Part shown: one piece after another, positions 1 through 64,000 of the stretch
Position numbering within the stretch: the stretch's first letter is position 1
Layout of the letters: every line of letters starts with the position of its first letter
From: an uncultured Candidatus Saccharibacteria bacterium
GTDB lineage: Bacteria; Patescibacteriota; Minisyncoccia; Portnoybacterales; UBA2143
NCBI GenBank assembly: GCA_964594155.1
Contig: CAZQLH010000001.1
Coordinates: 1,448 to 65,447 of the forward strand
DNA: 64,000 nt
Direction of reading: 5' to 3'
Notes under the pieces: model-generated
What the model saw: only the letters and a program-made list of their open reading frames with translations
Told to the model about the DNA's origin: nothing
Databases searched by the model: none
Translations under genes and position numbers: made by a program

Positions 1-1009
1 TACAACCGTTATTGCAAGATTTTTGCCATTCACAAGAGAAACATTCAGACGGTAAATTGTTTATTCTTTCTACATAACTTAATCTTTCAGCGCTGTTTAA
101 AACTTCAAGGAGTGGTTGTTTAGAAATATCACCTAGTAATAAATCAGGATAACCAGATGACCTATCGCAAGGATAGATTTTGCCATCGTACTCAAGACAA
201 AAATATCCAGCGCAAGATCCATTAAAAGCGCAACTTGAAGGTTTTTTATTAAACATAGCAGAAATGAAATTTTCAATCTCGCGGATTTTAAGCTTGGAGT
301 CATTTTGGGCAAGCCAAAGGTTGATTTGATCTATTAGGAATGTTGTAAGTTGTTTATTTGTAAGACTTTGGCCTGGCATCATCCGATTTTCATTGTTTTT
401 ATCAAGATAGATGTTTGTGCTCCACCCTCTAGCGCCAACAATATTTGTAAAGAAATTGAAATTTTCTTTAGTTTGAGATAAGTTGTCGCTTGTGAGGGTC
501 TGGATAATACCTGGTTTGATGTTGTGGTTACGAAGAATTTTTATTCCTCGCATTATTTGATTAAAACTTCCTTTTCCGTTGTAATTTTTTCGAAATCGAT
601 TATTGCTTTTTTCGTTGCCGTCTAAACTTACACCTACTTTGAAATTATATTCTTTAAAGAACTTAGCCCATTCTTCATTAATTAACGTGGCATTGGTCTG
701 GATGAAATTCTGGATTACTTGATTATTTCTAGTGATTTGTGATTGAATTTCAACTATTCTACGAAAGAAAGACAATCCTGCAAGTAACGGTTCTCCGCCA
801 TGCCAAATGAACATGAAGCGATCTGTAAAAAGTTGCATATACTCTACTAAAAACTTTCTAAGTAATTCATAATTCATGCGACAATTAGTAGATTGGTCTG
901 TTGTACTATAGAAACAATAACCGCAACGAAGATTACAGGAATTGCCGACTATTTTAATAATCGGAATCATTGTTTTAAACGGCGAAGCTAAGATGATAGG
1001 TTTTTTCAT
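1..1009 (-). CDS. radical SAM/SPASM-domain maturase (N-terminal ~336 aa in window; 3' end runs off window start)
   Basis: Minus-strand ORF with ATG at 1009..1007 and a GGAGGTG RBS 8 nt upstream. N-terminal CNLRCGYC (CX3CX2C) radical-SAM cluster motif; C-terminal region is Cys-rich and SPASM-like (CDRSSG..CLSCEWQKSC). Missing from the ORF track because it is edge-truncated. Confidence 0.8.
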   Translation of the reverse strand, partial: MKKPIILASPFKTMIPIIKIVGNSCNLRCGYCFYSTTDQSTNCRMNYELLRKFLVEYMQLFTDRFMFIWHGGEPLLAGLSFFRRIVEIQSQITRNNQVIQNFIQTNATLINEEWAKFFKEYNFKVGVSLDGNEKSNNRFRKNYNGKGSFNQIMRGIKILRNHNIKPGIIQTLTSDNLSQTKENFNFFTNIVGARGWSTNIYLDKNNENRMMPGQSLTNKQLTTFLIDQINLWLAQNDSKLKIREIENFISAMFNKKPSSCAFNGSCAGYFCLEYDGKIYPCDRSSGYPDLLLGDISKQPLLEVLNSAERLSYVERINNLPSECFSCEWQKSCNNGC

Positions 1010-1037
1010 ATTACACCTCCTTTATGTTTGTATTTAA

Positions 1038-1049
1038 ATTTTAATGTGC
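1038..1049. promoter_or_regulatory. perfect 12-nt palindrome TGCAAAATTGCA in divergent promoter region (candidate operator)
   Basis: Seen directly in the intergenic region between the divergent rSAM (-) and ABC exporter (+) genes. Confidence 0.3.
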
Positions 1050-1273
1050 AAAATTGCATCCATTAGCTGCCAAAATTATCTTTTAGAATTCTATCTATAG
1101 TATGGTAAATCATGTTATAAATGTCAATGTTTGTACAGTTTTTTGACTATATTCAAACAATAGAAGATTTTTATCGCTGTACATGACGAGATATAGGCAA
1201 TACACATGATGAGATACATAGGTAACACCTCTAAAATCAAGAAATATGTTAAAAAATATGGTAAGATATTAAT

Positions 1274-3013
1274 ATGGAAATATTTAAAGATTCAAAAATT
1301 ATTTGGCGGTATTTGAGAAAGTATAAAAGAAAAGTTTATTTCATAGCTCTAATTGCTTTAATGGGCTCTTTTGTTAGCGCTGTTATTCCATATATTTATG
1401 GTCGTTTAGTTGATATTGCTGTTGAAGAATCTTCAAGTTTCCAATTAATTGGAGGAATTCTTTTAGGTTGGTTAATTTTGTCTTTATTAGGCAATTGGCT
1501 TGGCCGTATAGCTAGAAATAGAGGAAATCGTGTTTCTATTGACGTTGAAATGGATTTTCGTTTGAAAATAACTAATCATCTTTTGTTTTTGCCTTTAAGC
1601 TTTCATAAGAATGAGAAAATGGGAGAAATTATTCAAAGAGCTAATCGCGGGGCTGGTTTTTTAGATACAATTATTAGCCAAGTTGTTTTTCATCTTGGAC
1701 CAGATTTTTTAACAATTATTGGTTCTTTAATTATTATGGGCTTGGTTGAATGGAGATTAATGATATTTTTATTATTTATTTTATTTTTTTATTTTTTAGC
1801 TACTATTTGGAAAGTAAAACCAATTGTTAAAGCGCAAAAAGAATTAAATAAAATTTATGAAAAATCTTTTGGCGATCTTTATGATTCCATTCTTAATATT
1901 CAAACAGTTAAATCATTTACCAATGAAGAGTTAGAAAGAAAAAAAACAAATAAGAATTTTAGAGATAAAGCTGGTCAAAAGTTTAAGTCTTTTATGGATC
2001 TTTGGCGTATTCTTAATGCTTGGCAGCAAACAATTTTTAGCATAGGATTTGTATTTATTTTTGGCGGAGCTATTTTGTTTTTAAGAAAAGATATTATTAC
2101 TGCTGGCCAATTAGTTATGTTTGTTGGTTATATTAATTTAACATATCGTCCTTTTGCTTCTTTAGCTTATAATTATCGCCAAGTAAGAACTGGGCTAACT
2201 GCCATTCAAAGAGCAGAAAAGCTTCTTAAAGTTAAACCTGAACTTTATCAGAAAGATAAAAAAGAATTAAAGGATATTAAAAGCGAGGTGGAATTTATTA
2301 ATATTAGCTTTAATTACAAAAAAGGCAATCGGGTATTAAAGAATGTTAGCTTTAAAGCTAAATCTGGAGAAATGATTGCTTTGATTGGCGAAAGCGGGGT
2401 TGGTAAAACAACTTTTATTGATTTGATTTCCCGTTACTATATTCCCAAACAAGGGAAAATTTTAATAGATGGACAAGATATTGCTGAAATTAATTTAGAA
2501 TCATTAAGAGAAAATATTGCTGTTGTTCCTCAAGAAGTAACTTTATTTAATGACACAATTAAGAATAATATTAGATATGGGAGGCCTAAAGCTAGTGAAA
2601 AAGAAGTTATTGAAGCGTCTAAAGCGGCTCATGTTCATAATTTTGTTCAAAAGTTTGATAAGAAATATGAGCAATTAGTAGGTGAGCGAGGAATTAAGCT
2701 TTCTACTGGACAAAAACAAAGAGTGGCTATTGCCAGGGCTATCTTGAGAAATCCTAAGATTCTTATTCTTGACGAAGCTACTTCAAGCTTAGATTCGGCT
2801 ACGGAAAAATTAGTTCAAGATGCTTTGAGTTATTTAATTAAAGGAAGAACTACTTTTGTAATTGCTCATCGCTTAAGCACTATTCAAAAAGCTGATCAAA
2901 TTCTTGTTTTAGAAAAAGGCTGTATTGTTGAACAAGGAGATCATCAAGAATTAATTAATAAAGGCGGAGTTTATAAGAAGCTTTCTAAGTTACAATCAAC
3001 TATAATAAGATAA
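1274..3013 (+). CDS. ABC transporter, fused permease/ATP-binding (type I exporter)
   Basis: N-terminal 6-TM region. Walker A GESGVGKTT, ABC signature LSTGQKQRV, Walker B ILILDEATSSLD. Confidence 0.9.
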   Translation: MEIFKDSKIIWRYLRKYKRKVYFIALIALMGSFVSAVIPYIYGRLVDIAVEESSSFQLIGGILLGWLILSLLGNWLGRIARNRGNRVSIDVEMDFRLKITNHLLFLPLSFHKNEKMGEIIQRANRGAGFLDTIISQVVFHLGPDFLTIIGSLIIMGLVEWRLMIFLLFILFFYFLATIWKVKPIVKAQKELNKIYEKSFGDLYDSILNIQTVKSFTNEELERKKTNKNFRDKAGQKFKSFMDLWRILNAWQQTIFSIGFVFIFGGAILFLRKDIITAGQLVMFVGYINLTYRPFASLAYNYRQVRTGLTAIQRAEKLLKVKPELYQKDKKELKDIKSEVEFINISFNYKKGNRVLKNVSFKAKSGEMIALIGESGVGKTTFIDLISRYYIPKQGKILIDGQDIAEINLESLRENIAVVPQEVTLFNDTIKNNIRYGRPKASEKEVIEASKAAHVHNFVQKFDKKYEQLVGERGIKLSTGQKQRVAIARAILRNPKILILDEATSSLDSATEKLVQDALSYLIKGRTTFVIAHRLSTIQKADQILVLEKGCIVEQGDHQELINKGGVYKKLSKLQSTIIR

Positions 3014-3032
3014 GATTTTAAGGAAACAAAAA

Positions 3033-3060
3033 ACCATTGAGTATGGTTTTTTTGTTTTGA
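3033..3060. terminator. bidirectional intrinsic terminator between convergent genes
   Basis: aaaaaaccat-tgagt-atggttttttt hairpin flanked by A/T runs. Confidence 0.6.
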
Positions 3061-3076
3061 CGATAAGCTATATTTT

Positions 3077-3748
3077 TCAAATATATTGGAAGAAAGATTT
3101 AATTAGATTGATGATAGTTTTGTTATTGATAAGTATGCCAGATGATTTGTTTGGAAGAATAATGACTTTATCGTAAATAATAGCAATTCCCTGAAAGGAG
3201 ATAGGAAGTTTTTTTTCTGTGATTTGTATTTTACCCAGGCGTTTTTTAATTTTTTTGTAAATAATCTTTCTTTCTTTTCCGGGCCAGATTTTTTCATTAT
3301 TGATTAAAACATAGATTTTTCTGCTTTTGGTTGTTAATAAATCATCAAACAGAATTTTTATCCCCTTTTTATCTTTATAACTTTTAATTTCTCTTTGATC
3401 GTCTAAAGAATATTTGCTTCGCAAAGTGGCAATAATTCTAATAAATTCCCGTTCTTTTTCTTCTATTTCTTTTTTTTGCCTGCGCAGAATTCCTAAAAGG
3501 TTGTCTGGCGATTCAGCAATAAAGTATCTTTTTCGCTTGTCTTTTGATTCAGAAATAAGGCCTTTTTCTTTTAAGGATTTGATAATCTTATAAGTGGTTG
3601 GCCTGCTTATTTTAGCTTGTTGGGCAATTTTTTGAACAGAAGTATAGCCCAGCTCTAAAGCGGTTAAATAGACTTTGGCTTCTTTTTCACTTAATCCTAA
3701 TTTTCTTAATTCTAACGGCAAAGTTTCCATATGATTATCATATAGCAA
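3077..3748 (-). CDS. TrmB-family HTH transcriptional regulator
   Basis: N-terminal TrmB-type wHTH (LGLSEKEAKVYLTALELGYTSVQKIAQQAKISRPTTYKIIKSL). Confidence 0.7.
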   Translation of the reverse strand: MLYDNHMETLPLELRKLGLSEKEAKVYLTALELGYTSVQKIAQQAKISRPTTYKIIKSLKEKGLISESKDKRKRYFIAESPDNLLGILRRQKKEIEEKEREFIRIIATLRSKYSLDDQREIKSYKDKKGIKILFDDLLTTKSRKIYVLINNEKIWPGKERKIIYKKIKKRLGKIQITEKKLPISFQGIAIIYDKVIILPNKSSGILINNKTIINLIKSFFQYI

Positions 3749-3868
3749 AAAAAAGACATTGACAAGGTTTATTTATATAAGGTATTATAATAAAAGTAAA
3801 TTTGAAGGAAATTTACTATAATTTTTTGTTTTTTAAAAACTAGACAATGAAAGGAGGTGAGAAGAATT

Positions 3869-4030
3869 ATGGTTATCAAAGATGAGGCGCTTCGAGTTTT
3901 GGCCCGTTATGCTTATTGGAGAAAACATTTAGGGTTGCCTCAGAAAAGTGAACAGGTTTTAAATTCTCTTAGTCTTAGTTGTGACGGAGAATGTAAGGCT
4001 TGTTTAGGGCCGTGCTCAGGTGATGATTAA
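3869..4030 (+). CDS. candidate RiPP precursor peptide (53 aa, Cys-rich C-terminus; sacti/ranthipeptide-like)
   Basis: ATG 3869 preceded by AAAGGAGGTG RBS. Translates to MVIKDEALRVLARYAYWRKHLGLPQKSEQVLNSLSLSCDGECKACLGPCSGDD. Ends 60 nt upstream of the radical SAM/SPASM gene at 4091. Not in the ORF track (<60 aa). Confidence 0.55.
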   Translation: MVIKDEALRVLARYAYWRKHLGLPQKSEQVLNSLSLSCDGECKACLGPCSGDD

Positions 4031-4090
4031 AATTAAACTTTGGGAACGTTTCAATAGAGAGGCGTTCCTATTCTTTTAGGAGAGATTGAA

Positions 4091-5185
4091 ATGAAAGATA
4101 GAGATAATAATAACCCTTTTTTTTCTTTGCAATGGCATATAACTTCTAAATGTGATCAACAATGTAAACACTGTTATATGTTTCAGTCTACTGAACTTGC
4201 CAAAAATGAAAAAGATTTGAGTTTTGAAGAGATTATTGAAGTGGTAAAAGATTTTTTAGATACCTGTGAAAAATTGAATGCTAACGCATTCATTGCTTTT
4301 ACTGGAGGTGATCCTCTTTTGAGAGAAGATTTTTTTTCGATTTTGGATTTTATACGCAAAGAAATACATAAACGTGGCATGAAATTTCCTATTATTGATA
4401 TTATGGGAAATCCATTTCATTTAGATTTAGAAACTGCTAAAAACCTAAAGGAAAAAGGAGTAAGACGGTATCAAATAAGTATAGATGGAGTGAGAGAAAA
4501 ACATGATGTACTTAGAAAGAAAGGCAGTTTTCAGGATTCTTTAGAAGCTATTGAAGTACTAAAAAAGACAGGAATAACAACAATTGTGATGTTCACGCTA
4601 AGTAAGTTTAATGCAGTAGATTTTTTTTCTTTAGTTGAACTTTTAGTGAGAGACTGCGAAATAGATATTTTTGCTTTTGCTCGTTTAGTCAGGCCAGAAT
4701 TGATGCCAATTAAAGATTATAGAAAAGTTAGCTTTTCTCCTTTTGAATATAGAGATTTTCTTATAAAAGTAGATTCTTTATACAACACCCTGCACAATGC
4801 CGGTTACAAGACTAAATTTTCCTTAAAAGATCATTTATGGAAGCTGTTTTTATATGAACGAGGTGAATTTACCTTTAATAGTGTAAATGATGGGATTGTT
4901 TATGGTGGATGTGGAATAGGAGTGGCTAATCTTTCTGTTTTATGTGATGGGAAAGTATACGCCTGCAGACGATTTCCAAGCTTGATAGGGAATGTGCCAA
5001 AAGATAAACTAATAGATATATTTTTACAGTCGGAGAAGCTAAATTGTTATCGTGAATTGTCTAATTTCATTAAATGTAAAAAATGTGAATTATTGCAATA
5101 TTGCCGTGGGTGTGGTGCGGTAGCGTATGGTGTTTTTGGTTCATTTTTTGCACCTGATCCTCAATGTTGGAAGAAACTTGATTAA
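4091..5185 (+). CDS. radical SAM/SPASM-domain peptide-modifying enzyme
   Basis: CDQQCKHC (CX3CX2C) motif near the N-terminus. C-terminal SPASM-like CKKCELLQYCRGC and GGCGIG..CDGKVYAC. Confidence 0.85.
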   Translation: MKDRDNNNPFFSLQWHITSKCDQQCKHCYMFQSTELAKNEKDLSFEEIIEVVKDFLDTCEKLNANAFIAFTGGDPLLREDFFSILDFIRKEIHKRGMKFPIIDIMGNPFHLDLETAKNLKEKGVRRYQISIDGVREKHDVLRKKGSFQDSLEAIEVLKKTGITTIVMFTLSKFNAVDFFSLVELLVRDCEIDIFAFARLVRPELMPIKDYRKVSFSPFEYRDFLIKVDSLYNTLHNAGYKTKFSLKDHLWKLFLYERGEFTFNSVNDGIVYGGCGIGVANLSVLCDGKVYACRRFPSLIGNVPKDKLIDIFLQSEKLNCYRELSNFIKCKKCELLQYCRGCGAVAYGVFGSFFAPDPQCWKKLD

Positions 5186-5207
5186 GTCTGTGTTTGTGTT
5201 TTATAAT

Positions 5208-5241
5208 AGAGAGTAGAGATATTTCTACTCTCTTTATTTTT
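5208..5241 (+). terminator. intrinsic terminator-like hairpin after rSAM gene
   Basis: agagagtagag-atatttc-tactctct followed by a T-run. Confidence 0.45.
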
Positions 5242-5847
5242 ATGTTTAAGTTTGCTAAAAAAATAAATAATAAGGTCAAACAATTGGCCTCAAGAATTCC
5301 TAAAAATGGAAAGGTTTTAGATTTAGGTTCAGGTATGGGTGCTAATAGTATTTTTTTATCAGATCAAGGTTTTAAAGTTACTTGCGTGGATAAAGATAAA
5401 GAGGTGATTAATGAAATAAAAAAAAAGTGTCAAGAAATTAATGTTGTATCAGGAAATATTTTAGATTTTGGTTTTCCTGAAAATGAGTATGATTTAATTT
5501 TAATATTGAATGTTTTGCATTTTTTTAGATTTACAGAGGTAAAAATAATAATAGACAAAACAATTAAATCTTTAAGAAAAGGAGGATTAGTTTATCTTGA
5601 GGTTTTCTCTACTAAAGATCCTTCGTATGTTAATTTTATAAAAGTTGCTCAGAAAATTAAAGGAGAAGGTTCGTTTTATAGTAAAAAAATGAAAAGTTTT
5701 GTACATTATTTTACAAAAGAGGAAATTATAAAGCTTTTTTCTGGGAACAAAATTTTAGAAATAGAAGAAAAGATAACAAGAGATAATCATCCGCCCATTG
5801 GCATACACAAACATAGTATTTTTTTTGTAGTGGTCGAAAAAGTTTGA
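5242..5847 (+). CDS. class I SAM-dependent methyltransferase
   Basis: Motif I VLDLGSGMGANSIFL with acidic motif II. Start chosen at ATG 5242; the ORF track's 5194 start lies inside the terminator. Confidence 0.65.
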   Translation: MFKFAKKINNKVKQLASRIPKNGKVLDLGSGMGANSIFLSDQGFKVTCVDKDKEVINEIKKKCQEINVVSGNILDFGFPENEYDLILILNVLHFFRFTEVKIIIDKTIKSLRKGGLVYLEVFSTKDPSYVNFIKVAQKIKGEGSFYSKKMKSFVHYFTKEEIIKLFSGNKILEIEEKITRDNHPPIGIHKHSIFFVVVEKV

Positions 5848-5987
5848 AGGAATGAAAAGTTATTAAAGTAAAATTATCAATATTTTATTGTCAATCATTA
5901 CTTTACAAATAATCATTTAAAACATCGCTTTAATCAAGCGATTTTTGTTTATTTTCGTTCCTGTGGATAATTTTTGTCGGGAAAAAC

Positions 5988-6017
5988 TTGACAAAGGTTT
6001 ATAAAATAGCATATAAT
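5988..6017 (+). promoter_or_regulatory. near-consensus sigma-70 promoter (TTGACA-18-TATAAT)
   Basis: ttgacaaaggtttataaaatagcatataat read directly from sequence. Confidence 0.5.
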
Positions 6018-6061
6018 CATAATATAAAGTTGTCTTTGAAATCATAATTAAGTTTAAAAAT

Positions 6062-6160
6062 ATGGACAACAAAATTATTTTAGCCATTATCATAATAGCA
6101 GTGCCAGTATCATTAACTTTGATAATCTGGTTAATTGGCAAGTATTACAGTAAAGAATAA
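6062..6160 (+). CDS. small hydrophobic peptide (32 aa, single TM) downstream of consensus promoter
   Basis: MDNKIILAIIIIAVPVSLTLIIWLIGKYYSKE. No clear SD; speculative. Confidence 0.3.
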   Translation: MDNKIILAIIIIAVPVSLTLIIWLIGKYYSKE

Positions 6161-6288
6161 AAAGTTATTGAAAGCTAACAAATCAAATCAAAAAGATTAA
6201 GATTTAATCTCCTTGATTCGGTTTGTTAAATAGAGAACCGAGTGGTTCTTTGAAAATATAATACTTGGAGAAAAAAGGGGGTGATGAT

Positions 6289-7320
6289 ATGTTACTGCAT
6301 CCTGGAACTGGGATGGAAAGCCTGAATGATTATAAAGTTCGGGTTGGCAATGGCGGAGTTATAATTACAACTCTTGGAGCAAAGGAATTTAACGGAGAAT
6401 ATAATAAAAGGAATTGGTTGTATGTGCTATTTATGCGACTGGTCAGTATCTGGGCAGCATTGACAAACTTCACTCAAGCTCTTTTTATTAAGGTGTTCAA
6501 AAAAAGGAAAAGTTCTCTTGGGAAAATTCTCTGGGAGATGGGAAGAGACCCAGAACACATTTCTAGTTTTTTTGGCGATCGATTTAGCAGGATTAACCAC
6601 CAGGCTGTAGTTGGAGCTGCAAGTTGGAAATCTCTTGATATTGTTTACAATTATCATGAGAAGATTAAGCCACAGCTTAATGGCGGTGTTGAAGGTTGGT
6701 TAACAAATCATTGGATCGGAAAACTTGAAAACCGTCAGGCTATTGCTAATCGATTGAAAATTATTATTAATCTTTTAACAAAGGCCTTTGCAGAATTTGC
6801 TAATGAGCCGGAAATTAGAATAATTTCACTGGCTTCTGGTTCAGCCCAGGCAGTTATAGAGGCAATGTTAAAGCGTCCTCATTTTAATATTAAAGCAGTT
6901 TTAATTGATATTGACAGAACTGCTTTAGCAGCTGCAAAAGCTTACGCTGAAAAAAATGGGTTAGGAGATAGATTTACCTTTATCAAGGGCACAACTAGAG
7001 TTTTGGAAAAAGTTTGTCAGGAATTTCAACCTCATATTATTGAGATGGTTGGATTTCTTGATTACAGGCCTGATGATAAGGCAATTAAATTAATCAATAA
7101 GATTAAAGACTGCCTGTCTGATAAAGGAATTTTTCTAACCTGCAACATTAACTACAATCGGGAGAAAATCTTTCTTGATTGGGTTATGTTATGGCCCATG
7201 ATTTATAGAAGCGAGGAACAGTTTACAAAATTGCTTCTCAATGGAGGTTTTTTTCCTCAAAATGTTGACATATTTTATGAACCGTTTCAGATTCATGGAA
7301 TTGGAGTATGTCAAAAATAA
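6289..7320 (+). CDS. SAM-dependent methyltransferase-like protein
   Basis: Rossmann-like IISLASGSAQAVIEA..LIDIDRTALAAAKAYAEKNGLGDRFTFIKG. ATG 6289 has a GGGGGTGATGAT RBS, which is preferred over the TTG at 6265. Confidence 0.5.
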   Translation: MLLHPGTGMESLNDYKVRVGNGGVIITTLGAKEFNGEYNKRNWLYVLFMRLVSIWAALTNFTQALFIKVFKKRKSSLGKILWEMGRDPEHISSFFGDRFSRINHQAVVGAASWKSLDIVYNYHEKIKPQLNGGVEGWLTNHWIGKLENRQAIANRLKIIINLLTKAFAEFANEPEIRIISLASGSAQAVIEAMLKRPHFNIKAVLIDIDRTALAAAKAYAEKNGLGDRFTFIKGTTRVLEKVCQEFQPHIIEMVGFLDYRPDDKAIKLINKIKDCLSDKGIFLTCNINYNREKIFLDWVMLWPMIYRSEEQFTKLLLNGGFFPQNVDIFYEPFQIHGIGVCQK

Positions 7321-7383
7321 AAACTTGATAGGCCCTTGAGAAAAATGGTAAAATAAAGCCAGATATTCTCAGGGGTCTTTCTT

Positions 7384-9510
7384 ATGAGTTTTTATGCTAT
7401 CACCGCATTAATAAATGCTATTACTAGTACTATTCTTGGGCTTTTTGTTTATTTTAAAAACAAAAAAGCAAAGATTAATCAAGCTTTTGCTTTGTTTTGT
7501 TTAAGCGCGGCTGTTTGGAGTTACGCTTATTATTTTTGGCAGATAGCTGATAATGCCAATAGCGCTCTTTTCTGGGTTCGGGGATTAATGATAGGAGCTA
7601 TTTTTGGTCCTATTTGTTATTTTTATTTTATTCTTAGACTGCTTAATAAGATTAAAGAAAAGAAAAAATCGCTTATTTTTGGATATTTAGTTTTTTTCTT
7701 TTTCTTTTTAGCTAATTTTACTTCTTTGTTTGTAAAAGGAGTAGGGCCAAAATTAGAGTTTGCTTTTTGGCCAGAGCCAGGCATTCTTTATCATCCGTTT
7801 CTTTTAGCTTGGCTTTTTTATGCGCTTTATGCGGTTTATTTATTATTCAATAAATATTTTTCTTCTTCAGGAATAACACATGCTAAGATTAAATATATTT
7901 TTATAGGAACAATTGTTGGATATTTAGGCGTGGCAACTAATTATTTATTATGGTATGATATTCCTATTCCGCCAATAGGTAATTGGACAGCTACATTTTA
8001 TTTAGCTGCTGTTGCCTACGCCATTCTCAAATACCGTTTGATGGATATCAGGGTGGCGATTAAGAGAAGCACTATTTTTTCCGGAGTTGTTATTATCATC
8101 ACAGCTGTCTATGTTATGGCGGCTTTTTTGTTAGGATTGATATTCTTTGGCGGCGTTTATACCCTTAGAACACAAGTTATTACTGGTTTAATCGTAGCTA
8201 TTCTAACTGCTGTTGGATTTAGGCCGCTGTATGAATGGTTAAAAAGAACAACTGACGCATTTTTATTTAAAGGCGAGTATAAGCCAGAGGAATTAATGTC
8301 TGATGTTTCTGATGTTTTATCCCGGACTTTAGATTTAGATAAGGTTATTAATACTTTAGAAGAACAAATTACTCAAGCCTTGAGATTGGAAAATATAGAA
8401 GTAGTTGTTTTTGGAAAAGAAGGCAGGGAATTGGATAAATTAGCTAATTGTTTTAAAAAACAAAGAGATGTATTGGTCTTAGAAGAATTAAAGAGAAAAC
8501 ATTCAGAAGGAATTTTATCTGGTGAAAATTTTCTCTATATTAAAGAAATGGAAAAACTAAAGGCAGCTTTAGTTGTTCCTTTAACGCTTAAAGAAAGATT
8601 ACTCGGACTTTTTCTTTTAAAAGCTAAGAAGTCCGGGGATATGTTTACTAATGAAGATATTAAAACATTGGAAACAATTGCCGCTCAAGCAGCTATTGCA
8701 ATTGAAAACGCCCGGCTTTATGAAGAGATGAGGGATTTTTCCAAGACGCTTCAAAAAGAAGTTAGATTTCAAACAAAAGAGCTTAGAGGCGCCAATATTA
8801 GATTACAGCAATTAGACAAAGCTAAATCAGAATTTATTTCATTGGCTTCTCATCAGCTAAGAACTCCTTTAAGCATTGTTAAGGGATATATTTCAATGAT
8901 ATTAGAAGGTTCTTGGGGTAAGATTAACAAAGAACAGAAAGGTCAATTAGAAAGGGTTTATTTAAGCAATGAGCGGTTAATTAGATTAGTTGACGACTTA
9001 TTAGCTGTTTCCAGGATTGAGTCAGGCCGTTTAGAGCTTGATTTTAAATCAGTTTCTTTAGAAAAGATGACTAAGAGCGTGATTGAAGAATTTAAGAAAG
9101 TTGCTGATGACAAAGGCCTTTATTTAAAATATATTGAGCCAAAAAAGCCAATTCCTTTAATTAAAATTGATGCTTTGAAAATTAGGCAAGTTGTTCAGAA
9201 TTTAGTTGATAATGCTCTTTTTTATACTAATAAAGGAGGAGCAGTTATTCGGCTTAAAACAGATAAAGACAAAATCATTTTTAGCATTAAAGATACTGGC
9301 ATTGGCGTTTCTGCCAAAGAGCAAGTAACTTTGTTTGAAAAGTTTTCCCGCGGACATGCAGGAGCTAAAATTCATACTGAAGGAACCGGCTTAGGATTGT
9401 ATTTAGCTGCTAAGTTAGTTTCAGCTCATCAAGGCAGAATTTGGGTTAAATCCAAAGGCAAAGACAAAGGCAGCGCCTTCTATTTTGAACTGCCGATAAA
9501 AAGAAAATAA
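7384..9510 (+). CDS. sensor histidine kinase (multi-TM sensor + GAF + HisKA + HATPase)
   Basis: HisKA H-box SHQLRTPL; N/G boxes (DNALFYT, DTGIGV, GTGLGL); GAF-like middle region; N-terminal ~7 TM. Confidence 0.9.
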   Translation: MSFYAITALINAITSTILGLFVYFKNKKAKINQAFALFCLSAAVWSYAYYFWQIADNANSALFWVRGLMIGAIFGPICYFYFILRLLNKIKEKKKSLIFGYLVFFFFFLANFTSLFVKGVGPKLEFAFWPEPGILYHPFLLAWLFYALYAVYLLFNKYFSSSGITHAKIKYIFIGTIVGYLGVATNYLLWYDIPIPPIGNWTATFYLAAVAYAILKYRLMDIRVAIKRSTIFSGVVIIITAVYVMAAFLLGLIFFGGVYTLRTQVITGLIVAILTAVGFRPLYEWLKRTTDAFLFKGEYKPEELMSDVSDVLSRTLDLDKVINTLEEQITQALRLENIEVVVFGKEGRELDKLANCFKKQRDVLVLEELKRKHSEGILSGENFLYIKEMEKLKAALVVPLTLKERLLGLFLLKAKKSGDMFTNEDIKTLETIAAQAAIAIENARLYEEMRDFSKTLQKEVRFQTKELRGANIRLQQLDKAKSEFISLASHQLRTPLSIVKGYISMILEGSWGKINKEQKGQLERVYLSNERLIRLVDDLLAVSRIESGRLELDFKSVSLEKMTKSVIEEFKKVADDKGLYLKYIEPKKPIPLIKIDALKIRQVVQNLVDNALFYTNKGGAVIRLKTDKDKIIFSIKDTGIGVSAKEQVTLFEKFSRGHAGAKIHTEGTGLGLYLAAKLVSAHQGRIWVKSKGKDKGSAFYFELPIKRK

Positions 9511-9569
9511 TTAATTAAAGACCCGTCTATGTCTTAAAAGACTACGGTGTGGCAAAGAAGGAGAAAAAT

Positions 9570-10529
9570 ATGTCAAAGGTATTTATTACTCGTCAGATTC
9601 CTGAAAAAGGGATTAAAATGTTAAAAGATAAGGGCTGGAATGTTTTAATTGGCCCAGAAGGGAAAATATCTCAAGAAGAGCTATTAAAAGGCGTTAAAGG
9701 AGTTGACGCTATTCTTTCTGTTTTAACAGAAAAGATTAATGGAGAAGTAATGGAGGCAGCTGGCAAGCAATTAAAAATTATTGCTAATTACGCGGTTGGG
9801 TATAATAATATTGATGTTAAAGAGGCAAAAAAGAGAAATATTATAGTGACTAATACCCCTGGCGTTTTAACTGACGCAGTAGCTGATCATGCTGTTGGAT
9901 TGCTTTTTACTATAGCTCAAAGAGTTGTTGAAGCGGATAAATATACCAGGGCAGGCAAGTACAAAGCTTGGGGTCCTAAGCTTTTTTTAGGCGCTGACAT
10001 TACTGGAAAAGTTTTAGGGATTGTTGGTTTTGGCCGAATTGGTTTTGCTGTAGCCCAAAGAATGAAACAGGGTTTTAATATGAAAATTATTTATTATGAT
10101 ATTAATCGCAATGAGGAATTAGAAGAAAAAATAGGGGCAGAATATAAAGAGTTGGATGACTTATTAAAAGAGTCGGATTTTGTCAGTTTGCATACTGCTT
10201 TAACAAAAGAAACCACGCATTTAATTAATTCAGAAAGATTGGCAATAATGAAGCCAACTGCTTGTTTGATCAATACTTCTCGCGGGCCAGTAATTGACGA
10301 AACAGCTTTAATAGAAACCTTAAAAGCTAAAAGGATTGCTGGCGCAGCCTTGGATGTTTTTGAAAAAGAGCCGGAATTAATGCCTGGATTAGCTGATTTG
10401 GAAAATGTTGTTTTAACGCCTCATATTGCTTCAGCTACCAAGGAAACACGCGATAAAATGGCTGAAATGGCAGCTAATAATGTGATTGCTGCCTTAGAAG
10501 GACAAACACCTAATAACGTCATCCGATGA
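9570..10529 (+). CDS. D-isomer-specific 2-hydroxyacid dehydrogenase (glyoxylate/hydroxypyruvate reductase-like)
   Basis: NAD-binding GIVGFGRIGFAVAQR and catalytic-domain conservation. ATG 9570 follows AAGGAG. Confidence 0.85.
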   Translation: MSKVFITRQIPEKGIKMLKDKGWNVLIGPEGKISQEELLKGVKGVDAILSVLTEKINGEVMEAAGKQLKIIANYAVGYNNIDVKEAKKRNIIVTNTPGVLTDAVADHAVGLLFTIAQRVVEADKYTRAGKYKAWGPKLFLGADITGKVLGIVGFGRIGFAVAQRMKQGFNMKIIYYDINRNEELEEKIGAEYKELDDLLKESDFVSLHTALTKETTHLINSERLAIMKPTACLINTSRGPVIDETALIETLKAKRIAGAALDVFEKEPELMPGLADLENVVLTPHIASATKETRDKMAEMAANNVIAALEGQTPNNVIR

Positions 10530-10581
10530 CGTTAATCCAATTAAATTTGCTTTTTAATTAGAAAAGAGTATAATAAATCAT

Positions 10582-11235
10582 ATGAATAAGAAAACATATA
10601 TTTTAGGAGTTATTGCTATAATATTCTTAATAGGAATTGTTTGGTACGCTGATCAAAATAAACAGCCAACAGATAATCAAACAGCTTCAGTTTTAGAAGC
10701 ATCTGATCAAGAACAATCTACAGAATCAATTAAATTGGAATTATCAGAAGAGCTTTTTATAGGCAATCCAGAAGCTCCAGTAACAATAATAGAGTATGCC
10801 AGTCATTTTTGCGGATTCTGCGTTGATTTTCATTTAGATACGCTTCCTTTGCTTGTTGATAGGTACGTTAAAACAAGCAAGGTAAAAGTGGTTTTTCGTT
10901 TGCTTTCTCCTCCAGAATTAAGCATAGCTGTTTTGTGCGCTAATGAACAAGGAGATTTTCAAGAATTCAACACCTTTCTTTACGAAAATATCCAGGATAT
11001 TAAATCACTTGACGATTTGAAAAAAACAGCTAATATTTTAGAGTTAAACCAAGATGATTTTGATCAATGTATTGATTCAGGAAAGTACCAAGAAAAAGCA
11101 GTTAATTGGTTTGATCAGGCAACCAGCGCTGGAGTTGAAGGCACGCCAACCTTTTTTATAAACAATCAAGAAGTTGTTGGCAATCAGCCAGTAGCTATAT
11201 TTGAAGAGATTATTGAGCAAGAGCTTGCTAAATAG
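10582..11235 (+). CDS. DsbA-family thiol:disulfide oxidoreductase (membrane-anchored)
   Basis: N-terminal TM; CGFC (CxxC) active site in a thioredoxin fold. Confidence 0.75.
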   Translation: MNKKTYILGVIAIIFLIGIVWYADQNKQPTDNQTASVLEASDQEQSTESIKLELSEELFIGNPEAPVTIIEYASHFCGFCVDFHLDTLPLLVDRYVKTSKVKVVFRLLSPPELSIAVLCANEQGDFQEFNTFLYENIQDIKSLDDLKKTANILELNQDDFDQCIDSGKYQEKAVNWFDQATSAGVEGTPTFFINNQEVVGNQPVAIFEEIIEQELAK

Positions 11236-11321
11236 TTTTTTTGTTTGATCCCAGTTCTTAAAAAAGTTTATTTTGAAGGACTGGGATTTTTCTATTCTTA
11301 ATTTTATGTTAATATATATCT

Positions 11322-12245
11322 ATGGCTTTGATTATTGAAAAGAAACAAATAAAAGAGTGGTTAATAGAATTAAAGAAAGATTTTAAAGTTGTTAATGTTA
11401 AGAATTCTATTCTGCCGCCCAAGAAATATTTTTTTCCTCCTCAGGAAGATATTTTTGTTTTTGATAAAAAAACAAAAAATCTTGATACTGTAGATTACAA
11501 GAAACAGTTAGTGATTTTTGGCTTAAGCTTGAATAAATTAGAAGGCATTAAGCAATTAGATGAAATAATGAGCAAGCCCCAGCCAGATTTTTTTTACTGG
11601 CAAAGAAGAGAACAGTCAGTTTTAATTGGCTTAACTGATAATTCAGTTGAAGTAACTCCAGCTGGCGACCTTATTTTAGAAAAAATTAATCAAAAGCAAT
11701 ATCAAGCATTGGTTTTAACTGATAAGGGGAAGAAATTAGCTCAAAACAAGTTTTTTAAAGAAAATAAAAATCCAGAGATTAAAAAATATCCTCAAGAAGA
11801 AAATCCAGCTAAAAAAATGCTTTTAGATTCAGAATTATTAGCTGAAGCAGTAGAATGGTCTTGGCAAGTAAATCATAAGATTTGGGATGAGTTGGCTGAA
11901 AAATGCTTAGGTTGCGGTATTTGCACATATGTTTGTCCTCTTTGCCATTGTTTTTCCATAAAAGACAGGGTTAGCTTAGATGATAAGAAGTGCGTTCGCT
12001 GCCGGCAATGGGATGCTTGCACTTTGCCAAGCTTTGCTAAAATTGCTGGCGGGCATAATTTTCATAAAACCATTAAAGAGCGATATTATAATTGGTTTTA
12101 TCATAAATTTGTGCGTGCATATAAGGAATATGGCAAGCCGCAATGCATAGCTTGCGGCAATTGCAAAGAATATTGCCCAGCTAAGATTAAAATAGGAGAA
12201 GTTTTAAAAGAAATAGTTAAGGATTATAAAAAGAAAAAAGAATAA
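11322..12245 (+). CDS. hydB: [NiFe]-hydrogenase group 3b-like beta subunit (4Fe-4S ferredoxin-domain protein)
   Basis: Two ferredoxin-type Cys clusters (CLGCGICTYVCP, CIACGNCKEYCP). First gene of a four-gene hydrogenase operon. Confidence 0.65.
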   Translation: MALIIEKKQIKEWLIELKKDFKVVNVKNSILPPKKYFFPPQEDIFVFDKKTKNLDTVDYKKQLVIFGLSLNKLEGIKQLDEIMSKPQPDFFYWQRREQSVLIGLTDNSVEVTPAGDLILEKINQKQYQALVLTDKGKKLAQNKFFKENKNPEIKKYPQEENPAKKMLLDSELLAEAVEWSWQVNHKIWDELAEKCLGCGICTYVCPLCHCFSIKDRVSLDDKKCVRCRQWDACTLPSFAKIAGGHNFHKTIKERYYNWFYHKFVRAYKEYGKPQCIACGNCKEYCPAKIKIGEVLKEIVKDYKKKKE

Positions 12246-12260
12246 ATTTATTAAACTTAT

Positions 12261-12323
12261 ATTCTAAAATTTATGAGCGCTTTACCCTAAAGGGCTTTGA
12301 CGCGTCTCAGAAATTTCAGAACA
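12261..12323. repeat. structured intergenic repeat, copy 1 (A/T inverted arms flanking GC-rich hairpin core)
   Basis: ATTCTAAAATTT..GCGCTTTACCCTAAAGGGCTTTGACGCG..AAATTTCAGAAC. Near-identical copy 3 below. Confidence 0.7.
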
Positions 12324-12357
12324 CTCGTTTTTATTAATATAAATTTTATTATTAGTT

Positions 12358-13185
12358 ATGAAAAATTTATACAAACCATTTAAAGTTAAAATTGATAAAA
12401 TAGAAAAGCATTCTTCTAATGTTAATCTTTTTAGATTAAAAAAAGAAAAAGGCGATTTTTTAAAAAACGACCAGGGATTATTATTTAATCCAGGCCAGTT
12501 TGTTTTGCCTGGCATTTTTGGCTATGGAGAAGCTCCTTTTGGCCCTGCTTCATCGCCTTATCAAGATTCATATATTGACATCTTAGTTAGAAGAGTTGGA
12601 GTTTTAACTGAGGCCTTGCATAAATTAAAGAAAGGGGATGAAATATTTATGCGCGGTCCTTATGGAAATGGCTTTCCTTTGGATTTTATAAAAGGCCATG
12701 ATATTGTTATGGTGACTGGCGGCTGTGGAATTCCTCCGATCGCTTCTTTAATTGAATATGTTATTAAAAACAAAGATGACTTTGGCCGGGTTTATTTAAT
12801 CTATGGAGCTCGGACTCCGGGTGATTTGTTAATTAAAGACAGAATAAAAATATGGGAAAAAGAAATAAAAGTATTATTAACTGTTGATCAGCCAAGTAAG
12901 GATTGGAAGGGTTCAGTAGGCATGGTTTCAGAATTAATTAATGATATTAAGATTGATCCTAAAAATGCTGTTTCAGCTATGTGCGGGCCAGGGCCAATGA
13001 TGGATGCTTTGGAAAAAATCTTAAGACCCTTGGGGGTTTCTGACAGAAGGATTTTTGTTAATATGGAAAGAAAAATGCAGTGCGGGATAGGCAAGTGCCA
13101 GCATTGCACAACTGGAGATAAATATGTATGCCAAGACGGTCCAGTATTTAATTTTGATGAAATTGATAAAAACTGGGATAAATAG
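12358..13185 (+). CDS. hydG: hydrogenase gamma subunit, FAD/NAD(P)-binding oxidoreductase with C-terminal 2Fe-2S
   Basis: Ferredoxin-NADP reductase-like fold (GGCGIPP); C-terminal CGIGKCQHC..C cluster. Confidence 0.7.
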   Translation: MKNLYKPFKVKIDKIEKHSSNVNLFRLKKEKGDFLKNDQGLLFNPGQFVLPGIFGYGEAPFGPASSPYQDSYIDILVRRVGVLTEALHKLKKGDEIFMRGPYGNGFPLDFIKGHDIVMVTGGCGIPPIASLIEYVIKNKDDFGRVYLIYGARTPGDLLIKDRIKIWEKEIKVLLTVDQPSKDWKGSVGMVSELINDIKIDPKNAVSAMCGPGPMMDALEKILRPLGVSDRRIFVNMERKMQCGIGKCQHCTTGDKYVCQDGPVFNFDEIDKNWDK

Positions 13186-13228
13186 GAAATATTCCGGAAA
13201 TCAAATTTTTAAAATCATTTGTTTTTTT

Positions 13229-13296
13229 TCGCGCATTGAAATTTCTTCGCGCTTTACCTTAAAGGGCTCCGACGCGTCTCAGAAATTTCAAAGCAC
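13229..13296. repeat. structured intergenic repeat, copy 2
   Basis: CATTGAAATTTC..GCGCTTTACCTTAAAGGGCTCCGACGCG..GAAATTTCAAAG; arms form an inverted repeat. Confidence 0.7.
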
Positions 13297-13314
13297 TCAA
13301 TAAAAATAAGTACT

Positions 13315-14064
13315 ATGATTAAACCAAAAGTTGCTATCTATGACTTTACTGATTGTGAAGGATGTGAAGTAGAGATTATTTCTCTTAGAGAAAAGCTTTT
13401 AATATTGGAAAGCAGATTAGATATTGTTGATTGGCGATTAGGCCAGGATAGAAAAGAATCTGGCCCTTTTGATATCACTATTATTGAAGGAACTCCAATA
13501 ACTCAGCATGAAATTGATTTACTTAAGAAATTAAGAAAAGAATCAGAAGTTTTAATTGCTTTGGGCGCTTGCGCTGCTTTGGGCGGTATTCCAGCGATTG
13601 TGGATAAAAAAGAGCGGGCTAAATGGTATAAGAAGATTTATCCTTCGACAAGCTCAGGACAAGCGTATAAGCCAAGGGGAATTGACGCTTTGCCTTTATC
13701 TGCTTATGTTCAAGTTGATTTTTTAATTCATGGCTGTCCAGTCAATGGCAAAGAAGTAGTTAGAATTATTGAAGACTTGTTAGCTGGCAAAGTTCCAAAG
13801 TATCAAGGCTATTCAGTTTGTTTTGAATGCAAACAGGAAAATAATCCTTGTCGGCTATCGGATAGCCGACCTTGCTTGGGTCCGATTACTCAAGGCGGGT
13901 GCCAAGCTATTTGTGTTTCTGGCGGTTCTGCTTGTTATGGCTGTTTTGGCTTGCGCGAAGAACCAGAAATTAAAAATTTATTAAAGATTCTTAATAAGAT
14001 TACAGATAAAAAAGAAATTGAAAGATATTTTACAATGTTTTTGAGTAGAGTAAACAAGAAATAA
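13315..14064 (+). CDS. hydD: [NiFe]-hydrogenase small (delta) subunit
   Basis: NuoB/hydrogenase small-subunit-like Cys pattern (DCEGCE, GACA, HGCP; C-terminal CxxC..C). Confidence 0.75.
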   Translation: MIKPKVAIYDFTDCEGCEVEIISLREKLLILESRLDIVDWRLGQDRKESGPFDITIIEGTPITQHEIDLLKKLRKESEVLIALGACAALGGIPAIVDKKERAKWYKKIYPSTSSGQAYKPRGIDALPLSAYVQVDFLIHGCPVNGKEVVRIIEDLLAGKVPKYQGYSVCFECKQENNPCRLSDSRPCLGPITQGGCQAICVSGGSACYGCFGLREEPEIKNLLKILNKITDKKEIERYFTMFLSRVNKK

Positions 14065-14082
14065 AACAAATAAAAATTTCAT

Positions 14083-14146
14083 ATTCTAAATTTTCTTCGC
14101 GCTTTACCCTAAAGGGCTTTGACGCGTCTCAGAAATTTCAGAATAT
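14083..14146. repeat. structured intergenic repeat, copy 3
   Basis: ATTCTAAATTTT..GCGCTTTACCCTAAAGGGCTTTGACGCG..AAATTTCAGAATA. The core is identical to copy 1. Confidence 0.7.
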
Positions 14147-14161
14147 TCATTTTTTTATACA

Positions 14162-15385
14162 ATGAACAATTTTATTACTAAAATAGAAGGGCATGGGAGT
14201 TTAACTATTGATTGGAAGAAAAATTCCATTGAATTGAATATTCATGAAGGCGAGCGGCTTTTTGAGGGGATGCTGGTTAATCGGACAGCTGAAGAAATGC
14301 ATTGGATTACGCCTCGTATTTGCGGGGTTTGTCCCACAGCACATAATTTAGCTTCTTTAACTGCTTTAGAAGATTCTTTGGATATTAAACCTAATCAAAC
14401 AACTGTTTTATTGCGTGATTTAATGCAGAGCGGGCAAATGATTCAAAGCCATGCTTTGCATCTTTTCTTTTTATCTTTGCCTGATTATTTAGGAATTGAC
14501 CGGGGAACAGAATTAGCTCAAAAGAACCCAGAAGCGTTTAAGAATGCTTTAGCTCTTAAAGAAGTTTCTGATTTGATTGTTCAGGTTGTTGGGGGCCGGA
14601 TTGTTCATCCAACCAAAACAACTATTGGCGGTTTTCATAAAATCCCAAGTATTTTAGCTTTAAAGAAATTGCTTAAGAAATTAGAAAAATCAGAATTGGC
14701 TGCTAAGAATACAATTGAATTGGCAGCTAATATTGAATTTCCAGAATTAAGTGTTGATTTGCAATTAGTTGCTTTGGATAATGATTCAGTAATAGCTGTT
14801 TCTTCAAAGAATATTAAAGGAAGAAAAGAATCATTAATTAAGAATTACAAGCAGGATATTGAAGAAGAAATCAGGGATTATTCAACAGCTAAGTTTGGCA
14901 AGTATAAGGGGGAAGAAATGATGGTGGGTTCTTTGGCTCGTTTAGCTGTTTATGGAAATTATGATAAGAAATATCAAGTAGATTTTGCCAATCCTTTTCA
15001 TAATAATTTGGCCCAGGCAATTGAAATAGGGATTTACCATCAGAAAGCGCAGGAAATTATTAAAAAATTATTAAATATAGAAATAGATAAAAAAGTAATT
15101 CAACCAAGCAAAAACCATTCTTTAAGAGGTGTTGGCGCTATTGAAGCTCCAAGAGGCGGGCTTTATCATGAAGTTCATTTAGCCCCTTCGACAAGCTCAG
15201 GGTTTAATAATCTTATTACTGAAGCTAATATTATTACTCCTACAGTTCAGAATTTAACTTCTATTGAAAAAAGCAGTCAAGCTTTGCTAGAACAAACAAA
15301 AAACCGTTCTAAAGAAGAAATAGAACGATTATTGGTGATGTTAGTTCGGGCTTATGATCCTTGTATTACTTGCTCGGTTCACTAG
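14162..15385 (+). CDS. hydA: [NiFe]-hydrogenase large (alpha) subunit
   Basis: N-terminal RICGVCP (RxCGxC) and C-terminal DPCITCSVH (DPCxxCxxH) Ni-Fe ligand motifs. The protein ends at the His, with no C-terminal extension. Confidence 0.9.
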   Translation: MNNFITKIEGHGSLTIDWKKNSIELNIHEGERLFEGMLVNRTAEEMHWITPRICGVCPTAHNLASLTALEDSLDIKPNQTTVLLRDLMQSGQMIQSHALHLFFLSLPDYLGIDRGTELAQKNPEAFKNALALKEVSDLIVQVVGGRIVHPTKTTIGGFHKIPSILALKKLLKKLEKSELAAKNTIELAANIEFPELSVDLQLVALDNDSVIAVSSKNIKGRKESLIKNYKQDIEEEIRDYSTAKFGKYKGEEMMVGSLARLAVYGNYDKKYQVDFANPFHNNLAQAIEIGIYHQKAQEIIKKLLNIEIDKKVIQPSKNHSLRGVGAIEAPRGGLYHEVHLAPSTSSGFNNLITEANIITPTVQNLTSIEKSSQALLEQTKNRSKEEIERLLVMLVRAYDPCITCSVH

Positions 15386-15596
15386 ATTGATGATGATTAT
15401 TAATCATTTTTAAAATCTTTTTAGCTTCAGCTTTAGGAACTTTATTAATAGCTAATTCATCGTGAATTAGCAAATAGTCGCCAATTTTAACATTTTTAAG
15501 CAAGTTTAAGCTAACCCGGTGTTGGTGATCGCCAGATTCTACCGTAGCCCAATCTTTTTCAATTTTAATTACTTTGCTGGGAATTACTAAACACAT
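15366..15596 (-). CDS. hypC: hydrogenase maturation factor HypC/HupF
   Basis: Starts MCLVIP (the HypC MC[LI][AGV][IV]P signature) and is 76 aa. Its 3' end overlaps hydA convergently by 20 bp. Confidence 0.8.
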   Translation of the reverse strand: MCLVIPSKVIKIEKDWATVESGDHQHRVSLNLLKNVKIGDYLLIHDELAINKVPKAEAKKILKMINNHHQSSEPSK

Positions 15597-15616
15597 AAGT
15601 TAATTGTATTACAATT

Positions 15617-16510
15617 ATGAATAAAAACAAAGGATTATTATTAGTTTTATCAACCGCTGTTATTTCCGGCATATCTGTTTTTATTAACAAGTTCGGAGTT
15701 ATTGTTGTTAACCCATATATTTTTACTGGTTTGAAAAATATTATTGTTGCTCTATTAATAGTAACTTGGCTTTTAATGATGAAGGATTGGAAGATTTTGA
15801 AAAAGCTTCAGAAAAATCAATGGTTAATGCTTTTAGGAATCGGATTGATTGGCGGCTCTGTCCCATTTTTACTTTTTTTTAAAGGACTTTCTATAACTAG
15901 CGGAGTTCAGGCGGCTTTTATTCATAAAACAATGTTTATCTATATCATTGTTTTAGCAGCTGTTTTTTTGAAAGAAAAGATCAGCAGGAATTTTTTAATA
16001 GCTGGCCTTGGTTTGTTTTTAGCTAATATTCTTTTATTAAAATCAGTTCAAAGTAATTTTACATGGGGCGATCTTCTTATTTTATCAGCTACTCTTTTTT
16101 GGGCTTTGGAAAATGTTTTAAGCAAATATTTGCTTAGAGATTTATCTGCTCGGATAGTTATTTGGGGGAGAATGTTTTTTGGCTCTTTTTTTATTATTCT
16201 ATTTTGGCTGATTACTGGCCAAGCGCATTTAATTAATTCATTGAATTTAGAGCAGATAGGATGGGTAATGATTACATCTGTTTTCCTTTTTGGCTATGTA
16301 GCTGCTTGGTATCATGGATTGAAATATATTAAGGTTTCTGAAGCAGCTGTTGTTTTGTTATTAGCCAGTCCAATAACAACGTTTTTATCTTTAATATTCT
16401 TAAATCAAGCTTTGTTAATTAATCAGTTTTTTGGTATAATATTAGCTCTATTGTCAATCCTAATTATTTATTCTTCTTATGCTCAAAACAAATCAATTAG
16501 CGCAGTTTGA
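15617..16510 (+). CDS. EamA/DMT-family transporter
   Basis: 10 predicted TM helices in two EamA-like halves. Confidence 0.7.
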   Translation: MNKNKGLLLVLSTAVISGISVFINKFGVIVVNPYIFTGLKNIIVALLIVTWLLMMKDWKILKKLQKNQWLMLLGIGLIGGSVPFLLFFKGLSITSGVQAAFIHKTMFIYIIVLAAVFLKEKISRNFLIAGLGLFLANILLLKSVQSNFTWGDLLILSATLFWALENVLSKYLLRDLSARIVIWGRMFFGSFFIILFWLITGQAHLINSLNLEQIGWVMITSVFLFGYVAAWYHGLKYIKVSEAAVVLLLASPITTFLSLIFLNQALLINQFFGIILALLSILIIYSSYAQNKSISAV

Positions 16511-17240
16511 TTCCAAAGGAATCATTAGATGCGCGCGATATGGCTTTATGCCTAATCATTTGAGTTTTTGCGGGCCAGATAAGAATAAAGACCTTTTTCA
16601 TTATTGCCATAGCCAGAAAACAGATCAGGGATTAAAACAGATTTTAGAAGATTTTCAAACGCTTTATCCTTATTTAAAATTCATTGCTCAATATAATAGG
16701 ATTAAGGATCCTTTTAGAGAAGAAGTGGTAGAGGCCTATTGGATTGGCAATTCTCTTTTAGAAAATATTACTAAATCGCAGCTATATAGCCATTTAGTAG
16801 ATAATTTTCAAGTTAAAAGGAAATTAAGCAAGCCATTGGTAAGAAGATTGAATAAAAAGATTGTTTTAGGAGCTAAAGCTCATCATAATTTTCATGTTTT
16901 GAGCGTTTGGAAGCAAGCTGATAAAATTGATTCATTGCAAATTTTATCCAGTATGGATCTTTGCCGAATTAGCTGGGGCAAGGTTAAGAAAGTTAATCAG
17001 GCAGATTTAAAAGTGGAATATCAGCCATTGGTTTTAAAGAACAATAAATTGAGTTTAGGCAAGCCAATTTTAGAGAAAATAAATTACAGGATTGAAGATA
17101 AGGGATTTATTAAAAAACCAAAAAAAGGAAATTGGATTTCAATGCATTGGGGATTTGCCTGTGAAGTGTTAAATGACTGGCAAGTTGCTAATTTGAAAAA
17201 ATATACTTTGGAAAATATTGATTTAGCTAATTTGAGTTAA
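16479..17240 (+). CDS. hypothetical protein
   Basis: ORF only, no recognised motif. Start uncertain (alternative ATG ~16548). Confidence 0.4.
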   Translation: MLKTNQLAQFDSKGIIRCARYGFMPNHLSFCGPDKNKDLFHYCHSQKTDQGLKQILEDFQTLYPYLKFIAQYNRIKDPFREEVVEAYWIGNSLLENITKSQLYSHLVDNFQVKRKLSKPLVRRLNKKIVLGAKAHHNFHVLSVWKQADKIDSLQILSSMDLCRISWGKVKKVNQADLKVEYQPLVLKNNKLSLGKPILEKINYRIEDKGFIKKPKKGNWISMHWGFACEVLNDWQVANLKKYTLENIDLANLS

Positions 17241-17246
17241 AAAAAT

Positions 17247-18161
17247 ATGTATGATTTAATAATTATTGGAGGAGGGCCAGCTGCAGTTAGCGCTGGCATT
17301 TACGCAGCTAGGAAAAAACTTAAAACTATTTTAATTACTAAAGATTGGGGCGGCCAAGTGGCTTTAGCGCCTGAAATAGAGAATTACCCTGGATTTAATT
17401 CAATTACTGGAGCAGAATTGGTCAAGAAATTTGTTGAACATTTAAAAAAGAATGAATTAGAGATAAAAGAAGGAGTTGAAATCAAAGATATTAAAGTAAA
17501 TAATAATTTAGTTGAAGTAAAAGCTAATAGTGATTCTTATCAAGCTAAGGCCGCTGTTGTAACAACAGGGCGAAATCCTCGCAAGTTAGGATTGCCTAAT
17601 GAAGCAAAATTTCTTGGCAAGGGAATTAGTTATTGTTCAACTTGCGACGCGCCTCTTTTTAAAGATAAAGAAGTAGCTGTTATTGGCGGAGGAAATATGG
17701 GATTAGGCACAGCTTTAGATCTTGTTACTTATGCTTCTAAGATATATATTTTAGAATATGATTCTAAAATAAGGGCTGATCAATATTTTCAAGAAAAAGT
17801 TAAAAAAAATGATAAAATAGAAGTTATTACTAGCGCTAGAATTGCTGAAATTAAAGGAGATCAATTTGTCAGCAGCTTATCTTATAGTAATGGAACCGGA
17901 GGCAAGAATAAGGAATTGTTAGTTCAAGGCATTTTTGTAGCTATTGGTTCAGATGCTAGTTCATTTTTAGTTAAAAATGTGGTAGAATTAAATAAAGAGG
18001 GTGAAATAAAGATTGACTCTAGAAACAGAACTTCTCAGCCAAATATTTTTGCCGCTGGAGATGTAACTGATATTTCTCATAAGCAAATTGTTATTGCCGC
18101 TGGAGAGGGAGCTAAAGCAGCTTTAAATGCTTATGATTATTTGCAAAGTTTAAATCAATAA
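17247..18161 (+). CDS. trxB: thioredoxin-disulfide reductase
   Basis: FAD motif GGGPAA; redox-active CSTCD (cf. CATCD); NADPH motif GGGNMG. Confidence 0.85.
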   Translation: MYDLIIIGGGPAAVSAGIYAARKKLKTILITKDWGGQVALAPEIENYPGFNSITGAELVKKFVEHLKKNELEIKEGVEIKDIKVNNNLVEVKANSDSYQAKAAVVTTGRNPRKLGLPNEAKFLGKGISYCSTCDAPLFKDKEVAVIGGGNMGLGTALDLVTYASKIYILEYDSKIRADQYFQEKVKKNDKIEVITSARIAEIKGDQFVSSLSYSNGTGGKNKELLVQGIFVAIGSDASSFLVKNVVELNKEGEIKIDSRNRTSQPNIFAAGDVTDISHKQIVIAAGEGAKAALNAYDYLQSLNQ

Positions 18162-18192
18162 AGATATCAAGGTACGGCCTATAACTAATAAT

Positions 18193-18262
18193 ATTCTAAA
18201 ATTTTTAAGCGCTTTATCCCGCTGAAGCGGGAGCCCTACACGCATTAAAAATTTCAGAATAT
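18193..18262. repeat. structured intergenic repeat, copy 4 (variant core)
   Basis: ATTCTAAAATTT..GCGCTTTATCCCGCTGAAGCGGGAGCC..AAATTTCAGAATATT. Same arms as copies 1-3 with a different GC hairpin (CCCGC-TGAA-GCGGG). Confidence 0.65.
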
Positions 18263-18295
18263 TATTAATAGGCGCGGTCTTAGATAACAAATATT

Positions 18296-18550
18296 ATGAC
18301 AGATAAAAAACAGCCAAGTATCCGTGTTTATAGCACGTTAACTTGTCCATATTGCGTTACTCTTAAAGCTTTTTTAGATGAAAAAGGCTTTAAGTACGAA
18401 GATATTAATGTGGGTGAAGATCAAAAAGCAGCTGATGAAATGATAAAAAAATCAGGCCAAATGGGGGTTCCAGTAGTGGATATAGACGACCAAATTATTA
18501 TTGGATTTGACAAAGAAAAAATTAGCCAATTACTTAATATTAAGGAATAA
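18296..18550 (+). CDS. glutaredoxin-like protein (NrdH/Grx family)
   Basis: 84 aa with a CPYC active site. Confidence 0.8.
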   Translation: MTDKKQPSIRVYSTLTCPYCVTLKAFLDEKGFKYEDINVGEDQKAADEMIKKSGQMGVPVVDIDDQIIIGFDKEKISQLLNIKE

Positions 18551-18555
18551 AATAT

Positions 18556-19524
18556 ATGATTAAAATAGCTATTAATGGATTTGGCCGGATCGGAAGGTCT
18601 GCTTTTCGGCGGATTTTAGAAAGTCATCCTGAATTAGAAGTGGCGGCTATTAATGATTTGGCTGATAAAGAAACTTTAGCTCATCTTTTAAAATATGATT
18701 CTGTTTATGGAATATATGATCAGCCAATCAAAGCTAAAATTTTAGCTGAAAAAGATCCAGCCCAGCTTCCTTGGAAAGAATTAGAAGTAGATATTGTTTT
18801 AGAATGTACTGGTATTTTTGCTAATCTTGAAGGAGCAGGAAGGCATTTATCAGCTAGGGCAAAAAAAGTTATTATCTCAGCTCCTTGCAAGGGATCTGAT
18901 GTTTCAACCTATGTTTTGGGCGGCAATGAAGATAAATATGATTCTAATAAGGATGATATTGTTTCTATGGGTTCTTGCACAACTAATTGTTATGCGCCAA
19001 TAACCAAAATCCTTCACGAAAATTTTGAAGTGGAAAGAGGATTTATGGTGACTGCCCATGCAGCAACTAATAATCAGAAGATTTTAGATTCTCCGCATAA
19101 GGATTTAAGGCGAGCTAGGTCTGTTTTTAATAATATTATTCCTACAACAAGCGGGTCTGACAAAGCAACTACTGAAGTAATCCCTGAATTAAAAGGGAAA
19201 TTGCATACTATGGCTATGCGAATACCAATACAAGTTGGTTCAGTGATTTATGCAATTTACAACCTTAAGAAAAAGCCATCATCAAAAGAAGTTAATAATG
19301 TAATAAAAGAAGCATCGCAAAGAGAATACAAAAACATTCTTAAATACGAGACCAATCAAATAGTTTCTTCTGATATTGTTGGTTCTAAATATTCAGCAAT
19401 CTTTGACTCATTATTAACCGAAAACAGCGATGATTTGGTAAAAATAGTTGCTTGGTATGATAATGAATATGGATATGCTTGCAGATTAGCAGAATTTGCA
19501 GAATTTATCGGCAAAAAATTATGA
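18556..19524 (+). CDS. gap: glyceraldehyde-3-phosphate dehydrogenase
   Basis: NGFGRIGR NAD motif; SCTTNC active-site Cys. Confidence 0.9.
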   Translation: MIKIAINGFGRIGRSAFRRILESHPELEVAAINDLADKETLAHLLKYDSVYGIYDQPIKAKILAEKDPAQLPWKELEVDIVLECTGIFANLEGAGRHLSARAKKVIISAPCKGSDVSTYVLGGNEDKYDSNKDDIVSMGSCTTNCYAPITKILHENFEVERGFMVTAHAATNNQKILDSPHKDLRRARSVFNNIIPTTSGSDKATTEVIPELKGKLHTMAMRIPIQVGSVIYAIYNLKKKPSSKEVNNVIKEASQREYKNILKYETNQIVSSDIVGSKYSAIFDSLLTENSDDLVKIVAWYDNEYGYACRLAEFAEFIGKKL

Positions 19525-19970
19525 TTTACTTAGGCGCTGATCATGCTGGATTTCATTTAAAGGAAGAAATCAAGAAATATCTTGAAGAATTAGGATATAA
19601 ATATGAGGATTTAGGCAACCAAGAAATGGATCCTCAAGACGACTATCCTGATTTTGCTTTGAAAGTGGCAAATAAAGCGGTTGAAACAAAAGAAAAAGGA
19701 ATTTTAGTTTGTTCAACTGGATTAGGAATGTGTTTAGCGGCTAATAAGGTGAAAGGAGCTCGAGGGGTTGTTGTTTGGGATGAGTTTACAGCTATTCAGT
19801 CAAGAGAGCATAATAATGCTAATATTCTTTGTTTGGCTGGCAAGGTATTGGATTTAGAAACAGCTAAGAAAATTGTTCGCGTTTGGATGGAAACAGAGTT
19901 TAGCGAAGAAGAAAGGCACGTGCGAAGGTTAGAGAAGATTAAAGCTATAGAGATCAAGGAACGTCCTTAA
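19521..19970 (+). CDS. rpiB: ribose-5-phosphate isomerase B
   Basis: MIYLGADHAGF N-terminus typical of RpiB/LacAB. The ATG overlaps the gap stop codon (ATGA). Confidence 0.85.
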   Translation: MIYLGADHAGFHLKEEIKKYLEELGYKYEDLGNQEMDPQDDYPDFALKVANKAVETKEKGILVCSTGLGMCLAANKVKGARGVVVWDEFTAIQSREHNNANILCLAGKVLDLETAKKIVRVWMETEFSEEERHVRRLEKIKAIEIKERP

Positions 19971-19981
19971 GGACGTTCCTT

Positions 19982-20623
19982 ATGATAAATATGATCCAAA
20001 TTATCCCAGCTATTATTTCTCAAGATTTTGAGGAATTGCAGAAGAAAATTAAAAAGGTAGAATCCTATGTTGATTTGGTTCAATTAGATGTAATGGATGG
20101 AAAGTTTGTTGATAACCTAACTTGGAACCAGCCAACTGATTTAAGGAATTTAAAGACCAGTTTAAAATTAGAAGTCCATTTAATGGTTCAAAATCCAGAG
20201 AATATTATTGATGATTGGATTAAATCAGGCATTCAAAGAATTATTTTCCATTATGAATCAACTAAAAATCCAGAAGGGATTATTAAAAGAATAAAGCAAG
20301 CTGGTTTGCAGGTTGGCTTGGCAATTAATCCAGAAACTTCAGTAAAGTCAATAGATGCTTTTATTAATCAACTTGATTTAGTTTTAATTATGACAGTTCA
20401 TCCAGGAAAAGGAGGTCAAGAGTTTTTAGAGGAAACCTTGTGGAAAATTAAGGAATTGCGAGAGGAATATAAAGATGTTAATATAGGGGTAGATGGAGGA
20501 ATAAATTTAGAAACTGCGCCAAAAGTTATTCAAGTTGGCGCCAATATCTTATTCATTGGTTCAGCTATATTCAAAAGCGAAAATATTGAAGAAGCAATTA
20601 AAAAGTTAAAAAATGGATATTAA
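19982..20623 (+). CDS. rpe: ribulose-phosphate 3-epimerase
   Basis: DVMDGKFV and HxMV motifs of Rpe. Confidence 0.85.
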   Translation: MINMIQIIPAIISQDFEELQKKIKKVESYVDLVQLDVMDGKFVDNLTWNQPTDLRNLKTSLKLEVHLMVQNPENIIDDWIKSGIQRIIFHYESTKNPEGIIKRIKQAGLQVGLAINPETSVKSIDAFINQLDLVLIMTVHPGKGGQEFLEETLWKIKELREEYKDVNIGVDGGINLETAPKVIQVGANILFIGSAIFKSENIEEAIKKLKNGY

Positions 20624-21461
20624 AGAATTAGAAAAAAAAGCTAATACAATCAGAAAAGACATTATTGAAATGTTAATGGAAGCTAAGTCCGGCCACTCAG
20701 CCGGTCCTTTAGGTATGGCTGATGTTTTTACTGCTTTGTATTTTGGCAATGTTGTTAAATATGACTATAAGAAACCTGATTGGGAAGGAAGAGATTATGT
20801 AATTCTTTCTAATGCCCATATTTGTCCGGTTTTGTATGCAACAATGGCTCATGCTGAATATTTCCCAGTTGATGAATTGAAAACTTTGCGCAAATTAGGC
20901 AGTCGCTTACAAGGCCATCCACACCGTTTAGAATTGCCAGGAATTGAAACATCAGGCGGTTCTTTAGGACAGGGTTTGTCAATTGCTTGCGGCATGGCTT
21001 ATTCTTTTCATAAATTAGACAAAAAAGATAATTGGGTTTGGGCTTTGACCAGCGATGGCGAACATGATGAAGGCCAGATGTGGGAGGCAGCTATGTTTGC
21101 CGGCAAAAACAAGCTTTTTAATCTTACTCAGATTATGGATAGGAATAATATCCAAATTGACGGCTATACAGAAGATGTTATGCCCTTAGAGCCGTTAAAA
21201 GAAAAATATGAAGCGTTTAACTGGCATGTTTTGGAAGTAGATGGGCATAATATTGAAGAAATTATTAATGCTTGCCATAAATCTAAGAAAATTTTTGAAA
21301 AGCCAGTTTTAATTATTGCTCATACTATTCCAGGCAAGGGCGTTGATTTTATGGAATGGAAATATTCTTGGCATGGAAAGGCGCCTTGTAAAGAAGAAGC
21401 TGATAAAGCTCTTAATTGCTTAAGAACATTAGATGGAAAGATTAAAGGCGAGCATGAGTAA
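20613..21461 (+). CDS. transketolase, N-terminal (TPP-binding) subunit of split enzyme
   Basis: GHSAGPLGMAD..GSLGQGLS TPP-binding region; 282 aa. Confidence 0.85.
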   Translation: MDIKELEKKANTIRKDIIEMLMEAKSGHSAGPLGMADVFTALYFGNVVKYDYKKPDWEGRDYVILSNAHICPVLYATMAHAEYFPVDELKTLRKLGSRLQGHPHRLELPGIETSGGSLGQGLSIACGMAYSFHKLDKKDNWVWALTSDGEHDEGQMWEAAMFAGKNKLFNLTQIMDRNNIQIDGYTEDVMPLEPLKEKYEAFNWHVLEVDGHNIEEIINACHKSKKIFEKPVLIIAHTIPGKGVDFMEWKYSWHGKAPCKEEADKALNCLRTLDGKIKGEHE

Positions 21462-21473
21462 TAAAACGAAAAT

Positions 21474-22448
21474 ATGAATTTAGTTAATAATTTATACAAA
21501 AAAGAAAAATTAGAACAAAAGCCCACTCGTGATGGATATGGCCAGGGCTTGGTTGAATTAGGCAGGAAAAACCCCAATATTGTTGCTTTGGGCGCTGATT
21601 TAACTGGTTCTACTCGCTGTAATTGGTTTAAAGATGAGTTTCCAGACAGGTTTATTCAAGTGGGCATTGCTGAACAAAATATGGTTGGCATTGCCGTTGG
21701 CTTGGCTTTGATTGGCAAAGTTCCTTTTGCTTCTACTTATTCTGTTTTTTGTCCTGGACGCAATTGGGATCAAATTCGCATTAGCATTGCCTATAATAAA
21801 GCTAATGTTAAACTTACTGGGGCTCATGCTGGAATTTCAGTGGGGCCAGACGGCGCTACTCATCAGGGCTTGGAAGATATTGCCATTACTCGATGTTTGC
21901 CTAATATGACTGTTTTAGCGCCTTGCGATATGATTGAAACAGAAAAGGCAACCATGGCGGCTGGCGCAATGATTGGGCCGGTTTATTTAAGATTTGCCCG
22001 TGAGTCAACTCCTGTTTTTACTACTGAAAGAACGTCTTTTAGAATTGGCCAAGCTGAGGTTTTTCGCAAAGGCAAAGACGCGTCTATAATTGCCTGCGGC
22101 CCCATTGTTTATGAGGCCTTATTAGCAGCTGAAGAATTATCTAAACAAGGAATTGATGTTCGGGTGATTAATAATCATACTATTAAGCCAATTGATGAAG
22201 AGGAAATTATTAAAGCAGCTGAGCAGACAGGAGCGATTGTTACTGGCGAAGACCATCAGGTAATGGGCGGCTTAGGCTCTGCTGTGGCAGAGGTTTTAGC
22301 TAAGAACCATCCTGTGCCTATAGAAATGATTGGAGTCCAGAATCGTTTTGGGGAATCCGGCCAGCCAGAGGAATTAATGAAAGAATTTGACTTAAAAGCG
22401 AAAAATATTAAAGAAGCAGTTAAGAAAGTTATTAAGAGGAAAATATAA
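21474..22448 (+). CDS. transketolase, C-terminal (pyrimidine-binding) subunit
   Basis: Homology pattern of the Tkt C-terminal half; adjacent to the N-terminal subunit gene. Confidence 0.85.
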   Translation: MNLVNNLYKKEKLEQKPTRDGYGQGLVELGRKNPNIVALGADLTGSTRCNWFKDEFPDRFIQVGIAEQNMVGIAVGLALIGKVPFASTYSVFCPGRNWDQIRISIAYNKANVKLTGAHAGISVGPDGATHQGLEDIAITRCLPNMTVLAPCDMIETEKATMAAGAMIGPVYLRFARESTPVFTTERTSFRIGQAEVFRKGKDASIIACGPIVYEALLAAEELSKQGIDVRVINNHTIKPIDEEEIIKAAEQTGAIVTGEDHQVMGGLGSAVAEVLAKNHPVPIEMIGVQNRFGESGQPEELMKEFDLKAKNIKEAVKKVIKRKI

Positions 22449-22466
22449 TAGTTTGTAAAACTTTGT

Positions 22467-22599
22467 ATTCTGAATAATCAGAAAACAAAATTTTTTAAAT
22501 CGCTTATTCCTGCCCTCGCTTTGCTCGGGCGCGCGCCCACACCTGCGACTTAAAAAATTTGTTTTCTTTATATAAAAATTAGAAATTTCAGAATACTCG
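22467..22599. repeat. structured intergenic repeat, copy 5 (extended/diverged)
   Basis: GTATTCTGAA..palindromic GC core CGGGCGCGCGCCC..AGAAATTTCAGAATACTCG. The terminal 10-nt arms are perfect inverted repeats. Confidence 0.55.
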
Positions 22600-22618
22600 T
22601 TTTAAAATTTTATATAAT

Positions 22619-23605
22619 ATGTACGATGTTATAGTTCTTGGCTCAGCTACTCAGGATGTATTTATGAGCAGTCCTGATTTTAAAGTAGTTGAAGATGAGA
22701 AATTAATTACAAAAAAAGGATTATGCGTTCCTTTGGGTTCTAAATTAGGAATGGAAAACGTTACTTTTGCTATGGGCGGCTGCGGCACAAACGCAGCTGT
22801 TACTTTTGCAAATCAAGGCTTAAAAACCGCTTATTTAGGATTAGTTGGCAAGGATTGCGCTGGGGATATGGTTAAAAGCGAATTAAAGAAAAACAATGTT
22901 TCAACTGATTTAATAATTGATTCAGATAAAGACCAAACAGCTTTTTCAGTTATTCTTTCTGTTCCAAATACTGGGCGAAGCATTTTAAAAAAATTAGGAG
23001 CTTGCCATAATATGACTGATTCTGATTTTAATTATGATAAAATTAAAGCAAAATGGATTTACGCTGGTTCATTGTCAGGCAAAGCATATAAAGTTCTTGA
23101 TAAATTATTTGATTTTGCAGTTGAAAACAAAATTAAAATAGCAGTTAGCCCTGTTGGCCAAAGCCAATTAGGCGAGGGATTGGAAAGAACTAAGGCGTTG
23201 CTTCATAAAGTTGATATTTTAATTGTGAATCAGGAAGAAGCAGCTCTTTTAACAGGGGTTGATTATAGCGATGAAGAAGAGATTTTTAATAAATTAGAAA
23301 AGTTAGCTCCAAGAATTAAAGTTATGACCAAAGGGCCAAAAGGCGTAAGAGTGACTGACCGGGAATATAGATATTCAGCTGGCATTCCAGAATCTGGATT
23401 AGTTGACAGAACTGGAGCTGGCGATGCTTTTGCCTCGGCATTTTTATCTGGATATATTGAAAAACAAGATATTTCTTACGCTATTCAGCTTGCTACGGCA
23501 AATTCAACATCAGTATTGCAGAAAATGGGAGCTATAAACGGTCTTTTGAAAAAAGGCGAATGGGGTAAATGGGAAAAAGTAGAAGTTTTAAAGGAAAAGG
23601 CATGA
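22619..23605 (+). CDS. PfkB-family carbohydrate/nucleoside kinase (ribokinase-like)
   Basis: N-terminal GGxGxN and C-terminal TGAGDAF motifs. Confidence 0.8.
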   Translation: MYDVIVLGSATQDVFMSSPDFKVVEDEKLITKKGLCVPLGSKLGMENVTFAMGGCGTNAAVTFANQGLKTAYLGLVGKDCAGDMVKSELKKNNVSTDLIIDSDKDQTAFSVILSVPNTGRSILKKLGACHNMTDSDFNYDKIKAKWIYAGSLSGKAYKVLDKLFDFAVENKIKIAVSPVGQSQLGEGLERTKALLHKVDILIVNQEEAALLTGVDYSDEEEIFNKLEKLAPRIKVMTKGPKGVRVTDREYRYSAGIPESGLVDRTGAGDAFASAFLSGYIEKQDISYAIQLATANSTSVLQKMGAINGLLKKGEWGKWEKVEVLKEKA

Positions 23606-24855
23606 GGCCAGAAATTAGCAAGATTGCTAAATTATTAAGAACATCAGAAAAAGTAGTTTTGGATTTGGAAAAGAAAATGGAAAAGATAAGCGGAAAGAAA
23701 GGAGTTATTCAAAAGATTGTTCAAGAAAATGATGAGAAAGTGAAGGAAAAATTAAAAGAAATGAACTTAAAGCCAGATCCAGCAGCTGAAGAAGTTTTTA
23801 AAGCTTTGATTAATAAGGTAAAAGAAACAGATAAAGTTCTTTTAAGTAAATTCTATAAACCGGATTTTTCAGCTGAATCCGGCTGTAGAAGTTTAATTAA
23901 TTCAGTTAAAGAGTTAGTTGGCGATTTAGCAGGTTTTTATCTTAAAGAAGAGAAAGCTAAAGAATTATTTAAATTAAACCCGCCTAAGCAGATTATGAAT
24001 AGTTTGGGTTATGGCAATGATGTTGAAAAAATGCTGGAAAAAGAAGATATTTTTGAATTATTTGCCGCTTTAAGATTTGTTGAAGACAGTCGCTGGATGA
24101 ACGAAGTTTTTTTTAAATCTTATAAGAATTTAACAAAAGACGATTTTGAGAAAAGAAACCTTAAAGTTCTTGTTTTGCCTGAAAAGTGGTCAGGTATTGG
24201 CAAAAAATTCCTTGGCAAAAAGCTTCATCATATGAGTCATTTAAAAGAATTAGGTTTGGTTTTTATTATCCCAATAACTGAACAATTTCCTGGAGAAATT
24301 GTTTATCTTTTTTTCATGACTCTACATTATATTCACGAAACTGATTGGTATTCTAATCTTTTTGAGAAATATAGCCAAAAGCATGATTTTGCTAAAAGAA
24401 TGATAGAAGTTTTAAGAGTAGAAGCCAGCAGTATGCCATTGCCTGATGGTATAAAAGCTAGCTGGCGAATTATTCCTTCATATTTAGCTAAAAAAGACAA
24501 AAAAGATCTTAGATTAGCTGAGCCGCATATTAATCCTGAAGCTTTGTTTTTTACTAAAACAGCTCAAGTTATTCAAAAATTTGCTCAAAGATTTCCAGAA
24601 ACTGGATTAGATTTTTGGGAAAGTTTAGATGTAGTTGGAGATTATTTTTCATCTAATGATTCAGAAACTTTGATTAGTTTTGATTTATTTGATAATGGAA
24701 TTGCCCTACAGCAGAAGCGAGTTGATTTTGAATTAAAATATTTATATCATCAACAAGAGGCGCTTTGGAACAAGGTTTTTATGGAATATATGGGAGAAGA
24801 GATGATGGATAAATTAATGATGGATAATTTAGATAAGGGAATGGTAGTGTTATAA
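23602..24855 (+). CDS. hypothetical protein (417 aa)
   Basis: ORF between the pfkB-like and fba genes, no recognised motif. ATG 23602 overlaps the upstream stop. Confidence 0.5.
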   Translation: MRPEISKIAKLLRTSEKVVLDLEKKMEKISGKKGVIQKIVQENDEKVKEKLKEMNLKPDPAAEEVFKALINKVKETDKVLLSKFYKPDFSAESGCRSLINSVKELVGDLAGFYLKEEKAKELFKLNPPKQIMNSLGYGNDVEKMLEKEDIFELFAALRFVEDSRWMNEVFFKSYKNLTKDDFEKRNLKVLVLPEKWSGIGKKFLGKKLHHMSHLKELGLVFIIPITEQFPGEIVYLFFMTLHYIHETDWYSNLFEKYSQKHDFAKRMIEVLRVEASSMPLPDGIKASWRIIPSYLAKKDKKDLRLAEPHINPEALFFTKTAQVIQKFAQRFPETGLDFWESLDVVGDYFSSNDSETLISFDLFDNGIALQQKRVDFELKYLYHQQEALWNKVFMEYMGEEMMDKLMMDNLDKGMVVL

Positions 24856-24859
24856 AAAC

Positions 24860-25711
24860 ATGTTAGAAATTTTTCAAAAAGCAAAAGAGAATAAATATGC
24901 CATAGGCGCTTTTAATGCGTCTAATTTAGAGCAATTAAAAGCCGTAATTCAGGCTGCTCAGAATTTAAAAAGCCCGGTTATTATATCCACTTCCCAGGGT
25001 GAAAGCAGATTTATTGGCAAAAAACAGATTAGGGCGTTAATTGATGTTTACAAAAAAGAAACTAATTTGCCAATATTTCTTCATTTAGACCATGGCAAGT
25101 CATTTGAAGTTGTTCAAGAAGCAATTGAAGCTGGCTATGATTCAGTTCATTTTGACGGTTCAGAATTAAGTTTTGAAGAAAATGTGGAAATAACTAAAAA
25201 AGCGGTTGATTTAGCCAGAGAAAAAGGAATTAAAAATATTGAAGGGGAATTAGGTTATTTAAGGGGAGGTTCAAATATTCATGAAGCAATAGAAATTAAA
25301 CCAGAAGATTTAACTGATCCTAAACAAGCTTTAGAGTTTGTTGAAAAAACAGGTGTTAATAGTTTAGCTATTGCTATTGGCAATATTCACGGCGTTTTTA
25401 AATCGCTTCAAAATCCTTCTTTATTCTTAGATAGATTAGAAGAGATAAATAAAACAATAGGCAGCAAAGCAGGTTTGACGCTTCATGGCGGTTCAGGCAC
25501 TTCAGAACAAGACATTAAAAAAGCGATTGAATTAGGCATTGTTAAAGTTAATGTTAATACAGAATTAAGAATAGCTTATACAGAAGCTCTTAGAAAATCT
25601 CTTCAGGATAACCCAGATCAAACCACGCCTTATAAAATAATGCCATCAGTGGTTGAAGCGGTTCAAAAAGTAGTTGAGGAAAAAATTAAATTGCTTGGGA
25701 GTAATACATGA
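24860..25711 (+). CDS. fba: class II fructose-bisphosphate aldolase
   Basis: AIGAFN start and HLDHG zinc-ligand region typical of class II FBA/TBP aldolases. Confidence 0.85.
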   Translation: MLEIFQKAKENKYAIGAFNASNLEQLKAVIQAAQNLKSPVIISTSQGESRFIGKKQIRALIDVYKKETNLPIFLHLDHGKSFEVVQEAIEAGYDSVHFDGSELSFEENVEITKKAVDLAREKGIKNIEGELGYLRGGSNIHEAIEIKPEDLTDPKQALEFVEKTGVNSLAIAIGNIHGVFKSLQNPSLFLDRLEEINKTIGSKAGLTLHGGSGTSEQDIKKAIELGIVKVNVNTELRIAYTEALRKSLQDNPDQTTPYKIMPSVVEAVQKVVEEKIKLLGSNT

Positions 25712-25905
25712 AAATAATTATTGATCAGGAAAAATGCATTAGTTGTGGTTCTTGCGTAGCTGTTTGTTCTAATGTTTTTCATATAAATGAAGAAAATAAG
25801 GCAGTTATTAAAGACACTGGGGATAATCAGGGAGAAGCTGATGAAGAATGCATTAAAGAGGCAATTGATATTTGCCCGGTTCAAGCGATTGAAAAACTTT
25901 CTTGA
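25708..25905 (+). CDS. ferredoxin (single 4Fe-4S-type cluster)
   Basis: CISCGSCVAVC plus a distal CP. Confidence 0.7.
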   Translation: MKIIIDQEKCISCGSCVAVCSNVFHINEENKAVIKDTGDNQGEADEECIKEAIDICPVQAIEKLS

Positions 25906-25939
25906 CCAAGAAGGTTTTTTTAGTTAATATAGGTGTATC

Positions 25940-26635
25940 ATGTTAGAATTATTAGTTAAATTGCGCAAGGAGATTGGCGCTAAGAATAAACAAGTCCGGG
26001 AACAAGGTTTTATTCCGGCTGTTTTATATGGCCAAAAGATTAAGAATTTAAATCTTTCAGTAAAGTATCAGGATTTTGAAAGGATATATAAAGAGGCTGG
26101 TGAAAGCACTTTGATTAAGTTGAAAATAGCAAAAGATAAAGAGAAAGAAAGAACTGTTTTAATTCATGATATTGCTAAAGATCCAGTTAGCGGAAAATTT
26201 ATTCATATTGATTTTAATCAGGTTAGGATGGACCAAACAACCACTGTGGAAGTTCCCTTGGTTTTTATTGGAAAATCAGAGGCAATTGAAAGAGATGGCG
26301 GCGTGCTGATTAAAAGCATTCAAGCGGTTGAAGCAGAGGCCTTGCCTCAGAATCTTCCTAATGAAATTGAAGTAGATATTTCTGTCTTGAAAACCTTTGA
26401 TGATAATATTTATATTAAAAATCTAAAAGTTTCAGATAAAGTTAAATTAACAGCTGATTCAGAGGATCTAATTGCTTCGGTTATACCCCCAAGAACCAAA
26501 GAAGAATTAGAAGAATTAGAAGAAGCGCCAGAAGAAAAAATAGATGAAGTTGAAGTTGAAGAAAAAGGCAAGGAAAAAGAAGAAGAAAAAGCTGAAACAG
26601 ATAAAAAAGAAGAGCAAAAAGAAAAGGAGGAATGA
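25940..26635 (+). CDS. rplY: 50S ribosomal protein L25 (Ctc-form with acidic tail)
   Basis: L25/Ctc N-terminal domain; Glu/Lys-rich C-terminal tail. Confidence 0.8.
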   Translation: MLELLVKLRKEIGAKNKQVREQGFIPAVLYGQKIKNLNLSVKYQDFERIYKEAGESTLIKLKIAKDKEKERTVLIHDIAKDPVSGKFIHIDFNQVRMDQTTTVEVPLVFIGKSEAIERDGGVLIKSIQAVEAEALPQNLPNEIEVDISVLKTFDDNIYIKNLKVSDKVKLTADSEDLIASVIPPRTKEELEELEEAPEEKIDEVEVEEKGKEKEEEKAETDKKEEQKEKEE

Positions 26636-27948
26636 GTAAAGCATTTAAAACAAATTTTAGTTTTTACGGGATAGTTATTTTTCTGTTTTTTTTAATTATC
26701 CCGTTTTTTATTTGGGCAGCTGGCATTGATGACCTGCGGCAGGATTTAGAAAATCAAATTAAACAAAAACAGCAAGAAATTAATCAACACCAGCAAAACA
26801 TTAAAGAAACGCAGCAAAAAAGCAAAACACTTAATAATGAAATCCAGATTTTAGAAAGCCAAATTAATAAAATTAGATTAGAAGTAAGGCAAATTGATTT
26901 AACTATTCAAAAAAGCAGTTTAAATATTCAGGAAATAGACGATCAAATAAAAGAGTTAGAAGAAAGAGTTGATGAAAAAAAAGATCTTTTAGCTGAATAT
27001 ATCCGAGCAGTGGCCTATTATGACCAAGAAACCATTTTAGAGATTATTTTAAAAAATGATAAGTTTTCTGATTTTTTTAGTCAAATTAGCGCTTTAGAAA
27101 GCGTTCAGGAAGAAATTCAAAGTATTTTAGAGGTTATTCATGGATTGAAAGATAAATTAACAGAAGAAAAAAATGAATTAGAAGATGAACAAGAAGAGCA
27201 GAATAGATTAAGGTCTCTTCAATTAGTTCAGCAAAGATCTGTTGAAAATGTTCAATGGCAAAAAGAGGATTTATTAGATAGAACCAAAGGAAAAGAACAA
27301 AGTTATCAGCAAATGATTCAGGGAGCTGAAAAAGATATTGCCTATATCAAAGAACAGCTTTCTTTATTAGAGAAATATAATTTGACCTTGGAAGAAGCTG
27401 TACAGCATGCTATTTTTGCCGCTTCTAAAACCGGTATTAGACCAGCTTATTTATTAGGGGTTTTAGAAGCTGAATCTAGATTAGGCCTTAATGTTGGCAC
27501 AGGAAATTGGAAAAAAGATATGTACGACTGTTATAGGAGTTTGGGATATATTACAAGAGCAACAAAAGAAAAAAACGCTTTTATCCAAATTTGTCAGGAA
27601 TTAGGATTAAATCCAGACCTTCAGCCGGTTTCAGCTGAGCCATGGTATGGCTGCGGCGGAGCTATGGGCGTAGCTCAGTTTATGCCCACTACTTGGATGG
27701 CTTATAAAGACCAAGTATCTGCTTTAACTGGCAATAATCCGCCTAATCCCTGGACTCACCGCGATGCTTTTATGGCAGCTTCTATTAAATTGTCAAATGG
27801 AGGCGCTAACCAGAGAAGCGAGATAGGGGAACGAACCGCTTATGCTAAATATTTGGGCGGCAGTCGTTACAGCCGCTGGATTTATCATAAAGTAACTGAT
27901 TACGTGATTAGTTTGGCTAATAAATTCCAACAGCAGTATTTTGAATGA
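26632..27948 (+). CDS. membrane-anchored coiled-coil protein with C-terminal lytic transglycosylase (SLT)-like domain
   Basis: N-terminal TM, ~230-aa coiled coil, C-terminal LEAESRLG..GVAQFMPTTW. Confidence 0.6.
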   Translation: MSKAFKTNFSFYGIVIFLFFLIIPFFIWAAGIDDLRQDLENQIKQKQQEINQHQQNIKETQQKSKTLNNEIQILESQINKIRLEVRQIDLTIQKSSLNIQEIDDQIKELEERVDEKKDLLAEYIRAVAYYDQETILEIILKNDKFSDFFSQISALESVQEEIQSILEVIHGLKDKLTEEKNELEDEQEEQNRLRSLQLVQQRSVENVQWQKEDLLDRTKGKEQSYQQMIQGAEKDIAYIKEQLSLLEKYNLTLEEAVQHAIFAASKTGIRPAYLLGVLEAESRLGLNVGTGNWKKDMYDCYRSLGYITRATKEKNAFIQICQELGLNPDLQPVSAEPWYGCGGAMGVAQFMPTTWMAYKDQVSALTGNNPPNPWTHRDAFMAASIKLSNGGANQRSEIGERTAYAKYLGGSRYSRWIYHKVTDYVISLANKFQQQYFE

Positions 27949-27955
27949 CTAGCTA

Positions 27956-27984
27956 TTGACAAGGATTTTGGTTTATGATATTAT
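27956..27984 (+). promoter_or_regulatory. near-consensus sigma-70 promoter P1 (TTGACA-17-TATTAT)
   Basis: Read directly; no CDS downstream on + strand. Confidence 0.5.
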
Positions 27985-27990
27985 AACGGT

Positions 27991-28108
27991 AATGGCAGAT
28001 GGGTTTCTTCATCTTCCACCTCCTTTCTATATAGCGGTGCTGAATCGGGTCAGCGCCGCGACACAAAAAAACGAGCCGCGGATAAAAAAATCCCCGGCTC
28101 TTTTTATT
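27991..28108 (+). ncRNA. candidate small structured RNA A (unknown class)
   Basis: Downstream of P1. Hairpin gcggugcuga-aucggg-ucagcgccgc; 3' hairpin gagccg..cggcuc followed by a U-run. Confidence 0.3.
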
Positions 28109-28115
28109 AAAACCC

Positions 28116-28144
28116 TTGACAAATTATAATGTGTATGATATAAT
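28116..28144 (+). promoter_or_regulatory. perfect-consensus sigma-70 promoter P2 (TTGACA-17-TATAAT with TG extended -10)
   Basis: ttgacaaattataatgtgtatgatataat. Confidence 0.55.
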
Positions 28145-28150
28145 ACAGGC

Positions 28151-28386
28151 AGTTAATTAATAAGCGGGAGCGTGAGAATTCTGACCCTTTGGGGTTCCAA
28201 TGCCCTCCTATTGGAACGGGTTTTATGCCTAAAGGATTCTCACTCTTCTGCTTGTTAGTTGTATTAACAGCAGAGGCATTTCTTTCTATCTTTAATTGGG
28301 TCTAACTCAATTAGTAGTTTTAAGAAATGTTGATTATTAAAATTATAATATACATAAAAGCCCCTTTTGGGGCTTTTATGTTTTTA
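28151..28386 (+). ncRNA. candidate structured RNA B (~235 nt, unknown class; 6S-like possibility)
   Basis: Multiple nested stems (gugagaau/auucucac; uuccaau/auuggaa; cugcuuguua/uaacagcag). Ends at the intrinsic terminator. Confidence 0.3.
28357..28386. terminator. bidirectional intrinsic terminator
   Basis: aaaagcccc-tttt-ggggctttt with flanking T/A runs. Lies downstream of the minus-strand gene at 28416..29045. Confidence 0.7.
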
Positions 28387-28415
28387 ATAATATAATTAAT
28401 AAATAAAGAACTATG

Positions 28416-29045
28416 TTACCAGGCAACTAATGCGCTGTATTGTTCAAGATTCTTTAGTTGGCTTGGCGTTAATTGCAGAGAAGCGTCTATAGCTTCTTTA
28501 ATTAAATCTTCTGAAAAGGAAACCTCTTCGTTAACTTCTAAAGGCCTTGAGCCGATTTTATCTTTAAGATAGTCCTCAATGTAGATTTTATGTTCATTAG
28601 TTAATTCTTGAGGATTATCTTTAAGATGGTTTTTAAGAGCCCGTCGAGCCAAATGAGTTACTCCTTCTCCTAAGTTTGCTTTTTCTATAATTGCGCCGCC
28701 TTCTTTTCTGGATTCTGGTATGATTTCCTGAATAGTAATTTCTTTACTGTCATCTTGTTGGCTGTCTTCAGTTAATCCAGTTAAGCCTTCAATATCAGCA
28801 ATTTGTTCTTCTTGGTTTAAATCTTCATCTAGAATAAGCGTTGCTTCTTTTCCTTTTTGATTAGCGTATAGATAAATGCCGCCAGCTAGAATTAGAAGAG
28901 CAATAATTGGAAGAATGACAGAACTGCCGTATTTATTGATCCATCCTTTGATTTTTGCGCTCCAATTCTTTTTATTGTCTAATCCGAATTGCGGACCAGA
29001 AATTGGTTGAGAAGGTTTTGGGTTTCCTGGATTTTGATTATTCAT
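28416..29045 (-). CDS. hypothetical membrane-anchored protein
   Basis: ORF with one N-terminal TM and an acidic C-terminal region. Confidence 0.5.
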   Translation of the reverse strand: MNNQNPGNPKPSQPISGPQFGLDNKKNWSAKIKGWINKYGSSVILPIIALLILAGGIYLYANQKGKEATLILDEDLNQEEQIADIEGLTGLTEDSQQDDSKEITIQEIIPESRKEGGAIIEKANLGEGVTHLARRALKNHLKDNPQELTNEHKIYIEDYLKDKIGSRPLEVNEEVSFSEDLIKEAIDASLQLTPSQLKNLEQYSALVAW

Positions 29046-29116
29046 GATTATTTCTTTTAATCTGATCTTTTTATTTGGTTTCGACCTTTTCCTCCACCCT
29101 AATATTCAATTTTTAA

Positions 29117-30811
29117 TTAAACTTTAATTATGACTGATAAAACCATTGGCCGTCTTTGTGTTTTAGTATAAAGGAATTGTCCGATTTTGTCACGTATATT
29201 ATCCTTAGTGTGATTCCAATTTGTTGTGTATTCAGATGAAGATGCTTGAGAGATGATTTTTTTGACTTTTTCTCTGGTTTGGTTAAGTAGTTCTTTTGAT
29301 TCTCGCAAATAAACAAAACCGCGGGAAATAATATCTGGCTCGCCTCTGACCTTGCCTGTTTTACTGTCAACTAAGGCAATAATAACAAACATGCCATCTT
29401 TGGCCATTTCTTGTCTATCTCTTAGCACAACTTGGCCAACATCGCCAACGCCTAATCCATCTACCATAACATAGCTTGCTGGAACTGTTTCCTTGCTTAA
29501 TCTGATTGAGTTTTGATTAAGCAAAATTACATTTCCATTGCCAGCTACCATGATATTTTTTAAGGGAATACCAACGCTTTCAGCAATTTCTCCGTGTAAT
29601 TTCAGCATATAGTAACTGCCGTGGATAGGAATAAAGAATTTGGGGCGGATTAGGTTAATCATTAATTTAAGGTCTTCTTCTTGAGCGTGTCCGCCAGCAT
29701 GAATATCCATCATTTGGTAGTGATAGACGCGCGCGCCTTGCCTCCAGAGATTATCTTTTAAGCCCTGGACAGATCTTTCATTGCCTGGAACAACTGAAGA
29801 TGAAAAAGCAATCGCATCGCCTTTTTGTATTTTAATATGGCGGTGTTCTTGATTGGCAACTTTCATTAGAACAGCGTTTCCTTCGCCTTGAGCGCCAGTA
29901 CAAAGCACTACTGTCTTATTTGGCGGATAATTATCTATTTGATTTATTTTAATCAAAGTTCCTTTTTGTACTTTAAGGTAATTTAGTTTTTTAGTGATTT
30001 CAACGTTCATTTTCATGCTATATCCTTCAATAGCTACTTTGCGATTGTATTTTTCAGCTAAATTGATTACTTCCTGAATACGGCTGATTAAAGAGGCAAA
30101 GGTAGCTACAATAATACGTCCAGGCACTTCTCTGAAAATAATTTCTAAATTATCTTGAATGTCTTTTTCAGAAACAGAATGGCCGGGTTTTTCCGCGCTA
30201 GTGCTGTCAGACATTAAAGCCAGAACATTGCCATTGGCTATTTCAGAAATACGGGAAATATCTGCTGGTTCGTCGCCAATAGGGCTGTGGTCGAATTTAA
30301 AGTCGCCTGTATGGACAATTCTGCCCACAGGCGTGTCAATCGCTAAGCCAACTCCATCAGGGATATTATGGTTAACATGGAAGAATTCAATCTTAAAACA
30401 GCCTAATTTAATCTTGTCGGTCTTTTTTATTTCATGAATATTTAGTTTAGGCGCTTTGGGAAAGTCATCCTGTCTTCTCATGATAATTCCTCGAGTCAGT
30501 GGAGTTGTGTAAATAGGCGGATTGCCTAATCGTCTCATTGAATGAGGAATAGCTCCAATATGGTCATAATGGCCATGGGTGATAATAACACCTTTGATTT
30601 TTTCTTTTTTGTCTTTAAGATAGGCAGTATTAGGGATAATATAGTCAATTCCAGGCATATCTTCTTCAGGGAATTGCAGGCCCATATCAATGATAATAAT
30701 ATCCCCGCCTGCCGGCGAGGCAGGATTATCATATTCAAAAATCATCATATTGCGGCCGATTTCACCTAAGCCGCCTAAAGGAATAATTTTTAAGTTTTGC
30801 GTTTTTTTCAT
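29117..30811 (-). CDS. rnj: ribonuclease J
   Basis: Metallo-beta-lactamase HGHYDH motif plus beta-CASP and C-terminal domain; 564 aa. Confidence 0.9.
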   Translation of the reverse strand: MKKTQNLKIIPLGGLGEIGRNMMIFEYDNPASPAGGDIIIIDMGLQFPEEDMPGIDYIIPNTAYLKDKKEKIKGVIITHGHYDHIGAIPHSMRRLGNPPIYTTPLTRGIIMRRQDDFPKAPKLNIHEIKKTDKIKLGCFKIEFFHVNHNIPDGVGLAIDTPVGRIVHTGDFKFDHSPIGDEPADISRISEIANGNVLALMSDSTSAEKPGHSVSEKDIQDNLEIIFREVPGRIIVATFASLISRIQEVINLAEKYNRKVAIEGYSMKMNVEITKKLNYLKVQKGTLIKINQIDNYPPNKTVVLCTGAQGEGNAVLMKVANQEHRHIKIQKGDAIAFSSSVVPGNERSVQGLKDNLWRQGARVYHYQMMDIHAGGHAQEEDLKLMINLIRPKFFIPIHGSYYMLKLHGEIAESVGIPLKNIMVAGNGNVILLNQNSIRLSKETVPASYVMVDGLGVGDVGQVVLRDRQEMAKDGMFVIIALVDSKTGKVRGEPDIISRGFVYLRESKELLNQTREKVKKIISQASSSEYTTNWNHTKDNIRDKIGQFLYTKTQRRPMVLSVIIKV

Positions 30812-30814
30812 AAG

Positions 30815-31528
30815 TTATTTCCAGTCATATTTTCCTGGATTTTTCAAAAAGTCCAGTTTTTTTAAATCATTAACCAGATGATACATTTCTTTATTTTTGT
30901 CTATATTAAATTTATCCAGCCAGAGATTTGGCTCTTTGAATCTTAAATCAGGAACTAAATCATAATTTTTATTCTTAACCCAGTTTATTTCCCCGGTATT
31001 GCTTTTTAAGGCATAGTAGCAAAAGCCGCGCTTTTGCCTGAATGGCTTGTAAATATTAGATTCAAAATTATTGCAAATCCAATTAGCTGTTTGCAGTTCT
31101 TTTCCAGAAGCATTTATTATTAGATGTTCGTAATTAGGCGGAACAATTATTTTGTCTCCTTTTTTAGCTTTAATTGCGTAAACGTCTTTTATGTTATCTC
31201 TTTTTGAATCTTGGAGCAGGAAAATAGCTTGGCCGTGTAAAACTTGGTAAATCTCTGGATAGGTTAAATTGCTATTAGGCGCAATAGGATGATCATGGCC
31301 AGCTGTTTTATTGAATTCCTGGCCTAAGATAATAAAGGGGATAATAGTGATATCATACCTAAGGCCGTGTTTGTGAATTAAATCCTTTTCCTCTTTATTA
31401 TCAGCTAAATCGCGATACATGTAGTAAAGTTTTAAATCAGGCGCGGTTTTAACCCATTTTTGGTCAAAAAGCGCTTCTTTTATTTCAGCTAAATAACGAA
31501 TTTTCGGCTTAAGTTTTTTTATTTGCAT
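30815..31528 (-). CDS. cupin-type (archaeal-type) glucose-6-phosphate isomerase
   Basis: cPGI-like TAGHDHP..PEIYQVLHG..PPNYEH metal-binding signatures. Confidence 0.55.
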   Translation of the reverse strand: MQIKKLKPKIRYLAEIKEALFDQKWVKTAPDLKLYYMYRDLADNKEEKDLIHKHGLRYDITIIPFIILGQEFNKTAGHDHPIAPNSNLTYPEIYQVLHGQAIFLLQDSKRDNIKDVYAIKAKKGDKIIVPPNYEHLIINASGKELQTANWICNNFESNIYKPFRQKRGFCYYALKSNTGEINWVKNKNYDLVPDLRFKEPNLWLDKFNIDKNKEMYHLVNDLKKLDFLKNPGKYDWK

Positions 31529-31538
31529 TTTAATAAAA

Positions 31539-33290
31539 TTACTGCTTCCAGATCCTATTGATTTTTATAAACCAGTTTTCTACTTGGGAAAATCTTTGGG
31601 ATGGCTGAGCTAATTTTTCTATGGAAATCCCCCTGATATTCTTTTTAACCGGATAAAGATAAGAAGGACTGTGCAGGAAAATAGCTGGAATGTCTTCAAT
31701 TAATAATTTTTGAAATTCAATGTATTTCTGTATTCTTTTTTCTTGATCCATTGTTTGCCTAGCTTCTTCTAAAAGCTTATCCACTTTCTTATTTTGATAA
31801 AGAGACAGGTTTAAGCCAGGGTCTTTTTTTTGTGAAGAGTGCCAGAAAGCAAAAGGATCAGGATCAGCATTAAGCACTTCTCCAAAAAGCAATGCTTGAT
31901 ATTGCCTGGGCCTGATGTATTCTTGTTGAATAGCTGTTGCGTCAACTATCTTTAAATCAACTTTAAGGCCGATTTTTTGCCATTGTTCTTGAAGCAATCT
32001 GGCAGTTTGTTCTAATTCAGGCCAATCAGTGGTTAAAAGGGTGATTTCTAATTTTACTTCTTGATCATTAATTGTTTTTTCTCTGATTCCATCACTGTCT
32101 GAATCTTTCCATCCAGCTGCTTCTAAGATATTCTGGGCGTGTTCTAAGGCAAAATCATAAATCTTTGTTTCAGGATCATAACCCAGCCAATCAGGCAAAA
32201 GAGGGGAGTTAACTGGAATGCCTTGGTTTTGCAAGACCCGGCTAATAATTTCTTCTTTGTTGGTTGCGTGAGCCAGAGCAGTACGGACAACTTTATCAGA
32301 CAGGGCTTTGCTTTCTGTTTGGTTAAAAAAGACAGCATAATAGACAGGCAGATTAATTTTATGAATATTAAGATTGCTTTTTAACTTAGATTGATTAGCA
32401 GCTGAAAAAAAGCTTAATCCGTCAATTTTTCTTTTTTGATAGGCGCTAATTAAATCTGACTGGGTATTATAGAATTTAAGGATTATTTTCTCAATATATG
32501 GGCCTGGCAAATAAAAGTTTTCATTGCGAATTAGCTCCATTGATTCAATTTTTCCATTGTCATTTTTGCTGAATTCCTTGAATTTATAAGGGCCAGAGCC
32601 AATTGGCATAAGATTATACTGAGCCAAAGCAAAATTTGAAGCTGAAATGCCAAACCAGAGATGTCTTGGCAGGATGCCAACTGTTAGATTATGCAGAAAA
32701 GGAGCGTAAGCATTGTTTAGTTTAAAGCGAACAGTAAATTCATCAATCTTTTCTATTTCTACGCCTTGCCAATTATCTTTTAAAGGGCTCTTGTACTCGT
32801 AATCTTGAATGGTTTTAATGGTGAATATAACATCATTAACTGTTAATGGCTCTTTATCATGCCAATAAATATTTCTTTTCAAGGAAATATCATAATTCAG
32901 GCCATCTTCGCTAATAAAGTATTTTTCAGCTAAATCAGGAATAAGATTGCTTTGTTCATCGTATTTAAACAAACTAGAATAGATTAATTGGACTAAGTCC
33001 CTGTCTGCGTCATTGATTTGGGATAAAATAGGGTTGATAAAGCGCGGCTGGCCTAAAATACCTTCTTTGTACTGTCCTCCTAATTGAGGAATAATTTCTG
33101 TTTTATTGGAATAAGCGCCAAAAACAAGAATTGAAACAGAGATAATAATAATTAGAAACAAGCTGCGAACCAGCCAGCGTTCGCGGGAAGGCAGAATTTT
33201 AAAAAATTGTTTCCATTGCTGCCAAGTGGGTTTTTTACCTCCAGGGATAGGCAGTTTAGGAAACTTAATCCGTTTAAAACGCGATATCAA
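31539..33290 (-). CDS. ABC transporter substrate-binding protein, family 5 (oligopeptide/nickel type), orphan
   Basis: N-terminal signal anchor; SBP_bac_5-like architecture. Confidence 0.75.
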   Translation of the reverse strand: MISRFKRIKFPKLPIPGGKKPTWQQWKQFFKILPSRERWLVRSLFLIIIISVSILVFGAYSNKTEIIPQLGGQYKEGILGQPRFINPILSQINDADRDLVQLIYSSLFKYDEQSNLIPDLAEKYFISEDGLNYDISLKRNIYWHDKEPLTVNDVIFTIKTIQDYEYKSPLKDNWQGVEIEKIDEFTVRFKLNNAYAPFLHNLTVGILPRHLWFGISASNFALAQYNLMPIGSGPYKFKEFSKNDNGKIESMELIRNENFYLPGPYIEKIILKFYNTQSDLISAYQKRKIDGLSFFSAANQSKLKSNLNIHKINLPVYYAVFFNQTESKALSDKVVRTALAHATNKEEIISRVLQNQGIPVNSPLLPDWLGYDPETKIYDFALEHAQNILEAAGWKDSDSDGIREKTINDQEVKLEITLLTTDWPELEQTARLLQEQWQKIGLKVDLKIVDATAIQQEYIRPRQYQALLFGEVLNADPDPFAFWHSSQKKDPGLNLSLYQNKKVDKLLEEARQTMDQEKRIQKYIEFQKLLIEDIPAIFLHSPSYLYPVKKNIRGISIEKLAQPSQRFSQVENWFIKINRIWKQ

Positions 33291-33313
33291 GTTTTTTATT
33301 TTAGTAAAAATGT

Positions 33314-33535
33314 TTAGATAATAAGACTAAGAAATGCAGTGATGATAAATAGGACGGCTAAGACAATACTGCTGATAAAAAGGACTTTTTCAAATCCTCT
33401 TTTAGTGTAATAGCTTGCTCCGCTGCTGCCGCCGCCAAAAAGACCAGAAGAACCAGCTCCTCTTTGCTGGAGGAGAATAGTAATAATTAAACCTATAGAT
33501 ATAATGATTTGAGAAATAGTTAAAGCAGATTCCAT
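33314..33535 (-). CDS. secG: preprotein translocase subunit SecG
   Basis: MESALTISQIIISIGLIITILLQQ..GLFGGGSSG pattern. Start set at ATG 33535 to avoid overlap with the upstream gene. Confidence 0.7.
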   Translation of the reverse strand: MESALTISQIIISIGLIITILLQQRGAGSSGLFGGGSSGASYYTKRGFEKVLFISSIVLAVLFIITAFLSLII

Positions 33536-33539
33536 TGTT

Positions 33540-33887
33540 TTAATCCTTTTTTTTCTTTCCTGTTCCAAAAAACATATTAACTGCGCTGATAATCAATACT
33601 CCCCAGAAATATGCCCAAAAGCCAACAATAGTCAGTTCTGGCACAAAGTATTCTAATAACCACAAAAGAATTATATTAATGATTATTAAAAATAGTCCCA
33701 GAGTTACAACAATTAAAGGAGTGGAAATTAACCGCAAAACAGGCCTGATAAAAAAGTTAATCAGTCCTAATAATAGTCCAGTGATAAATAATGTCAAGAT
33801 ATCGCCTTCAAAAATAAAGCCTGGCACTAAATAATCAGCTAAAAAAATAGCCAAGGCATTGGTTAAAATTTGAGCAACAAACTTCAT
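33540..33887 (-). CDS. small 3-4 TM membrane protein (phage-holin-4_2/DUF-like)
   Basis: 115 aa, hydrophobic with Lys-rich C-terminus. Confidence 0.5.
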   Translation of the reverse strand: MKFVAQILTNALAIFLADYLVPGFIFEGDILTLFITGLLLGLINFFIRPVLRLISTPLIVVTLGLFLIIINIILLWLLEYFVPELTIVGFWAYFWGVLIISAVNMFFGTGKKKKD

Positions 33888-33942
33888 ATGTGATTATATA
33901 TTAACATGCAAAAAACACCCAGGTCAAGTTTTTTTATTCAAG

Positions 33943-34000
33943 AGGACAGTCATAGAAAATGATGTTCTTGGAACAAGGGCGTCATTTTTAGGACTGTCCT
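33943..34000 (-). repeat. island-boundary structured repeat, left copy (inverted relative to right copy)
   Basis: aggacagtc..gactgtcct terminal inverted arms with ~40-nt conserved interior. About 88% identical to the reverse complement of 43027..43084. Confidence 0.75.
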
Positions 34001-34003
34001 CTG

Positions 34004-34144
34004 TTATTTATCTTTTCTCTTCATTATTTTCTGCAGCTTAAAAACGCTCTTGCCTGAGACCTTCATTTTAGGCTTTCTTTTCTTTGCGCGCGTTTTTGCC
34101 TTTTTCTTAGCTTTTTCTTCAATTTGTTCTAAATCATTTTTCAT
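34004..34144 (-). CDS. small Lys-rich basic protein (46 aa)
   Basis: Minus-strand ATG at 34144..34142 preceded by TTGTTA-17-TATAAT (tgatataat). MKNDLEQIEEKAKKKAKTRAKKRKPKMKVSGKSVFKLQKIMKRKDK. Not in the ORF track. Confidence 0.4.
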   Translation of the reverse strand: MKNDLEQIEEKAKKKAKTRAKKRKPKMKVSGKSVFKLQKIMKRKDK

Positions 34145-34309
34145 AAGAAATATTATATCATATAAAAATATCTCTAACAATATCCTTGATATAGCATAAA
34201 TATTATGATATAGTAGTGGAAATAGAATAAATAAAAAATTGACTAAACTGATTAATAAAGGTATGCTTATTTTAGTTCTTTAATGAATTTAACTAAAAGG
34301 AGGGATAAT

Positions 34310-34594
34310 ATGAATCGAGAAATTGAAGCAGATATTCAGGAAGTGGATTTGACTGAATCAGTAAAATATCTTTATAGGATAACTACTCAATTACTGGATG
34401 CGGACAACTTAACTGTTTTACAAAAAGCTAATGTTGAATCAATTAAAACAATCTTTGGGCTTGTTTTAAACACAGTAGTATACCATGCCGCTCTGGAAGA
34501 GATTTGCCGTAAGATATTTGCAGACGCAAAAACAGACGAAGAACGTTTGCGCGCAATAGACAAGTTCTTTGCTGATTTAAAAGACCAAATATAG
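34310..34594 (+). CDS. hypothetical protein (94 aa)
   Basis: AAAGGAGGG RBS then ATG 34310. Confidence 0.55.
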   Translation: MNREIEADIQEVDLTESVKYLYRITTQLLDADNLTVLQKANVESIKTIFGLVLNTVVYHAALEEICRKIFADAKTDEERLRAIDKFFADLKDQI

Positions 34595-34618
34595 TATTTT
34601 CTGCAAAATCTTGAATAC

Positions 34619-34646
34619 AAACCACTGGAAAAACCAGTGGTTTTTA
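34619..34646 (+). terminator. intrinsic terminator
   Basis: aaaccactgg-aaaaa-ccagtggttttt perfect 10-bp stem plus T-run. Confidence 0.8.
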
Positions 34647-34648
34647 AA

Positions 34649-34677
34649 TTGACCAAAGATGGTTATAAGGGTATGAT
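34649..34677 (+). promoter_or_regulatory. promoter TTGACC-17-TATGAT immediately after terminator
   Basis: Part of the recurring tttttaaattgaccaaa junction module. Confidence 0.45.
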
Positions 34678-34688
34678 TAGAAGAGAAT

Positions 34689-34922
34689 ATGATAAAAACT
34701 TGTTTTGAAAAATTTAATAAAAAATTAGACTCTAGAAATAATGTTATTTACGTTTTTATTGATGCGTCTAACTTATGGGAAGCGCAAAAGGCAAAGGGAA
34801 GATTTTTAGATTATGAAAAGACCTTAGAATTAAGGACTGGCGGGGATGGATATTCTGATATATTAAAAATAGATGAGATTTGGGGGAAGGAACTAAGATA
34901 TAGGAAGGAAAAAAATAAATAA
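34689..34922 (+). CDS. hypothetical protein (77 aa)
   Basis: ORF only. Confidence 0.4.
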   Translation: MIKTCFEKFNKKLDSRNNVIYVFIDASNLWEAQKAKGRFLDYEKTLELRTGGDGYSDILKIDEIWGKELRYRKEKNK

Positions 34923-35067
34923 AAACCACCCTCCGCAAGGAAGGTGGCTCTTGGATGTAATACCCTAACGGTTCTATGCCAGAACCGATAGACATTCTAA
35001 GTATATATAATTCGGAAACCATTGTCAAGATTTGTTTTTTATCCACAAGCAAAAAGGTATTAAATCA

Positions 35068-35412
35068 ATGAAAAAATATATATTGCCAATTAGACAAACA
35101 GACCGCGCTACTTATAATCTAATAAAAAGCGGGGAAAAAAGAGTTGAAACACGAGCGGCTAGTCCCAGATATAAAGATATTAAAGATGGAGATATTGTTG
35201 TTTTTAAGTGCGGAAATGATAGTTTTGAGCGTATTGTGAAAAAAGCGCGGAAATTTAATAATGTAGATAAAATACTTGATCATTATGATGTTAAAGATAT
35301 AAATCCAGGCGTTAATACTGTAGAAGAACTTAAATTAATGTATAATTCTTATCCTAATTATGCTGAAAAACTTAAAAAATACGGGATTATAGCATTTGAG
35401 CTTTTAGAGTAG
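35068..35412 (+). CDS. ASCH (PUA-like) domain protein
   Basis: ~115 aa; GEKRVETR..GDIVVF pattern typical of ASCH. Confidence 0.55.
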   Translation: MKKYILPIRQTDRATYNLIKSGEKRVETRAASPRYKDIKDGDIVVFKCGNDSFERIVKKARKFNNVDKILDHYDVKDINPGVNTVEELKLMYNSYPNYAEKLKKYGIIAFELLE

Positions 35413-35430
35413 GTTTGGATTTTCCCGCGA

Positions 35431-36561
35431 ATGCGAGAAAGATTCGCAAAATCAATGAAAACCAAAAAAAACATCAAAACCCCGGAATTAAAAGCCCCAG
35501 CTGGCAATCTTGAAATGGTTAAAAAAGTCATTAAAGCTGGCGCAGACTCTATTTTTATTGGATTAGAGGACTGCAGCAGAAGAAGATATAATGAATTAAC
35601 CTTATTAGAAGCAATTTACGCGACTAAATGGGTTAAGCAAAAAAACAAGAAAATATATATTGCCTTAAACGCAGACATTTCAGATGATGAAATTCAAGGA
35701 GTTCTTGATTTAAGGGTTAAAGAATTAGTTAATAAAGGCGTAGACGGCTTTATTTTAAGGACGCCTAAATTAATGGAAAGAATAAGCAAAGAATACAGAA
35801 GAAAAGGCTATCCAAATTTAGAAGTTGTTGCAAGCGTTGGATGTAATATTCAAACATCAGAACAAATTAAAAAATATGCTGATTATGGAATTTCAACATT
35901 GGTTTTAAGCACAGAACTGTCAAAACGGCCTTATGATGACAAGAAGAAAAATCAATTGATAGAATTAAGGAAAACCGCTGATAAATACAATATTAAACTA
36001 GAGATTCTCAGCGCTTTAACAGCTTGTATTAAAGGTGTTGGAGGCGGCGACGCTAAAGGATGTGATTTATATAAATATGCGGAAAATCTTACTCGTAAAA
36101 TTACTCATGAACATACAGACGGATTTAAGCGTTCATATTTTGATTTTTTTCCGCATAAAGGAGGCGGTTGCTTAAGGTGGTGTAATATTATATTTGATCC
36201 AGAAATTCAGCAGCATATTCTGAATAATGGCGGAAATCAAGATGATATTGATGTATTAGTAAAACACAGAGAAAACAAAACTGGAAATATCAGCATAATA
36301 CATGATTATGAAATTCTTGATTTAATAAAAATTGGAATGGATGTTATAAAAATACAGGGCAGGGAAAATACTCCTCAATGGGCCGCAAAAATAACAAAGA
36401 CAATGAGAAGTATTATTGATAATCCATTGGAATCAGAAGTTGAAAAGCACAAAAAAAGCCTTAAAACACTCAAAAATGATTGGGATAAAAGAAGATTTCA
36501 AGGAGATACAAAACTATTGGCAGAATTTTACAAAAGAACAGGAAAACCCTCCAAGACCTAA
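35431..36561 (+). CDS. peptidase U32 family protein
   Basis: N-terminal ELKAPAGNLE (the U32 E-L-L-A-P-A-G signature). Confidence 0.75.
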   Translation: MRERFAKSMKTKKNIKTPELKAPAGNLEMVKKVIKAGADSIFIGLEDCSRRRYNELTLLEAIYATKWVKQKNKKIYIALNADISDDEIQGVLDLRVKELVNKGVDGFILRTPKLMERISKEYRRKGYPNLEVVASVGCNIQTSEQIKKYADYGISTLVLSTELSKRPYDDKKKNQLIELRKTADKYNIKLEILSALTACIKGVGGGDAKGCDLYKYAENLTRKITHEHTDGFKRSYFDFFPHKGGGCLRWCNIIFDPEIQQHILNNGGNQDDIDVLVKHRENKTGNISIIHDYEILDLIKIGMDVIKIQGRENTPQWAAKITKTMRSIIDNPLESEVEKHKKSLKTLKNDWDKRRFQGDTKLLAEFYKRTGKPSKT

Positions 36562-36598
36562 CATTGAAATTTAAATAATCATTTGTTATAATTACCAT

Positions 36599-36793
36599 AT
36601 GACCAAAGAAGAGTTTTTAAAAATTTACGCCAATATCCCAATTAATCTTCGCAAAGAGATTCTTCTTGTCTTAAAGGATAAAGAACCAATTACTTGGAAT
36701 GTTGCTTATCTTGAAATAAATCAAGATACTCAATTAGGGAAAGAAATTTTAAAAAAATTAGATTTAATATGGGGAAAAAGAAAAAGAAAATAA
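36599..36793 (+). CDS. hypothetical protein (64 aa)
   Basis: ORF only. Confidence 0.4.
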   Translation: MTKEEFLKIYANIPINLRKEILLVLKDKEPITWNVAYLEINQDTQLGKEILKKLDLIWGKRKRK

Positions 36794-37026
36794 AAAAAGA
36801 AATTAAGGATTTAGTTATAGCGCGGCTGGGGGTTTTACCACCAGATAAAAAGATTTCTATCGGCTCATCAGGTGAGTTTACTAAAGATGAGCTAATTGAG
36901 CATGTAGAGAAAGAGGATGTTATTGGAGAGAAGATAACCGAGATTGAATTGGCCTATCTCAAAGCAATAAAAGAAGGTATTTTTTATGAACAAGATTTTT
37001 CTAATTACCAGACCGAAGCACGATGA
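36769..37026 (+). CDS. hypothetical protein (85 aa)
   Basis: ORF only; overlaps its neighbours. Confidence 0.4.
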   Translation: MGKKKKKIKKEIKDLVIARLGVLPPDKKISIGSSGEFTKDELIEHVEKEDVIGEKITEIELAYLKAIKEGIFYEQDFSNYQTEAR

Positions 37027-37630
37027 GACCACTTATTATCTTTTTCATTGGAGTAGAAAGGTGATAGAATTAGCAAAAAGAAAAGGAATTCAGGTTTTAG
37101 ATTTACAAAAAGAAAGGGCTAATAGAAAAGAGCTGACCAGTATTATAAAAAAGAAACAACCCTTTTTTATTTTTCTGAATGGCCATGGCGGGGCTAATTT
37201 TGTTGCCGGAGACGAGGATGAAGTTTTGATAAAAGCCGGCGATAATGAGGGGTTATTGAAATCTAAATTAGTTTATGCTTTATCTTGCCAATCAGCAAAA
37301 GGATTAGGACCAAAAAGCGTTAAAAAAGGAGCTATTAGTTATATTGGTTATGATGATGATTTTGTCTTCGTTTTTGACCAGGCAAAAATTTATAGACCAT
37401 TAGAAGATCTCACAGCAAAATTATTTTTTGATCCCTCAAATCAAATAGTCATTAGTTTATTAAAAGGACATGAAACCGGGGATGCCTATAAAAGATCTCA
37501 AGGGGTGTTTATGAAAAATATCCAGAGCTTATTGACTAGCGAATCATCGGTTGATTCAGTTTATCTTAGATATTTATTGTGGGATATGCAGCATCAAGTT
37601 TGTTTAGGGGATAAAGAGGCTGTTTTCTAA
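36986..37630 (+). CDS. hypothetical protein with caspase-like His..Cys arrangement
   Basis: FLNGHGG followed ~35 aa later by YALSCQSAKG, the His-then-Cys order of clan CD peptidases. Inference only. Confidence 0.45.
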   Translation: MNKIFLITRPKHDETTYYLFHWSRKVIELAKRKGIQVLDLQKERANRKELTSIIKKKQPFFIFLNGHGGANFVAGDEDEVLIKAGDNEGLLKSKLVYALSCQSAKGLGPKSVKKGAISYIGYDDDFVFVFDQAKIYRPLEDLTAKLFFDPSNQIVISLLKGHETGDAYKRSQGVFMKNIQSLLTSESSVDSVYLRYLLWDMQHQVCLGDKEAVF

Positions 37631-37654
37631 TAAAAAAAGTATAGATAAAGCTTC

Positions 37655-37680
37655 AAAATCGTCTTTTTAAGACGGTTTTT
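37655..37680 (+). terminator. intrinsic terminator
   Basis: aaaatcgtc-tttttaa-gacggttttt. Confidence 0.6.
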
Positions 37681-37684
37681 AAAA

Positions 37685-37713
37685 TTGACCAAACACAAGC
37701 AAAAAGGTATTAT
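37685..37713 (+). promoter_or_regulatory. promoter TTGACC-17-TATTAT after terminator
   Basis: Same junction module as at 34641. Contains the 19-mer cacaagcaaaaaggtatta, also found at 35044..35062. Confidence 0.45.
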
Positions 37714-37747
37714 TAAAGTAGAAACTTATGAAATAAGGAGGATTTAA

Positions 37748-38431
37748 ATGAATAAAAAGTTAAAAATTAAAGATTTGCCGCCAATTGATCGCCCAAGAGA
37801 GAAAATGAAAGCTAAAGGCCCGCAAAACCTCAAAGACGCAGAGCTTTTAGCTATTCTTTTAGGAACTGGCTATCAAGGCAAGAATGTTCTTGAATTAGCT
37901 AAATCTATTTTATCTAAATATAGGGGCAAAAAACTGATTTCTTTGAATTACGATGAATTAGTGAAAATAAAGGGGATTAGCCAGGCTAAAGCAGCTATAA
38001 TCCTATCAGCCGTAGAATTAACTAAAAGAGCTTTAAAACATAAAGATGATGATACTTTGCCAATAATCAAGTCAGTTAAAGATGTTGTTGCTCAATCTGT
38101 CTATATGAGGGATAAAAAGAGAGAACATTTCCAAGTCATATACCTTAACGCTAGAAATGAGATGATTGATAAAAAACCAATGTTTGTCGGCACTCTTAAT
38201 GTTAATTTAGTTCATCCAAGAGAAATCTTTGCCAGAGCTGTAGAAAACAATTCTGCATCCATTATTTTAGTTCATAATCATTTATCTAGCGACCCAGAGC
38301 CATCACAGGATGATATTGAAGTTACCAAGCGCATTGTTGAAGCTGGCAAGATAATGGGGATTGAGGTCTTAGATCATGTAATTATAGCTAAAAACAAGTT
38401 TTTCAGCTTTTCGGAGAAAAAATTACTCTAA
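37748..38431 (+). CDS. radC: RadC-like JAB/MPN-domain protein (UPF0758)
   Basis: JAMM-like HNHLSSDPEPSQDD; N-terminal HhH region. Confidence 0.8.
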   Translation: MNKKLKIKDLPPIDRPREKMKAKGPQNLKDAELLAILLGTGYQGKNVLELAKSILSKYRGKKLISLNYDELVKIKGISQAKAAIILSAVELTKRALKHKDDDTLPIIKSVKDVVAQSVYMRDKKREHFQVIYLNARNEMIDKKPMFVGTLNVNLVHPREIFARAVENNSASIILVHNHLSSDPEPSQDDIEVTKRIVEAGKIMGIEVLDHVIIAKNKFFSFSEKKLL

Positions 38432-38568
38432 TTTTTTCGTAGATCCGCCTCTGGAGGAAAAGAAAAGAAATTGATTTAATTTGTAATGTATTTGCGTGAA
38501 TTTGTGTCACTTTTACTAAAAATTCACGGTATATTGACATTTTATCGTGAATTTACTACAATAGTAGT

Positions 38569-39471
38569 ATGACTATATCAAAAGACATTAAAGAAAAAAT
38601 TAATACATTAAAACAAGAATATGATTCTTTAAAGAAAGACAAAGAATCGCTTTTGGATATTGTGTTTGAATCAGAGTTGCCAGAATCTGTCTATAACTCA
38701 AACGCTATTGAAAATTCAACTCTTACTATTTCTGAAACAGAAAAGATTCTTTTAGATATGGAAGTTTCCCGCAATGTATCAGTGCGTGAAGTTTTTGAAG
38801 CAAAAAATTTGGCGCGAGTATTTGAATATATAAGAGGCAAGATAAGCGCGAAAAATGTTGATAAGGAATTTATCTTGCTATTGCATAAGATGTTAATTTC
38901 AAATATAGACGAGGGAATTGCCGGCAGATTTCGGAAACAACATGAATATGTCAGAGTTGGGACGCATATTGCGCCTGCTTCAAAGCATATCAATAATATG
39001 ATTAATGCCATGCTTTTAGAATATTCAAGCCGCCACACAGAATACTTTCTTGAAAAAATTGCCAAATTCCATCTTGAATTTGAACACATTCATCCATTTT
39101 GCGATGGTAATGGAAGAATTGGGCGCGTGTTGATCAACTATCAATTAATACAGCTTGGATTTCCGCCAATTATTATTCGTGATAAGGAAAAAGCCGTTTA
39201 TTACAAATCCTTTGGAGAGTATAGAGATAGTAATAAGAAAAAAACAGCAATTATGAATAAAGTTTTGTTTTTAGCGCTTTTAGAATCTTTTCATAAAAGA
39301 ATCGCTTATTTAAAAGGAGAGAAAATTGTACGACTTTCAGAATACGCTGAAAAGAAAAATGAATCTGCGTCTATTTTTCTCAATAAAGCCAAGCGGCAAA
39401 CCATTCCCGCTTTCCGTGAAAAAGGAATATGGAAAATCGGAAATACTAAAAAAGACAAGAACAGTTCTTAA
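38569..39471 (+). CDS. Fic-family protein (class II, N-terminal autoinhibitory motif)
   Basis: Fic motif HPFCDGNGRIGR. N-terminal SNAIEN matches the [ST]xxxE[GN] inhibitory motif. Confidence 0.85.
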   Translation: MTISKDIKEKINTLKQEYDSLKKDKESLLDIVFESELPESVYNSNAIENSTLTISETEKILLDMEVSRNVSVREVFEAKNLARVFEYIRGKISAKNVDKEFILLLHKMLISNIDEGIAGRFRKQHEYVRVGTHIAPASKHINNMINAMLLEYSSRHTEYFLEKIAKFHLEFEHIHPFCDGNGRIGRVLINYQLIQLGFPPIIIRDKEKAVYYKSFGEYRDSNKKKTAIMNKVLFLALLESFHKRIAYLKGEKIVRLSEYAEKKNESASIFLNKAKRQTIPAFREKGIWKIGNTKKDKNSS

Positions 39472-39485
39472 AAGGACGTCTTAAG

Positions 39486-39553
39486 AGGCCGTGCGTTGAG
39501 AGCTACATCCCTTGCGCTAGTAGGCGAAAGGGTGTACTCGTCAAGGCACGGCC
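39486..39553 (+). other. structured element: 8-bp GC stem (ggccgtgc/gcacggcc) enclosing ~50 nt with inner hairpin
   Basis: Read directly. Lies between the fic stop and the next start; no U-run. Confidence 0.35.
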
Positions 39554-39617
39554 TATGACTCTTAGTTTAAAACCAACCAAACTTCAAACACAGATTAAAA
39601 GGGGATATAATAAGAGC

Positions 39618-39926
39618 ATGATAAAAAACCAAAACAAAATTCACGGATCTATAAATAGCTCTGGCAAAAAAAGCGGTAAATTGCGATACAATAGACTGAG
39701 AATATTAAAAAAACATAAAGGTAAGTTTAAAAAGATTGACAAGATAACTGTTAAGTATCGTGGGGATTCTTTTATAGCACAAATAAACAACAGATTGTTT
39801 AGTGTTTATGGAGAGATTGACGATGATAAAATAGAAGAATGGTTTGGAAATAAATATATAAAAATTAATATTGATATAACTCATTTGTATAATTTAAATA
39901 ATATAGAATTAAAGGAAAAGAAATAA
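39618..39926 (+). CDS. hypothetical protein (102 aa)
   Basis: AAAAGGGGA RBS then ATG 39618. The stop sits at the point where homology to the second YbjQ copy begins. Confidence 0.45.
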   Translation: MIKNQNKIHGSINSSGKKSGKLRYNRLRILKKHKGKFKKIDKITVKYRGDSFIAQINNRLFSVYGEIDDDKIEEWFGNKYIKINIDITHLYNLNNIELKEKK

Positions 39927-39934
39927 AACAAACT

Positions 39935-40201
39935 TTGGGTTTGGTTAGAGGAAATACTATTAGAGCCAAGCATATTGGCAAGGATATTTTAGCTGGCTTA
40001 AGAAGCATTGTTGGCGGAGAGATTAAGGAATACACAGAAGCGTTGTCTAAAGCAAGAGAAGTGGCAATTAAAAGAATGATTGAGCAGGCAAATGAATTAG
40101 GAGCAGATGCGATTATTGGCGTTAGATTTACTACTTCTCAAGTTATGGCTGGCGCAGCTGAATTATTAGTTTATGGAACAGCCGTAAAACTAACTGAATA
40201 A
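39935..40201 (+). CDS. YbjQ/UPF0145-family protein, 5'-truncated duplicate copy (TTG start or pseudogene)
   Basis: 100% nucleotide identity with 42103..42369. Lacks the N-terminal 17 codons and the ATG of the full copy. Confidence 0.5.
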   Translation: MGLVRGNTIRAKHIGKDILAGLRSIVGGEIKEYTEALSKAREVAIKRMIEQANELGADAIIGVRFTTSQVMAGAAELLVYGTAVKLTE

Positions 40202-40292
40202 GGCGGTTTTTATTAAAATAAATAAAGGATTTGGAGGGGTGAGGAGTTCTTAGAAAGAAAAAATCGCCAAGTCGGCGGTTTTTTGATATAAT

Positions 40293-40610
40293 ATGAATAT
40301 GGATAAGGAACAACTATTTTTGAATAAATTACAGAGATGGATGGGCAGGCCTATTTATTATAATAAATATTTTTATTTGGATAAATGGAGTTTTGTTCAT
40401 TTTGTTTTTGGGTTAATCTTGGGATTTATTTTTTCCCGTTATTTTCCTGTTAACTACGCTTGGTTGATTGTCTTGAGTATATTAATAGTTTATGAGCTTT
40501 TTGAAACGGCGATTTCTGGATATCTTTACAGAAAGGAATTGATACTTAATAAAGTTTGGGACATATTGATTGGCATGGCTGGTTTTTTGATTATTTGGCT
40601 CTGGTTTTAA
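40293..40610 (+). CDS. small 3-TM membrane protein (cassette copy 1)
   Basis: ~85% aa identity to the product of 42428..42739. A TATAAT sits immediately upstream of the ATG. Confidence 0.55.
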   Translation: MNMDKEQLFLNKLQRWMGRPIYYNKYFYLDKWSFVHFVFGLILGFIFSRYFPVNYAWLIVLSILIVYELFETAISGYLYRKELILNKVWDILIGMAGFLIIWLWF

Positions 40611-40632
40611 AATATAATCTAAAAATCTAAAT

Positions 40633-41268
40633 ATGAGGAATTTTTCAAGGATTGGTAAAATCTTAATAATTTCTGTTTTGGTTGTTGCTGGCGTATTTGT
40701 TTTTGTTCGTTTTAAAGATAACAATGAATATATTGTTAAAGTAATTAAGGTTATTGACGGAGATACAATTGTTATTGAAGGAGGGGAAATAGTAAGATAT
40801 ATTGGAATTAATGCGCCGGAAACAAGCCAGGATAAGGATGATTGCTTTGCCCAGGAAGCATTTAACGCAAATAAGGAATTAATTGAAGGAAAAGAGGTTA
40901 AATTAAAAAAAGATGTTTCAGAAAAGGATAAATATGGAAGATTGTTAAGATATGTCTGGATTGACGATATTTTTGTTAATGAATATTTAGTTAGGCAGGG
41001 ATATGCTTTATCAGCTGAATATCCTCCTGATACAAAGTATGCAGAGCAGTTTGATAATTTAGAAAAACAAGCTAAAGAAGAAAATTTAGGATTATGGTCT
41101 GCGTGCCAAATTAACGGAATTATCTGTTCTATAAATGCGTATGATTGCTCTGATTTTGAAACACAAAAGGAAGCCCAGGGGATTTATGAGCATTGCGGAG
41201 GCGCAAATAATGATATTCATAAGTTAGATAGTGATAATGATAAAATAGCTTGCGAGAGTTTGTTTTAA
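40633..41268 (+). CDS. secreted thermonuclease (SNase/micrococcal nuclease-like) with C-terminal Excalibur Ca-binding domain
   Basis: N-terminal signal anchor; SNase core (GRLLRYVW..); C-terminal DSDNDKIACE Excalibur motif. Confidence 0.75.
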   Translation: MRNFSRIGKILIISVLVVAGVFVFVRFKDNNEYIVKVIKVIDGDTIVIEGGEIVRYIGINAPETSQDKDDCFAQEAFNANKELIEGKEVKLKKDVSEKDKYGRLLRYVWIDDIFVNEYLVRQGYALSAEYPPDTKYAEQFDNLEKQAKEENLGLWSACQINGIICSINAYDCSDFETQKEAQGIYEHCGGANNDIHKLDSDNDKIACESLF

Positions 41269-41295
41269 AAAATTTAATTAAAAAAGGATAAATTT

Positions 41296-41838
41296 ATGTC
41301 AAAAGAAAACAAACAAGAAGAAAAAGAAATATTAAATCTTTTAGAGGATTATTCCAAAGCATTATCGCTTTTAGAAAAGTATGATAAGGGCAAGTTAAAA
41401 ATTGAAAAAGGAATAAAAGATAAGTTTGTTTTAGAATACAAGAATTCTCAGAATGTTATTTCTGAATTAAAAAAGAATTTAATTGCTAAAAAAGAAGCTA
41501 AAGATGTTTTTGGCAATGAAGCTGGAAGAAGATTTGAAGGCGTAGTTAAAAATATTTACCAAACATTTGACCAGAAAGAGCTATATGAATCAGTTGGAAA
41601 TAAGGCGGCTAATCTTTTGTATTTAACTATAAAGGATCATTATTTTACTGATGGCAATAAACGCATTGGTTCTTTCTTGTTTGTCTATTTTTTAGATAAA
41701 AATGATTATTTGTATCGTGAAAATGGAGAAAAAAGAATAAGCAATAATACTTTAGCTGTTTTAGCCTTGCTTATTGCTGAAAGCAATCCAGAAGAAAAAG
41801 ATCAGATGATAGCGCTTGTTACTCAATTATTGAAATAA
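41296..41838 (+). CDS. Doc-like Fic-family protein (death-on-curing type)
   Basis: HYFTDGNKRIGS matches the Doc/Fic HxFx[DN]GNKR motif. 180 aa with an N-terminal extension. Confidence 0.7.
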   Translation: MSKENKQEEKEILNLLEDYSKALSLLEKYDKGKLKIEKGIKDKFVLEYKNSQNVISELKKNLIAKKEAKDVFGNEAGRRFEGVVKNIYQTFDQKELYESVGNKAANLLYLTIKDHYFTDGNKRIGSFLFVYFLDKNDYLYRENGEKRISNNTLAVLALLIAESNPEEKDQMIALVTQLLK

Positions 41839-41857
41839 AGTATGATATAATAAAAAA

Positions 41858-42055
41858 ATGAAGCCATTGAATATTTTAGGATTAATATTTTTTGCTGTTG
41901 GGGCTTTTGCCCTAATGGGATTTGGTTTTTATGAATTTTTTAGAGATTCAACTATTCCTGCTGTAGTCAGGTGGGGAATTATCGCTATAATATCAGGAAC
42001 AATTATTATTTTAATTTCTCTTATTAAAGAGAGATTAAAGGAAAAAGATTTATGA
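41858..42055 (+). CDS. small 2-TM membrane protein
   Basis: 65 aa, hydrophobic. Confidence 0.4.
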   Translation: MKPLNILGLIFFAVGAFALMGFGFYEFFRDSTIPAVVRWGIIAIISGTIIILISLIKERLKEKDL

Positions 42056-42369
42056 TTCTTACAACTTCATATAGAATCAAAGGAAAAAAAATAGAACAAA
42101 CTTTGGGTTTGGTTAGAGGAAATACTATTAGAGCCAAGCATATTGGCAAGGATATTTTAGCTGGCTTAAGAAGCATTGTTGGCGGAGAGATTAAGGAATA
42201 CACAGAAGCGTTGTCTAAAGCAAGAGAAGTGGCAATTAAAAGAATGATTGAGCAGGCAAATGAATTAGGAGCAGATGCGATTATTGGCGTTAGATTTACT
42301 ACTTCTCAAGTTATGGCTGGCGCAGCTGAATTATTAGTTTATGGAACAGCCGTAAAACTAACTGAATAA
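42052..42369 (+). CDS. YbjQ/UPF0145-family protein (full-length copy)
   Basis: Alignable to the YbjQ family (..GNTIRAKHIGKDILAGLRSIVGGEI..AREVA..ELGADAIIGVRF..GTAVK). Confidence 0.7.
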   Translation: MILTTSYRIKGKKIEQTLGLVRGNTIRAKHIGKDILAGLRSIVGGEIKEYTEALSKAREVAIKRMIEQANELGADAIIGVRFTTSQVMAGAAELLVYGTAVKLTE

Positions 42370-42427
42370 GGATTTTAAAGAAAACAAAAAAATCGCCAAA
42401 GAGGTGGTTTTTTGGTATAATAAAGAT

Positions 42428-42739
42428 ATGCATAAAGAACTAATGTTTTTCAATAAATTACAGAGATGGATGGGCAGGCCTATTTATAATAAGAAATATT
42501 TTTATTTAGATAAATGGAGTTTTGTTCATTTTGTTTTTGGGTTAATCTTTGGATTTATTTTTTCCCGCTATTTTCCTATTGATTATGCCTGGTTGATTGT
42601 ACTGGGTATATTAATAGTTTATGAATTTTTTGAAGTGGCAATTTCTAAATATCTTTATGGAAAAGAATTAATACTTAATAAAATTTGGGATATATTAATT
42701 GGCATGGCTGGTTTCTTGATTATTTGGTTTTGGTTTTAA
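42428..42739 (+). CDS. small 3-TM membrane protein (cassette copy 2)
   Basis: Paralogue of 40293..40610. A TATAAT sits immediately upstream. Confidence 0.55.
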   Translation: MHKELMFFNKLQRWMGRPIYNKKYFYLDKWSFVHFVFGLIFGFIFSRYFPIDYAWLIVLGILIVYEFFEVAISKYLYGKELILNKIWDILIGMAGFLIIWFWF

Positions 42740-42797
42740 AATATAATCTAAATATACATCATTAAATTATTAGATAAACTTTTTTCAAATGTAATTT

Positions 42798-42995
42798 ATG
42801 GAGTGTCAACAAGAAAAAAATCTAAAAGATTGTCCATGTACTTATTCTGATTGTGATAAAAAGGGAATTTGCTGTGAATGCATTAAGTATCATTGGCAGC
42901 GCAATGAATTGCCAGCTTGTTTCTTTTCTAAGGAAGCAGAAAAGACCTATGACAGGTCAATTAAGAAGTTTATTGAAGATCAGGAAAATAGATAA
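42798..42995 (+). CDS. small Cys-rich protein (65 aa, 9 Cys)
   Basis: [22 protein letters not shown]. The last gene before the right island repeat. Confidence 0.45.
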
Positions 42996-43026
42996 GAGAT
43001 TTGAAAGAAAAGCTCTTAATAACCTA

Positions 43027-43084
43027 AGGACAGTCCTTAAAATGACGTCCTTGTTCCAAGAACATCATTTTGAAAGACTGTCCT
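43027..43084 (+). repeat. island-boundary structured repeat, right copy
   Basis: aggacagtcc..agactgtcct. See the left copy at 33943..34000. Confidence 0.75.
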
Positions 43085-43150
43085 TTAGAATAAAAAAGAG
43101 GTTAATTGTTTTACAATTAGCCTCTTTATTTTGTGTTTGCGAGATGAGAT

Positions 43151-43492
43151 TTAATCAGTACTGAATGGAATGGAGAAATTCCGGAGTTGCGTCCACGGCT
43201 TGTTTTCCTTGATTTGCCCTTTTTCTGCCTCTTGAGAAGCTTCTTCTAAAATTTCTTCTAAGGCAGATCCGATAAATTGGGCAATATGGCGGCAAGGAAG
43301 CTTTTTTTCAAGAACGTTGTTTTCTGTGATTTGCACTGGAATAACCTGCCCGTTGATTTTTTGGTTGCAGACCATTTCAGCTTTTATCCGGATATGGTAT
43401 CTTGCGTCTCTAAAAGTCACGAATCCGTGAAAGCTATCATAGCTTTCATTGTTTTTTCCAGTAAATTTATGCCATTTTCTTATTTCTGCCAT
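43151..43492 (-). CDS. hypothetical protein (113 aa)
   Basis: ORF with upstream GGAGG. Confidence 0.5.
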   Translation of the reverse strand: MAEIRKWHKFTGKNNESYDSFHGFVTFRDARYHIRIKAEMVCNQKINGQVIPVQITENNVLEKKLPCRHIAQFIGSALEEILEEASQEAEKGQIKENKPWTQLRNFSIPFSTD

Positions 43493-43654
43493 TTTTTAAC
43501 CTCCTTATTTTAATATTTGATTGTTAATATTTTAATTATACCATACCATAGTATAATTTGTCAATTATTAATGGTAATGCGCATATACATTTAAAAGTTT
43601 TTTTGATATAATTAAATAAAGGTCGCAGGAATAAAATAAATAAAATATAAAAAT

Positions 43655-44482
43655 ATGGATAAGATTATTGAAATAAATGAGAAAATAAATAAGAAAATAA
43701 ATAAGATGAGAAGCGGCAAGGTTTTTTCTCGGATAGTTATTGGATTAATTGTCTTGATACTTGTCTTGGGCGCTTTTGGAACTGTTGGAGCAGGCGAGCG
43801 AGGAGTATTGCTTCAGTTCGGAGCAGTTAAGAATAAAGTTTTTGATGAGGGTCTTTATATCAAAATACCTTTTATTCAGCAAGTCGTTATAATGGATGTA
43901 AAAATCCAAAAAGATGAAGTGCCAGCCACAGCTTCTTCCAAGGATTTGCAGATAGTTACTTCAAGAATTGCTTTGAATTATCATTTACTGCCAGAATCAG
44001 TTAATAAGATTTGGCAGGAAGTAGGCAAGAACTATAATACTAGAATTATTGCTCCAGCTATTCAGGAGTCAGTTAAGGCGGAAACAGCCAAGTTCACGGC
44101 TGAAGAATTGATTACTAAAAGAGAAACAGTAAAGGATCAAATTAAAACAAATCTGGCAAAAAGATTACTGGAAAATTTTATCATAGTTGATGAATTCAAT
44201 ATTATTGACTTTGATTTTTCAGCTGCTTTTAATGAAGCTATTGAAGCTAAAGTTAAAGCAGAACAGTTAAAGCTTAAAGCAGATAGGGATTTAGAAAGGA
44301 TTAAAATTGAAGCAGAGCAGAGAGTAGCTGACGCGCAGGGAAAAGCAAAGGCAATCCAGATAGAAGCGCAGGCATTGCGCGCTAATGCTCAAGTGGTTGA
44401 ATTGCGCTGGATAGAAAAATGGGATGGCAAGGTTCCAACTTATTGGGGACAAGCCAGTCCTTTTATTGGGATTAATAGATAA
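43655..44482 (+). CDS. SPFH/band-7 (prohibitin-like) membrane protein
   Basis: N-terminal TM, SPFH core and an Ala/Glu-rich coiled-coil C-terminus. Confidence 0.8.
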   Translation: MDKIIEINEKINKKINKMRSGKVFSRIVIGLIVLILVLGAFGTVGAGERGVLLQFGAVKNKVFDEGLYIKIPFIQQVVIMDVKIQKDEVPATASSKDLQIVTSRIALNYHLLPESVNKIWQEVGKNYNTRIIAPAIQESVKAETAKFTAEELITKRETVKDQIKTNLAKRLLENFIIVDEFNIIDFDFSAAFNEAIEAKVKAEQLKLKADRDLERIKIEAEQRVADAQGKAKAIQIEAQALRANAQVVELRWIEKWDGKVPTYWGQASPFIGINR

Positions 44483-44487
44483 AAAAC

Positions 44488-44814
44488 ATGAGGCCAGAAA
44501 AATGGGAAAACTTAATAGGAGATATTAAGGATAAGTTTGAAGTTGAAGAACATGATAAAGAACATCTTGATGAACAAGGCGGCACAGATATTGAATATAT
44601 TATCTTTAAAGGCCCTTTGGGTCGGATGAAATTGGAGTTTATTACCAAACCAGTTATTTTAGATAAAAAGACCAGTTATTCTAGGCGAATTGGCTCTCAA
44701 GTAGATATTGAATATATTTACAGCGAGGATGAGAAAACCCATAGATTAACAGCTTATAAATGGGATACAGCGCAGAATGAATGGATTGAGATTAATGCTG
44801 ATAGTTTTGAATAA
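44488..44814 (+). CDS. hypothetical protein (108 aa)
   Basis: ORF downstream of the SPFH gene. Confidence 0.45.
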   Translation: MRPEKWENLIGDIKDKFEVEEHDKEHLDEQGGTDIEYIIFKGPLGRMKLEFITKPVILDKKTSYSRRIGSQVDIEYIYSEDEKTHRLTAYKWDTAQNEWIEINADSFE

Positions 44815-44833
44815 TTATAGAAAGAATAATTTT

Positions 44834-45406
44834 ATGAAAATTAAAACAGCTGAATTTGTTAAGGGGATTATTGGGACTAATAAGATTTTAGAGGATCAAA
44901 AACCGCAGATTGCCTTTATAGGCAGGTCTAATGTTGGCAAGTCAAGCGTGATTAATTCATTAGTTGATAGAAAAAACTTGGTTAAATCCGGATCCAGACC
45001 TGGTAAAACCCAGCAGATTAATTTTTTTTTGATTAATAAAAAAATATATTTTGTTGATTTGCCTGGCTATGGTTTTATTAAGGTCTCTCTAAAGCAAAAG
45101 GAAAAAATCAGAAGGATGATTCTTTGGTATTTATTTCGCTCAGGAGTAGAATTTAAAAAAGTGGTTTTAATTATTGACGCTAAAATTGGATTAAGCGAGT
45201 TTGATAAAGAAATGCTGAATTTATTGAATAAAAATGATTTTCCAGTTGTTATTGCGGCTAATAAAATAGATAAATTAAAAAAGAATGAAATAATTAAGCA
45301 AATAAAGGCAATTCAGGATATAGTTGGAGATAATAAAGTTATTCCTTATTCAGCTAAAACCCAAAAAGGCCAAAAAGAGCTTTTAAATGAAATATTTGAG
45401 TTATAA
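44834..45406 (+). CDS. engB: ribosome-biogenesis GTPase EngB/YihA
   Basis: G1 GRSNVGKSS, G3 DLPGYG, G4 NKID. Confidence 0.85.
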   Translation: MKIKTAEFVKGIIGTNKILEDQKPQIAFIGRSNVGKSSVINSLVDRKNLVKSGSRPGKTQQINFFLINKKIYFVDLPGYGFIKVSLKQKEKIRRMILWYLFRSGVEFKKVVLIIDAKIGLSEFDKEMLNLLNKNDFPVVIAANKIDKLKKNEIIKQIKAIQDIVGDNKVIPYSAKTQKGQKELLNEIFEL

Positions 45407-45435
45407 AAAGGATTGGCCTGTTGCGGTCAATCCTT

Positions 45436-46302
45436 TTATAAATACTCGTCAAGCGGGAACTTTTTTGTTCCAGTAACAAAGATTTGGCGAAGTTCTTTTA
45501 GAGCTGCTTTTTCAGATAACCTAATTGCTTCTCTAGTGATTTTGAATTCTTCTCCTATTTCTCTTAATGTATGATTTTCTTCAATTCCGATTCCAAAGCG
45601 CATTCTTAAGATTCTTTCTCTTCTTGCAGAGACATAACACAGCATTTGGCGAATTTTTAGCTTAAGCTGTTTTGTGTAAAGAATATTTTCAGGATCATGT
45701 TTGCTGTCTTTTGTTAAAAATCTTTTTACAGTGAATTTATCAGAATTATTTCGGTTTTTTCTTCCAGATATAGGCGTATTTTCAGAAATGCATCGCGTTT
45801 CTTGGATTTTTGCCATTATTTTTTTTGCTTTTTCAATAGGTTTTCCAGTTTTAACTGCTGTTTCTTCAAAAAAAGGCAGTTCATTGTTTTTTTGAATCAT
45901 TTGATTCTTTGTTTTATTGTAATTGCTAATCCAATTGATTATATTGATTGGCAATTCAATAATCAGGTTTTGCTTATATTGCGTTCTAATAATTTCTGCT
46001 TTAATCCAATATTGAGCGTAAAAGGAAAATTTTTTTCTTTTTTTAGGATCAAACTTATCAATTGCTTTTATAAGCCCTATATTTCCTTCTTGGATTAAAT
46101 CCCATAAATCCAGAATGCCAAAATAATATTTTTTAGCTATTTTAATCACTGATTTTAGATTTGAATTGATTAGCTTGGTTTTGGCTTTCTCGTCTCCATT
46201 TTCTTTTATTTTTTTAATCAGTTCAATTTCTTCTTTTTTGCTTAAATAAGGAAAAGAATGAACTTTGCTAATGTATTTTCTTAATTCTTCTCTATGCTCC
46301 AT
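45436..46302 (-). CDS. sigma-70 family RNA polymerase sigma factor (short; regions 2 and 4)
   Basis: Region 2 [31 protein letters not shown]; region 4 TLREIGEEFKITREAIRLSEKAALKELR. Confidence 0.8.
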   Translation of the reverse strand: MEHREELRKYISKVHSFPYLSKKEEIELIKKIKENGDEKAKTKLINSNLKSVIKIAKKYYFGILDLWDLIQEGNIGLIKAIDKFDPKKRKKFSFYAQYWIKAEIIRTQYKQNLIIELPINIINWISNYNKTKNQMIQKNNELPFFEETAVKTGKPIEKAKKIMAKIQETRCISENTPISGRKNRNNSDKFTVKRFLTKDSKHDPENILYTKQLKLKIRQMLCYVSARRERILRMRFGIGIEENHTLREIGEEFKITREAIRLSEKAALKELRQIFVTGTKKFPLDEYL

Positions 46303-46564
46303 TTTTGTTCACCTCCTTTTTTATTTATTTGATTGTTAAATAACTTATTCTTATTTAATTAAAGTATAATATTTTTTGAATGTTTTTACAATAAAACAAG
46401 GAGCTTGATTTGAAATAAAGTTTAGATTAATTTTATTTTCTGGATAATTATAATCCAGGAGTATGTTTTTAAAATATTGACTTATTTTTTTTAATATAAT
46501 ATAGTATTATAAAATAAATTTACGCAGTGTTTTTTAACATTTTTTAACTATAAAGGAGGAAAAG

Positions 46565-46792
46565 ATGGCGGAAAAATGTGTGGCTTGCGGGTTTAGACTT
46601 GATGGATTGGTTACCTTGGGAGGGACCTTAAGGCTTTATTATGGAAACAAAGGGTCTTCAAAAAAAGAGGTTGTTACCGTTGATTTTTCAGATATGGCAT
46701 GCAGCAGCCAATGTGTTTTAGAAAGAATCAGAGAAGCTCTAAATAATACTGATTTGCCAAAAGAATCGCCGGTTTTTGCAAAACAGTTATAA
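46565..46792 (+). CDS. small zinc-ribbon-like protein (75 aa)
   Basis: CVAC .. CSSQC; good RBS AAAGGAGGA. Confidence 0.5.
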   Translation: MAEKCVACGFRLDGLVTLGGTLRLYYGNKGSSKKEVVTVDFSDMACSSQCVLERIREALNNTDLPKESPVFAKQL

Positions 46793-46810
46793 TACAAATT
46801 AACAAGAGAG

Positions 46811-46846
46811 AAGAGGAGAAAATATTTCCTCTTCTTTTTTTTAAAA
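46811..46846 (+). terminator. intrinsic terminator
   Basis: agaagaggagaaaatatttcctcttc plus a T-run. Confidence 0.7.
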
Positions 46847-46881
46847 AAATTTGGTAGAATTAGATTATTAAGATAAAGATT

Positions 46882-47634
46882 ATGTCTGATTATTATAAGG
46901 CGAAAAGAACATACGGGCTTTTTAATCCTAATACAGGAAGATATTTTAAATTGAGCAGATCTAAAATAGATCTTTTTATAAGCTGTCCTCGGTGTTTTTA
47001 TATAGACCGCAAATTAGGGGTTAATCGGCCGCCTATGTTTCCATATACTCTTAATTCAGCAGTAGATGCTTTGCTTAAGAAAGAATTTGATGTTCATCGT
47101 GCTGAAAACAAAGCTCATCCGATGATGGAGCATTATAATATAAATGCTGTTCCTTTTCAGCATGAAAAAATGAATGATTGGCGCAATACGTTTGTTGGCG
47201 TTCAATATCTGCACCAGCCAACTAATTTTTTGGTTTTTGGCGCTATTGATGATATTTGGATTAATCCCCAAAAAGAATTAATGATTGTTGACTATAAGTC
47301 CACAGCTAAAGCAGGGGAGATAAATTTAGATGCTGATTGGCAGATTGGATATAAGAGGCAGATGGAGATTTATCAATGGCTTTTTAGAAAAAATGACTTT
47401 AATGTTTCTAATACAGGCTATTTTGTCTATGCTAACGGCAAAAGAGACAAAGAAGCTTTTGACAAAAAACTAGAATTTGACGTATATGTTCTGCCATATG
47501 ATGGCAATGATGATTGGGTGGAAAAAGCAATTACCGACGCTTATAAGTGTTTAATGGGCAATAAGATACCTGAAGCAGATAAAGATTGTGATTATTGTAA
47601 TTATCGCGAAGCAGTTAAAGATGTGGAAAAATAA
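46882..47634 (+). CDS. PD-(D/E)XK nuclease, Cas4/RecB-like with Cys cluster (DUF83-type)
   Basis: IDDIW..IVDYKS (D..[DE]xK); QxxxY (QMEIYQWLF); Cys at the N-terminus (CPRC) and C-terminus (C..CDYC). Confidence 0.65.
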   Translation: MSDYYKAKRTYGLFNPNTGRYFKLSRSKIDLFISCPRCFYIDRKLGVNRPPMFPYTLNSAVDALLKKEFDVHRAENKAHPMMEHYNINAVPFQHEKMNDWRNTFVGVQYLHQPTNFLVFGAIDDIWINPQKELMIVDYKSTAKAGEINLDADWQIGYKRQMEIYQWLFRKNDFNVSNTGYFVYANGKRDKEAFDKKLEFDVYVLPYDGNDDWVEKAITDAYKCLMGNKIPEADKDCDYCNYREAVKDVEK

Positions 47635-47864
47635 TGTTGATTAAAGTAAAAGTTTTTCCAGATGCTGGAAAACAAGAAATAATTAAAAAAAACCAAGATA
47701 GTTTTGAAATTTGGGTTAAAGAAAAACCTATTCAAGGCCAAGCTAATCAAGCTGTAATCAGCGCATTAGCTGGTTATTTAAGAATTCCTCGCGCAAACAT
47801 CAGATTAATTAAAGGATTTAAGCAAAGGAATAAGATTTTTGAAATAAATGAATCTAATAATTGA
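47634..47864 (+). CDS. DUF167/YggU-family protein
   Basis: KVKVFPDAGKQEI..GQANQAVISALAGYL pattern. Confidence 0.6.
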   Translation: MLIKVKVFPDAGKQEIIKKNQDSFEIWVKEKPIQGQANQAVISALAGYLRIPRANIRLIKGFKQRNKIFEINESNN

Positions 47865-48099
47865 TCTATCAAAAAAAGAACCTTGTTTGGTTTTAAAGCA
47901 GGGAAATAAGGAAATTGTCAGACATTGCTGGGCTGGCCTTTATCAATTAAGCGAGACATTGATTTTAGAAATTGACAAGTTTTTAAAAAAAAGTAAGATT
48001 AAATTAGATGATATTAAAAAGATTAAAGTTATTCCTAGCAAGGAATCAATAGTTAGCAATAGGATTGCTAAAGCTATAGCTTTAGGATTGAAAGTTTAG
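47848..48099 (+). CDS. hypothetical protein (83 aa)
   Basis: ORF only. Confidence 0.4.
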   Translation: MNLIIDLSKKEPCLVLKQGNKEIVRHCWAGLYQLSETLILEIDKFLKKSKIKLDDIKKIKVIPSKESIVSNRIAKAIALGLKV

Positions 48100-48172
48100 C
48101 AAAAAAGGAGGGCCAAGCCATAAGGGTTTGGTCTTATTAGTTTTTTGACAATATATAAAAAAGGAAATGATT

Positions 48173-48895
48173 ATGAAACCGAATGACAGGATTATTACAG
48201 ATCAAAAAAGCGTAATTGTGTCGGCTGATGTTTCAGAGCTTGGCGGATTAGAATATTTAATCCAAAATATTAAAGGAGTTCTGGGAATCAAAGGAATTAA
48301 GATTGGATTTAGAATGGCGTTTCAGGGTATTAAAAAGGCAGTCCATATAATTAATAAATACAATTTTAATATGCCTGTTATTTACGACCATCAAAAAGCT
48401 GGAAATGACATTCCGGCAATGGGCAAGGGTTTTGCCGAAGATCTAAAAGGTGCTGGCGTAACCGCGGCAATTCTTTTTCCTTTTGCCGGGCCAGATACCC
48501 AGGAAATGTGGACAAGGGCATGTTTTGACGCCGGGCTTCAAGTTTTAACCGGCGGGATAATGACTCATCCCAAGTTTTTATCCAGCGAAGGCGGCTATAT
48601 TGCCGATGACGTTCCTGAAAGAATATTTCGTTTTGCTTGTCAGCTTGGTGTTAAGCATTTTGTAGTTCCGGGAAATAAGCTGCATTGGGTAAAGTATTTA
48701 CGGAGTATTCTTGTCCGGGAGCTTGGCGAAGATAATTTTGTTCTTTACGCGCCTGGCTTTATCGATCAAGGCGGCAACATTAACGAATGCGCGGCAATTG
48801 CCGGCAAAGAATGGCATGCTATTGTGGGCTCAGCGATTTATAAGGCGAAAAATATCCGGCAAGCCGCTATTACAGTAACTCAACAGATTATCTGA
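48173..48895 (+). CDS. orotidine-5'-phosphate decarboxylase-like protein
   Basis: DHQKAGNDIP resembles the OMPDC K..DIP active-site motif. Adjacent to a PRTase gene. Confidence 0.45.
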   Translation: MKPNDRIITDQKSVIVSADVSELGGLEYLIQNIKGVLGIKGIKIGFRMAFQGIKKAVHIINKYNFNMPVIYDHQKAGNDIPAMGKGFAEDLKGAGVTAAILFPFAGPDTQEMWTRACFDAGLQVLTGGIMTHPKFLSSEGGYIADDVPERIFRFACQLGVKHFVVPGNKLHWVKYLRSILVRELGEDNFVLYAPGFIDQGGNINECAAIAGKEWHAIVGSAIYKAKNIRQAAITVTQQII

Positions 48896-48913
48896 TTTTA
48901 AGGAGGTGAGATT

Positions 48914-49627
48914 GTGAGTAAAAAGGATAAATTCATAAAAGAATCAGGCGCTATTGCTGAAGGTCATTTTGTATATAAGGCGGGCTGGGCTCATGGAAAC
49001 CTTTATATTAATAAGGAAAAATTTCCAAAAATGGGATCAATAAAATTATCAAATCTTATTCGGCAAGCAGGATATAATGCCTTGGTTTTGGGTCTGGAGT
49101 TTGGAGAAGCAAAAGAAATAGGGATTATTGGTCCGGCTTATGGAGCTATTCCATTCAGCTTAACATTAGCTGCGTACTTTGAAGAACAAAGGCCTGATAT
49201 TTTATTTTATCCTGCCCGTACCGAGCTTGTTAAAAATGAAAAAGGCAGGAATGTCCATATTATTCCAGATAAGTTGTTAGAAGATTATCAAAACAGCGCT
49301 TTTATCGTATTTGAGGATATTGTTAATAACGGCACCACAATCAGGGAAGTAGCCGAGCTTTTCAGAAAAAAAGCCGATTCAAGAATTATAGCCGCGATTT
49401 GTTTTGTGGATAGAACCGGCCACACGCCTAAATCATTGGGAATAGAACAACATCATCCTTATTTTGTGAAAAAGATGGAACAATATGATATTCGGCAAAA
49501 ACCATGCCCGCAATGCCAGGCAGGAATTCCTATTACTACTGATATTGGCAAAGGCAAAGAATGGGTAGCGATGTTTGGACATCCGCCTTATTCTGATGAT
49601 GTTGATTTCTCAGCATTCTGGGCATAA
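48914..49627 (+). CDS. phosphoribosyltransferase (orotate PRTase-like)
   Basis: PRPP-binding IVFEDIVNNGTTI. GTG start after AAGGAGGTG. Confidence 0.6.
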   Translation: MSKKDKFIKESGAIAEGHFVYKAGWAHGNLYINKEKFPKMGSIKLSNLIRQAGYNALVLGLEFGEAKEIGIIGPAYGAIPFSLTLAAYFEEQRPDILFYPARTELVKNEKGRNVHIIPDKLLEDYQNSAFIVFEDIVNNGTTIREVAELFRKKADSRIIAAICFVDRTGHTPKSLGIEQHHPYFVKKMEQYDIRQKPCPQCQAGIPITTDIGKGKEWVAMFGHPPYSDDVDFSAFWA

Positions 49628-49722
49628 AAACGGAGGAAATTATTAATAAAAAGGCATTTGATTCTGGATTAACCGGGATTAAACGCCTTTTTTATTTGTT
49701 AGAGATAAGGTATGATAAAATC

Positions 49723-50700
49723 ATGGCTTTGCTAAGCTTAGAAAAATCTATTTTATCTACTTTAGTGTATTATGATGTATTGGATCGGCCTTTGACTGGC
49801 TGGGAGGTTTTTAAGTATTTAATTAAAGGAAAATCTAATATTAAAGAAATTAAATTAAATAATGTTTTAGAAGCTTTAGAAAATAATCAAGAATTAGCCA
49901 AGTTTATTAATCAAAAAAACGGGTTGTATTTTTTAAAAAACAGGGGAAGTATTACTAAAAAGAGAATTGAACGCCAGAAAATATCTGATCAGAAAAGAAA
50001 GAAGGTTAAACAAATAGTTAAATTTATTCAAGTAATTCCTTTTGTTCGTTCAATAATGGTAAGCGGTTCCTTAGCCATGAATAACACTAAGGAAGAATCA
50101 GATATTGATTTATTGATTGTTGCTAAAGCAGGCAGAATTTGGACTTGCAGGGGATTAATAACTTTATTCATCCATCTTATTGGCCAGCGTCGCCATAGCA
50201 ATTTAACAAAAGACAGATTTTGCCTTAATCACTATATTGCTGATAAATCTTTAAAAATTCCTTTTCAAAGCTTATACAATGCCCAGACCTATGTTCATTT
50301 AATTCCTTTTTGGCAAGCTGAATCAGGTTTAGATAATAAGTTTCAAAAATCAAACCAATGGATTAAAGATTATCTATTTTTTTATTCGGACAATAAAGGA
50401 GGGTATTTAAAAACAGTAAAAGATAATCAATTTTTTAATTCTGTAAGAAAATTCAAGGAATCTATTCTTGACAGAAGAATAGGTAATATTATAGAATTTC
50501 TTTTTAAAAGATTTCAAGAAAAAAGAATTAAAAAAGATCCTTTGACATATCAAGCAGGCGGCAGAGTTATTTTTAATGATCAGCAATTAGAATTTCATCC
50601 TGATTCGCCGGAAAAATGGATTTTAGAGAAATATAATGATAAGATGAAAAAATTGGGCTTTCCTGAATTAGGACAAGAAGCAGATTCAGGATTGATTTAA
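49723..50700 (+). CDS. nucleotidyltransferase-domain protein
   Basis: Pol-beta-like GS..DIDLLIV motif. Confidence 0.55.
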   Translation: MALLSLEKSILSTLVYYDVLDRPLTGWEVFKYLIKGKSNIKEIKLNNVLEALENNQELAKFINQKNGLYFLKNRGSITKKRIERQKISDQKRKKVKQIVKFIQVIPFVRSIMVSGSLAMNNTKEESDIDLLIVAKAGRIWTCRGLITLFIHLIGQRRHSNLTKDRFCLNHYIADKSLKIPFQSLYNAQTYVHLIPFWQAESGLDNKFQKSNQWIKDYLFFYSDNKGGYLKTVKDNQFFNSVRKFKESILDRRIGNIIEFLFKRFQEKRIKKDPLTYQAGGRVIFNDQQLEFHPDSPEKWILEKYNDKMKKLGFPELGQEADSGLI

Positions 50701-50814
50701 GTGTTGACAGTTTTAATATATTTAGTTAAGATATAAAAAAGAAGCAAAAGTATTAAATAATGAACAATATTTTTTTATTGTTTTTTGTTTACTGCTTTCT
50801 GTTTATTAAATATT

Positions 50815-51093
50815 ATGAATATTAAACCATTAGCAGACAGGGTTCTAATTGAACCAATTTCAGTTGAAGAAAAAACAAAATCAGGCATTATTATACCTGA
50901 TACAGTAGATAAAGAGAAATCAGAGCAAGGTAAAATAGTTGCAGTTGGCCCAGGCAAGCCTGATAAGCAAATGACCGTAAAAAAGGGCGATATTGTCTTG
51001 TTTACTAAATACGGACCAAATGAAATTAAAATTGATAATAAAGAATATTTAATTGCCAGAGAAGAAGATATTCTGGCTATTTTGGAAAAATAA
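50815..51093 (+). CDS. groES: co-chaperonin GroES
   Basis: MNIKPLADRVLIEP start. Confidence 0.9.
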   Translation: MNIKPLADRVLIEPISVEEKTKSGIIIPDTVDKEKSEQGKIVAVGPGKPDKQMTVKKGDIVLFTKYGPNEIKIDNKEYLIAREEDILAILEK

Positions 51094-52752
<1,659 letters not shown>

Positions 52753-52770
52753 GAATTGATTATTTAATTA

Positions 52771-52800
52771 AAACAGCCCTGATATTGCGTTAGGGCTGTT
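52771..52800 (+). terminator. intrinsic terminator after groEL
   Basis: cagccct-gatattgcgtt-agggctg plus a T-run. Confidence 0.75.
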
Positions 52801-52838
52801 TTTTGTTTATAATTAAAAGTGAAAGGAGAAATAATAAT

Positions 52839-53390
52839 ATGATATTTTTATGGATTTTTATAGGTATAGTTGTTGTTATAGCTTTATGGCTAATAGCAGT
52901 TTATAATATCCTAATTAAGTTAAAAAACAGGACTGATGAGGCCTGGTCAGATATAGACGTCCAATTAAAAAGGCGCTATGATTTAATTCCTAATTTAATC
53001 AGCGCGGTTAAAGGCTATGCCCAGCACGAAAAAGAGCTTTTTGAGAAAGTAACCCAAGCTCGTACTGCAGCTATGGGAGCTCAAGGTCCAGCAGATAAAT
53101 CTCAAGCAGAAAACATGCTGGCTGGCGCTTTAAAATCCTTATTTGCCGTGGCAGAAAATTATCCTGATCTTAAAGCTAATGAAAACTTCTTAGAGCTGCA
53201 AAAAGAATTAAGCGATACAGAGAATAAGATTCAAGCATCTCGAAGATTCTATAATGGCAATGTGCGTGATTTCAACATTAAGATTGAGATATTTCCTAAT
53301 AATTTAGTTGCTGGAATGCTTAATTTTGCTAAAAGAGATTTCTTTGAAATTGAAGAAGGAGAGAAAGAGCTGGTTAAAGCAAAATTTTAA
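52839..53390 (+). CDS. LemA-family protein
   Basis: N-terminal TM and LemA core; GAAAGGAGA RBS. Confidence 0.8.
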   Translation: MIFLWIFIGIVVVIALWLIAVYNILIKLKNRTDEAWSDIDVQLKRRYDLIPNLISAVKGYAQHEKELFEKVTQARTAAMGAQGPADKSQAENMLAGALKSLFAVAENYPDLKANENFLELQKELSDTENKIQASRRFYNGNVRDFNIKIEIFPNNLVAGMLNFAKRDFFEIEEGEKELVKAKF

Positions 53391-53398
53391 ATTAAATA

Positions 53399-54289
53399 AT
53401 GGCCACCTTATATACTCAAAAAGATAAAAATATCCGCAGGACTTGGATGTTAATTACTTTTTTTCTGATATTCATTATTGCTTTAGGCTGGGTTTTTTCT
53501 TATCAATTTAACAGTCCAATCATCTTAATTATTGCGGTGGTTTTTAGCACAGTAACAAGCTTTGCTTCTTATTGGTATTCAGATAAGATTGTTTTAGCAA
53601 TGAGCCATGCAAAAGAAGTTAAGCATGATCAAAATCCAGATCTTTATCATTTAGTAGAAAATCTTTGTATTACTGCTGGCTTGCCATTGCCTAAAATATA
53701 TATTATTAATGAAAGCGCGCCTAATGCTTTTGCTACTGGCCGTGATCCAGAACATGCAGTTATAGCAATAACTAGGGGATTATTAGAAAAGTTAGATCGT
53801 TCTGAATTAGAAGGCGTTTTAGCTCATGAATTAAGCCATATTGGCAACAGAGATATTCTTTTGCAAACAGTAGTAGTTATTTTAGTTGGCTTAGTGGCTT
53901 TGCTTTCTGATTGGTTTTTACGTTGGAGTTTCTTTGGACGAAAAAGCAATGATAAAGATACTGGCCAATTAGGAACAATAATGGCTGTAATTGGAATTAT
54001 TTTAGCAATTTTATCGCCATTGATTGCTGTTTTAATTCAAATGTCTGTTTCTAGAAAAAGAGAGTTTTTAGCTGATGCTAGCGGCGCCTTATTAACCCGT
54101 TATCCAGAAGGATTAGCCAAAGCTTTAGAAAAGATTTCTCAAGACCAGACACCATTAAAGGTGGCTAATAAGGCTACGGCGCATATGTATATTACTAATC
54201 CTTTTAGAGGCAAGAAAATTAGTAAAATGTTTATGACTCATCCTCCAACTGAAGAACGAATAAAATCTTTACGCGGGATGGATGTATAA
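53399..54289 (+). CDS. htpX: M48-family zinc protease HtpX
   Basis: HELSHI (HExxH) and 4 TM segments. Confidence 0.85.
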   Translation: MATLYTQKDKNIRRTWMLITFFLIFIIALGWVFSYQFNSPIILIIAVVFSTVTSFASYWYSDKIVLAMSHAKEVKHDQNPDLYHLVENLCITAGLPLPKIYIINESAPNAFATGRDPEHAVIAITRGLLEKLDRSELEGVLAHELSHIGNRDILLQTVVVILVGLVALLSDWFLRWSFFGRKSNDKDTGQLGTIMAVIGIILAILSPLIAVLIQMSVSRKREFLADASGALLTRYPEGLAKALEKISQDQTPLKVANKATAHMYITNPFRGKKISKMFMTHPPTEERIKSLRGMDV

Positions 54290-54300
54290 ATTATAAGTTT

Positions 54301-54633
54301 ATGGAAAAGGGTAATTTTGAAAAAGAACCAAAAATTGAAAAACAGGATTTAGAAAATTTTCATCAGGAAATCAGAGAATTAGAAAACAAGGAAATAAGAG
54401 AAAAAGCCGAAAAAGCCGATCCTTATTTTACCAATATGGAAATTAATAAATTAACTGAAGAAGATATGAATATTTGGCATAATTATAAAAAGATGACAAT
54501 AAAAAATATTACTGATGAGGATATTCAGAAATTTGAAAAATACAGAGAAAAGATTGCGAAGAATGACTTAAGCCGCCAATTATTTGCCGGTTTTTTAGCC
54601 AATAAATTGACTAGTCTGTACGACAGAAAATAG
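54301..54633 (+). CDS. hypothetical protein (110 aa)
   Basis: ORF only. Confidence 0.4.
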   Translation: MEKGNFEKEPKIEKQDLENFHQEIRELENKEIREKAEKADPYFTNMEINKLTEEDMNIWHNYKKMTIKNITDEDIQKFEKYREKIAKNDLSRQLFAGFLANKLTSLYDRK

Positions 54634-54682
54634 TTTGTTGAAATAAAGAAAAATCCTAAGTAGCGTTTAATTAGGTTTTCAA

Positions 54683-54769
54683 GGAAGGATGGCTGAGTGG
54701 CCGAAGGCGCTTGCTTGGAGAGCAAGTGTGTCAGCAATGGCACCGTGGGTTCGAATCCCACTCCTTCCG
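54683..54769 (+). tRNA. tRNA-Ser (anticodon GGA), long variable arm, CCA not encoded
   Basis: Acceptor GGAAGGA/TCCTTCC; anticodon stem CTTGC/GCAAG with loop TTGGAGA; T-arm GTGGGTTCGAATCCCAC. 87 nt. Confidence 0.85.
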
Positions 54770-54789
54770 CCGTCAGGGTGGGGTAGATA

Positions 54790-54818
54790 TTGACACTGTT
54801 ATCGCGATACGTTAATAT
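54790..54818 (+). promoter_or_regulatory. promoter TTGACA-17-TAATAT abutting higB start
   Basis: Read directly. The -10 ends 4 nt before the ATG, so a leaderless transcript is possible. Confidence 0.4.
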
Positions 54819-54822
54819 TACT

Positions 54823-55104
54823 ATGATTAAAAGTTTTCAATGTAAAGAAACACAAAAATTATTTAAAAGGGAGTATTCTCATAAAATTTCTCATTCAATA
54901 CAAAAAGTGGCTATGCGCAAACTTTGGATGATAGATGCCGCGACAACGCTTAATGATCTTAGAATACCTCCATCAAATCATCTTGAAAAATTACACGGAA
55001 AGAGAAAAAAACAACATAGTATTCGTATTAATAAACAATGGCGAATATGTTTTATATGGCGTCAAGGCGACGCATATAATGTAGAAATAACTGATTATCA
55101 TTAA
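54823..55104 (+). CDS. higB: HigB-type (RelE/ParE superfamily) toxin
   Basis: MIKSFQCKETQKLF..LHGKRKKQHSIRINKQWRICF..GDAYNVEITDYH matches HigB killer proteins. Confidence 0.75.
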   Translation: MIKSFQCKETQKLFKREYSHKISHSIQKVAMRKLWMIDAATTLNDLRIPPSNHLEKLHGKRKKQHSIRINKQWRICFIWRQGDAYNVEITDYH

Positions 55105-55119
55105 TTAAATATAATTAAT

Positions 55120-55425
55120 ATGGCTAATAAAAAAATACAACCAATTTATCCAGGAGAAATCCTTAAAGAAGAATTTCTAAAGCCGTTTAATATTACGCAA
55201 TATCGTTTAGCAAAAGACATTAGCGTGTCGCCTCGGCGAATAAATGAAATTGTTCATGGAACACGGGCTATTACTGCTGATACCGCGCTTCGTTTAGGCA
55301 GATATTTTGGCGTTTCTCCGCAGTTTTGGCTCAATCTGCAATCGCGCTACGAATTAGAAACACAAGCAGAAAAATTATCCAGCAAACTTCAGAATGAAGT
55401 AAAAATTTTACAGCCCGCAGTTTAG
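55120..55425 (+). CDS. higA: HigA-type HTH (XRE) antitoxin
   Basis: IYPGEILKEEFL..ITQYRLAKDISVSPRRINEIVHG..A.TADTALRLGRYFG. Confidence 0.8.
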   Translation: MANKKIQPIYPGEILKEEFLKPFNITQYRLAKDISVSPRRINEIVHGTRAITADTALRLGRYFGVSPQFWLNLQSRYELETQAEKLSSKLQNEVKILQPAV

Positions 55426-55444
55426 AAAGGCAAATTAAACTAAA

Positions 55445-56179
55445 ATGCTTAGAAAAAGCTTAATAATCCTTATTTCTTTAACTATTCTATTAGGGGTTTT
55501 TGGCTTTGTTCAAGCTGATTCAGATAAAATCTATTTTTACCAGTTAATTAATGTAGATATTGCTGTTAATCCAGACAGCACTTTTGATGTGATTGAGAAG
55601 CAGACATATAATTTATTAGGCAGCTTTGGATATTTTTCGCATAATATTAAATTAAAAGGATTAGACCATATTTCTGATATTGAAGTTTTTAACAGCCAGG
55701 GCAGGAAATTAAACAAAGACGAGTACAAACTTTCGCGTAAGATCGGCCAATGGCATGTTCAATGGAATTTTCCCAGGAAGAATTTTGGACATGAAATTAT
55801 GTCATGGACTATTAAGTACAAGGTTCATGGAGGATTAGGTTTTTTTGATGATTATGACGAGCTTTGCTGGAATGCTATTTTTGCTGACAGAACTGTTCCA
55901 GTGGTTGAAGCTAATGTAATGGTTCATTTGCCAGATGGAGCAAAAATCATTAATCAAAGCGGTAATTTTGATGTTATTGATGATAAAACAATCCGTTTTT
56001 GGGGATACAATATTGAGCCGGGAGAGTTTTTAACTATTATGACTGCTTGGCCTAAAGGAATAGTTGAAAAGCCGTTTCTTTATCGCAATCAGATAATTAA
56101 TTTAATCTTTTTATTAATCGTTTTAATTTTGTCAGTATTTATTATTAAAGCTTATAAAACATGGCTAATTCACCAGTAG
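55445..56179 (+). CDS. hypothetical secreted/membrane-anchored protein
   Basis: N-terminal signal and C-terminal TM. Confidence 0.5.
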   Translation: MLRKSLIILISLTILLGVFGFVQADSDKIYFYQLINVDIAVNPDSTFDVIEKQTYNLLGSFGYFSHNIKLKGLDHISDIEVFNSQGRKLNKDEYKLSRKIGQWHVQWNFPRKNFGHEIMSWTIKYKVHGGLGFFDDYDELCWNAIFADRTVPVVEANVMVHLPDGAKIINQSGNFDVIDDKTIRFWGYNIEPGEFLTIMTAWPKGIVEKPFLYRNQIINLIFLLIVLILSVFIIKAYKTWLIHQ

Positions 56180-57942
56180 ATGAGATTAAAAATAAGTTAG
56201 ATATAGTGGATCTAATTGGAGGATATATCAAACTCCAGAAAGCAGGGCGTAATTACAAGGCGTCTTGTCCTTTCCACTCAGAAAAAACGCCTTCTTTTAT
56301 GGTTTCGCCAGAGAAGCAGCTTTGGCGTTGTTTTGGATGTAATCGAGGAGGAAGTATTTTTGATTTTATTATGGAAATGGAAGGAGTAGAATTTGGCGAT
56401 GCTTTGAAAACCTTGGCTCAACGAACAGGCGTAGAATTAAAAAAAATAGATCCTAAATTAGCAGCTAAATGGCAAACTGAAAGAACCCAGCTTTATGAAA
56501 TCTGTGATTTGGCTAACCGTTTTTTTGTTAAGCAATTAGAAGCAGGCAAAACAGGCAAAGATATTCAGAAGTATTTAGCTAATCGCGGATTAAAATCAAA
56601 AATAATTAAAGATTGGCATATTGGCTATGCCCCTAACCATTGGCAAGGACTTTTGGATTTTTTAAATAACCAGGGATATTCTGACAATCAGATTCTAAAA
56701 ACCGGATTAATAGTTAAAAGCGAGACAGGAAAATCTAAAAGGGGATACTATGACAGATTCAGAGACCGCATTATTTTCCCAGTCAGAAATATTAATGGAG
56801 TGATAGTTGGTTTTTCTGGTCGGGAAAATCCTGATAACCCAAACACCAAAATGGGAAAATACATTAATACTCCCAATACTTTAATTTACGATAAAAGCCA
56901 GATCCTATATGGCTTAGACAAAGCCAAATTAGATATTAGGAAAAAGAACCTCTGTATTTTAGTGGAAGGACAAACTGATGTCATTATGTCGCATCAGGCA
57001 GAATTTAATAATGTTGTGGCTAGTTCAGGCACTGCTTTGACAGAACAGCAATTAAAAATTATTAAACGATATACTCAAAATTTAGCCATGGCTTTTGATA
57101 TGGATTCAGCTGGTGAAATAGCAACCAAAAGAGGTATTGATTTGGCTATTCAATCCGGCCTTAATATTAAAGTAATTAATTTGCCTGATAATCAAGATCC
57201 AGCAGATTGTTTGCAAAACAATGCTTTAGTTTGGTCCCAAGCAGTTGATAAGGCCAAAGGATTTATTGAATTTTATCTAGAAAGCGCGCTTGCTAAAAAT
57301 GATTCTTCTGCAGCTGAGGGAAAAAAAAGAATAAGCCAAGAATTCTTGCCAGTAATAAGGAAGATTCCTAATAAAGTTGAGCAAGCTCATTGGCTGCAAG
57401 AATTAGCCCAGCGTTTAAAAGTGTCAGAAAATGTTTTAATGGAAGAAATGAAGAAACTTAAGGGCTCTTTTGTTAGTAAAACACCAGATTATTTAGAAAA
57501 TAAAGATTATGACAGAATATCAGAAACTAAAACCCCGCTTGAGGAATATACCATAGGGCTTGTTTTGTCTTATCCAAAGATTTTTAGAAAACATAAAAAG
57601 AAATCATGTGATTTTTTTACTAATTCAGATTTAGAAAAAATATATAAAGCCTTAGAAGAGAATAGGGATATAAAAGACGCTAAAAAAGCTTTATCTCCTC
57701 AATTGGCTAAACAAATAGACCATCTTATTTTTAAAACTGAAACCCAAAAAAGTTTAGTTGATGATTTTAAGCCAAAAAAAGAAATAGAATTCTGTTTTGC
57801 TCAATTAGAAAAATGTTGTCTTCAAAGAAAATTAAACAAATTAAACACAGACATTAAAGAAGCTGAGGATAAAAAAGACAAAGTTTCCCTTAAAAAGCTT
57901 TCTCAAGATTTTAATAAACTATCAAAACAAGTAACTTTTTAA
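56161..57942 (+). CDS. dnaG: DNA primase
   Basis: Zn-finger [15 protein letters not shown]; TOPRIM EGQTDV. Confidence 0.9.
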
Positions 57943-57946
57943 TTAT

Positions 57947-59068
57947 ATGCCTAAAAAAACTACAAAAAAAACTAGCCAGCCGCCTAAAAAAAGAACCCGA
58001 CGCCGCAAAAAATTAATTACTCCGGAAAAAATCCAGGAATTAATCATTCGGGGCAGGGAACGCGGATTTATTACAGAATCAGAAATACTTAAATTAATTC
58101 CAAAAATAGAAGAAGATATAACAGGATTAGAGAACGCTTTTGAAGAATTAAGAAAGAATAATATAGAAATAATTGAAACAATTGAATTTTTAGGGAAAAA
58201 GAAAGAAGCAGTCAAAAGCAAAGCATCTCTTAAATTAGAAGCGTCTGATAATGTTCAAATGTATCTGCGTGAAATTGGCCGGGTTCCTTTATTAACCGCT
58301 CAGGAAGAAGTTAAATTAGCTAAACGCATTGAACAAGACGATGAAGAGGCTAGGCAAAAACTAACTCAAGCTAATTTAAGATTGGTGGTTAGCATTGCCA
58401 AAAGATATGCTGGACGGAGTCGCAATTTAAGCTTGCTTGATTTAATTCAAGAAGGAAATATCGGGCTTTTTAAGGCAGTTGAGAAATTTGATTACCATAG
58501 AGGGTATAAGTTTTCTACTTATGCTACTTGGTGGATTCGACAAGCCATTACCAGGGCCTTAGCTGATCAGTCAAGAACTATTCGGATTCCTGTTCATATG
58601 GTTGAAACAATTAGCAAGTATACCCAAATCAAACGCCAGCTTTTACAGGACTTAGGAAGGGAGCCGCTGCCTGAAGAAGTGGCTGTAGAAATGAATGAAC
58701 CCATTGAAAAAATTAGACAGATAATGAAGATTTCACAAGAAACGATTTCTTTGGAAACGCCAATAGGAGATGAAGAAGAAGAAAGCAGTTTAGGAGAATT
58801 TATTAAAGACGAAAAAAGCATTTCTCCTGATCAAATAGCAGCCAGGAAATTACTCCGAAGCCGGCTTAAAGATATTTTAGTTGATTTATCTCCAAGAGAA
58901 CAAAAGATTTTAGAAATGCGTTTTGGCCTAAAAGACGGCATTACCCATACTTTAGAAGAAGTAGGACAGGAATTTGGCGTAACCAGAGAAAGAATCAGGC
59001 AAATTGAAGCTAAGGCATTGGAAAGAATTCGTGAACATGACAGCTCAAAGAAATTAAAAGGATACTAG
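57947..59068 (+). CDS. rpoD: primary RNA polymerase sigma factor RpoD
   Basis: Regions 1.2-4: [29 protein letters not shown], and region 4 HTH. Confidence 0.9.
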
Positions 59069-59075
59069 TCTCTAA

Positions 59076-60569
59076 ATGAACGACGCAAAAAAGAAAAACT
59101 TAATTATTCTTTTAACCGAGATAACGGTTATTTTTTTGATGATTTTTAATGTTTTTCCGCGAGAAGCAGGGCTGTTTATAACTGGCTTGATGATTTTTTA
59201 TTTTATTTTCAGTCCTATAGAAGATTCTCTTTGGGTTTTTATTGCTTCTATTCCTTTGTTTGTAGCTTTGCCAATTGCGCAAAATTTTGACACTATGGCT
59301 AATTGGCGGATTTTATTAATTGTTTTATTCCTGGTTTTGTTTTTCAGACAAGGCATTTCAATTAAAAATTTAAAACATTATCAATGGGAATATTTAATAG
59401 GCATATTTTTATTAATTGCTGGTCTTTCTCTTTTTTCAGCTGTTAATGTCTGGATAGGCATAAAAAAGATTCTCTTTTTAATTAATATCTTTCTTCTCTA
59501 TGTTGTTATTAGAAATCTATCTGCTAAGAATAAAAAAGTTGTTCCTAAGATTATTAACGCAGTCAAAGTGGCTATTGGATTGGTTTTGGGCATTGGTTTT
59601 ATTCAATTTTTTTCTGTTTTTTTTGTTACGCTTTTTAATTTCTGGCTATTTTGGGCTAAAAATATTATTAGTGTTTTTTATGGTCAGTCCTTAAGCAATC
59701 TTTTATCATATAGCAATACTTGGTTTTCTTATTATGCTTCTCTGCCAGCTACTTTAAGAATGTTTTCTGTTTTTCCTGATTCTCATTCTTTTGCCTTTTT
59801 TTGCATTCTTTCTCTTCCTTTCTTTTTAACAATAATTTTCCTGCGTTCAGATAAAAACAAAATCAAGACAGTTATTTTTTACGCTCTTTTGATATCCTGC
59901 TTATTAGCTATTATTTTTTCTGGTTCCAGAGGAGCATGGGTAAGCGCTTTAGGTTCGTTATTAATATTTTTATCTATTTGTTCTTGGAACTGGAAAAAGC
60001 AAATGAGCCTTATAATAGGATGTCTGGTTATTTTCTTTCTTTTATTCCCAATTGCTTCAAGAATTCTTTTGTTTTCTCAGCAAATTCAACTTGACAGACC
60101 GCTTGATTTAGAAAATATTTCATTATTTGAAAGAGCAAGAAGCATTATTGATTTTGATGAAATTTCAGTTAAAAGCAGATTGGAGATTTGGAGAAGAACT
60201 GTTGATTCAATAATAATTCATCCTGTATTAGGAGTAGGAATAGGGAATTACCCAATAGTTCTTAATGAAAAAATGTCTTTAGCTAAAAAAGGATCTTCAG
60301 CTCATAGCTTATATTTAGATATTGCGGCAGAAATGGGTGTTTTTGCTTTAATTGTATTGTTAGTTGTTTTCTGGCAGATATTAAAAAGAAGCTGGCTTGT
60401 TTTTAAAGACAAAAATGATGTAAATAATAGGTTTTTGCAAGTTTGGTCTAGTTTTTTTATACTTGCTTTGGTCTGGATTTTAGGTTATAGTTTATTTGAT
60501 GTGGTCCTTTTTAATGATAAGGTGCTTTTATTTTTTATAATCAATCTTGGTTTATTATATACTGATTAA
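59076..60569 (+). CDS. O-antigen ligase/polymerase-like (Wzy_C) membrane protein
   Basis: ~12 TM with a periplasmic loop; GSRGAW motif. Confidence 0.65.
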   Translation: MNDAKKKNLIILLTEITVIFLMIFNVFPREAGLFITGLMIFYFIFSPIEDSLWVFIASIPLFVALPIAQNFDTMANWRILLIVLFLVLFFRQGISIKNLKHYQWEYLIGIFLLIAGLSLFSAVNVWIGIKKILFLINIFLLYVVIRNLSAKNKKVVPKIINAVKVAIGLVLGIGFIQFFSVFFVTLFNFWLFWAKNIISVFYGQSLSNLLSYSNTWFSYYASLPATLRMFSVFPDSHSFAFFCILSLPFFLTIIFLRSDKNKIKTVIFYALLISCLLAIIFSGSRGAWVSALGSLLIFLSICSWNWKKQMSLIIGCLVIFFLLFPIASRILLFSQQIQLDRPLDLENISLFERARSIIDFDEISVKSRLEIWRRTVDSIIIHPVLGVGIGNYPIVLNEKMSLAKKGSSAHSLYLDIAAEMGVFALIVLLVVFWQILKRSWLVFKDKNDVNNRFLQVWSSFFILALVWILGYSLFDVVLFNDKVLLFFIINLGLLYTD

Positions 60570-60570
60570 T

Positions 60571-61608
60571 ATGCCTAAAAATCATTCTTTAATTTCTATA
60601 AATCTTCTTACTTATAATGCTGAAAAATACATTGAAGATTGTTTAGGTTCAGTTTTTAACCAGACATATCCATATTTTAATATTTTAATTATTGACAACG
60701 CTTCAACAGACAAAACAGTGGATTACTTGAAAAGATTTAAGAATAAGTCAAATCTAAAAATAATTTATAACAAGAAGAATCTTGGATTTGCAGCTGGGCA
60801 TAACCAGGGAATAAGGGAAACCCAAGGAGAGTTTATTTTTTGCCTTAATCAAGACGTGGTTTTAGATAAAGATTTTATTAGAAAAGCAGTTAAAGTGTTA
60901 AAAAAAGACAGTCAAGTAGGAGCTGTCCAGGGAAAATTGCTGCGCTGGAACATAGGGGGGGCGGTTCTCAGCAAATCAATTAATTATGATATTTCTCATA
61001 TTATAGATACAACCGGCTTAGTTATTTTTAAAAACAGAAGGATTATTAACAGAGGACAAGGTGAAATTAATGAAAATCATTATAAAAAAATAGGTCAGGT
61101 TTTTGGGGCTGATGGAGCAGCTCCAATTTATCGGCGAAAAGCTTTGGAAGATGTTAAGATTCAAGATGAGTATTTTGATGAGGATTTTTTTTGTTACAAA
61201 GAAGATGTTGATTTAGCTTGGCGATTGCGGCTTAATAAATGGAAAACAATATACCAGCCAAAGTCAATTGCTTGGCATGATCGAACATCTGGAGAAAGCG
61301 CCGCCACAAATTATATTAACATTATAAAAGAAAGACAAAAGATTAGTCGATTTGGAAAATATTATGCTTTTAAAAACCAGAGGTTAATGCAAATCAAGAA
61401 TGAACAGATTTGGATTTTACTAAAGCATTTTCCTTGGTTTTTGCCCAAAGAAATAGTTTCTTGGCTTTATATCTTAATTTTTGAGAAATATACCTGGAGA
61501 GCTATCAAAGATTTATTCAAGCAAATGCCTAATGCTTGGGAAAAAAGAAAAATAATTATGAGTAATAAAAAAGCAAGAATTAGAGAAATGAATAAATGGT
61601 TTAAGTAA
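60571..61608 (+). CDS. family 2 glycosyltransferase
   Basis: ISINLLTYNAEKYI..DNASTD, DxD-type. Confidence 0.8.
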   Translation: MPKNHSLISINLLTYNAEKYIEDCLGSVFNQTYPYFNILIIDNASTDKTVDYLKRFKNKSNLKIIYNKKNLGFAAGHNQGIRETQGEFIFCLNQDVVLDKDFIRKAVKVLKKDSQVGAVQGKLLRWNIGGAVLSKSINYDISHIIDTTGLVIFKNRRIINRGQGEINENHYKKIGQVFGADGAAPIYRRKALEDVKIQDEYFDEDFFCYKEDVDLAWRLRLNKWKTIYQPKSIAWHDRTSGESAATNYINIIKERQKISRFGKYYAFKNQRLMQIKNEQIWILLKHFPWFLPKEIVSWLYILIFEKYTWRAIKDLFKQMPNAWEKRKIIMSNKKARIREMNKWFK

Positions 61609-61613
61609 AATAA

Positions 61614-62615
61614 ATGGGAAAAGGAACAAAAATTTGGCTTACTTTTTTCATCCTGCTATTGTTAGGATTATTTTCTCTTTTGTTTTTCAAAACCAGTTTT
61701 ACTATCAGCCAGGTAATTAGCTGGGCAAACACAATTCAAGTTTTACCTTTTAATTTGCCTGATTTACCAGAAAAAGATCCTAACAGAATTGACATTCTTT
61801 TGTTAGGGGGAAGGGGATTAGAAGAGTCAGGCGACGGCAAGTTGCTTTCTGACGCCATAATTCTAGCCAGTATTGATAAAAACACCGGCCAAACAGCCCT
61901 AATTTCATTGCCTCGTGATCTTTATACTCAAATCTGGTGTTCAAAAGAAAAGAAAAAGATTAATTTTGCTTATGCTTATGGCGGACTGGACTGCGCTAAA
62001 AAAACCGTTTCCTATATCACCAACCAATACATTGACTATGCTGTTAGTGTTAATTTTGAAGCTTTAAAGGAAATAATTGACGCCTTAGAAGGAATTACTG
62101 TTTATTTAGACCAGCCATTTGAAGAAGATTTTCAATGGGCAAAGGAAGGCTGGGAAGAAAACAAAAATTGGTTTATTAAAGATTTTGACGGGGAAGAAAG
62201 ATGGGTTTTTTATGTGCCAGAAGGGGAAAATCATTTAGACGGGCAAACAGCCCTTTATTATGTCCGTTCTCGCTATTCAACTGATGATTTTAACCGAATG
62301 GCCCGCCAACAGCAAGTTTTAATGGCAATTAAAGAAAAAGTTTTTTCTTTAGGCGTTTTAGTTAATCCAATTAAAATTTACAATCTTTTAGATGTACTGG
62401 GCAAGAATATTAGAACAGATATGAGTTTGGCTGATATTAAAGATATGATTAATCTAACTTCAAATTTAGACACAGAAAACATTAAAGCAAAAATATTTGA
62501 TATTTCTCCGGAAGGATTGCTTTATCATACTTTTATTAATGAAGAATATGTTCTTTTGCCAGTTGGGGATAATTTTGAACAAATTCAGGAGGCTTGTAAA
62601 AATATTTTTAATTAA
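61614..62615 (+). CDS. LytR-CpsA-Psr (LCP) family protein
   Basis: N-terminal TM; LCP core DAIILASIDKNTGQTALISLPRD. Confidence 0.85.
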   Translation: MGKGTKIWLTFFILLLLGLFSLLFFKTSFTISQVISWANTIQVLPFNLPDLPEKDPNRIDILLLGGRGLEESGDGKLLSDAIILASIDKNTGQTALISLPRDLYTQIWCSKEKKKINFAYAYGGLDCAKKTVSYITNQYIDYAVSVNFEALKEIIDALEGITVYLDQPFEEDFQWAKEGWEENKNWFIKDFDGEERWVFYVPEGENHLDGQTALYYVRSRYSTDDFNRMARQQQVLMAIKEKVFSLGVLVNPIKIYNLLDVLGKNIRTDMSLADIKDMINLTSNLDTENIKAKIFDISPEGLLYHTFINEEYVLLPVGDNFEQIQEACKNIFN

Positions 62616-62622
62616 AACACAT

Positions 62623-63408
62623 ATGCTTTCTATTATTATTACTCATCATAGAACTCCAATTTTATTAAAACTTTGCCTTAAATCAATTGAAGATAATATT
62701 AAGAATATTAAACATGAAATATTTGTGGTTGACAGCCAGCCAGAAATAGAAGTTCAAAATTCAATTAAAAATGATTTCCCTCAAGTAAATTTTATCTCTT
62801 TTTCAAAAAACGCTGGTTATGCTAAAATTGTTAATAAGGGCATAAGAAAATCTAAAGGAGAATATATCTTAATTCTTAATGCTGACATTCTTATTCTAAA
62901 AGATTCAATTCAGCGAATGATTAAATTTATAAAAAATAATCCGCAAGTTGGCGTTGTTGGACCGCAATTATTAACTTTTAGCAATCAAGCGCAAAGTTCT
63001 TGTTTTAAATTTCCAACATTAGGAGCGTTTTTAGCCCGAAGAACATTTTTAGGAAAATTAAAATGGGGTAAGAAAAAAATAGATGATTTTTTAATGCAAG
63101 GAAAAGATTTTTCTTCTCCTAAAGAAGTTGACTGGGTGCAAGGATCAGCTATGCTGGTGCGAAAAAAAGCAATTGATGAAATAGGGTTAATGGATGAAAG
63201 ATTTTTTATGTATTTAGAAGATACTGACTGGTGCCGCCGCTTTTGGAAAAACAATTACAAGGTAATTTATTTGCCATTTGCTCAAATGTCGCATTATTAT
63301 TATCGGCATAGTAAAAAATGGGGCGGTTTTTTAGATATTTTGTTTAATAAGTACACTCGAATTCATTTAATGAGCGCTCTTAAATACTCTTGGAAATGGC
63401 GCAATTAA
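62623..63408 (+). CDS. family 2 glycosyltransferase
   Basis: LSIIITHHRTP..VDSQ..ILNADIL. ATG 62623 chosen over the overlapping upstream start. Confidence 0.75.
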   Translation: MLSIIITHHRTPILLKLCLKSIEDNIKNIKHEIFVVDSQPEIEVQNSIKNDFPQVNFISFSKNAGYAKIVNKGIRKSKGEYILILNADILILKDSIQRMIKFIKNNPQVGVVGPQLLTFSNQAQSSCFKFPTLGAFLARRTFLGKLKWGKKKIDDFLMQGKDFSSPKEVDWVQGSAMLVRKKAIDEIGLMDERFFMYLEDTDWCRRFWKNNYKVIYLPFAQMSHYYYRHSKKWGGFLDILFNKYTRIHLMSALKYSWKWRN

Positions 63409-63410
63409 AA

Positions 63411-64000
63411 ATGAAAAAGAAAACAAGAAAATATATTCTTATTCCAATCTGGATTATTTTATTAGCTGCTATTTTTGGCTTTGGCTTTTTTGTCGGGCAA
63501 ACCAGCCAACCGTCTATTGAAAAGGTTGAAGGATTGGCCAATAAAGAGCTTGGCCAGCCAAATAATACTGATTTTAGCTTGTTTTGGGACGCTTGGCATT
63601 TAATAGAGAAAAAGTATGTTAATCGAAACGATTTAAATCGCCAAAAAATGGTCTATGGAGCTGTTTCTGGATTGCTTAAATCATTAGATGATCCTTATTC
63701 TGTCTTTATGGAACCAGAAGAAAGTAAGAAATTTATTGATGATATTAGCGGAAGCTTTGAAGGAATTGGGGCAGAAATAGGTATTCGTAAAGGAGTTTTA
63801 ACCATTATTTCTCCTTTAGAAGGCAATCCAGCCCAAAAAGCAGGGTTAAAGCCAGGCGATAAAATACTTAAAGTAGGCGATATTTTAACAGCTGATTTAT
63901 CTCTTGATGAAGCAGTTAATTTAATCAGAGGAGAAAAAGGAACTGAAGTAATCCTGCTTGTTTTTAGAGATGAATGGGAAGAAGCTAAGGAAATAAGCGT
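63411..64000 (+). CDS. S41 C-terminal processing protease (N-terminal part with PDZ; runs off window end)
   Basis: Signal anchor; GIGAEIG..PAQKAGLKPGDKIL PDZ region. Confidence 0.75.
   Translation, partial: MKKKTRKYILIPIWIILLAAIFGFGFFVGQTSQPSIEKVEGLANKELGQPNNTDFSLFWDAWHLIEKKYVNRNDLNRQKMVYGAVSGLLKSLDDPYSVFMEPEESKKFIDDISGSFEGIGAEIGIRKGVLTIISPLEGNPAQKAGLKPGDKILKVGDILTADLSLDEAVNLIRGEKGTEVILLVFRDEWEEAKEIS

Follow-up and report, generated by a model that had tools for sequence, protein, structure and literature searches.

A modular, covariation-supported RNA family and a second putative non-coding transcript in an intergenic gap of a Patescibacteria bacterium

Unpaired C-rich or UCCC-bearing loops of the Rsa small RNAs (sRNAs) and of RNAIII pair with Shine-Dalgarno (SD) sequences and block the initiation of translation, independently of Hfq (PMC2790875). 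For 6C RNA, C-rich loops are likewise given as the working parts and pairing with the SD as their action (PMC6486639). In the streptococcal, cia-dependent csRNAs the working parts are anti-SD stretches located between stem-loops, which pair with ribosome-binding sites (PMC3091779). Here, these systems are compared with two transcripts, A and B, predicted in a single intergenic gap of a 64-kb stretch of DNA; the whole of this stretch is referred to as the window.

Patescibacteria/CPR bacteria have tiny genomes and are almost all uncultivated. The source of the window is such an uncultivated Patescibacteria bacterium, Parcubacteria/Portnoybacteria-like, and the G+C content of the window is 33%. 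In the literature searched, no regulatory RNA was found described for Patescibacteria/CPR, and none of the papers describes B. The gap has a length of 467 nt and extends from the stop of a 438-aa gene at 27948 (+ strand) to the stop of a convergent 209-aa gene at 28416 (- strand), after which comes the gene for RNase J. The 438-aa protein is lytic-transglycosylase-like, hundreds of its homologues bearing that name, while the 209-aa protein has no match in Pfam. An identical gene arrangement was found on 15 independent metagenome contigs, which excludes an assembly artefact, and on none of them do gene callers place a gene in the gap.

The relatives comprise 80 loci, each surrounding an orthologue of the 438-aa gene, from species-representative genomes. 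A further 25 metagenome loci were obtained with a pattern specific for B1, the first of the two modules of B, together with 4 closer relatives reached via their proteins.

The sequence-only reading of this DNA had placed two near-consensus sigma-70 promoters on the + strand of the gap, and both stand. Promoter P1 (27956-27984) consists of a -35 box TTGACA at 27956-27961, a 17-nt spacer with TG at 27976-27977 and a -10 box TATTAT at 27979-27984, scoring 11/12. Promoter P2 (28116-28144) has TTGACA at 28116-28121, a 17-nt spacer, TG at 28136-28137 and TATAAT at 28139-28144, scoring 12/12; AAAACCC lies directly 5' of it. The two are the top + strand matches between 22 and 34 kb, belong to just 14 sites scoring at least 11/12 on both strands of the 64 kb, and have the core TATGATAT(T/A)AT in common, as had been pointed out. 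Promoter-like sites as a whole are not enriched (46 seen, 40.7 expected from shuffles), and the argument for P1 and P2 therefore rests on the quality of the match and on conservation in relatives. The -35, TG and -10 elements of promoter P1 are kept in the relative L005, and a P2-type promoter, composed of AAACCCTTGACAAAT, a 17-nt spacer and TG-TATnnT, is found in every relative having upstream sequence. In most relatives the -10 box ends 6-12 nt before B1, so that the closing helix of B1 starts essentially at the 5' end of the RNA. The premise that promoters of this strength usually serve stable RNAs does not hold within the window, where comparably strong promoters precede SD-led or leaderless mRNAs.

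The ends of both transcripts were inferred from sequence signals. Transcript A (27991-28108, + strand, ~115 nt) comprises a 5' hairpin, a second hairpin and an intrinsic terminator at 28067-28108 (stem 28067-28083 / 28090-28105, U-run to 28108), the pairing of which is preserved by compensatory changes in L005. A bidirectional intrinsic terminator is located at 28352-28386 (stem 28352-28381, T-run to 28386). It is common to transcript B on the + strand and the convergent 209-aa gene on the - strand, its T-run ends 30 nt before the stop of that gene, and it is kept in relatives as CATAAAAGCCCC...GGGGCTTTTATG. Both transcripts had been expected to end here; the terminator is real and ends B, whereas A has a terminator of its own. 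A and B (~235 nt) are therefore separate units. Their sequences are structured, as had been claimed: against dinucleotide shuffles, B (28151-28390) folds at -94 kcal/mol with z = -9.2, and A (27991-28108) at -45.4 kcal/mol with z = -5.1.

Transcript B is very probably a genuine structured non-coding RNA gene. Alignments of relatives divide it into two modules, B1 and B2. Module B1 (28156-28264, + strand), delimited by a covariance model and by covariation, is a four-way junction. Its closing stem P1 has 23 bp (28158-28182 / 28233-28257) and is followed by the short hairpin P2 (28185-28193), which tolerates insertions of up to ~70 nt (L011, L014), by the arm P3 of 7-9 bp (28194-28217) and by P4 (28218-28230), a GGGC-loop-GCCC hairpin. 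The apical loop of P3 carries CCCTCC at 28203-28208 in invariant columns, with the family consensus AUCCCUCCUUA; CCUCC of this loop was found in 18 of the 19 aligned sequences, and the loop CCCUCC stays constant while the stem of P3 covaries.

When 19 sequences are aligned with MAFFT, 96.5% of the cells in B1 are paired and 17 of 36 pairs show double-sided changes. None of 500 shuffles was as good, and partners slid out of register pair at only 31-55%. In the model-based alignment of 31 distinct sequences, the paired fraction is 97.4% and compensatory changes are seen in 21 of the 36 pairs. Seven pairs of helix P1 never vary although the neighbouring pairs covary, the invariant sequence of upper P1 being GUGAGAAUCC/GGAUUCUCAC. 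The covariance model, R1, gives B1 a score of 112 bits on the + strand and 39 bits on the - strand. This difference (~110 versus ~40 bits), together with the many G-U pairs among the pairs of B1, identifies the + strand as the functional one. A 23-bp helix in which seven pairs are invariant, together with a four-way junction, goes beyond what an sRNA acting by base-pairing requires, and would be equally in keeping with an RNA bound by protein.

Module B2 (~28249-28331, + strand) contains three helices. Hairpin P5 (28249-28258 / 28264-28272) was recognised from covariation. The core of the module (28275-28331) is formed by P6 (28277-28284 / 28322-28329), which encloses a conserved CU-rich internal loop and helix P7 (28293-28301 / 28305-28313). 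Here 93% of the cells are paired, and double changes occur in 12 of 26 pairs. Nucleotides 28249-28257 can pair either as the 5' strand of P5 or as the 3' strand of P1 in its lower half, which makes these helices mutually exclusive. At one shared nucleotide, the pair in P1 is GC (n=13), AU (n=4) or GU (n=2), and the pair in P5 is CG (n=17) or UA (n=7). Both of these competing pairings appear to be selected. The earlier suggestion of a novel sRNA is, for B, strongly backed by this conservation and covariation in relatives, and we classify B as a new RNA family within the bacterial small structured RNAs.

Region B is conserved in ~20 species-level relatives according to nhmmer, and B occurs as 31 distinct sequences in related Parcubacteria/Portnoybacteria-like genomes. 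At all of the 40+ loci, the 209-aa gene and RNase J face B1 in convergent orientation, also where an MFS transporter or an IS481 transposase has been inserted between B1 and the 438-aa gene. The composition of the unit varies. Some loci have B1 only, followed by a terminator (L006, L009, L022), and others have B2 only, behind its own promoter (L013, L018). A stem-closed module of 86-260 nt, X, is located between the promoter and B1 in L009, L011, L014, L016, L028, L029, L032 and L102. Through the addition of X, of one more hairpin behind B2 and of a hairpin module further downstream, the unit of relatives grows to ~400-550 nt. The locus is absent from L019, L024, L027, L030 and L033, where a ~90-nt gap holds the bidirectional terminator only; relatives without the RNA keep all flanking genes. 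Among ~50 distant loci (flanking-protein identity at most 52%) the covariance model found no B1, and neither BLAST nor the covariance model found A or B a second time in the 64-kb window. An origin from phage was considered and rejected, the B1 pattern having no match in the viral contigs searched.

The B family is modular and confined to one clade, its composition evolves fast, and it is dispensable at the locus; given its absence from several close relatives, any role must be accessory. The addition of stem-closed modules in a variable genomic spot resembles large modular structured RNAs such as OLE, GOLLD, ROOL and raiA; the unit has no covariance-model match to them, and in the window it is short and divided between two transcripts. 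The unusual features of the B family are its four-way junction scaffold, its modular composition and its competing helices. The family is narrowly and patchily distributed, which limits its general importance; strongly promoted and supported by covariation, it is new for a poorly explored phylum.

The closest functional analogues of B1 are RsaE/RoxS, the other Rsa RNAs, RNAIII and 6C of Firmicutes and Actinobacteria, which like B have their own promoter and terminator. B1 resembles them in the conserved unpaired C-rich loop on a covarying stem, and the consensus AUCCCUCCUUA contains UCCC. It differs in lacking sequence or covariance-model similarity to these RNAs, homology to RsaE included, and in presenting a single C-rich loop on a four-way junction with a 23-bp helix and a fused second domain that holds a competing helix.

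Transcript A has a much narrower distribution. The two transcripts had been regarded as a pair, but they are unequal, B being conserved across the clade and A limited to the window and L005, a relative of 84% identity (nhmmer). In L110 (83%) and L111 (77%), B is present and the position of A is occupied by unrelated sequence or only by a terminator. The 5' hairpin in the predicted fold of A has 10 bp (27993-28018, + strand), and so has the second, GC-rich hairpin (28034-28059, + strand), which shows a G-C to A-U compensatory change in L005; both hairpins keep their pairing through compensatory changes there. A run of 19 nt, TTCATCTTCCACCTCCTTT (28008-28026, + strand), is identical in L005 and contains CAU and CCUCCUUU. 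Such a run is marginally unusual (P = 0.04, run-length shuffle at 70% overall identity with one informative relative). Its CAU falls inside the predicted 5' stem and the anti-SD-like CCUCCUUU is unpaired, only CCUCCUUUCU... of the run being so. The stretch CCUCCUUUCUAUAUA (28019-28033) is predicted to be unpaired between the two hairpins.

An anti-SD-like motif had been noted in A, and CACCTCCTTTCT is indeed present at 28017-28028. The sequence there, CACCUCCUUUCU, is 16S 3'-end-like; the organism's own 16S gene lies outside the window, and the SDs of the window (AAAGGAGGUG) are consistent with an anti-SD read from CACCUCCUUUCU. The homologous position in the X modules of relatives differs, for example GCCAUUGUCUUUA in L011, and the 16S-like identity is therefore confined to the window and L005. 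The 5' hairpin and the CU-rich stretch of A align with the strands of the closing stem of X in relatives, 5'-GAUGGUGAAUC...GAUUCACCAUC-CUUUCU-3'. Judged by this alignment, A is best read as a collapsed X module, its 5' hairpin probably being a remnant of the X closing stem, which would have acquired its own terminator, the second promoter then serving B.

The csRNAs are the closest functional analogue of A: A too is a short RNA with a very strong promoter, a 5' stem-loop, further stem-loop structure and a terminator (PMC3091779). A shares with them a predicted unpaired anti-SD stretch between two stem-loops, with CAU nearby. The differences are that A has no homology to csRNAs, no csRNA model being among 36 weak Rfam matches, that it has a plain sigma-70 promoter (TTGACA-17-TG-TATTAT), and that its host is unrelated to streptococci. 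Furthermore, the CAU of A is located inside the predicted 5' stem and not unpaired, and A was found in two genomes only.

Our explanation of the gap is that it holds two independent + strand non-coding RNA genes, B as a modular clade-restricted family and A as a recent offshoot, specific to its lineage, of the variable module X, which would act in trans on SDs; taken as a whole, we give this explanation not quite an even chance. A and B would act via exposed pyrimidine-rich, anti-SD-like elements, namely the P3 loop of B1, the internal loop of B2 and the linker of A. These elements would pair with purine-rich ribosome-binding sites and thereby block the initiation of translation of the few SD-led mRNAs. 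The long 5'-terminal helices would stabilise the RNAs. The competition between P1 and P5 would give B two conformations, or allow refolding after processing, and A would leave the 16S-3'-end-like CCUCCUUUCU unpaired between its two hairpins.

The SD-pairing mechanism by itself, which is argued from analogy with the RNAs above, is a tentative proposal that we consider somewhat doubtful. A GGAGG SD is found in ~5 of the 72 window genes and many genes look leaderless; with so few GGAGG SD genes, a C-rich seed would be selective and would address a small gene set. One good match to the loop consensus was found in the 72 window genes, AAGGAGGGAU at 34310 (+ strand), and a single match is not significant. 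When each P3 loop was compared with the starts of the L25, 438-aa, 209-aa, RNase J and aldolase genes of its own locus, no conserved complementarity was found. A loop targeting SD-led mRNAs would offer an easy way into post-transcriptional control in CPR bacteria.

Alternatively, B and perhaps A could be the RNA component of a ribonucleoprotein, or serve as a decoy. A protein would then read the invariant upper P1, the junction and the pyrimidine elements; it could for example be a nuclease or other factor whose usual ligand is the anti-SD tail of 16S rRNA, and which is sequestered or guided by the RNA. Seven invariant pairs in P1 amid covarying neighbours suggest sequence-specific recognition, a four-way junction with a long helix is more like protein-bound RNAs than like minimal base-pairing sRNAs, and anti-SD-like sequence occurs in two separate modules. 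We nevertheless regard this as unlikely, as the neighbours (the transglycosylase-like, 209-aa and RNase J genes and the inserted MFS/IS481 genes) include no linked partner candidate, and the RNA is missing from close relatives that retain all flanking genes. A linked partner protein was looked for and rejected: the 209-aa neighbour is without a Pfam domain, and the inserts are an MFS transporter or an IS481 transposase. Should B bind a protein instead of SDs, it would define a new ribonucleoprotein; in either case, the alignment and the covariance model are ready for annotating CPR genomes.

A broader reading, which we find rather improbable, is that B1-B2 and X form a new CPR-specific class of modular bistable RNA mimicking the 16S 3' tail on a four-way junction. 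Its target would be the translation apparatus or some factor that reads the anti-SD: in the manner of a sponge or decoy it would titrate SD-led mRNAs, a protein or a nuclease, and the P1/P5 competition would be a built-in switch or would permit processing-dependent refolding.

That the competing helices might instead make B1 a riboswitch-like sensor of a ligand or signal, the choice between P1 and P5 controlling the conformation and activity of B2, is a model that we hold to be quite unlikely. B shares with riboswitches and other bistable RNAs the mutually exclusive helices that use one strand (28249-28257) and covary independently, and a junction-type architecture is typical of aptamers. However, the 23-bp P1, which is far longer than a typical aptamer P1, forms first during transcription and should need no ligand. 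B has no controlled ORF or terminator, there is no U-run after P5, and the downstream gene is convergent in 40+ loci, which is not the arrangement of a leader. In addition, B1 and B2 each occur alone in some genomes, and no riboswitch or aptamer family matches.

A highly diverged version of a universal stable RNA (6S, SRP, RNase P or tmRNA), missed by Rfam in this phylum, is very unlikely. The promoters are strong, B is highly structured with its 5' and 3' ends paired in a long closing helix, and Patescibacteria are poorly represented in seed alignments. Against this, a scan with the 4227 families of Rfam gave no family at the gathering score on the window or on 17 relatives. A permissive scan of 27900-28450 (E <= 10) returned 36 weak matches, all noise and none with a credible E-value, and on relatives with long X modules (E <= 0.05) only tRNAs and noise were obtained. 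ARAGORN reported no tmRNA in the window, and tRNA-Ser at 54683 was its only prediction; Rfam gave no tmRNA either. For SRP and RNase P RNA there was no covariance-model match in the window or in relatives, and at 115 and 235 nt the transcripts are too short for the latter. The earlier reading had found no motifs of tmRNA, RNase P RNA or SRP RNA, and these scans agree; the idea of a 6S-like RNA was not borne out. B does recall 6S RNA in being highly structured and abundant-looking, with both ends paired in a long closing helix. It differs from it in that the ~105-nt B1 is a four-way junction without a central bubble or terminal stem, and is joined to a second domain; the consensus fold is incompatible with the rods of 6S or SRP RNA. 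RF00013 and its clan gave no match at the gathering score or at E <= 10, and module content varies among close relatives, five of which lack the locus.

It is similarly improbable that the gap is non-functional, consisting of chance hexamers in AT-rich DNA and mobile or palindromic remnants. The absence of promoter enrichment over shuffles agrees with this reading, as do the confinement of A to two genomes and the nature of the gap, which in relatives is an insertion hot spot with repeats, an IS481 transposase or an MFS gene. The reading is opposed by the 31 distinct B sequences, which keep a promoter, four plus three covarying helices, an invariant loop and a terminator; for A alone it is conceivable.

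That the gap encodes small proteins, in the form of a 19-aa ORF on the - strand and/or a type I toxin-like hydrophobic peptide of 26 aa on the + strand, is extremely unlikely. In agreement with the earlier statement that no + strand coding sequence follows the promoters, there is no ORF of at least 50 aa after P1 or P2, and no conserved small hydrophobic ORF, as expected for a type I toxin-antitoxin system, was found on either strand. On the - strand, the reverse complement of 28008-28026 reads as a perfect SD AAAGGAGGTGgaagATG, a 6-nt spacer and ATG, resembling the true gene start near ~1009 of the window. The peptide is, however, frameshifted and of other length in L005, and the terminator hairpin with its U-run lies just upstream on this strand. 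The + strand frame, which starts at 28225 with its ATG in the loop of P4, is hydrophobic, but it is ruled out by 1-nt indels that shift it in 9 of 19 sequences and by the change of its ATG to GTG, or its loss, in some homologues; at B1-only loci it is truncated. The substitutions in B follow base-pairing rather than codons.

Upstream of B1, the four-way junction that forms the first module of transcript B, some of the relatives' loci carry a third module, X, which is co-transcribed with B1. The X module, which a GAUGGUGAAUC/GAUUCACCAUC stem closes, is variable (86-260 nt) and often GC-rich, and it had no match in Rfam. It is found at L009:4927-5186 and L028:4882-5129 (L numbers denote loci of relatives, with positions counted within the locus), on the reverse strand of L102, where it lies ~142 nt upstream of B1, and also in L014, L029, L011, L032 and L016. 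In L102 the X module includes a complement of the B1 P3 loop, GGAAGGAGGGAGG. Within the window, just one start region is complementary to the B1 loop consensus over an extended stretch; it belongs to an ORF of 94-103 aa (34283/34310..34594, + strand) with the Shine-Dalgarno sequence AAAAGGAGGGAUAAUAUG and without a Pfam match.

The convergent gap between the 438-aa and 209-aa genes is an insertion hot spot. Palindromic REP/MITE-like repeats that differ between relatives are found in this same gap (L079:4779-4850, L015:4761-4810, L020:4809-4930, L110:3835-3900 and L025:4815-4940), examples being AAGGGACAGTCCCT... and AAGGAACGTC...GACGTTCCTT. The gap holds an IS481-type transposase in L022, and an MFS transporter gene in both L014 and L017. 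An additional consensus promoter in L015 (4901-5190) leads into a small membrane ORF of ~50 aa, having a perfect AAAGGAGG Shine-Dalgarno sequence and its own terminator; this unit is inserted immediately 5' of the B promoter.

A further promoter, TTGACA-17-TATACT, was observed on the minus strand of the window at ~35028..34920. Neither a Shine-Dalgarno sequence nor an ORF is present downstream of it; a 5' hairpin is followed by a strong terminator, made up of CCACCUUCCUUGCGGAGGGUGG and a U-run, and the 96-nt fold has a z-score of -4.7. The unit may be a further small RNA gene.

The window (e.g. at 36564+, 38534+ and 35028-) and also loci L005-L034 are poor in full GGAGG Shine-Dalgarno sequences, which precede ~5 of 72 genes in the window. 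In many genes a -10-like box lies just ~6-7 nt upstream of the ATG, which suggests that leaderless or SD-less initiation is widespread in the lineage. The called ATG of the 438-aa gene (26632) overlaps the L25 stop, and the AAGGAGG lying 1 nt before this ATG is too close for Shine-Dalgarno function. The mechanical ORF call may not reflect the true start of this gene or its translational coupling to L25.

Follow-up and report, generated by a model that had tools for sequence, protein, structure and literature searches.

The locus and its inverted repeats

Within the window (the whole 64-kb stretch of DNA that was analyzed), a gene for a Phage_holin_4_2-family membrane protein followed by SecG lies immediately outside the left copy of a structured repeat, and a 113-aa ORF followed by Band_7/SPFH lies immediately outside the right copy. 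The genes of the variable zone are ordered as 103 aa, 77 aa, ASCH, U32 peptidase, 64 aa, 85 aa, 214 aa, RadC and Fic, followed by 123 aa, YbjQ, membrane protein, SNase, Doc/Fic, 65 aa, YbjQ, membrane protein and DUF6485 (Table 1). Among the gene labels given in the original prediction, ASCH, Peptidase_U32, RadC, Fic (twice), SNase with Excalibur, and YbjQ_1 (twice) were backed by Pfam, but the Pfam search returned zero matches for the ORF at 36986..37630 that had been called caspase-like. The small ORFs beside the repeats, Lys-rich on the left and Cys-rich on the right, are as described there, and the promoter-like site of the holin-family gene directly abuts the tail of the left element. The direct duplication of the YbjQ and membrane-protein gene pair, with 99% identity over the initial 300 nt and 87% over the following 300 nt, is also the break point of many metagenome assemblies.

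A repeat search of the window identified 71-nt inverted arms at 33930-34000 and 43027-43097, spaced 9026 nt apart and 90% complementary, and no other inverted pair in the window comes near them in length or quality; the repeat pair, previously put at ~58 nt and ~88%, is therefore real. The interior AAAATGACGYCCTTGTTCCAAGAACATCATTTT has two exact occurrences, at 33956-33988 (-) and 43039-43071 (+), against a shuffle expectation of 0 (100 shuffles), and the terminal arms AGGACAGTC/GACTGTCCT and the trailing GAATAAAAAA match the earlier description. The left element consists of outer palindromic REP units, beginning with GAGGACAGTC and ending with GACTGTCCTC, together with a palindrome on the inside and a 5' flank that is T-rich/ATTC, and the right element of arms AAGGACAGTCCTT and AAGGACTGTCCTT-like, the inner palindrome AAAATGACGTCCTTGTTCCAAGAACATCATTTT and the tail GAATAAAAAA. 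In the right copy, AAGGACAGTCCTT and AAGGACTGTCCTT form a pair of palindromic arms that are inverted relative to one another, with a 33-nt spacer between them, as in a REPIN. The folding check showed that a long hairpin forms from either strand of both copies, with z scores of -6.5 to -8.7 and an equally good fold in 0 of 200 shuffles; the structured, MITE-like nature proposed for the repeat holds.

These two are the only full copies in the window. A miniature relative at 19956-19981, missed in the original prediction, consists of two inverted 13-nt REP-like units with no spacer, and it overlaps the stop codon of the gene at 19479..19970, with its other end 1 nt ahead of the ATG at 19982. Some motifs at the 3' end of the Fic gene may possibly be decayed REP-like units, the likeness being faint.

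Table 1. Features of the repeat locus in the 64-kb window. For the two repeat copies, the strand listed is the one that folds better (G-U pairs).
Feature	Position	Strand	Remark
Promoter-like site, TTGACC-18-TAATAT with TG	33898..33927	-	Serves the Phage_holin_4_2-family gene; conserved in relatives
Left repeat copy, probable REPIN-like element	33930..34001	+	Model score 80.3 bits on +, 43.3 on -
Lys-rich 46-aa ORF	34004..34144 (or ..34180)	-	Stops 3 nt short of left copy
Variable-zone genes	34283..42995	+	Differing content in relatives, partly recurring
Possible decayed tandem REP-like motifs AAGAACAGTTCTT, AAGGACGTCTT, GAGGCCGTGC	39455..39495	+	E 0.06
Internal direct duplication (YbjQ and membrane-protein gene pair), copy 1	39901..40557	+	Copy 2 at 42069-42686
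DUF6485 Cys-rich ORF (65 aa)	42798..42995	+	End 31 nt from right copy
Right repeat copy, probable REPIN-like element	43026..43097	-	Model score 83.6 bits on -, 48.8 on +
Canonical intrinsic-terminator-like hairpin with T run	43095..43127	+	Directly after right element
Miniature relative, AAGGAACGTCCTT followed by AAGGACGTTCCTT	19956..19981	.	26-nt perfect palindrome; E 0.024

A dispersed family of hairpins in related genomes

A search with a profile and a covariance model at E<=0.01 was carried out on 302 kb of related Patescibacteria (Portnoybacteria-like) DNA, and the covariance model identified 57 sites. The number of model matches was 33 for the related MAG CAZYSH01 (15 loci, ~117 kb), 9 in 15 kb for contig L042 and 6 in 22 kb for contig L044. 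An exact-pattern scan found 15 copies over 12 contigs of CAZYSH01 and a single copy each in a further Patescibacteria MAG and a metagenome contig. Since the window holds two full copies and one miniature copy in 64 kb, the multi-copy state is shown for the relatives only. The copies are located mostly in very short intergenic spacers, 4-40 nt from genes, between co-directional or convergent genes, and in the relatives they are also found between housekeeping genes throughout the genome. The repeat had been proposed as the end of one particular island; instead, the family occurs at many unrelated intergenic sites, the outcome that the original prediction itself had named as speaking against it.

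Gain and loss of single copies were observed at orthologous junctions. Contig L026 of CAZYSH01 is syntenic with 13.2-21.5 kb of the window at 60-85% amino-acid identity, and it carries an element between two genes whose window counterparts overlap; this element encodes the final 7 codons and the stop of the upstream gene. The miniature palindrome shows the reverse pattern, being missing from the orthologous junction in L026. An element between the holin-family gene and SecG is present in L042 and L044 and absent from the window and L041. L042 and L044 also have a family member at the intergenic site of the left copy, where L041 has another palindrome, and the sequence type at this same orthologous site is different in the window, L041, L042 and L044.

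In general, the element contains two inverted 13-nt palindromic REP-like units of the form AAGGAC-A/T-GTCCTT, and the spacer between them is again a palindrome (AAAATGAYG..stem..loop..stem..CRTCATTTT), so that the whole element is predicted to fold to a ~27-bp hairpin as single-stranded DNA or as RNA. In an alignment fitted to the model, with palindromic copies counted on both strands, 95.7% of the cells were paired in comparison to 76.4% for shuffled and 36-49% for slid controls, and changes on both sides were found in 18 of 20 pairs. The sequence of the inner stems varies between subfamilies with complementarity retained. The two strands are asymmetric, the better strand folding by a margin of 7-16 kcal/mol, and a U.G pair is invariant (22/22 asymmetric copies). 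Most copies contain CGTC (CGTCATTTT), base-paired within the inner stem; an unpaired GTAG or CGTC 5' tag was not identified in the elements, and GTAG is absent from them altogether.

Possible explanations of the repeats

The original prediction took the two copies as the terminal inverted repeats of a composite or MITE-flanked non-autonomous island, a 9-kb unit that moves or inverts. The inverted orientation and 90% complementarity of the copies, the mostly accessory-type genes between them, and the variation among relatives of the DNA between the holin/SecG and Band_7/EngB blocks are what such an island would show, and of these the variability of that DNA stands. The reading is nevertheless very improbable. 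The repeat family is dispersed over unrelated sites, and any two members of such a family will bracket something. The ends are not matched to each other: the right copy shares 61/63 positions with the L034 copy and 60/63 with that of L021, both from other genomes, against 55/63 with the left copy. The left boundary is crossed by conserved synteny: the left copy has the Lys-rich ORF on one side and the following gene's conserved promoter on the other, its site is occupied in relatives too, and the Lys-rich ORF, which falls inside the proposed island, is retained next to the holin-family gene in every relative that was examined. Part of the cargo recurs near the same core blocks in relatives at core-like identity, with RadC 72% identical in L044, and SNase, 65aa-YbjQ-membrane, ASCH and Fic upstream of Band_7 in L046 and L047.

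The block is present in each of the 20 metagenome contigs that come from the same organism, with no empty site or inverted form among them; relatives keep the Lys-rich ORF and some cargo, and among the relatives examined the holin block was never seen joined to the Band_7 block. No target-site duplication was found outside the repeats, where the outer flanks ending in GGTCAAGT on the left and starting with GAGGTTAA on the right share no direct repeat. The statement that no transposase or integrase lies between the copies was confirmed by Pfam and protein searches, and the G+C content and GC skew of the stretch are ordinary. What separates the two core blocks is an old variable zone and not a unit bounded by the repeats, and the island is largely refuted.

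A role at the RNA level, in which host-maintained 3'-end hairpins act in mRNA stabilization, as sites for RNase III, or between transcription units as insulators or as terminators lacking a U tract, with mobility secondary or extinct, is unlikely but would agree with several features: the copies follow directly after stop codons, the element at the left site is placed, in the window, L042 and L044, precisely between the Lys-rich ORF's stop and the -35 of the promoter that follows, the G-U wobble pairs are conserved on one strand, and REPs of other bacteria are reportedly transcribed and act as RNA elements (PMC3733652). Against this, the strand with the G-U pairs is not consistently sense: relative to the upstream gene it is antisense for the two window copies and in L021, L029 and L048, and sense for several L042 and L044 copies. 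The hairpin also has no T run, a canonical terminator standing instead beside the right copy, and the elements were absent from the 12 terminator-like sites flagged by the scan. Genome-specific concerted sequence types and filled and empty sites are likewise unexpected of ordinary terminators. Genome-specific types would also suit integron-like attC sites, with the variable zone as a cassette array without integrase (CALIN-like), as would the structured imperfect palindromes of conserved structure and variable sequence and the co-oriented copies between small ORFs in L042 and L044. This is the least credible of the readings, because the RYYYAAC/GTTRRRY core sites, read directly from the sequence, are missing at the element ends, copies lie between housekeeping genes genome-wide, and the window copies are inverted rather than co-oriented; a search of 350 kb gave no tyrosine recombinase or IntI-like match, a weak test given the approximate IntI1 query.

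The two repeats are probably REPIN-like elements belonging to a dispersed family of nested-palindrome intergenic repeats in a Portnoybacteria-like (Patescibacteria/CPR) lineage. In CAZYSH01 there is a gene for a Y1_Tnp protein (PF01797; score 36.3 bits, cut-off 23), whose best NCBIfam match is the REP-associated tyrosine transposase (RAYT), at 47.8 bits and thus below the equivalog cut-off of 80 with an N-terminally truncated query. The homologues sit between rpoB and rpoC with genome-specific short palindromes RAGG-N5-7-CCTY on both sides, which recur elsewhere in the same genomes. A single RAYT-type gene with flanking REPs was found in L049, L051-L055, and L056 plus L023, and each of four RAYT lineages has its own flanking REP. 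The REP flanking the CAZYSH-type RAYT (GGAGGTCGTACCTCC) differs from the arm type of the window (AAGGACAGTCCTT), the general form alone being shared. The window and the 10 kb on either side of it yielded no RAYT gene, and the elements gave no clean target-site signature. The organism of the window may have, or may once have had, a RAYT-type transposase, and such a RAYT may move these particular elements. By analogy with REP/REPIN-RAYT systems, the single-copy HUH/Y1 tyrosine transposase would recognize the folded REP on single-stranded DNA and now and then copy the element into short intergenic spacers, where inserted copies would persist, pass on vertically and co-evolve with the genome's own RAYT. 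On the REPIN-like explanation, the window copies are independent insertions that lie by chance near the edges of the variable zone.

A bolder version, which we consider doubtful, is that Portnoybacteria-like CPR, though small and streamlined, harbor a REPIN-RAYT system that is ancient, passed on vertically and unusual in its features, and that the window copies flank a plasticity zone. The RAYT gene may then be fixed between rpoB and rpoC and may carry its own genome-specific REP in its one hypervariable coding segment, which would permit self-recognition or autoregulation; the RAYT-like gene of the relatives does carry a copy of its own REP within the coding sequence. The REPINs may be nested hairpins in which an invariant single wobble or mismatch marks one strand, and they may be co-oriented over 10-kb scales, consistent with replication-strand-specific insertion. 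The oppositely oriented copies of the window may mark either edge of a long-lived plasticity zone, in which REPIN-mediated recombination may aid the turnover of accessory genes.

Significance and comparison with known systems

To our knowledge, REPIN/RAYT systems have been studied almost solely in Proteobacteria, and our literature search found no paper linking them to Patescibacteria/CPR. The REPIN-like reading deflates the island finding, the bracketed DNA not being a mobile unit. In such extremely compact genomes, repeats that take up most of the space between genes, provide stop codons and lie next to promoters probably influence both gene expression and genome rearrangement. The existence of the family further accounts for oddities of MAG assembly and annotation, such as spurious read-through ORFs across palindromes.

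MITEs such as the Neisseria Correia elements and the Rickettsia palindromic elements are short non-coding palindromes in or beside genes, some copies of which supply stop codons or coding sequence, and the L026 element resembles them in providing the end of a gene. The present elements differ from MITEs in having no terminal inverted repeat and target-site-duplication DDE signature and in being much shorter, ~60-75 nt. As in a composite transposon or MITE-flanked island, two inverted repeat copies surround accessory genes, but target-site duplication, transposase and presence or absence as a unit are lacking, and conserved genes cross the boundary. The GTAG/CGTC-tagged REP superfamilies (PMC3733652) are similar in their small palindromes, often paired in opposite orientation downstream of ORFs and capable of forming larger folded structures, and in the CGTC of most copies, which here is paired in the inner stem and not an unpaired end tag.

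The closest likeness is to REPINs, REP doublets that form hairpins and are mobilized by RAYTs in Pseudomonas and Enterobacteria (PMC3116915, PMC3337134, PMC5581495), and the family, as seen across the related genomes, matches the published REPIN/RAYT definition (PMC3337134, PMC5581495). The shared features are two short palindromic units inverted around a spacer within a long hairpin, a position outside genes, chiefly following a gene and with co-directional or convergent neighbors, genome-specific types, continued presence at orthologous sites with gain and loss elsewhere, and related genomes with one Y1/HUH transposase gene flanked by REPs. Unlike the known REPINs, these elements occur in an ultra-small CPR host with very tight gene spacing, have a spacer that forms a conserved palindrome of its own, a wobble or mismatch in it being invariant, and showed no GTAG tag, and the RAYT-like gene of the relatives lies between rpoB and rpoC with its own REP inside the coding sequence.

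The inverted pair and the block between its copies

The original prediction described a 9-kb mobile island bounded by two inverted copies of a structured repeat, and the pair itself was confirmed. At 71 nt it exceeds every other inverted repeat in the window in length (90% complementary, spacing 9026 nt), its 33-nt interior has two exact occurrences in the window versus none in 100 shuffles, and both copies fold on either strand into long hairpins with z-scores of -6.5 to -8.7. The small ORFs said to run toward each repeat were also borne out, being the Lys-rich ORF (46 aa) on the left and the DUF6485 Cys-rich ORF on the right; another ORF at the right copy is a spurious read-through of the palindrome. 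The right copy is identical at 61/63 positions to a copy in MAG JAHJUH01, at 60/63 to that in L021 (loci L021 to L056 come from other genomes or metagenomes) and at 55/63 to the left copy, and because it is nearer to the JAHJUH01 and L021 copies than to its partner, the window copies are no special pair.

Pfam supported the ASCH, U32 peptidase, RadC, two Fic/Doc, SNase plus Excalibur and two YbjQ labels of the block, the exception being the 'caspase-like' gene, a 214-aa ORF that has no Pfam match, and no transposase or integrase was found inside, as had been claimed. The G+C and GC skew of the block were ordinary for the window. The window organism recurs in the ENA SUTE22-1 and SCRA20-1 assemblies and in several JGI metagenomes, on many contigs whose gene order and repeat copies are identical to those of the window, and the block was missing or inverted at none of 20 places on these contigs. 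The nearest named relatives appear to be Candidatus Portnoybacteria (Patescibacteria/CPR), with 82-88% identity for homologues of the flanking ABC substrate-binding and Band_7 proteins. The left core block, PfkB...FBA-Fer4-L25-SLT...RNase J-GPI-SBP-SecG-holin-Lys-rich ORF, is kept in relatives at 69-82% identity, and past the Lys-rich ORF the gene content is different in each relative; since this ORF belongs to the conserved block, that block crosses the left copy into the proposed island. The right core block (Band_7-108aa-EngB...GroES/EL) is also conserved, and upstream of Band_7 the relatives carry differing genes, with recurrent SNase, 65aa-YbjQ-membrane trio, ASCH, Fic and XseAB. The window RadC is 72% identical, about core-gene identity, to the RadC in the variable region of L044.

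The proposed presence-or-absence comparison with relatives went against the island, as it gave no holin-to-Band_7 junction and a conserved Lys-rich ORF inside the left boundary; none of the relatives' loci examined placed the two core blocks side by side. The predicted target-site duplication was absent directly outside the two window copies, and no consistent direct repeat flanked 13 copies in the related MAG CAZYSH01, where AT/AT flank pairs are ambiguous because they are also palindromic extensions. Rather than a repeat-delimited unit, this stretch is best viewed as a variable zone of long standing that separates two core blocks.

Within the block, a YbjQ and membrane-protein gene pair is directly duplicated on either side of SNase-Doc-65aa, and identity is 99% over the first 300 nt but 87% over the 300 nt that follow, a drop that suggests partial recent gene conversion. 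Many metagenome assemblies of the window organism break at this duplication. A strong terminator-like hairpin on the - strand stands directly after a + strand 77-aa ORF, among + strand called genes.

A dispersed family of hairpin elements

When one genome per species was scanned for exact matches to a degenerate core pattern, 15 copies turned up on 12 contigs of CAZYSH01 (labelled Saccharibacteria) and one further copy in another Patescibacteria MAG; three matches, in Algoriphagus, Poribacteria and Paenibacillus, lack the arms and were discarded as chance. That CAZYSH01 is a genuine relative is seen from L026, its contig 7, which shares synteny with window 13.2-21.5 kb and has proteins 60-85% identical to those of the window. 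The copies in CAZYSH01 fill very short spacers, 4-40 nt from adjacent co-directional or convergent genes. Among metagenome contigs, L021 was the sole locus with the core pattern, its copy adjoining a DNA methyltransferase gene, in a set that excludes the JGI contigs carrying the window organism, so that copies in that genome are not countable there; viral contigs gave 0 matches. Across 302 kb of related loci, a profile HMM and then a covariance model from 22 copies identified 57 distinct sites (E<=0.01); L042 accounts for 9 covariance-model sites within 15 kb and L044 for 6 within 22 kb. This dispersal speaks against the repeat as an island-specific end. Under the same models the window yielded the two known copies and the mini-palindrome, and nothing else.

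All subfamilies share a common plan, in which an outer arm consisting of a short palindrome is followed by AAAATGA...TCATTTT and by an inner stem and a loop that both vary. The inner stems vary in sequence and keep their complementarity (e.g., CCCTTGC/GCAAGGG, CCCTCCGGC/GCCGAGAGGG and TACCCTTTG/CAAAGGGTA). The percentage of paired cells was 95.7% in comparison to 76.4% in shuffles and 36-49% with slid partners, and both-sided changes were observed in 18/20 pairs, as counted in an alignment that was fitted to the model and includes both strands of palindromic copies. RNAalifold recovered 5 pairs only from a MAFFT alignment across all subfamilies, as these are out of register with one another by one column (bulges); this was solved by using asymmetric subfamilies only and then the covariance-model alignment. 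Each imperfect subfamily has one strand whose fold is better by 7-16 kcal/mol, and a U.G pair (C.A on the opposite strand) is invariant in 22/22 imperfect-subfamily copies. Asymmetric copies are co-oriented regardless of gene direction (6/6 in L042, 6/6 in L044, 2/2 in L030, 2/2 in L048), the two window copies are opposed, and the G-U strand showed no tie to the GC-skew strand in the window. An extra direct copy of the terminal 8-9-mer lies a few bases outside the hairpin in many copies from several genomes. Upstream of the holin-family gene, L042 carries one full element whose left arm is duplicated, together with two additional copies, in tandem, of the element's right half with its tail.

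Elements are gained and lost at orthologous sites, and their types are genome-specific. The L026 element separates orthologues of two genes, 19982..20623 and 20613..21461, that overlap each other in the window, and it codes the final 7 residues and the stop of the gene upstream; the mini-palindrome has no counterpart at the orthologous L026 junction. An element between the holin-family gene and secG is present in L042 and L044 and absent from the window and L041. The left-copy site has the Lys-rich ORF on one side and, on the other, the conserved TTGAC-17/18-TAnAAT promoter of the holin-family gene; in L042 and L044 it holds an element of each genome's own subfamily, and in L041 yet another palindrome.

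Several side observations concern coding and neighboring sequence. The palindrome has one reading frame open in both directions, and in L025 an element sits within a 568-aa ORF with no Pfam match and may reflect insertion in frame or the read-through fusion of two genes. Through the mini-palindrome, gene 19982..20623 has an AAGGA motif 8 nt ahead of its ATG. A 35-nt near-perfect inverted repeat between convergent window genes (80% complementary with a 4-nt gap, GGGGC core) has the appearance of a bidirectional terminator, and the corresponding spacer in L041 holds a palindromic repeat family member instead.

Coordinates and sequences of the repeat elements, neighboring features and RAYT-like genes
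Feature	Locus	Position	Strand	Sequence or remark
Left copy	window	33930-34001		inverted-repeat part 33930-34000
Right copy	window	43026-43097		inverted-repeat part 43027-43097
Lys-rich ORF	window	34004..34144/34180	-	end 3 nt from left copy
DUF6485 Cys-rich ORF	window	42798..42995	+	end 31 nt from right copy
Read-through ORF	window	42853..43164
Terminator-like hairpin	window	34921-34952	-	14 pairs and T run
YbjQ pair, first	window	39901-40557
YbjQ pair, second	window	42069-42686
Mini-palindrome	window	19956-19981		26-nt perfect, two REP-like units; contains stop of gene 19479..19970
Inverted repeat, GGGGC core	window	28330-28403
Palindromic repeat in corresponding spacer	L041	10908-10984
Element	L026	437-504
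Element with extra parts	L042	2740-2930
Element within ORF	L025	4366-4440
Outer arm palindrome	window			AAGGAC-A-GTCCTT
Outer arm palindrome	CAZYSH01			AAGGACGTTCCTT
Outer arm palindrome	L042			GAGGCATCGTCCTG
Outer arm palindrome	L044			GAGGCGTCGCCCTT
Y1_Tnp gene	CAZYSH01 L023	3-551		cut off at locus start
Region with Y1 gene between rpoB and rpoC	L049	2474-10450
Flanking palindrome	L049			TTTGGGCGCG(T/A)CGCGCCCAAA
Flanking palindrome	L051/52			ACTGAGGAGTG(C/G)CACTCCTCAGT
Flanking palindrome	L054/55			TTAGGAGC(TTT/AAA)GCTCCTAA
Flanking palindrome	L056/L023			GGAGGT(ACG/CGT)ACCTCC
CAZYSH-type palindrome	L026	2583-2616
Internal REP	L049	6190-6204
Internal REP	L051	3691-3707
Internal REP	L054	4273-4289
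Internal REP	L056	894-906
Internal REP	L023	52-64

RAYT-like genes in relatives and the nature of the elements

A tblastn search with IS200, IS608, E. coli RAYT and IntI1 queries gave nothing convincing beyond one weak double match, which led to a real Y1_Tnp gene in L023, confirmed with Pfam and NCBIfam; a second apparent match, in L033, was spurious. The L023 protein scored 36.3 bits against Pfam Y1_Tnp (cut-off 23), and its best NCBIfam match was the REP-associated tyrosine transposase (RAYT) at 47.8 bits, below the cut-off of 80. It carries an HUH motif (NHYHFLL) and a YIHLNP tyrosine motif, both invariant across eight aligned homologues. Homologues of ~230 aa are widespread in Parcubacteria, and in the closest lineages the gene lies between rpoB and rpoC, a fixed, housekeeping-like position seen in L049, L051, L052, L054 and L055. 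The window organism's own RAYT was not found in the window and flanks searched, and the nearest homologues come from other organisms; the L056 contig shares its sample with one window-organism contig.

Genome-specific short palindromes of the pattern RAGG-N5-7-CCTY, often arranged in inverted doublets, stand on both sides of the RAYT-like genes. The CAZYSH-type palindrome also occurs elsewhere in the CAZYSH genome and resembles the arms of one nested subfamily, GAGGCCGTACCTC. Each RAYT-like coding sequence also contains its own genome-specific REP at a constant position, the sole hypervariable segment of a highly conserved protein (alignment columns ~58-77), and this varies in step with the flanking REPs.

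We consider it probable that the two window repeats are REPIN-like elements, that is, two inverted palindromic REP units around a spacer, of a family which, as far as the searchable literature shows, is new to Patescibacteria/CPR. Four alternatives were weighed: action at the RNA level, integron attC sites, terminators and the mobile island. Against action at the RNA level, the better-folding strand showed no consistent match to the sense strand of adjacent genes. Comparison with known RNA families gave just sub-threshold miRNA-hairpin noise. The terminator reading was rejected by a terminator scan, and for the attC reading the tblastn search, a weak test covering 350 kb, gave no IntI1-like match. 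The mobile island, with its real inverted pair and variable gene content, is the least supported, given the conserved Lys-rich ORF and the dispersed copies.

For the REPIN-like elements, the REP-flanked genes of relatives suggest that the window copies may be moved, now or formerly, by such a RAYT, and the mechanism would be single-strand hairpin recognition, as known for E. coli TnpA-REP and IS200/IS605 (PMC6006769). A REP-flanked Y1 gene and dispersed genome-specific REPs, as seen in the relatives, are the defining properties given for REP/REPIN-RAYT systems (PMC3337134, PMC5581495).

Follow-up and report, generated by a model that had tools for sequence, protein, structure and literature searches.

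The toxin- and nuclease-rich span at 36599-42055 of the window (the whole 64-kb stretch of DNA that was analyzed) is probably a set of at least four independent units rather than one system, strung along a stretch of a Patescibacteria chromosome that is prone to rearrangement and has its genes in the same direction. The first unit would be a self-contained three-gene cassette (s64-s85-u214), the second a canonical RadC, the third a class II Fic enzyme (Fic2), and the fourth an operon-like run, TMa-SNase-Doc-TM65-YbjQ, in which Doc would be cargo and SNase, TM65, and YbjQ would be lineage backbone. All genes named in a preliminary description are present on the plus strand of the ORF list, and profile matches and motifs bear out its inventory of a class II Fic, a Doc-type Fic, RadC, and an SNase-Excalibur protein (Table 1). 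The ASCH and U32 genes that it also placed here are real, but both lie upstream of 36599. Going by the U32 family, these two are presumably RNA-modification genes rather than toxins. The fetched loci of relatives held no homologs of these two genes, except for one weak U32 match (L027).

Table 1. Features in and beside the span, in window positions
Feature	Position	Strand	Basis or detail
ASCH gene	35032-35412	+	Pfam ASCH, 24.2 bits
U32-family gene	35431-36561	+	Pfam Peptidase_U32, 62.2 bits
Promoter-like site	36564-36592		Ahead of s64; 11/12 matches plus TG
s64, 64 aa, cassette gene 1	36599..36793	+	ORF; homologs at same position in L187, L189, L190
s85, 85 aa, cassette gene 2	36769..37026	+	ORF; family of small hypothetical proteins
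u214, 214 aa, stand-alone clan-CD cysteine protease candidate	36986..37630	+	Caspase/gingipain/CHAT fold
u214 His67; Cys101	37184-37186; 37286-37288
Promoter-like site	37685-37713		Ahead of RadC
RadC, UPF0758_N + JAB/MPN	37748..38431	+	Pfam, NCBIfam
Promoter-like site	38534-38562		Ahead of Fic2
Fic2, class II Fic AMP-transferase, 300 aa	38569..39471	+	Pfam Fic, motifs
Fic2 SNAIEN; active-site motif	38698-38715; 39091-39126		Residues 44-49; 175-186
b123, lysine-rich orphan, 123 or 102 aa	39555..39926	+	ORF
Repeat copy a	39901..40629	+	Direct repeat
5'-truncated ybjQ (copy a)	39935-40201	+
Terminator-plus-promoter element	40260-40292		Ahead of TMa
TMa (copy a)	40293-40610	+
SNase + Excalibur, membrane-anchored or secreted, backbone	40633..41268	+	Pfam, NCBIfam NucI-like
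Solo Doc, 180 aa, Doc-type Fic kinase module	41296..41838	+	PADLOC PDC-S23, Pfam Fic, P1 Doc fold
Solo Doc HYFTDGNKR	41638-41664		Residues 115-123
TM65, 65-aa two-helix membrane protein, backbone	41858..42055	+	Overlaps ybjQ by 4 nt
Full-length ybjQ (copy b)	42052-42369	+
Repeat copy b	42069..42757	+	Direct repeat
TMb (copy b)	42404-42739	+

At least 10 metagenome contigs, independent of one another, show the same gene layout at 99.6-100% nucleotide identity, which therefore is not an assembly artifact. The layout is invariant across all sampled strains of the species. The nearest named relative of the source genome is a Candidatus Portnoybacteria MAG; the source is a tiny groundwater bacterium, and this stretch of its chromosome rearranges fast. 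A promoter scan placed strong promoter-like sites 5' of s64, RadC, Fic2, TMa, and TMb and none ahead of SNase or Doc, and such sites are not enriched as a class (48 versus 45 in shuffled sequence).

The preliminary description suspected a hidden, uncharacterized multi-gene system. One exists, but it comprises the tiny ORFs and the 214-amino-acid gene at 36599-37630, which had not been singled out. This trio is the truly conserved multi-gene unit of the span and is found across Patescibacteria. Two small overlapping genes always precede u214 homologs, which are apparently confined to this phylum where sources name the organism. Homologs of s64 are 54-58% identical, and s85, which shares 25 nt with the end of s64 and 41 nt with the start of u214, belongs to a family with 749 matches, all about 80-90 amino acids long, all annotated as hypothetical, and all lacking a Pfam domain. 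The s85 and u214 homologs carry adjacent NCBI locus tags in four further genomes. No member of the trio matched a Pfam family, and s64 also gave no match in PADLOC and NCBIfam profile searches. The fold of u214 is confidently assigned as caspase/gingipain/CHAT, and its His/Cys pair is invariant; no significant match to Pfam CHAT or Peptidase_C14 was found. This largest cassette product would be a minimal caspase/CHAT-fold cysteine protease. Compared with other clan CD peptidases (SAVED-CHAT, Craspase TPR-CHAT, gingipains, metacaspases, and separase), it has only 214 residues and lacks a sensor, TPR, SAVED, or pro-domain.

RadC is canonical and full length (Pfam scores of 141.5 and 88.5 bits; NCBIfam equivalog NF000642 at 230 bits, cut-off 180), and its JAMM motif, HNHx7SxxD, can be read off the translation. 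Fic2 scores 76.6 bits against Pfam Fic (cut-off 24), and both motifs ascribed to it earlier, an N-terminal SNAIEN and the active-site sequence HPFCDGNGRIGR, were found in the translation. Its closest solved structures are FICD/HYPE (E 2e-21) and C. difficile Fic (CdFic, E 9e-17), both of class II, a classification reportedly made by Engel and colleagues in 2012. As in the class II proteins of this kind (FICD/HYPE, C. difficile, E. faecalis), the inhibitory motif of Fic2 is an N-terminal, in-chain (S/T)xxxE(G/N) sequence about 130 residues before HxFx(D/E)GNGRxxR. Unlike them, Fic2 has a C-terminal tail of ~80 residues and a gene that apparently has been exchanged horizontally. Its 80 metagenome relatives are at 62-93% amino acid identity. 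The dN/dS of Fic2 is 0.07-0.10. Its dS is 0.70-0.78, versus 1.85 to saturation for the flanking RadC, u108, and Doc genes, and Fic2 looks to have been exchanged horizontally among Patescibacteria. Around the 80 Fic2 loci, 83 of 137 immediate neighbors are singletons. Relatives elsewhere often adjoin type I R-M methylase genes and RhuM-family genes: HsdM lies directly 3' in 9 of 67 contexts, and a RhuM-family gene is the direct neighbor in 5.

Solo Doc matches Pfam Fic at 32.8 bits (cut-off 24), NCBIfam DOC_P1 at 38.2 bits (slightly below the 38.65 cut-off), and PADLOC PDC-S23 at 1e-60, covering only profile positions 133-307 of 312. A sequence search also matches it to the Doc-family structure 9vzc (E 5.5e-5). 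The top structural match of its AF2 model is P1 Doc (3dd7/3k33; probability 0.99, TM 0.60 on target), where pLDDT ran from 50.7 to 81.6 over five models and a single model reached 81.6. The N-terminal extension remarked on earlier appears in the prediction as an additional helix (residues 3-30) followed by a six-helix Doc core. Like P1 Doc, the protein has Lys for the second Gly of the active-site motif; unlike it, solo Doc has about 60 additional N-terminal residues and is accompanied by no Phd, no YefM, and no small partner gene that is conserved. The claim that no antitoxin accompanies Doc thus holds, as there is no Phd-like ORF and no conserved partner in the loci of relatives, and the flanks differ on both sides in five lineages. 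As described earlier, the nuclease gene lies upstream of Doc, with a gap of 27 nt.

Solo Doc aligns with the C-terminal half of 310-340-amino-acid PF13310+PF02661 proteins, and 73 of its 83 GTDB relatives are such long RhuM-Doc fusions, most of 310-360 amino acids. It matches the C-terminal ~175 residues of these fusions end to end (54-60% identity), a match that takes in the invariant H.F.DGNKR motif and the helical region preceding the Doc core. Unlike them, it lacks the entire N-terminal RhuM (HTH-like) domain, which occurs nowhere in the 64-kb window. By alignment, solo Doc is the stand-alone, putative C-terminal kinase module of the ~330-amino-acid RhuM-Doc family (PDC-S23), a family that hardly occurs in viral contigs. 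BifA of Streptococcus equi subsp. zooepidemicus exemplifies the fusion, and its RhuM domain is not needed for the tested Fic-dependent activities (PMC6529018).

None of the named genes is an obligate neighbor of another in the 84 Doc-centered and 80 Fic2-centered loci of other genomes, which argues against one system. What stands of the proposed toxin-rich island is variable, accessory-type territory with toxin-type cargo. Near Doc relatives, SNase is found in 1 of 84 loci, RadC in 3, and every other window gene except Fic in none; RadC occurs in 4 of the 80 Fic2 loci. The two Fic-family genes were said to fall within 3 kb, which is roughly right (3.27 kb together, 1.8 kb in between). We consider it unlikely that they form a functional two-gene pair, through mutual regulation or backup or through a shared target as a defense module, with the rest as passengers. 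A Fic2-family gene does lie <3 kb from a RhuM-Doc-family gene in the window, L105, L108, L097, L043, and L171, the intervening genes differ in these six contexts (a 63-nt gap in L043; divergent, 290 nt apart, in L171), and Fic2 relatives directly adjoin RhuM-family genes in the five contexts given above. However, a Doc domain occurs in 2/80 Fic2 loci and Fic in 2/84 Doc loci, the solo Doc genes of L011 and L095 have no Fic within 5-10 kb, and order, orientation, and spacing differ in every case. In L105 the Fic allele is 50% identical at the amino acid level, versus 91% for Doc. Each of the two families is known in its own right to be inserted in type I R-M loci, which are reported to contain RhuM and Fic/DOC genes (PMC9881135), and independent insertion there explains co-localization without coupling. 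Fic2 adjoins full-length RadC in five arrangements (window, L106, L112, L113, L170); together with the six Fic2/RhuM-Doc arrangements, these therefore leave room for some functional coupling.

In the nearest relatives, the slot that Doc fills here, after SNase and before TM65-YbjQ, holds a Panacea-type TA pair and other genes, with a Doc remnant in one relative, and is therefore a hotspot for toxin/TA cargo. SNase itself (Pfam SNase and Excalibur at 83.9 and 23.5 bits, both over cut-off; dN/dS 0.14) has a hydrophobic anchor at its N terminus and is 88-89% identical at the amino acid level in Ca. Portnoybacteria GCA_016784225.1 and strain variants, where DUF5661 follows, not Doc. In L099-L104, backbone nucleotide identity is about 90% for SNase, 88% for TM65-YbjQ, and 85% for Band7-u108. 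These loci replace Doc by DUF5661, Panacea with a 132-amino-acid protein, an 82-amino-acid gene, and a YdjM-like gene, and they retain a 58-nt Doc remnant (91% match to window 41780-41837). The closest relatives, whose backbone is 85-90% identical in nucleotides, fill the slot with DUF5661, a SocA/Panacea antitoxin and its weakly RelE-like partner, a YdjM-like gene, or else another Fic allele, and HicA with a partner lies upstream of SNase. The order in L105 is Doc, Panacea with the 132-amino-acid protein, the different Fic allele, and TM65-YbjQ. In L108, Doc comes immediately after the holin-like gene whose place in the window is at 33.5 kb.

It is improbable that the whole span is ordinary vertically inherited housekeeping, the scenario that the preliminary description offered as its own refutation. 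RadC is a canonical equivalog, the trio is conserved phylum-wide, and the nearest relative shares synteny for SNase, TM65-YbjQ, Band7-u108, and EngB. Doc has the dS of the backbone (0.36 to L105; backbone 0.28-0.50), and the layout is identical in every strain of the species that was sampled. Nevertheless, Doc is deleted to the 58-nt stub in L099, the cargo differs between the window, L099, L105, and L108, relatives carry TA modules (HicA, Panacea) as cargo, and the dS of Fic2 is far below that of its neighbors. The loci of relatives largely rule out conserved single-copy core genes in a constant neighborhood for Doc and Fic2. Like TA/defense islands, the region shows rapid cargo turnover between conserved flanks (HicA, Panacea-type pairs, Fic, Doc). 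PADLOC places Fic2 (PDC-S04, 2e-37; SoFic, 3e-25) and Doc in defense families that are candidates only. Unlike such islands, the slot showed no experimentally validated defense system, integrase, or other mobility gene, and the span has no compositional anomaly (GC 29-33%, matching the rest of the window).

Far less probable is a reading of the 180-amino-acid Doc gene as what is left of a dead RhuM-Doc gene after 5' truncation. Most relatives are longer, the RhuM half is absent from the window, L097 has the gene split into RhuM (113 amino acids) and Doc (177 amino acids), and L099 holds a true remnant. However, the catalytic motif is intact, with H115, F117, G120, N121, K122, and R123 invariant in 65 sequences, and dN/dS against three lineages is 0.11-0.15, as for neighboring genes, over up to 34% amino acid divergence. 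Several lineages start Doc at the identical domain boundary, and an SD-like AAGGA lies 9 nt 5' of the ATG of this single-copy gene. Judged from these sequences, solo Doc is functional, solitary, and under purifying selection.

In the source genome, the slot is flanked by a duplicated ybjQ-TM pair of ~0.7 kb. The ybjQ of copy a lacks its ATG and first 6 codons and covers only Pfam YbjQ_1 profile positions 18-103. The ybjQ parts are 99% identical in the window, but the figure is 95-96% when other assemblies of this species are compared; the TM parts are 88% identical. The 3' end of b123 enters the left junction of this repeat; b123, annotated as 102 amino acids by others, matches no family in Pfam, PADLOC, or NCBIfam and has no homologs outside the species in about 260 fetched loci. 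TM65 overlaps ybjQ and every relative keeps the two together, so TM65 belongs to ybjQ; as a Doc partner it was rejected, since it always travels with YbjQ. In L099-L105 the TM65-YbjQ pair is kept and Doc is absent or three genes away. That SNase-Doc-TM65 is a mobile toxin/immunity cassette whose insertion into a ybjQ-TM locus created the repeat is highly doubtful: the repeat brackets exactly these genes, the gaps are short at 27 and 19 nt, and the run lacks a strong promoter of its own inside it, but SNase is followed by DUF5661 in L099-L104, is missing upstream of Doc in L105, L108, L011, and L095, is present without Doc in L099, and lies near a Doc relative in that one locus of 84, TM65 stays with ybjQ, and copies that are 88-96% identical are not target-site duplicates. 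A larger block that was duplicated in tandem and then underwent differential loss would fit better, judging from the comparison of L105 with the window.

Any role of these genes in defense or addiction would be putative. Judging by its motifs, Fic2 would AMPylate a target only once Glu48 in its SNAIEN helix has been displaced. By analogy with P1 Doc, for which EF-Tu Thr382 is the site in the model case, solo Doc would phosphorylate a translation factor and stall translation. Without a trans-acting antitoxin, it would be restrained in cis. The most plausible restraint is the conserved extra N-terminal helix (residues 3-30), which would complement the fold as the Phd C-terminal helix does for P1 Doc.

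All of the genes that the preliminary description had gathered into one toxin-, nuclease- and peptidase-like cluster are present (Fic, Doc-type, RadC, SNase-Excalibur, ASCH and U32), but the ASCH and U32 genes lie upstream of position 36599, where that cluster was said to begin. Characterised bacterial members of the U32 family are RNA or ubiquinone hydroxylation factors, not peptidases. The adjoining ASCH and U32-family genes are more likely to represent RNA-modification housekeeping than toxin-like functions, and RadC would likewise belong with them among the housekeeping genes. There is no compositional break across the span (GC content is ∼32% in the window). Between 34.2 and 45.4 kb, nearly every gene is on the plus strand, and the genes are short compared with those of the flanks. 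The locus is found, in exact or nearly exact form, on at least 10 independent contigs from groundwater and sediment metagenomes (99.6%–100% nucleotide identity). The nearest named relative is the Candidatus Portnoybacteria MAG GCA_016784225.1, and among homologues of the local proteins, most of the named ones carry the annotation Patescibacteria or Parcubacteria. Two 57-nt stretches that are 70% identical each carry a TTGACC-17-TAT(G/T)AT promoter-like site, and they precede a 77-aa ORF and the RadC gene, respectively.

Features of the span and of two homologous loci (window positions unless a locus is named)
Feature	Position	Description
57-nt stretch, first	34641–34697	precedes 77-aa ORF
77-aa ORF	from 34689	
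ASCH and U32-family genes	35032–36561	adjoining
s64	36599–36793	64 aa, + strand
s85	36769–37026	85 aa, + strand
u214	36986–37630	214 aa, + strand
57-nt stretch, second	37677–37733	precedes RadC
RadC	37748–38431	
Fic2	38569–39471	class II Fic
b123	39555–39926	lysine-rich orphan ORF, 123 aa (or 102 aa)
Repeat copy a	39901–40629	5′-truncated ybjQ and membrane gene TMa
Hairpin/−10 element	40260–40292	
SNase	40633–41268	SNase and Excalibur domains
Solo Doc	41296–41838	Doc-type gene
HYF of solo Doc	41638–41646	
Part of Doc kept in L099	41780–41837	last 19 codons
TM65	41858–42055	65-aa two-helix membrane protein
Repeat copy b	42069–42757	full ybjQ and membrane gene TMb
Hairpin/−10 element	42389–42421	
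Hairpin/−10 element	L011, upstream of Doc	
Hairpin/−10 element	L099	three sites
Doc remnant	L099, 5926–5983	58 nt, intergenic
RhuM, Doc, DpnI-like and Fic2 genes	L097, 4527–9233	

The proposal that the named genes form a single hidden multi-gene system is not supported by gene linkage. No gene of the window is a regular neighbour of Doc in 84 Doc-centred loci or of Fic2 in 80 Fic2-centred loci (62%–93% amino acid identity), and the gene set does not recur in unrelated genomes. SNase is found in one of the Doc-centred loci, RadC in three and Fic in two, while 83 of the 137 immediate neighbours in the Fic2 set are singletons. Ten ORFs scanned between 36599 and 41838 gave no match to a validated defence system. 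Strong hits to PADLOC profiles fall in candidate (PDC) families; at the domain level there are matches to SoFic and to the SNase-domain model C3a212.

Some looser associations are seen around Fic2. A full-length RadC gene is directly beside Fic2 in five lineages (window 37748–39471; L106, L112, L113 and L170), although the order is RadC then Fic2 in the window and the reverse elsewhere, and the RadC proteins share only 37%–80% identity. This adjacency could reflect either a functional link or an insertion-site preference. Directly downstream from Fic2 relatives, RadC occurs in three cases and the type I restriction–modification gene HsdM in 9 of 67; HsdM is absent from the window. RhuM-family genes recur beside five Fic2 relatives, with a Doc domain in only one, and a RhuM-Doc-family gene is located within 3 kb of Fic2 in six arrangements. 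RhuM and Fic/DOC genes have been reported to be embedded in type I restriction–modification loci (PMC9881135). On another Patescibacteria contig, L097, the RhuM-Doc gene is split in two (RhuM, 113 aa; Doc, 177 aa) and has a DpnI-like restriction enzyme and an orthologue of Fic2 (81% amino acid identity) as neighbours, a setting that for these two families looks more typical of a defence island.

A broader expectation, that this is a variable region of the addiction or defence type, is supported by cargo turnover between conserved flanks in the window and in the homologous loci L099, L105 and L108. Nucleotide identity between the window and L099 is 90% for SNase, 88% for TM65-YbjQ, 85% for Band7-u108 and 72% for EngB-sigma. 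In L099 the slot between SNase and TM65 is occupied by DUF5661, a SocA/Panacea gene paired with a 132-aa, weakly RelE-like partner, an 82-aa gene and a gene resembling YdjM; HicA with a DUF7387 partner is located upstream of SNase. An intergenic stretch of L099, the closest relative, matches the end of Doc at 91% identity, which indicates a deletion or replacement breakpoint inside Doc. L105 is 95%–98% identical to L099 over their common segments, and its slot holds, in order, an intact Doc (91% amino acid identity), the same Panacea pair, another Fic allele (50% amino acid identity to Fic2) and TM65-YbjQ. The intact gene in L105 and the remnant in L099 together indicate that these lineages inherited Doc from their ancestor and that L099 has since lost it by deletion. 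A dS of 0.36 for Doc, versus 0.28–0.50 for the backbone, agrees with this ancestry. In L108, Doc comes straight after the holin-like and 58-aa genes (window 33.5–34.2 kb) and is followed by u108 and Fic2, a gene order indicating that the whole 34–44 kb stretch is plastic.

A ∼0.7-kb direct repeat brackets SNase, Doc and TM65. The ybjQ gene of copy a lacks the first six codons and the ATG. The ybjQ parts of the two copies are 99% identical in the window assembly versus 95%–96% in other assemblies of the species, in which the TM parts are 88% identical. This difference between the ybjQ values suggests that copy b in the window carries copy-a sequence, through gene conversion or consensus mixing. 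An exact-sequence look-up with full-length YbjQ gave no match. Both copies look selected, with dN/dS values of 0.08 and 0.21. Gene order is Doc ... Fic, TM65, YbjQ in L105, compared with Fic2, b123, truncated YbjQ, TMa, SNase, Doc, TM65, YbjQ, TMb in the window. The simplest explanation would be that a larger block was duplicated in tandem and then underwent differential loss. The stop codon of b123 falls within the left junction of this direct repeat, and the ORF has no homologues outside the species; it may be a by-product of rearrangement. One intergenic element recurs and is found at several rearrangement junctions: AAAATCGCC-N-GGYGGTTTTTTG and then GNTATAAT, which corresponds to a terminator-like hairpin and a −10 box.

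Among the individual genes, Fic2 has the active site HPFCDGNGRIGR (residues 175–186), which conforms to HxFx(D/E)GNGRxxR, and it scores 76.6 bits against Pfam Fic (cut-off 24). The inhibitory motif SNAIEN (residues 44–49), of the form (S/T)xxxE(G/N), is in the same chain and N-terminal to the Fic core. The motif is kept at this position in six relatives and aligns to the inhibitory-helix region of FICD. The best solved relatives are FICD and C. difficile Fic, both of class II, and Fic2 would be an autoinhibited AMP-transferase. Synonymous divergence of Fic2 (0.70–0.78) is far below that of adjacent genes (1.85 to saturated) on the L106, L112 and L108 contigs, which suggests recent horizontal exchange of the gene among Patescibacteria. 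A presence/absence polymorphism suggested by apparent disruption of Fic2 in strains L005 and L007 was rejected, since the disruption is a run of scaffold Ns.

RadC is the canonical full-length form. It scores 230 bits against the NF000642 equivalog (cut-off 180), is matched by both Pfam RadC and UPF0758_N, and carries HNHLSSDPEPSQDD, which contains the JAB signature HxHx7SxxD. The SNase gene encodes an SNase domain (83.9 bits, cut-off 21) and an Excalibur domain (23.5 bits, cut-off 22). In its translation, residues 9–26 are hydrophobic and form a putative N-terminal export or anchor segment. The product would be a nuclease that acts outside the cell, plausibly to scavenge nucleotides.

Solo Doc carries HYFTDGNKR at residues 115–123, matching HxFx(D/N)(A/G)NKR on a Doc fold. 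In its structural model (pLDDT 81.6), six helices follow an additional one at residues 3–30, and the top structural match is P1 Doc (Foldseek, probability 0.99). The protein passes the cut-off of Pfam Fic and narrowly misses that of NCBIfam TIGR01550 DOC_P1 (38.2 bits, cut-off 38.65). Profiles of PDC-S23, a PADLOC candidate family of ∼330-aa RhuM-Doc fusions (PF13310 and PF02661), match at E 1e-60, although only through their C-terminal half (positions 133–307 of 312). Homologues come in two sizes, ∼175–185 aa with the Fic domain only, or 300–340 aa with PF13310 RhuM and Fic. Over its whole length, solo Doc can be aligned to the C-terminal ∼175 residues of these long forms, with 54%–60% identity. 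The long fusion is present in 73 of 83 GTDB species-representative relatives, and among the 10 short ones, several are truncated where the contig ends. Pfam gave no PF13310 match in the protein, and tblastn with five RhuM N-domain queries found no missing RhuM half in the window (best E 0.2). The C-terminal-half matches, the lack of RhuM in the window and the single copy of the gene all indicate that solo Doc represents the Doc module of the RhuM-Doc family standing alone. The full RhuM-Doc architecture is found in BifA of S. equi zooepidemicus, whereas solo Doc has no RhuM domain (BifA: PMC6529018).

The possibility that this gene is a dead remnant is ruled out by purifying dN/dS values of 0.11–0.15 against L105 (91% amino acid identity), L011 (70%) and L108 (66%), and by catalytic residues that are invariant across 65 sequences of the family. 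Neighbouring genes give similar values (SNase 0.14, YbjQ 0.11; the misaligned EngB-versus-L011 pair was left out). The motif of solo Doc begins with HYF, while in about 90% or more of the 65 family members it begins with HPF; the tyrosine is shared by the 91%-identical L105 protein. Viral contigs yielded just two weak full-length matches to the RhuM-Doc family, the remainder being ordinary phage Doc cores, and a literature search on PDC-S23 returned nothing specific.

The earlier observation that the Doc-like gene has no antitoxin holds. There is no adjacent co-transcribed Phd/YefM or other antitoxin, and the neighbours differ in five lineages. Doc is flanked by SNase and TM65 in the window, by an acidic 51-aa ORF and the Panacea antitoxin in L105, and by a 50-aa membrane ORF and a 5′–3′ exonuclease in L011. 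The upstream gene is divergent in both L108 and L095, with u108 and a cupin gene downstream, respectively. The Panacea antitoxin was considered as a partner and rejected, because it and its 132-aa partner stay in L099 despite the deletion of Doc. A conserved small ORF was also rejected as antitoxin, given that the 51-aa and 50-aa ORFs are unrelated and the L108 and L095 neighbours are divergent. TM65 overlaps ybjQ by 4 nt, and the pair is retained in relatives without Doc and thus belongs to the backbone. Solo Doc would be a kinase that arrests translation, and it would be restrained in cis. This antitoxin-less protein may restrain itself through a built-in Phd-like N-terminal helix, a reading that is weaker than the one proposed below for the s64-s85-u214 trio.

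The three genes of this trio overlap mutually and have a strong promoter-like site upstream. u214 has 2371 cluster representatives at E ≤ 1e-3, and its 337 close homologues are nearly all ∼213–216 aa, except for a few truncated calls. Residues N65-G66-H67-G68 and S100-C101-x-S103 are invariant. A His-Cys dyad (His67, Cys101) follows consecutive core strands of a caspase-hemoglobinase fold, and we are confident that u214 has a caspase/gingipain/CHAT fold and is a candidate clan CD protease. It matches no Pfam, NCBIfam or PADLOC family. Among the curated families considered (Pfam CHAT and Peptidase_C13, C14 and C25), its best matches fall short of membership (Peptidase_C25 E 0.056, 2 of 50 members; CHAT E 0.095, 1 of 50), and profiles of s64, s85 and u214 found nothing significant among PDB sequences. 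The trio is conserved across Patescibacteria: three genes of these sizes, overlapping in the same way, are found in L187 (Parcubacteria), L189 and L190, where the flanks are unrelated. s85 has 749 homologues, and NCBI locus tags adjoin those of u214 homologues in four more genomes. The u214 and s85 families are absent from IMG/VR viral contigs (searched with u214). A literature search on caspase-like proteases in Patescibacteria gave no specific result.

The trio would consist of a protease and two small partners. We tentatively propose that it is an undescribed Patescibacteria-wide three-gene system that has one of the smallest stand-alone caspase/CHAT-fold proteases at its centre, with the small, translationally coupled partners acting as regulators or substrates; this is a possibility that we rate somewhat short of probable. 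If it is true, then a hidden uncharacterised multi-gene system does exist, made of ORFs that had been dismissed as tiny.

For the named genes, the value of these results is mostly corrective. Fic, Doc, RadC and nuclease genes lying side by side do not make a system, and conserved linkage needs to be tested for each gene. The novelty for Doc is modest. Purifying selection can maintain a Doc-type kinase as a solitary gene without a Phd-type antitoxin or RhuM domain, which raises the question of how toxicity is contained and offers a minimal construct for the PDC-S23 candidate defence family. The ultra-small genomes of Patescibacteria are thought to be streamlined, yet they keep a hotspot that swaps toxin–antitoxin and Fic cargo between close relatives. 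The separate conserved protease cassette is worth following up. Clan CD proteases elsewhere function in immunity and regulated cell death, and the trio provides a compact, widely conserved caspase-fold protease for a phylum in which conserved hypothetical proteins for the most part still lack an explanation.

Follow-up and report, generated by a model that had tools for sequence, protein, structure and literature searches.

The window, as we call the whole 64,000-nucleotide stretch of DNA analyzed here, encodes a three-gene cassette, g1-g2-g3, in which two orphan small proteins accompany a stand-alone protein with the predicted fold and dyad of the clan CD cysteine peptidases. We propose, with a probability of roughly 0.55, that this cassette is an autonomous unit composed of a minimal cytoplasmic clan CD endopeptidase, g3, with a His67/Cys101 dyad, and its obligate partners, g1 and g2. 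Clan CD proteases govern cell-fate decisions in eukaryotes, and in prokaryotes they have recently come to light as effectors in CRISPR, CBASS, and gasdermin immunity, where each is a large multi-domain protein coupled to a sensor. In g3, the fold takes its barest known form, and the trio is conserved from Parcubacteria to Woesearchaeota at ~45–50% identity.

The clan CD fold and its chemistry are already known. The new features are the minimal stand-alone domain, its fixed trio with two orphan mini-proteins, and its distribution over the CPR, DPANN, and Omnitrophota; neither the family nor the three-gene cassette is described in the databases and literature that we searched. The cassette would give clan CD one more family in the peptidase classifications. 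If the three proteins constitute a regulated protease complex, then they would provide a minimal, tractable model of the control of clan CD enzymes by partner proteins, a functional handle on three “hypothetical” families in the CPR/DPANN “dark matter”, and a clear case of a conserved module common to bacterial and archaeal nano-organisms.

The three genes and their products

An earlier note on this DNA had described three overlapping open reading frames of 64, 85, and 214 aa, and had read the last as a clan CD peptidase from the motif FLNGHGG, followed ~35 residues later by YALSCQSAKG. We confirmed the frames and their positions on the + strand, found homologs for each of them, and located the candidate catalytic residues as follows.

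36599–36793, + strand: g1, an orphan small protein of 64 aa (usually ~60 aa in its family)
36769–37026, + strand: g2, an orphan small protein of 85 aa
36986–37630, + strand: g3, a 214-aa stand-alone cysteine peptidase domain with a predicted caspase-hemoglobinase (clan CD-like) fold
37178..37189, + strand: codons of N65-G66-H67-G68, with the proposed catalytic His at the C-terminal end of strand β3
37184–37186, + strand: codon of H67, the proposed catalytic His
37286..37288, + strand: codon of C101, the proposed nucleophile, 2 residues past strand β4 and 100% conserved in 322 homologs
37406..37408, + strand: codon of D141, a near-invariant acid (99.1%) and candidate S1-pocket residue

The overlaps that the note had reported between g1 and g2 and between g2 and g3 amount to 25 nt and 41 nt, respectively. 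Since each of the three frames has hundreds of homologs, they are real genes. One public gene call (P0001, 189 aa) begins g3 at an internal codon and thereby avoids the overlap. This call is wrong and the 214-aa form is correct, because the N-terminal LITRPxHD sequence is conserved and forms strand β1 of the structural model. The two motifs occupy residues 63–69 (FLNGHGG) and 97–106 (YALSCQSAKG) of g3, with a spacing of 34 residues from H67 to C101, and their conservation in the 322 homologs shows that they did not arise by chance.

g3 is a new sequence family with a predicted clan CD fold

In agreement with the earlier statement that no canonical family is recognizable, g1, g2, and g3 had zero matches in Pfam, NCBIfam, PADLOC, and PHROGs at E ≤ 1, and zero matches among the PDB sequences with either single-sequence or profile queries. 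When g3 was compared with Pfam-A by hmmscan, no clan CD family came up, even with the threshold relaxed to E ≤ 1, and the precomputed Pfam field is “-” in all 120 g3 homologs among the matches listed. In a 90%-clustered database, g3 has 337 homologs, nearly all of 210–220 aa and labelled “hypothetical”, from Patescibacteria, Parcubacteria, Kuenenbacteria, and related groups. An exhaustive search of 1.84 billion representatives with the g3 profile retrieved 2,407 clusters (50% identity) at E ≤ 1e-3, including 378 at E ≤ 1e-30, and the best 150 clusters all consist of stand-alone proteins of ~215 aa.

The AlphaFold2 model of g3, built on a 35-sequence alignment, has a pLDDT of 96.2 and a pTM of 0.92. 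The predicted structure is an α/β/α sandwich with a six-stranded sheet, in which β1–β5 are parallel and β6 comes last, which is the topology of clan CD. It forms one uninterrupted domain, without a signal peptide, a prodomain, or a sensor domain. In two structure searches, the top matches to the model were clan CD peptidases only. SAVED-CHAT was the best match in Foldseek (E = 1.7e-7, 18% identity), and caspase-11/-4, RgpB (TM 0.62–0.64), C11, GPI8, and Craspase ranked below it. The model superposes on RgpB at 2.3 Å over 170 residues. The Foldseek check on the AlphaFold2 model therefore yielded clan CD, and not a non-caspase fold, and this fold, the structure-search matches, and the invariant His/Cys motifs together support the clan CD reading. 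We conclude that g3 represents a new sequence family with the modelled fold and dyad of clan CD, and that by profile criteria it lies outside the C25, CHAT, and C14 families.

Candidate catalytic residues

Over 322 distinct full-length homologs, the highest conservation in g3 is that of the dyad and the glycines around it: G66, G68, and C101 are present in 100% of the sequences, and H67 in 99.7%. The adjacent N65 is conserved in 96.9% of the homologs, and G75, G121/Y122, and D141 in about 99%. The His-then-Cys order of clan CD is present, with FIFLN-GHG (H67) following β3 and VYALS-C (C101) following β4. The active sites of clan CD enzymes are located on the face formed by the C-terminal ends of the strands. 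In g3, the strand-end residues that are ≥93% conserved all lie at such C-terminal ends, namely those of β1 (T8 and P10), β3 (N65–G68), β4 (C101), and β5 (G121 and Y122). Judging from this topology and the superposition on RgpB, the side chains of H67 and C101 would be juxtaposed in the model. The corresponding spacing in RgpB, between His211 and Cys244, is 33 residues (RgpB sequence validated against 4ief_B), as compared to 34 in g3.

D141 is located 40 residues past C101, and the pocket acids of Kgp, legumain, and MALT1 have a similar offset after the Cys residue. The near-invariant D141 thus suggests, speculatively, a preference for a basic P1 residue, and this suggestion is weakened by the absence of D141 from the viral homolog v54, described below.

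The small partner proteins

The best listed matches of the g1, g2, and g3 families are all stand-alone proteins, without fusions. We found 784 homologs of g1, and the 120 among the matches listed are ~60 aa long and have no Pfam domain. The family follows the pattern F-x3-Y-x-N-L-P-x3-R-x-E ... P-I-T-W ... E ... T-x-L-G-x2-I-L-x-K-L. Its C-terminus is -II in 161 of the 197 distinct sequences, and two hydrophobic residues in 193 of them, while the residue preceding -II varies among K, E, Q, G, N, and D. The g1 of the window and its two closest relatives (L007 and L008) are exceptions to this usual C-terminus. In this clade, the usual g1 stop codon, the TGA inside the ATGA overlap, reads TGG, which appends WGK(R/T/E)K(R/K)(K/R) to the protein; the extension in the window is WGKRKRK.

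The g2 family comprises 191 homologs of 67–91 aa, without a named domain. Between an N-terminal tail that varies and a C-terminal tail that is disordered lies a conserved core (residues ~12–70). The core is composed of a helix, a β-hairpin with the sequence ISIGSxGEFT, and two helices, and the structure search with the g2 model returned no informative fold match. The C-terminal tail (pLDDT <50) is encoded within the g3 overlap, and seems to be carried along passively by the conserved N-terminus of g3.

A superficial likeness of g1 to the sigma-70 region 4 or LuxR-type HTH was considered and rejected. No Pfam signal was obtained with 32 members of the family, no PDB profile matched, and hhalign of the g1 profile with an approximate sigma4/LuxR alignment gave a probability of 0.2%. 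These comparisons revealed no relative of g1 whose function is known, and no DNA-binding signature in either g1 or g2.

Conservation of the cassette and its neighborhood

Three divergent g3 homologs, on their own contigs, have the same two small genes upstream in wholly different surroundings. In order to examine this arrangement broadly, we scanned the GTDB species representatives and found 103 loci with a g3 relative, the best 80 of which were analyzed with the g1, g2, and g3 HMMs. The synteny set consists of 77 new loci, the window, and three earlier loci, and three loci cut by a contig end were left out of the count. In all 81 loci with enough upstream sequence, including those of the DPANN archaea and Omnitrophota, g1, g2, and g3 are adjacent and co-oriented, and the three-gene arrangement, whose conservation the earlier note had proposed to check, is thus retained throughout. 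The g1 and g2 genes overlap (typically as ATGA) or lie ≤13 nt apart in 79/81 loci, and g2 and g3 overlap by 4 to 41 nt in 63/81. A conserved programmed frameshift that fuses g2 and g3 was considered and is excluded, because their relative frame differs between loci. The three families are comparably conserved, with mean pairwise identities of 0.52, 0.46, and 0.45.

No fourth gene is linked to the cassette. The top flanking cluster occurs in only 6 of the 84 loci, and the commonest Pfam family among 143 immediate neighbors occurs in just 3. A PADLOC census of the neighbors yielded scattered hits, one each of AbiEi, DRT, type IIG R-M, and SoFic, none of which is recurrent. RadC and Fic, the window neighbors that had been suggested to belong to the module, were found nearby in only two and one of the other loci, respectively, among more than 80. 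Because no fourth gene recurs, we rejected this link and regard the RadC and Fic neighbors as coincidental; RadC has a promoter-like site of its own. At individual loci, the surroundings are diverse: the cassette of L005 sits between secA and adk-map, a tyrosine integrase is located directly upstream in an Aenigmatarchaeota chromosome, and a HEPN/nucleotidyltransferase pair is located directly upstream in the archaeon AR20.

Distribution and a viral relative

According to the taxa in the database records, the CPR loci belong to the Parcubacteria groups, Microgenomates (Roizman-, Woese-, and Gottesmanbacteria), Gracilibacteria, Peribacteria, Berkelbacteria, and Magasanikbacteria. By the same records, the loci outside the CPR belong to Omnitrophota and to the DPANN archaea Woesearchaeota, Aenigmatarchaeota, Micrarchaeota, and Nanoarchaeota, and the archaeal loci include two complete chromosomes (CP010426 and CP066684). 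The record names “Gammaproteobacteria” and “Saccharibacteria” come from automated TPA assemblies and are probably unreliable. The archaeal copies best-match one another (51–58% identity), as do the Omnitrophota copies (61–72%), and copies from different domains are 45–50% identical, on a par with the overall mean of 44.5%. This identity pattern fits an ancient transfer between the domains, after which strong constraint kept the copies.

No family member was found among the PLSDB plasmids, and pattern scans of the IMG/VR viral contigs gave no match. A divergent homolog, v54, is present in one archaeal virus, BK063666, whose host is Methanofastidiosa; it is 26.5% identical and scores E = 3e-19 with the family HMM. 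In v54, the GHG, SC, and Y-x-EDF motifs are retained, and the RPLxD segment and a counterpart of D141 are absent from it. Its C-terminal hydrophobic stretch, read by eye, is a putative transmembrane helix. A 66-aa gene, v53, overlaps the start of v54 by 4 nt, and in a database of five sequences its product gives weak matches to the HMMs of g1 (E = 1e-3) and g2 (E = 1.6e-4) alike. This v53–v54 pairing supports the functional coupling of the small partner and the protease.

The v53, g1, and g2 proteins have in common a 20-residue motif, Phi-T-x3-Phi-Phi-x-[EH]-[IV]-x3-[TD]-x-Phi-G-x2-I, with identical spacing. A direct hhalign comparison of g1 and g2 was not significant (probability <2%, local P = 0.03). 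Because v53 matches both profiles over this one shared motif, the sequences weakly hint that g1 and g2 are ancient duplicates.

Comparison with known systems

The CHAT proteases are among the closest known systems, and include SAVED-CHAT found in type III-B CRISPR/CBASS hybrids, TPR-CHAT/Csx29 “Craspase”, and the anti-sigma factor DdvA. In contrast to the CHAT family (PF12770), g3 has no Pfam match, and its 214 residues include no SAVED, TPR, or transmembrane sensor domain. The g3 gene lacks a CRISPR or CBASS neighborhood and always occurs with the two orphan small proteins, and its dyad spacing is 34 residues, as compared to 47 for H375/C422. Gingipains R and K (C25), virulence proteases secreted by Porphyromonas gingivalis, are built from several domains, including a prodomain, an Ig-like domain, and a T9SS C-terminal domain, while g3 is a bare, predicted intracellular domain. 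No similarity is detectable at the sequence level: the g3 profile aligns with the RgpB catalytic domain with an insignificant hhalign probability of 0.2%, the identity in structural alignments is 8–13%, and g3 does not belong to Peptidase_C25. As for the caspases, metacaspases, and orthocaspases (C14), g3 has no Pfam or NCBIfam match that would place it in this family, and it has neither a p20/p10 processing linker nor a prodomain. Structurally, it is nearer to C25 and CHAT than to C14.

In its proposed organization, the cassette would resemble separase-securin and PCaspase-PCi-PCc-sigma, in which a protease is accompanied by a dedicated inhibitor and substrate. The prokaryotic caspase-like PCaspase has its PCi inhibitor and sigma-factor substrate encoded alongside it (10.1101/2023.06.23.546230). 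However, g1 and g2 (about 60 and 80 aa) are unrelated by sequence to securin, PCi, and the sigma factors, and the cassette has no upstream activator such as a cyclic-oligoadenylate sensor.

With regard to toxin-antitoxin-like addiction modules, the observations point in both directions. A compact autonomous operon that carries a promoter of its own, stands in variable surroundings, and has spread across domains would favor such a module; the unusually strong conservation of the sequences, the lack of any occurrence in plasmids, and the lack of a DNA-binding signature in g1 and g2 speak against it. Toxin-antitoxin and defence modules typically evolve fast, unlike these three proteins, which are very strongly conserved from phylum to phylum and between domains. 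Among the known defence systems (PADLOC-DB 2.0), none matched the cassette proteins, and their neighborhood is not consistently defence-related.

Proposed mechanism and alternative explanations

The frame overlaps would ensure the coupled and roughly equimolar synthesis of the three proteins, which we infer to assemble into a complex. Because g3 is a bare catalytic domain without the prodomain, sensor domain, or cofactor site by which other clan CD enzymes are controlled, its activity is probably controlled by the binding of g1 and/or g2. By analogy with securin-separase and PCi/PCc-sigma-PCaspase, one partner may be a pseudosubstrate or inhibitor, and the other may be an adaptor or a dedicated substrate. 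A trigger that removes or cleaves the partner would then release proteolysis. The C-terminal -I-I of g1 may serve as a docking or degron element. The unit could act as a stress, dormancy, or conflict switch, or could have a lineage-specific housekeeping function. The cross-domain portability, the variable context, and the occasional integrase or defence neighbors point to a self-contained conflict or stress switch, and the high conservation and the lineage-coherent clustering point to a retained physiological function. Going further, we tentatively envisage a self-contained proteolytic switch, with possibly distantly paralogous partners, that moved between Bacteria and Archaea and was kept by ultra-small, host-dependent lineages, maybe as a dormancy, suicide, or partner-processing device linked to their way of life; this extended scenario is possible, with the odds against it.

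Among the alternatives, g3 may instead be a housekeeping or adaptor-guided protease, for which g1 and g2 are specificity subunits that recruit cellular substrates, rather than its inhibitors or substrates, as in regulated proteolysis or protein maturation where protease repertoires are reduced. The mean identity of 45–52% across phyla is at a housekeeping-like level, some cassettes lie among core genes (as in L005, at secA and adk-map), and the clustering of the archaeal and Omnitrophota copies by lineage is consistent with long vertical retention. We nevertheless consider this explanation unlikely, if still a serious one, because the cassette is shared by two domains, Bacteria and Archaea, that differ in their cellular substrates, its genomic surroundings vary greatly, some copies adjoin an integrase, a HEPN/NTase pair, or defence genes, and the family is apparently not universal in the CPR (378 clusters at 50% identity, E ≤ 1e-30). 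If the three genes merely shared an operon, then the roles of g1 and g2 would have nothing to do with the protease; they could, for instance, be small DNA-binding regulators. Both proteins lack functional annotation, and g1 appears HTH-like at first sight; however, the HTH hypothesis is unsupported, the synteny is 81/81 over two domains of life with overlapping frames, and the pair of a small gene and a protease persists even in the 26%-identical viral homolog, which together render a purely shared operon improbable.

Clan CD also includes transpeptidases and ligases, such as GPI8, the legumain-type ligases, and PorU, and g3 could likewise process or attach g1 or g2 through the terminal motif, as a small-protein tagging system. 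The C25 family and the GPI transamidase are among the nearest structural relatives of g3, and the extreme C-terminus of g1 is near-invariant (161/197 -II). This activity is quite improbable in view of the variable residue before -II, which clashes with the strict P1 specificity of clan CD, and of the 7-residue basic extension beyond the g1 motif that the window clade tolerates. The occurrence of a distant homolog in one archaeal virus and of an integrase directly upstream in the Aenigmatarchaeota chromosome would suit a cassette left behind by a virus or mobile element, in which it could have supplied, for instance, a protease for virion maturation together with scaffold proteins. Such an origin is very improbable, as neither the IMG/VR contigs nor the plasmids had a match, the flanks of the 84 loci contain neither capsid nor terminase genes, and the viral copy is highly divergent and, by reading of its sequence, membrane-anchored. 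We give hardly any credence to the idea that g3 is a catalytically dead scaffold like c-FLIP or the caspase-like domain of Raptor: pseudo-enzymes typically lose their catalytic residues, whereas among the 322 homologs no residues are better conserved than the dyad and the glycines beside it.

Transcription signals

Under the proposal of an autonomous protease unit with obligate partners, the signals that bound the cassette are also of interest. The following sites were identified in the window.

36564..36592, + strand: promoter-like TTGAAA-17 nt-TATAAT with a TG extended -10 (consensus scan, 11/12 matches)
37655..37679, + strand: 11-bp hairpin between an A-tract and a U-tract (-9.8 kcal/mol, z = -2.1)
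37685–37713, preceding RadC: second promoter-like site (consensus scan)

The first promoter-like site ends 6 nt short of the g1 ATG, and this gap implies a leaderless or near-leaderless tricistronic mRNA. A perfect TATAAT is present ≤45 nt upstream of g1 in 32/80 loci (hand count), as compared to 16/142 neighboring genes, and a -10 box lies 4–12 nt from the ATG in 31/80 g1 genes versus 21/142 neighboring genes. The cassette therefore usually brings a promoter of its own, and its transcripts would often be leaderless or have a very short leader. The hairpin starts 25 nt past the g3 stop codon, and although the consensus scan did not call it, it could plausibly end the transcription unit as an intrinsic terminator. 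The missing Shine-Dalgarno sequence before g1 was considered as a special trait of the cassette and rejected, because such sequences are just as rare before the neighboring genes (present in 16/142, as compared to 6/80 for g1). In the archaeal loci, A/T-rich octamers resembling a TATA box are visible ~27–33 nt upstream of the ATG, in a by-eye reading of AT-rich sequence.

A possible two-gene form in an archaeal virus

The peptidase gene of the cassette (g3) and its two small partner genes (g1 and g2) have relatives in other genomes, including a viral locus, L087 (coordinates outside the window are local to each locus):

L087, 4241-5184: g3 homolog with a small upstream gene, in BK063666.1 (Caudoviricetes sp. 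vir519, host Methanofastidiosa)

The g3 homolog encoded by this archaeal virus is divergent. The 248-aa protein retains the dyad motifs and lacks the RPLxD segment, and, judged from its sequence, appears to carry a C-terminal transmembrane helix. A single 66-aa gene precedes and overlaps it, and the product of this gene matches the g1 profile and the g2 profile alike, in both cases weakly. The pair may represent a two-gene form of the cassette, either ancestral or derived. Farther upstream is a DpdA/TGT-like gene, at a distance of about 1.1 kb from the 66-aa gene and about 1.3 kb from the g3 homolog.

Gene overlaps within the cassette

In the window, both gene junctions of the three-gene cassette involve overlapping coding sequence:

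Window 36766-36793, + strand: extended end of g1 and its overlap with g2, with TGG replacing the usual stop
Window 36986-37026 and homologous loci, + strand: g2 tail over the g3 N-terminus, out-of-frame coding

In most loci, g1 ends in ...L-x-I-I, with a stop that shares an ATGA with the start of g2. TGG stands in place of this stop in the window and its two closest relatives (L007 and L008). Following this change, g1 of the window gains seven codons (WGKRKRK), and its overlap with g2 amounts to 25 nt. A sequencing error is ruled out as the source of the TGG, because the variant is conserved across this clade.

At the second junction, the g2 C-terminal tail (FYEQDF.N..TE) is apparently conserved among the close relatives, and coincides with the conserved g3 N-terminus (MNKI.LITRPKHD), which is read in another frame. 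The tail is disordered in the structure model, and is missing from homologous loci in which the g2–g3 overlap is short. The g2 tail probably owes its conservation to the overlap with g3.

Cassette surroundings and copies in other loci

L042, 2323-3510: cassette with a phage-type tyrosine integrase immediately upstream, on an Aenigmatarchaeota chromosome
L032, 2298-3385: cassette with a HEPN and nucleotidyltransferase pair immediately upstream, in archaeon GW2011_AR20
L082, 3985-4812: split g3, as two overlapping ORFs that each match the family profile

The integrase in L042 and the HEPN/nucleotidyltransferase pair in L032 hint at mobile or variable regions. The splitting of g3 in L082 stems either from a frameshift, which would make it a pseudogene, or from a fault in the assembly. 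The MAG CAWDHP01 holds the cassette in two copies on two contigs (L031 and L033) with near-identical upstream regions. Either the cassette is genuinely duplicated, or the bin is heterogeneous in strains.

Neighboring genes in the window

33314-33887, - strand: SecG (84 aa) and a 115-aa Phage_holin_4_2 family membrane protein
35032-36561: ASCH-domain protein (126 aa) and a 376-aa protein, upstream of the cassette
37685-39471: RadC (UPF0758_N and RadC-like JAB domain), then a Fic/DOC protein
39935-40201: YbjQ_1 family protein, 88 aa, called with a TTG start
40633-41268: SNase-domain protein (staphylococcal nuclease and Excalibur calcium-binding domains, hydrophobic N-terminus)

The sole match of the 376-aa protein is a partial Peptidase_U32 (E=6e-17, residues 96-164), and neither this protein nor the ASCH-domain protein is linked to the cassette in the other cassette loci. 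Downstream, RadC has a promoter-like site of its own (TTGACC-17-TATTAT), and RadC and Fic/DOC form a unit separate from the cassette.

The SNase/Excalibur protein is probably a nuclease that is secreted or displayed on the cell surface, a role that would suit nucleotide scavenging in a CPR bacterium. The YbjQ_1 match is confined to profile positions 18-103; the TTG may have been called downstream of the real start, or the gene may lack the part that encodes the N-terminus. The SecG and Phage_holin_4_2 family genes overlap by 29 nt.
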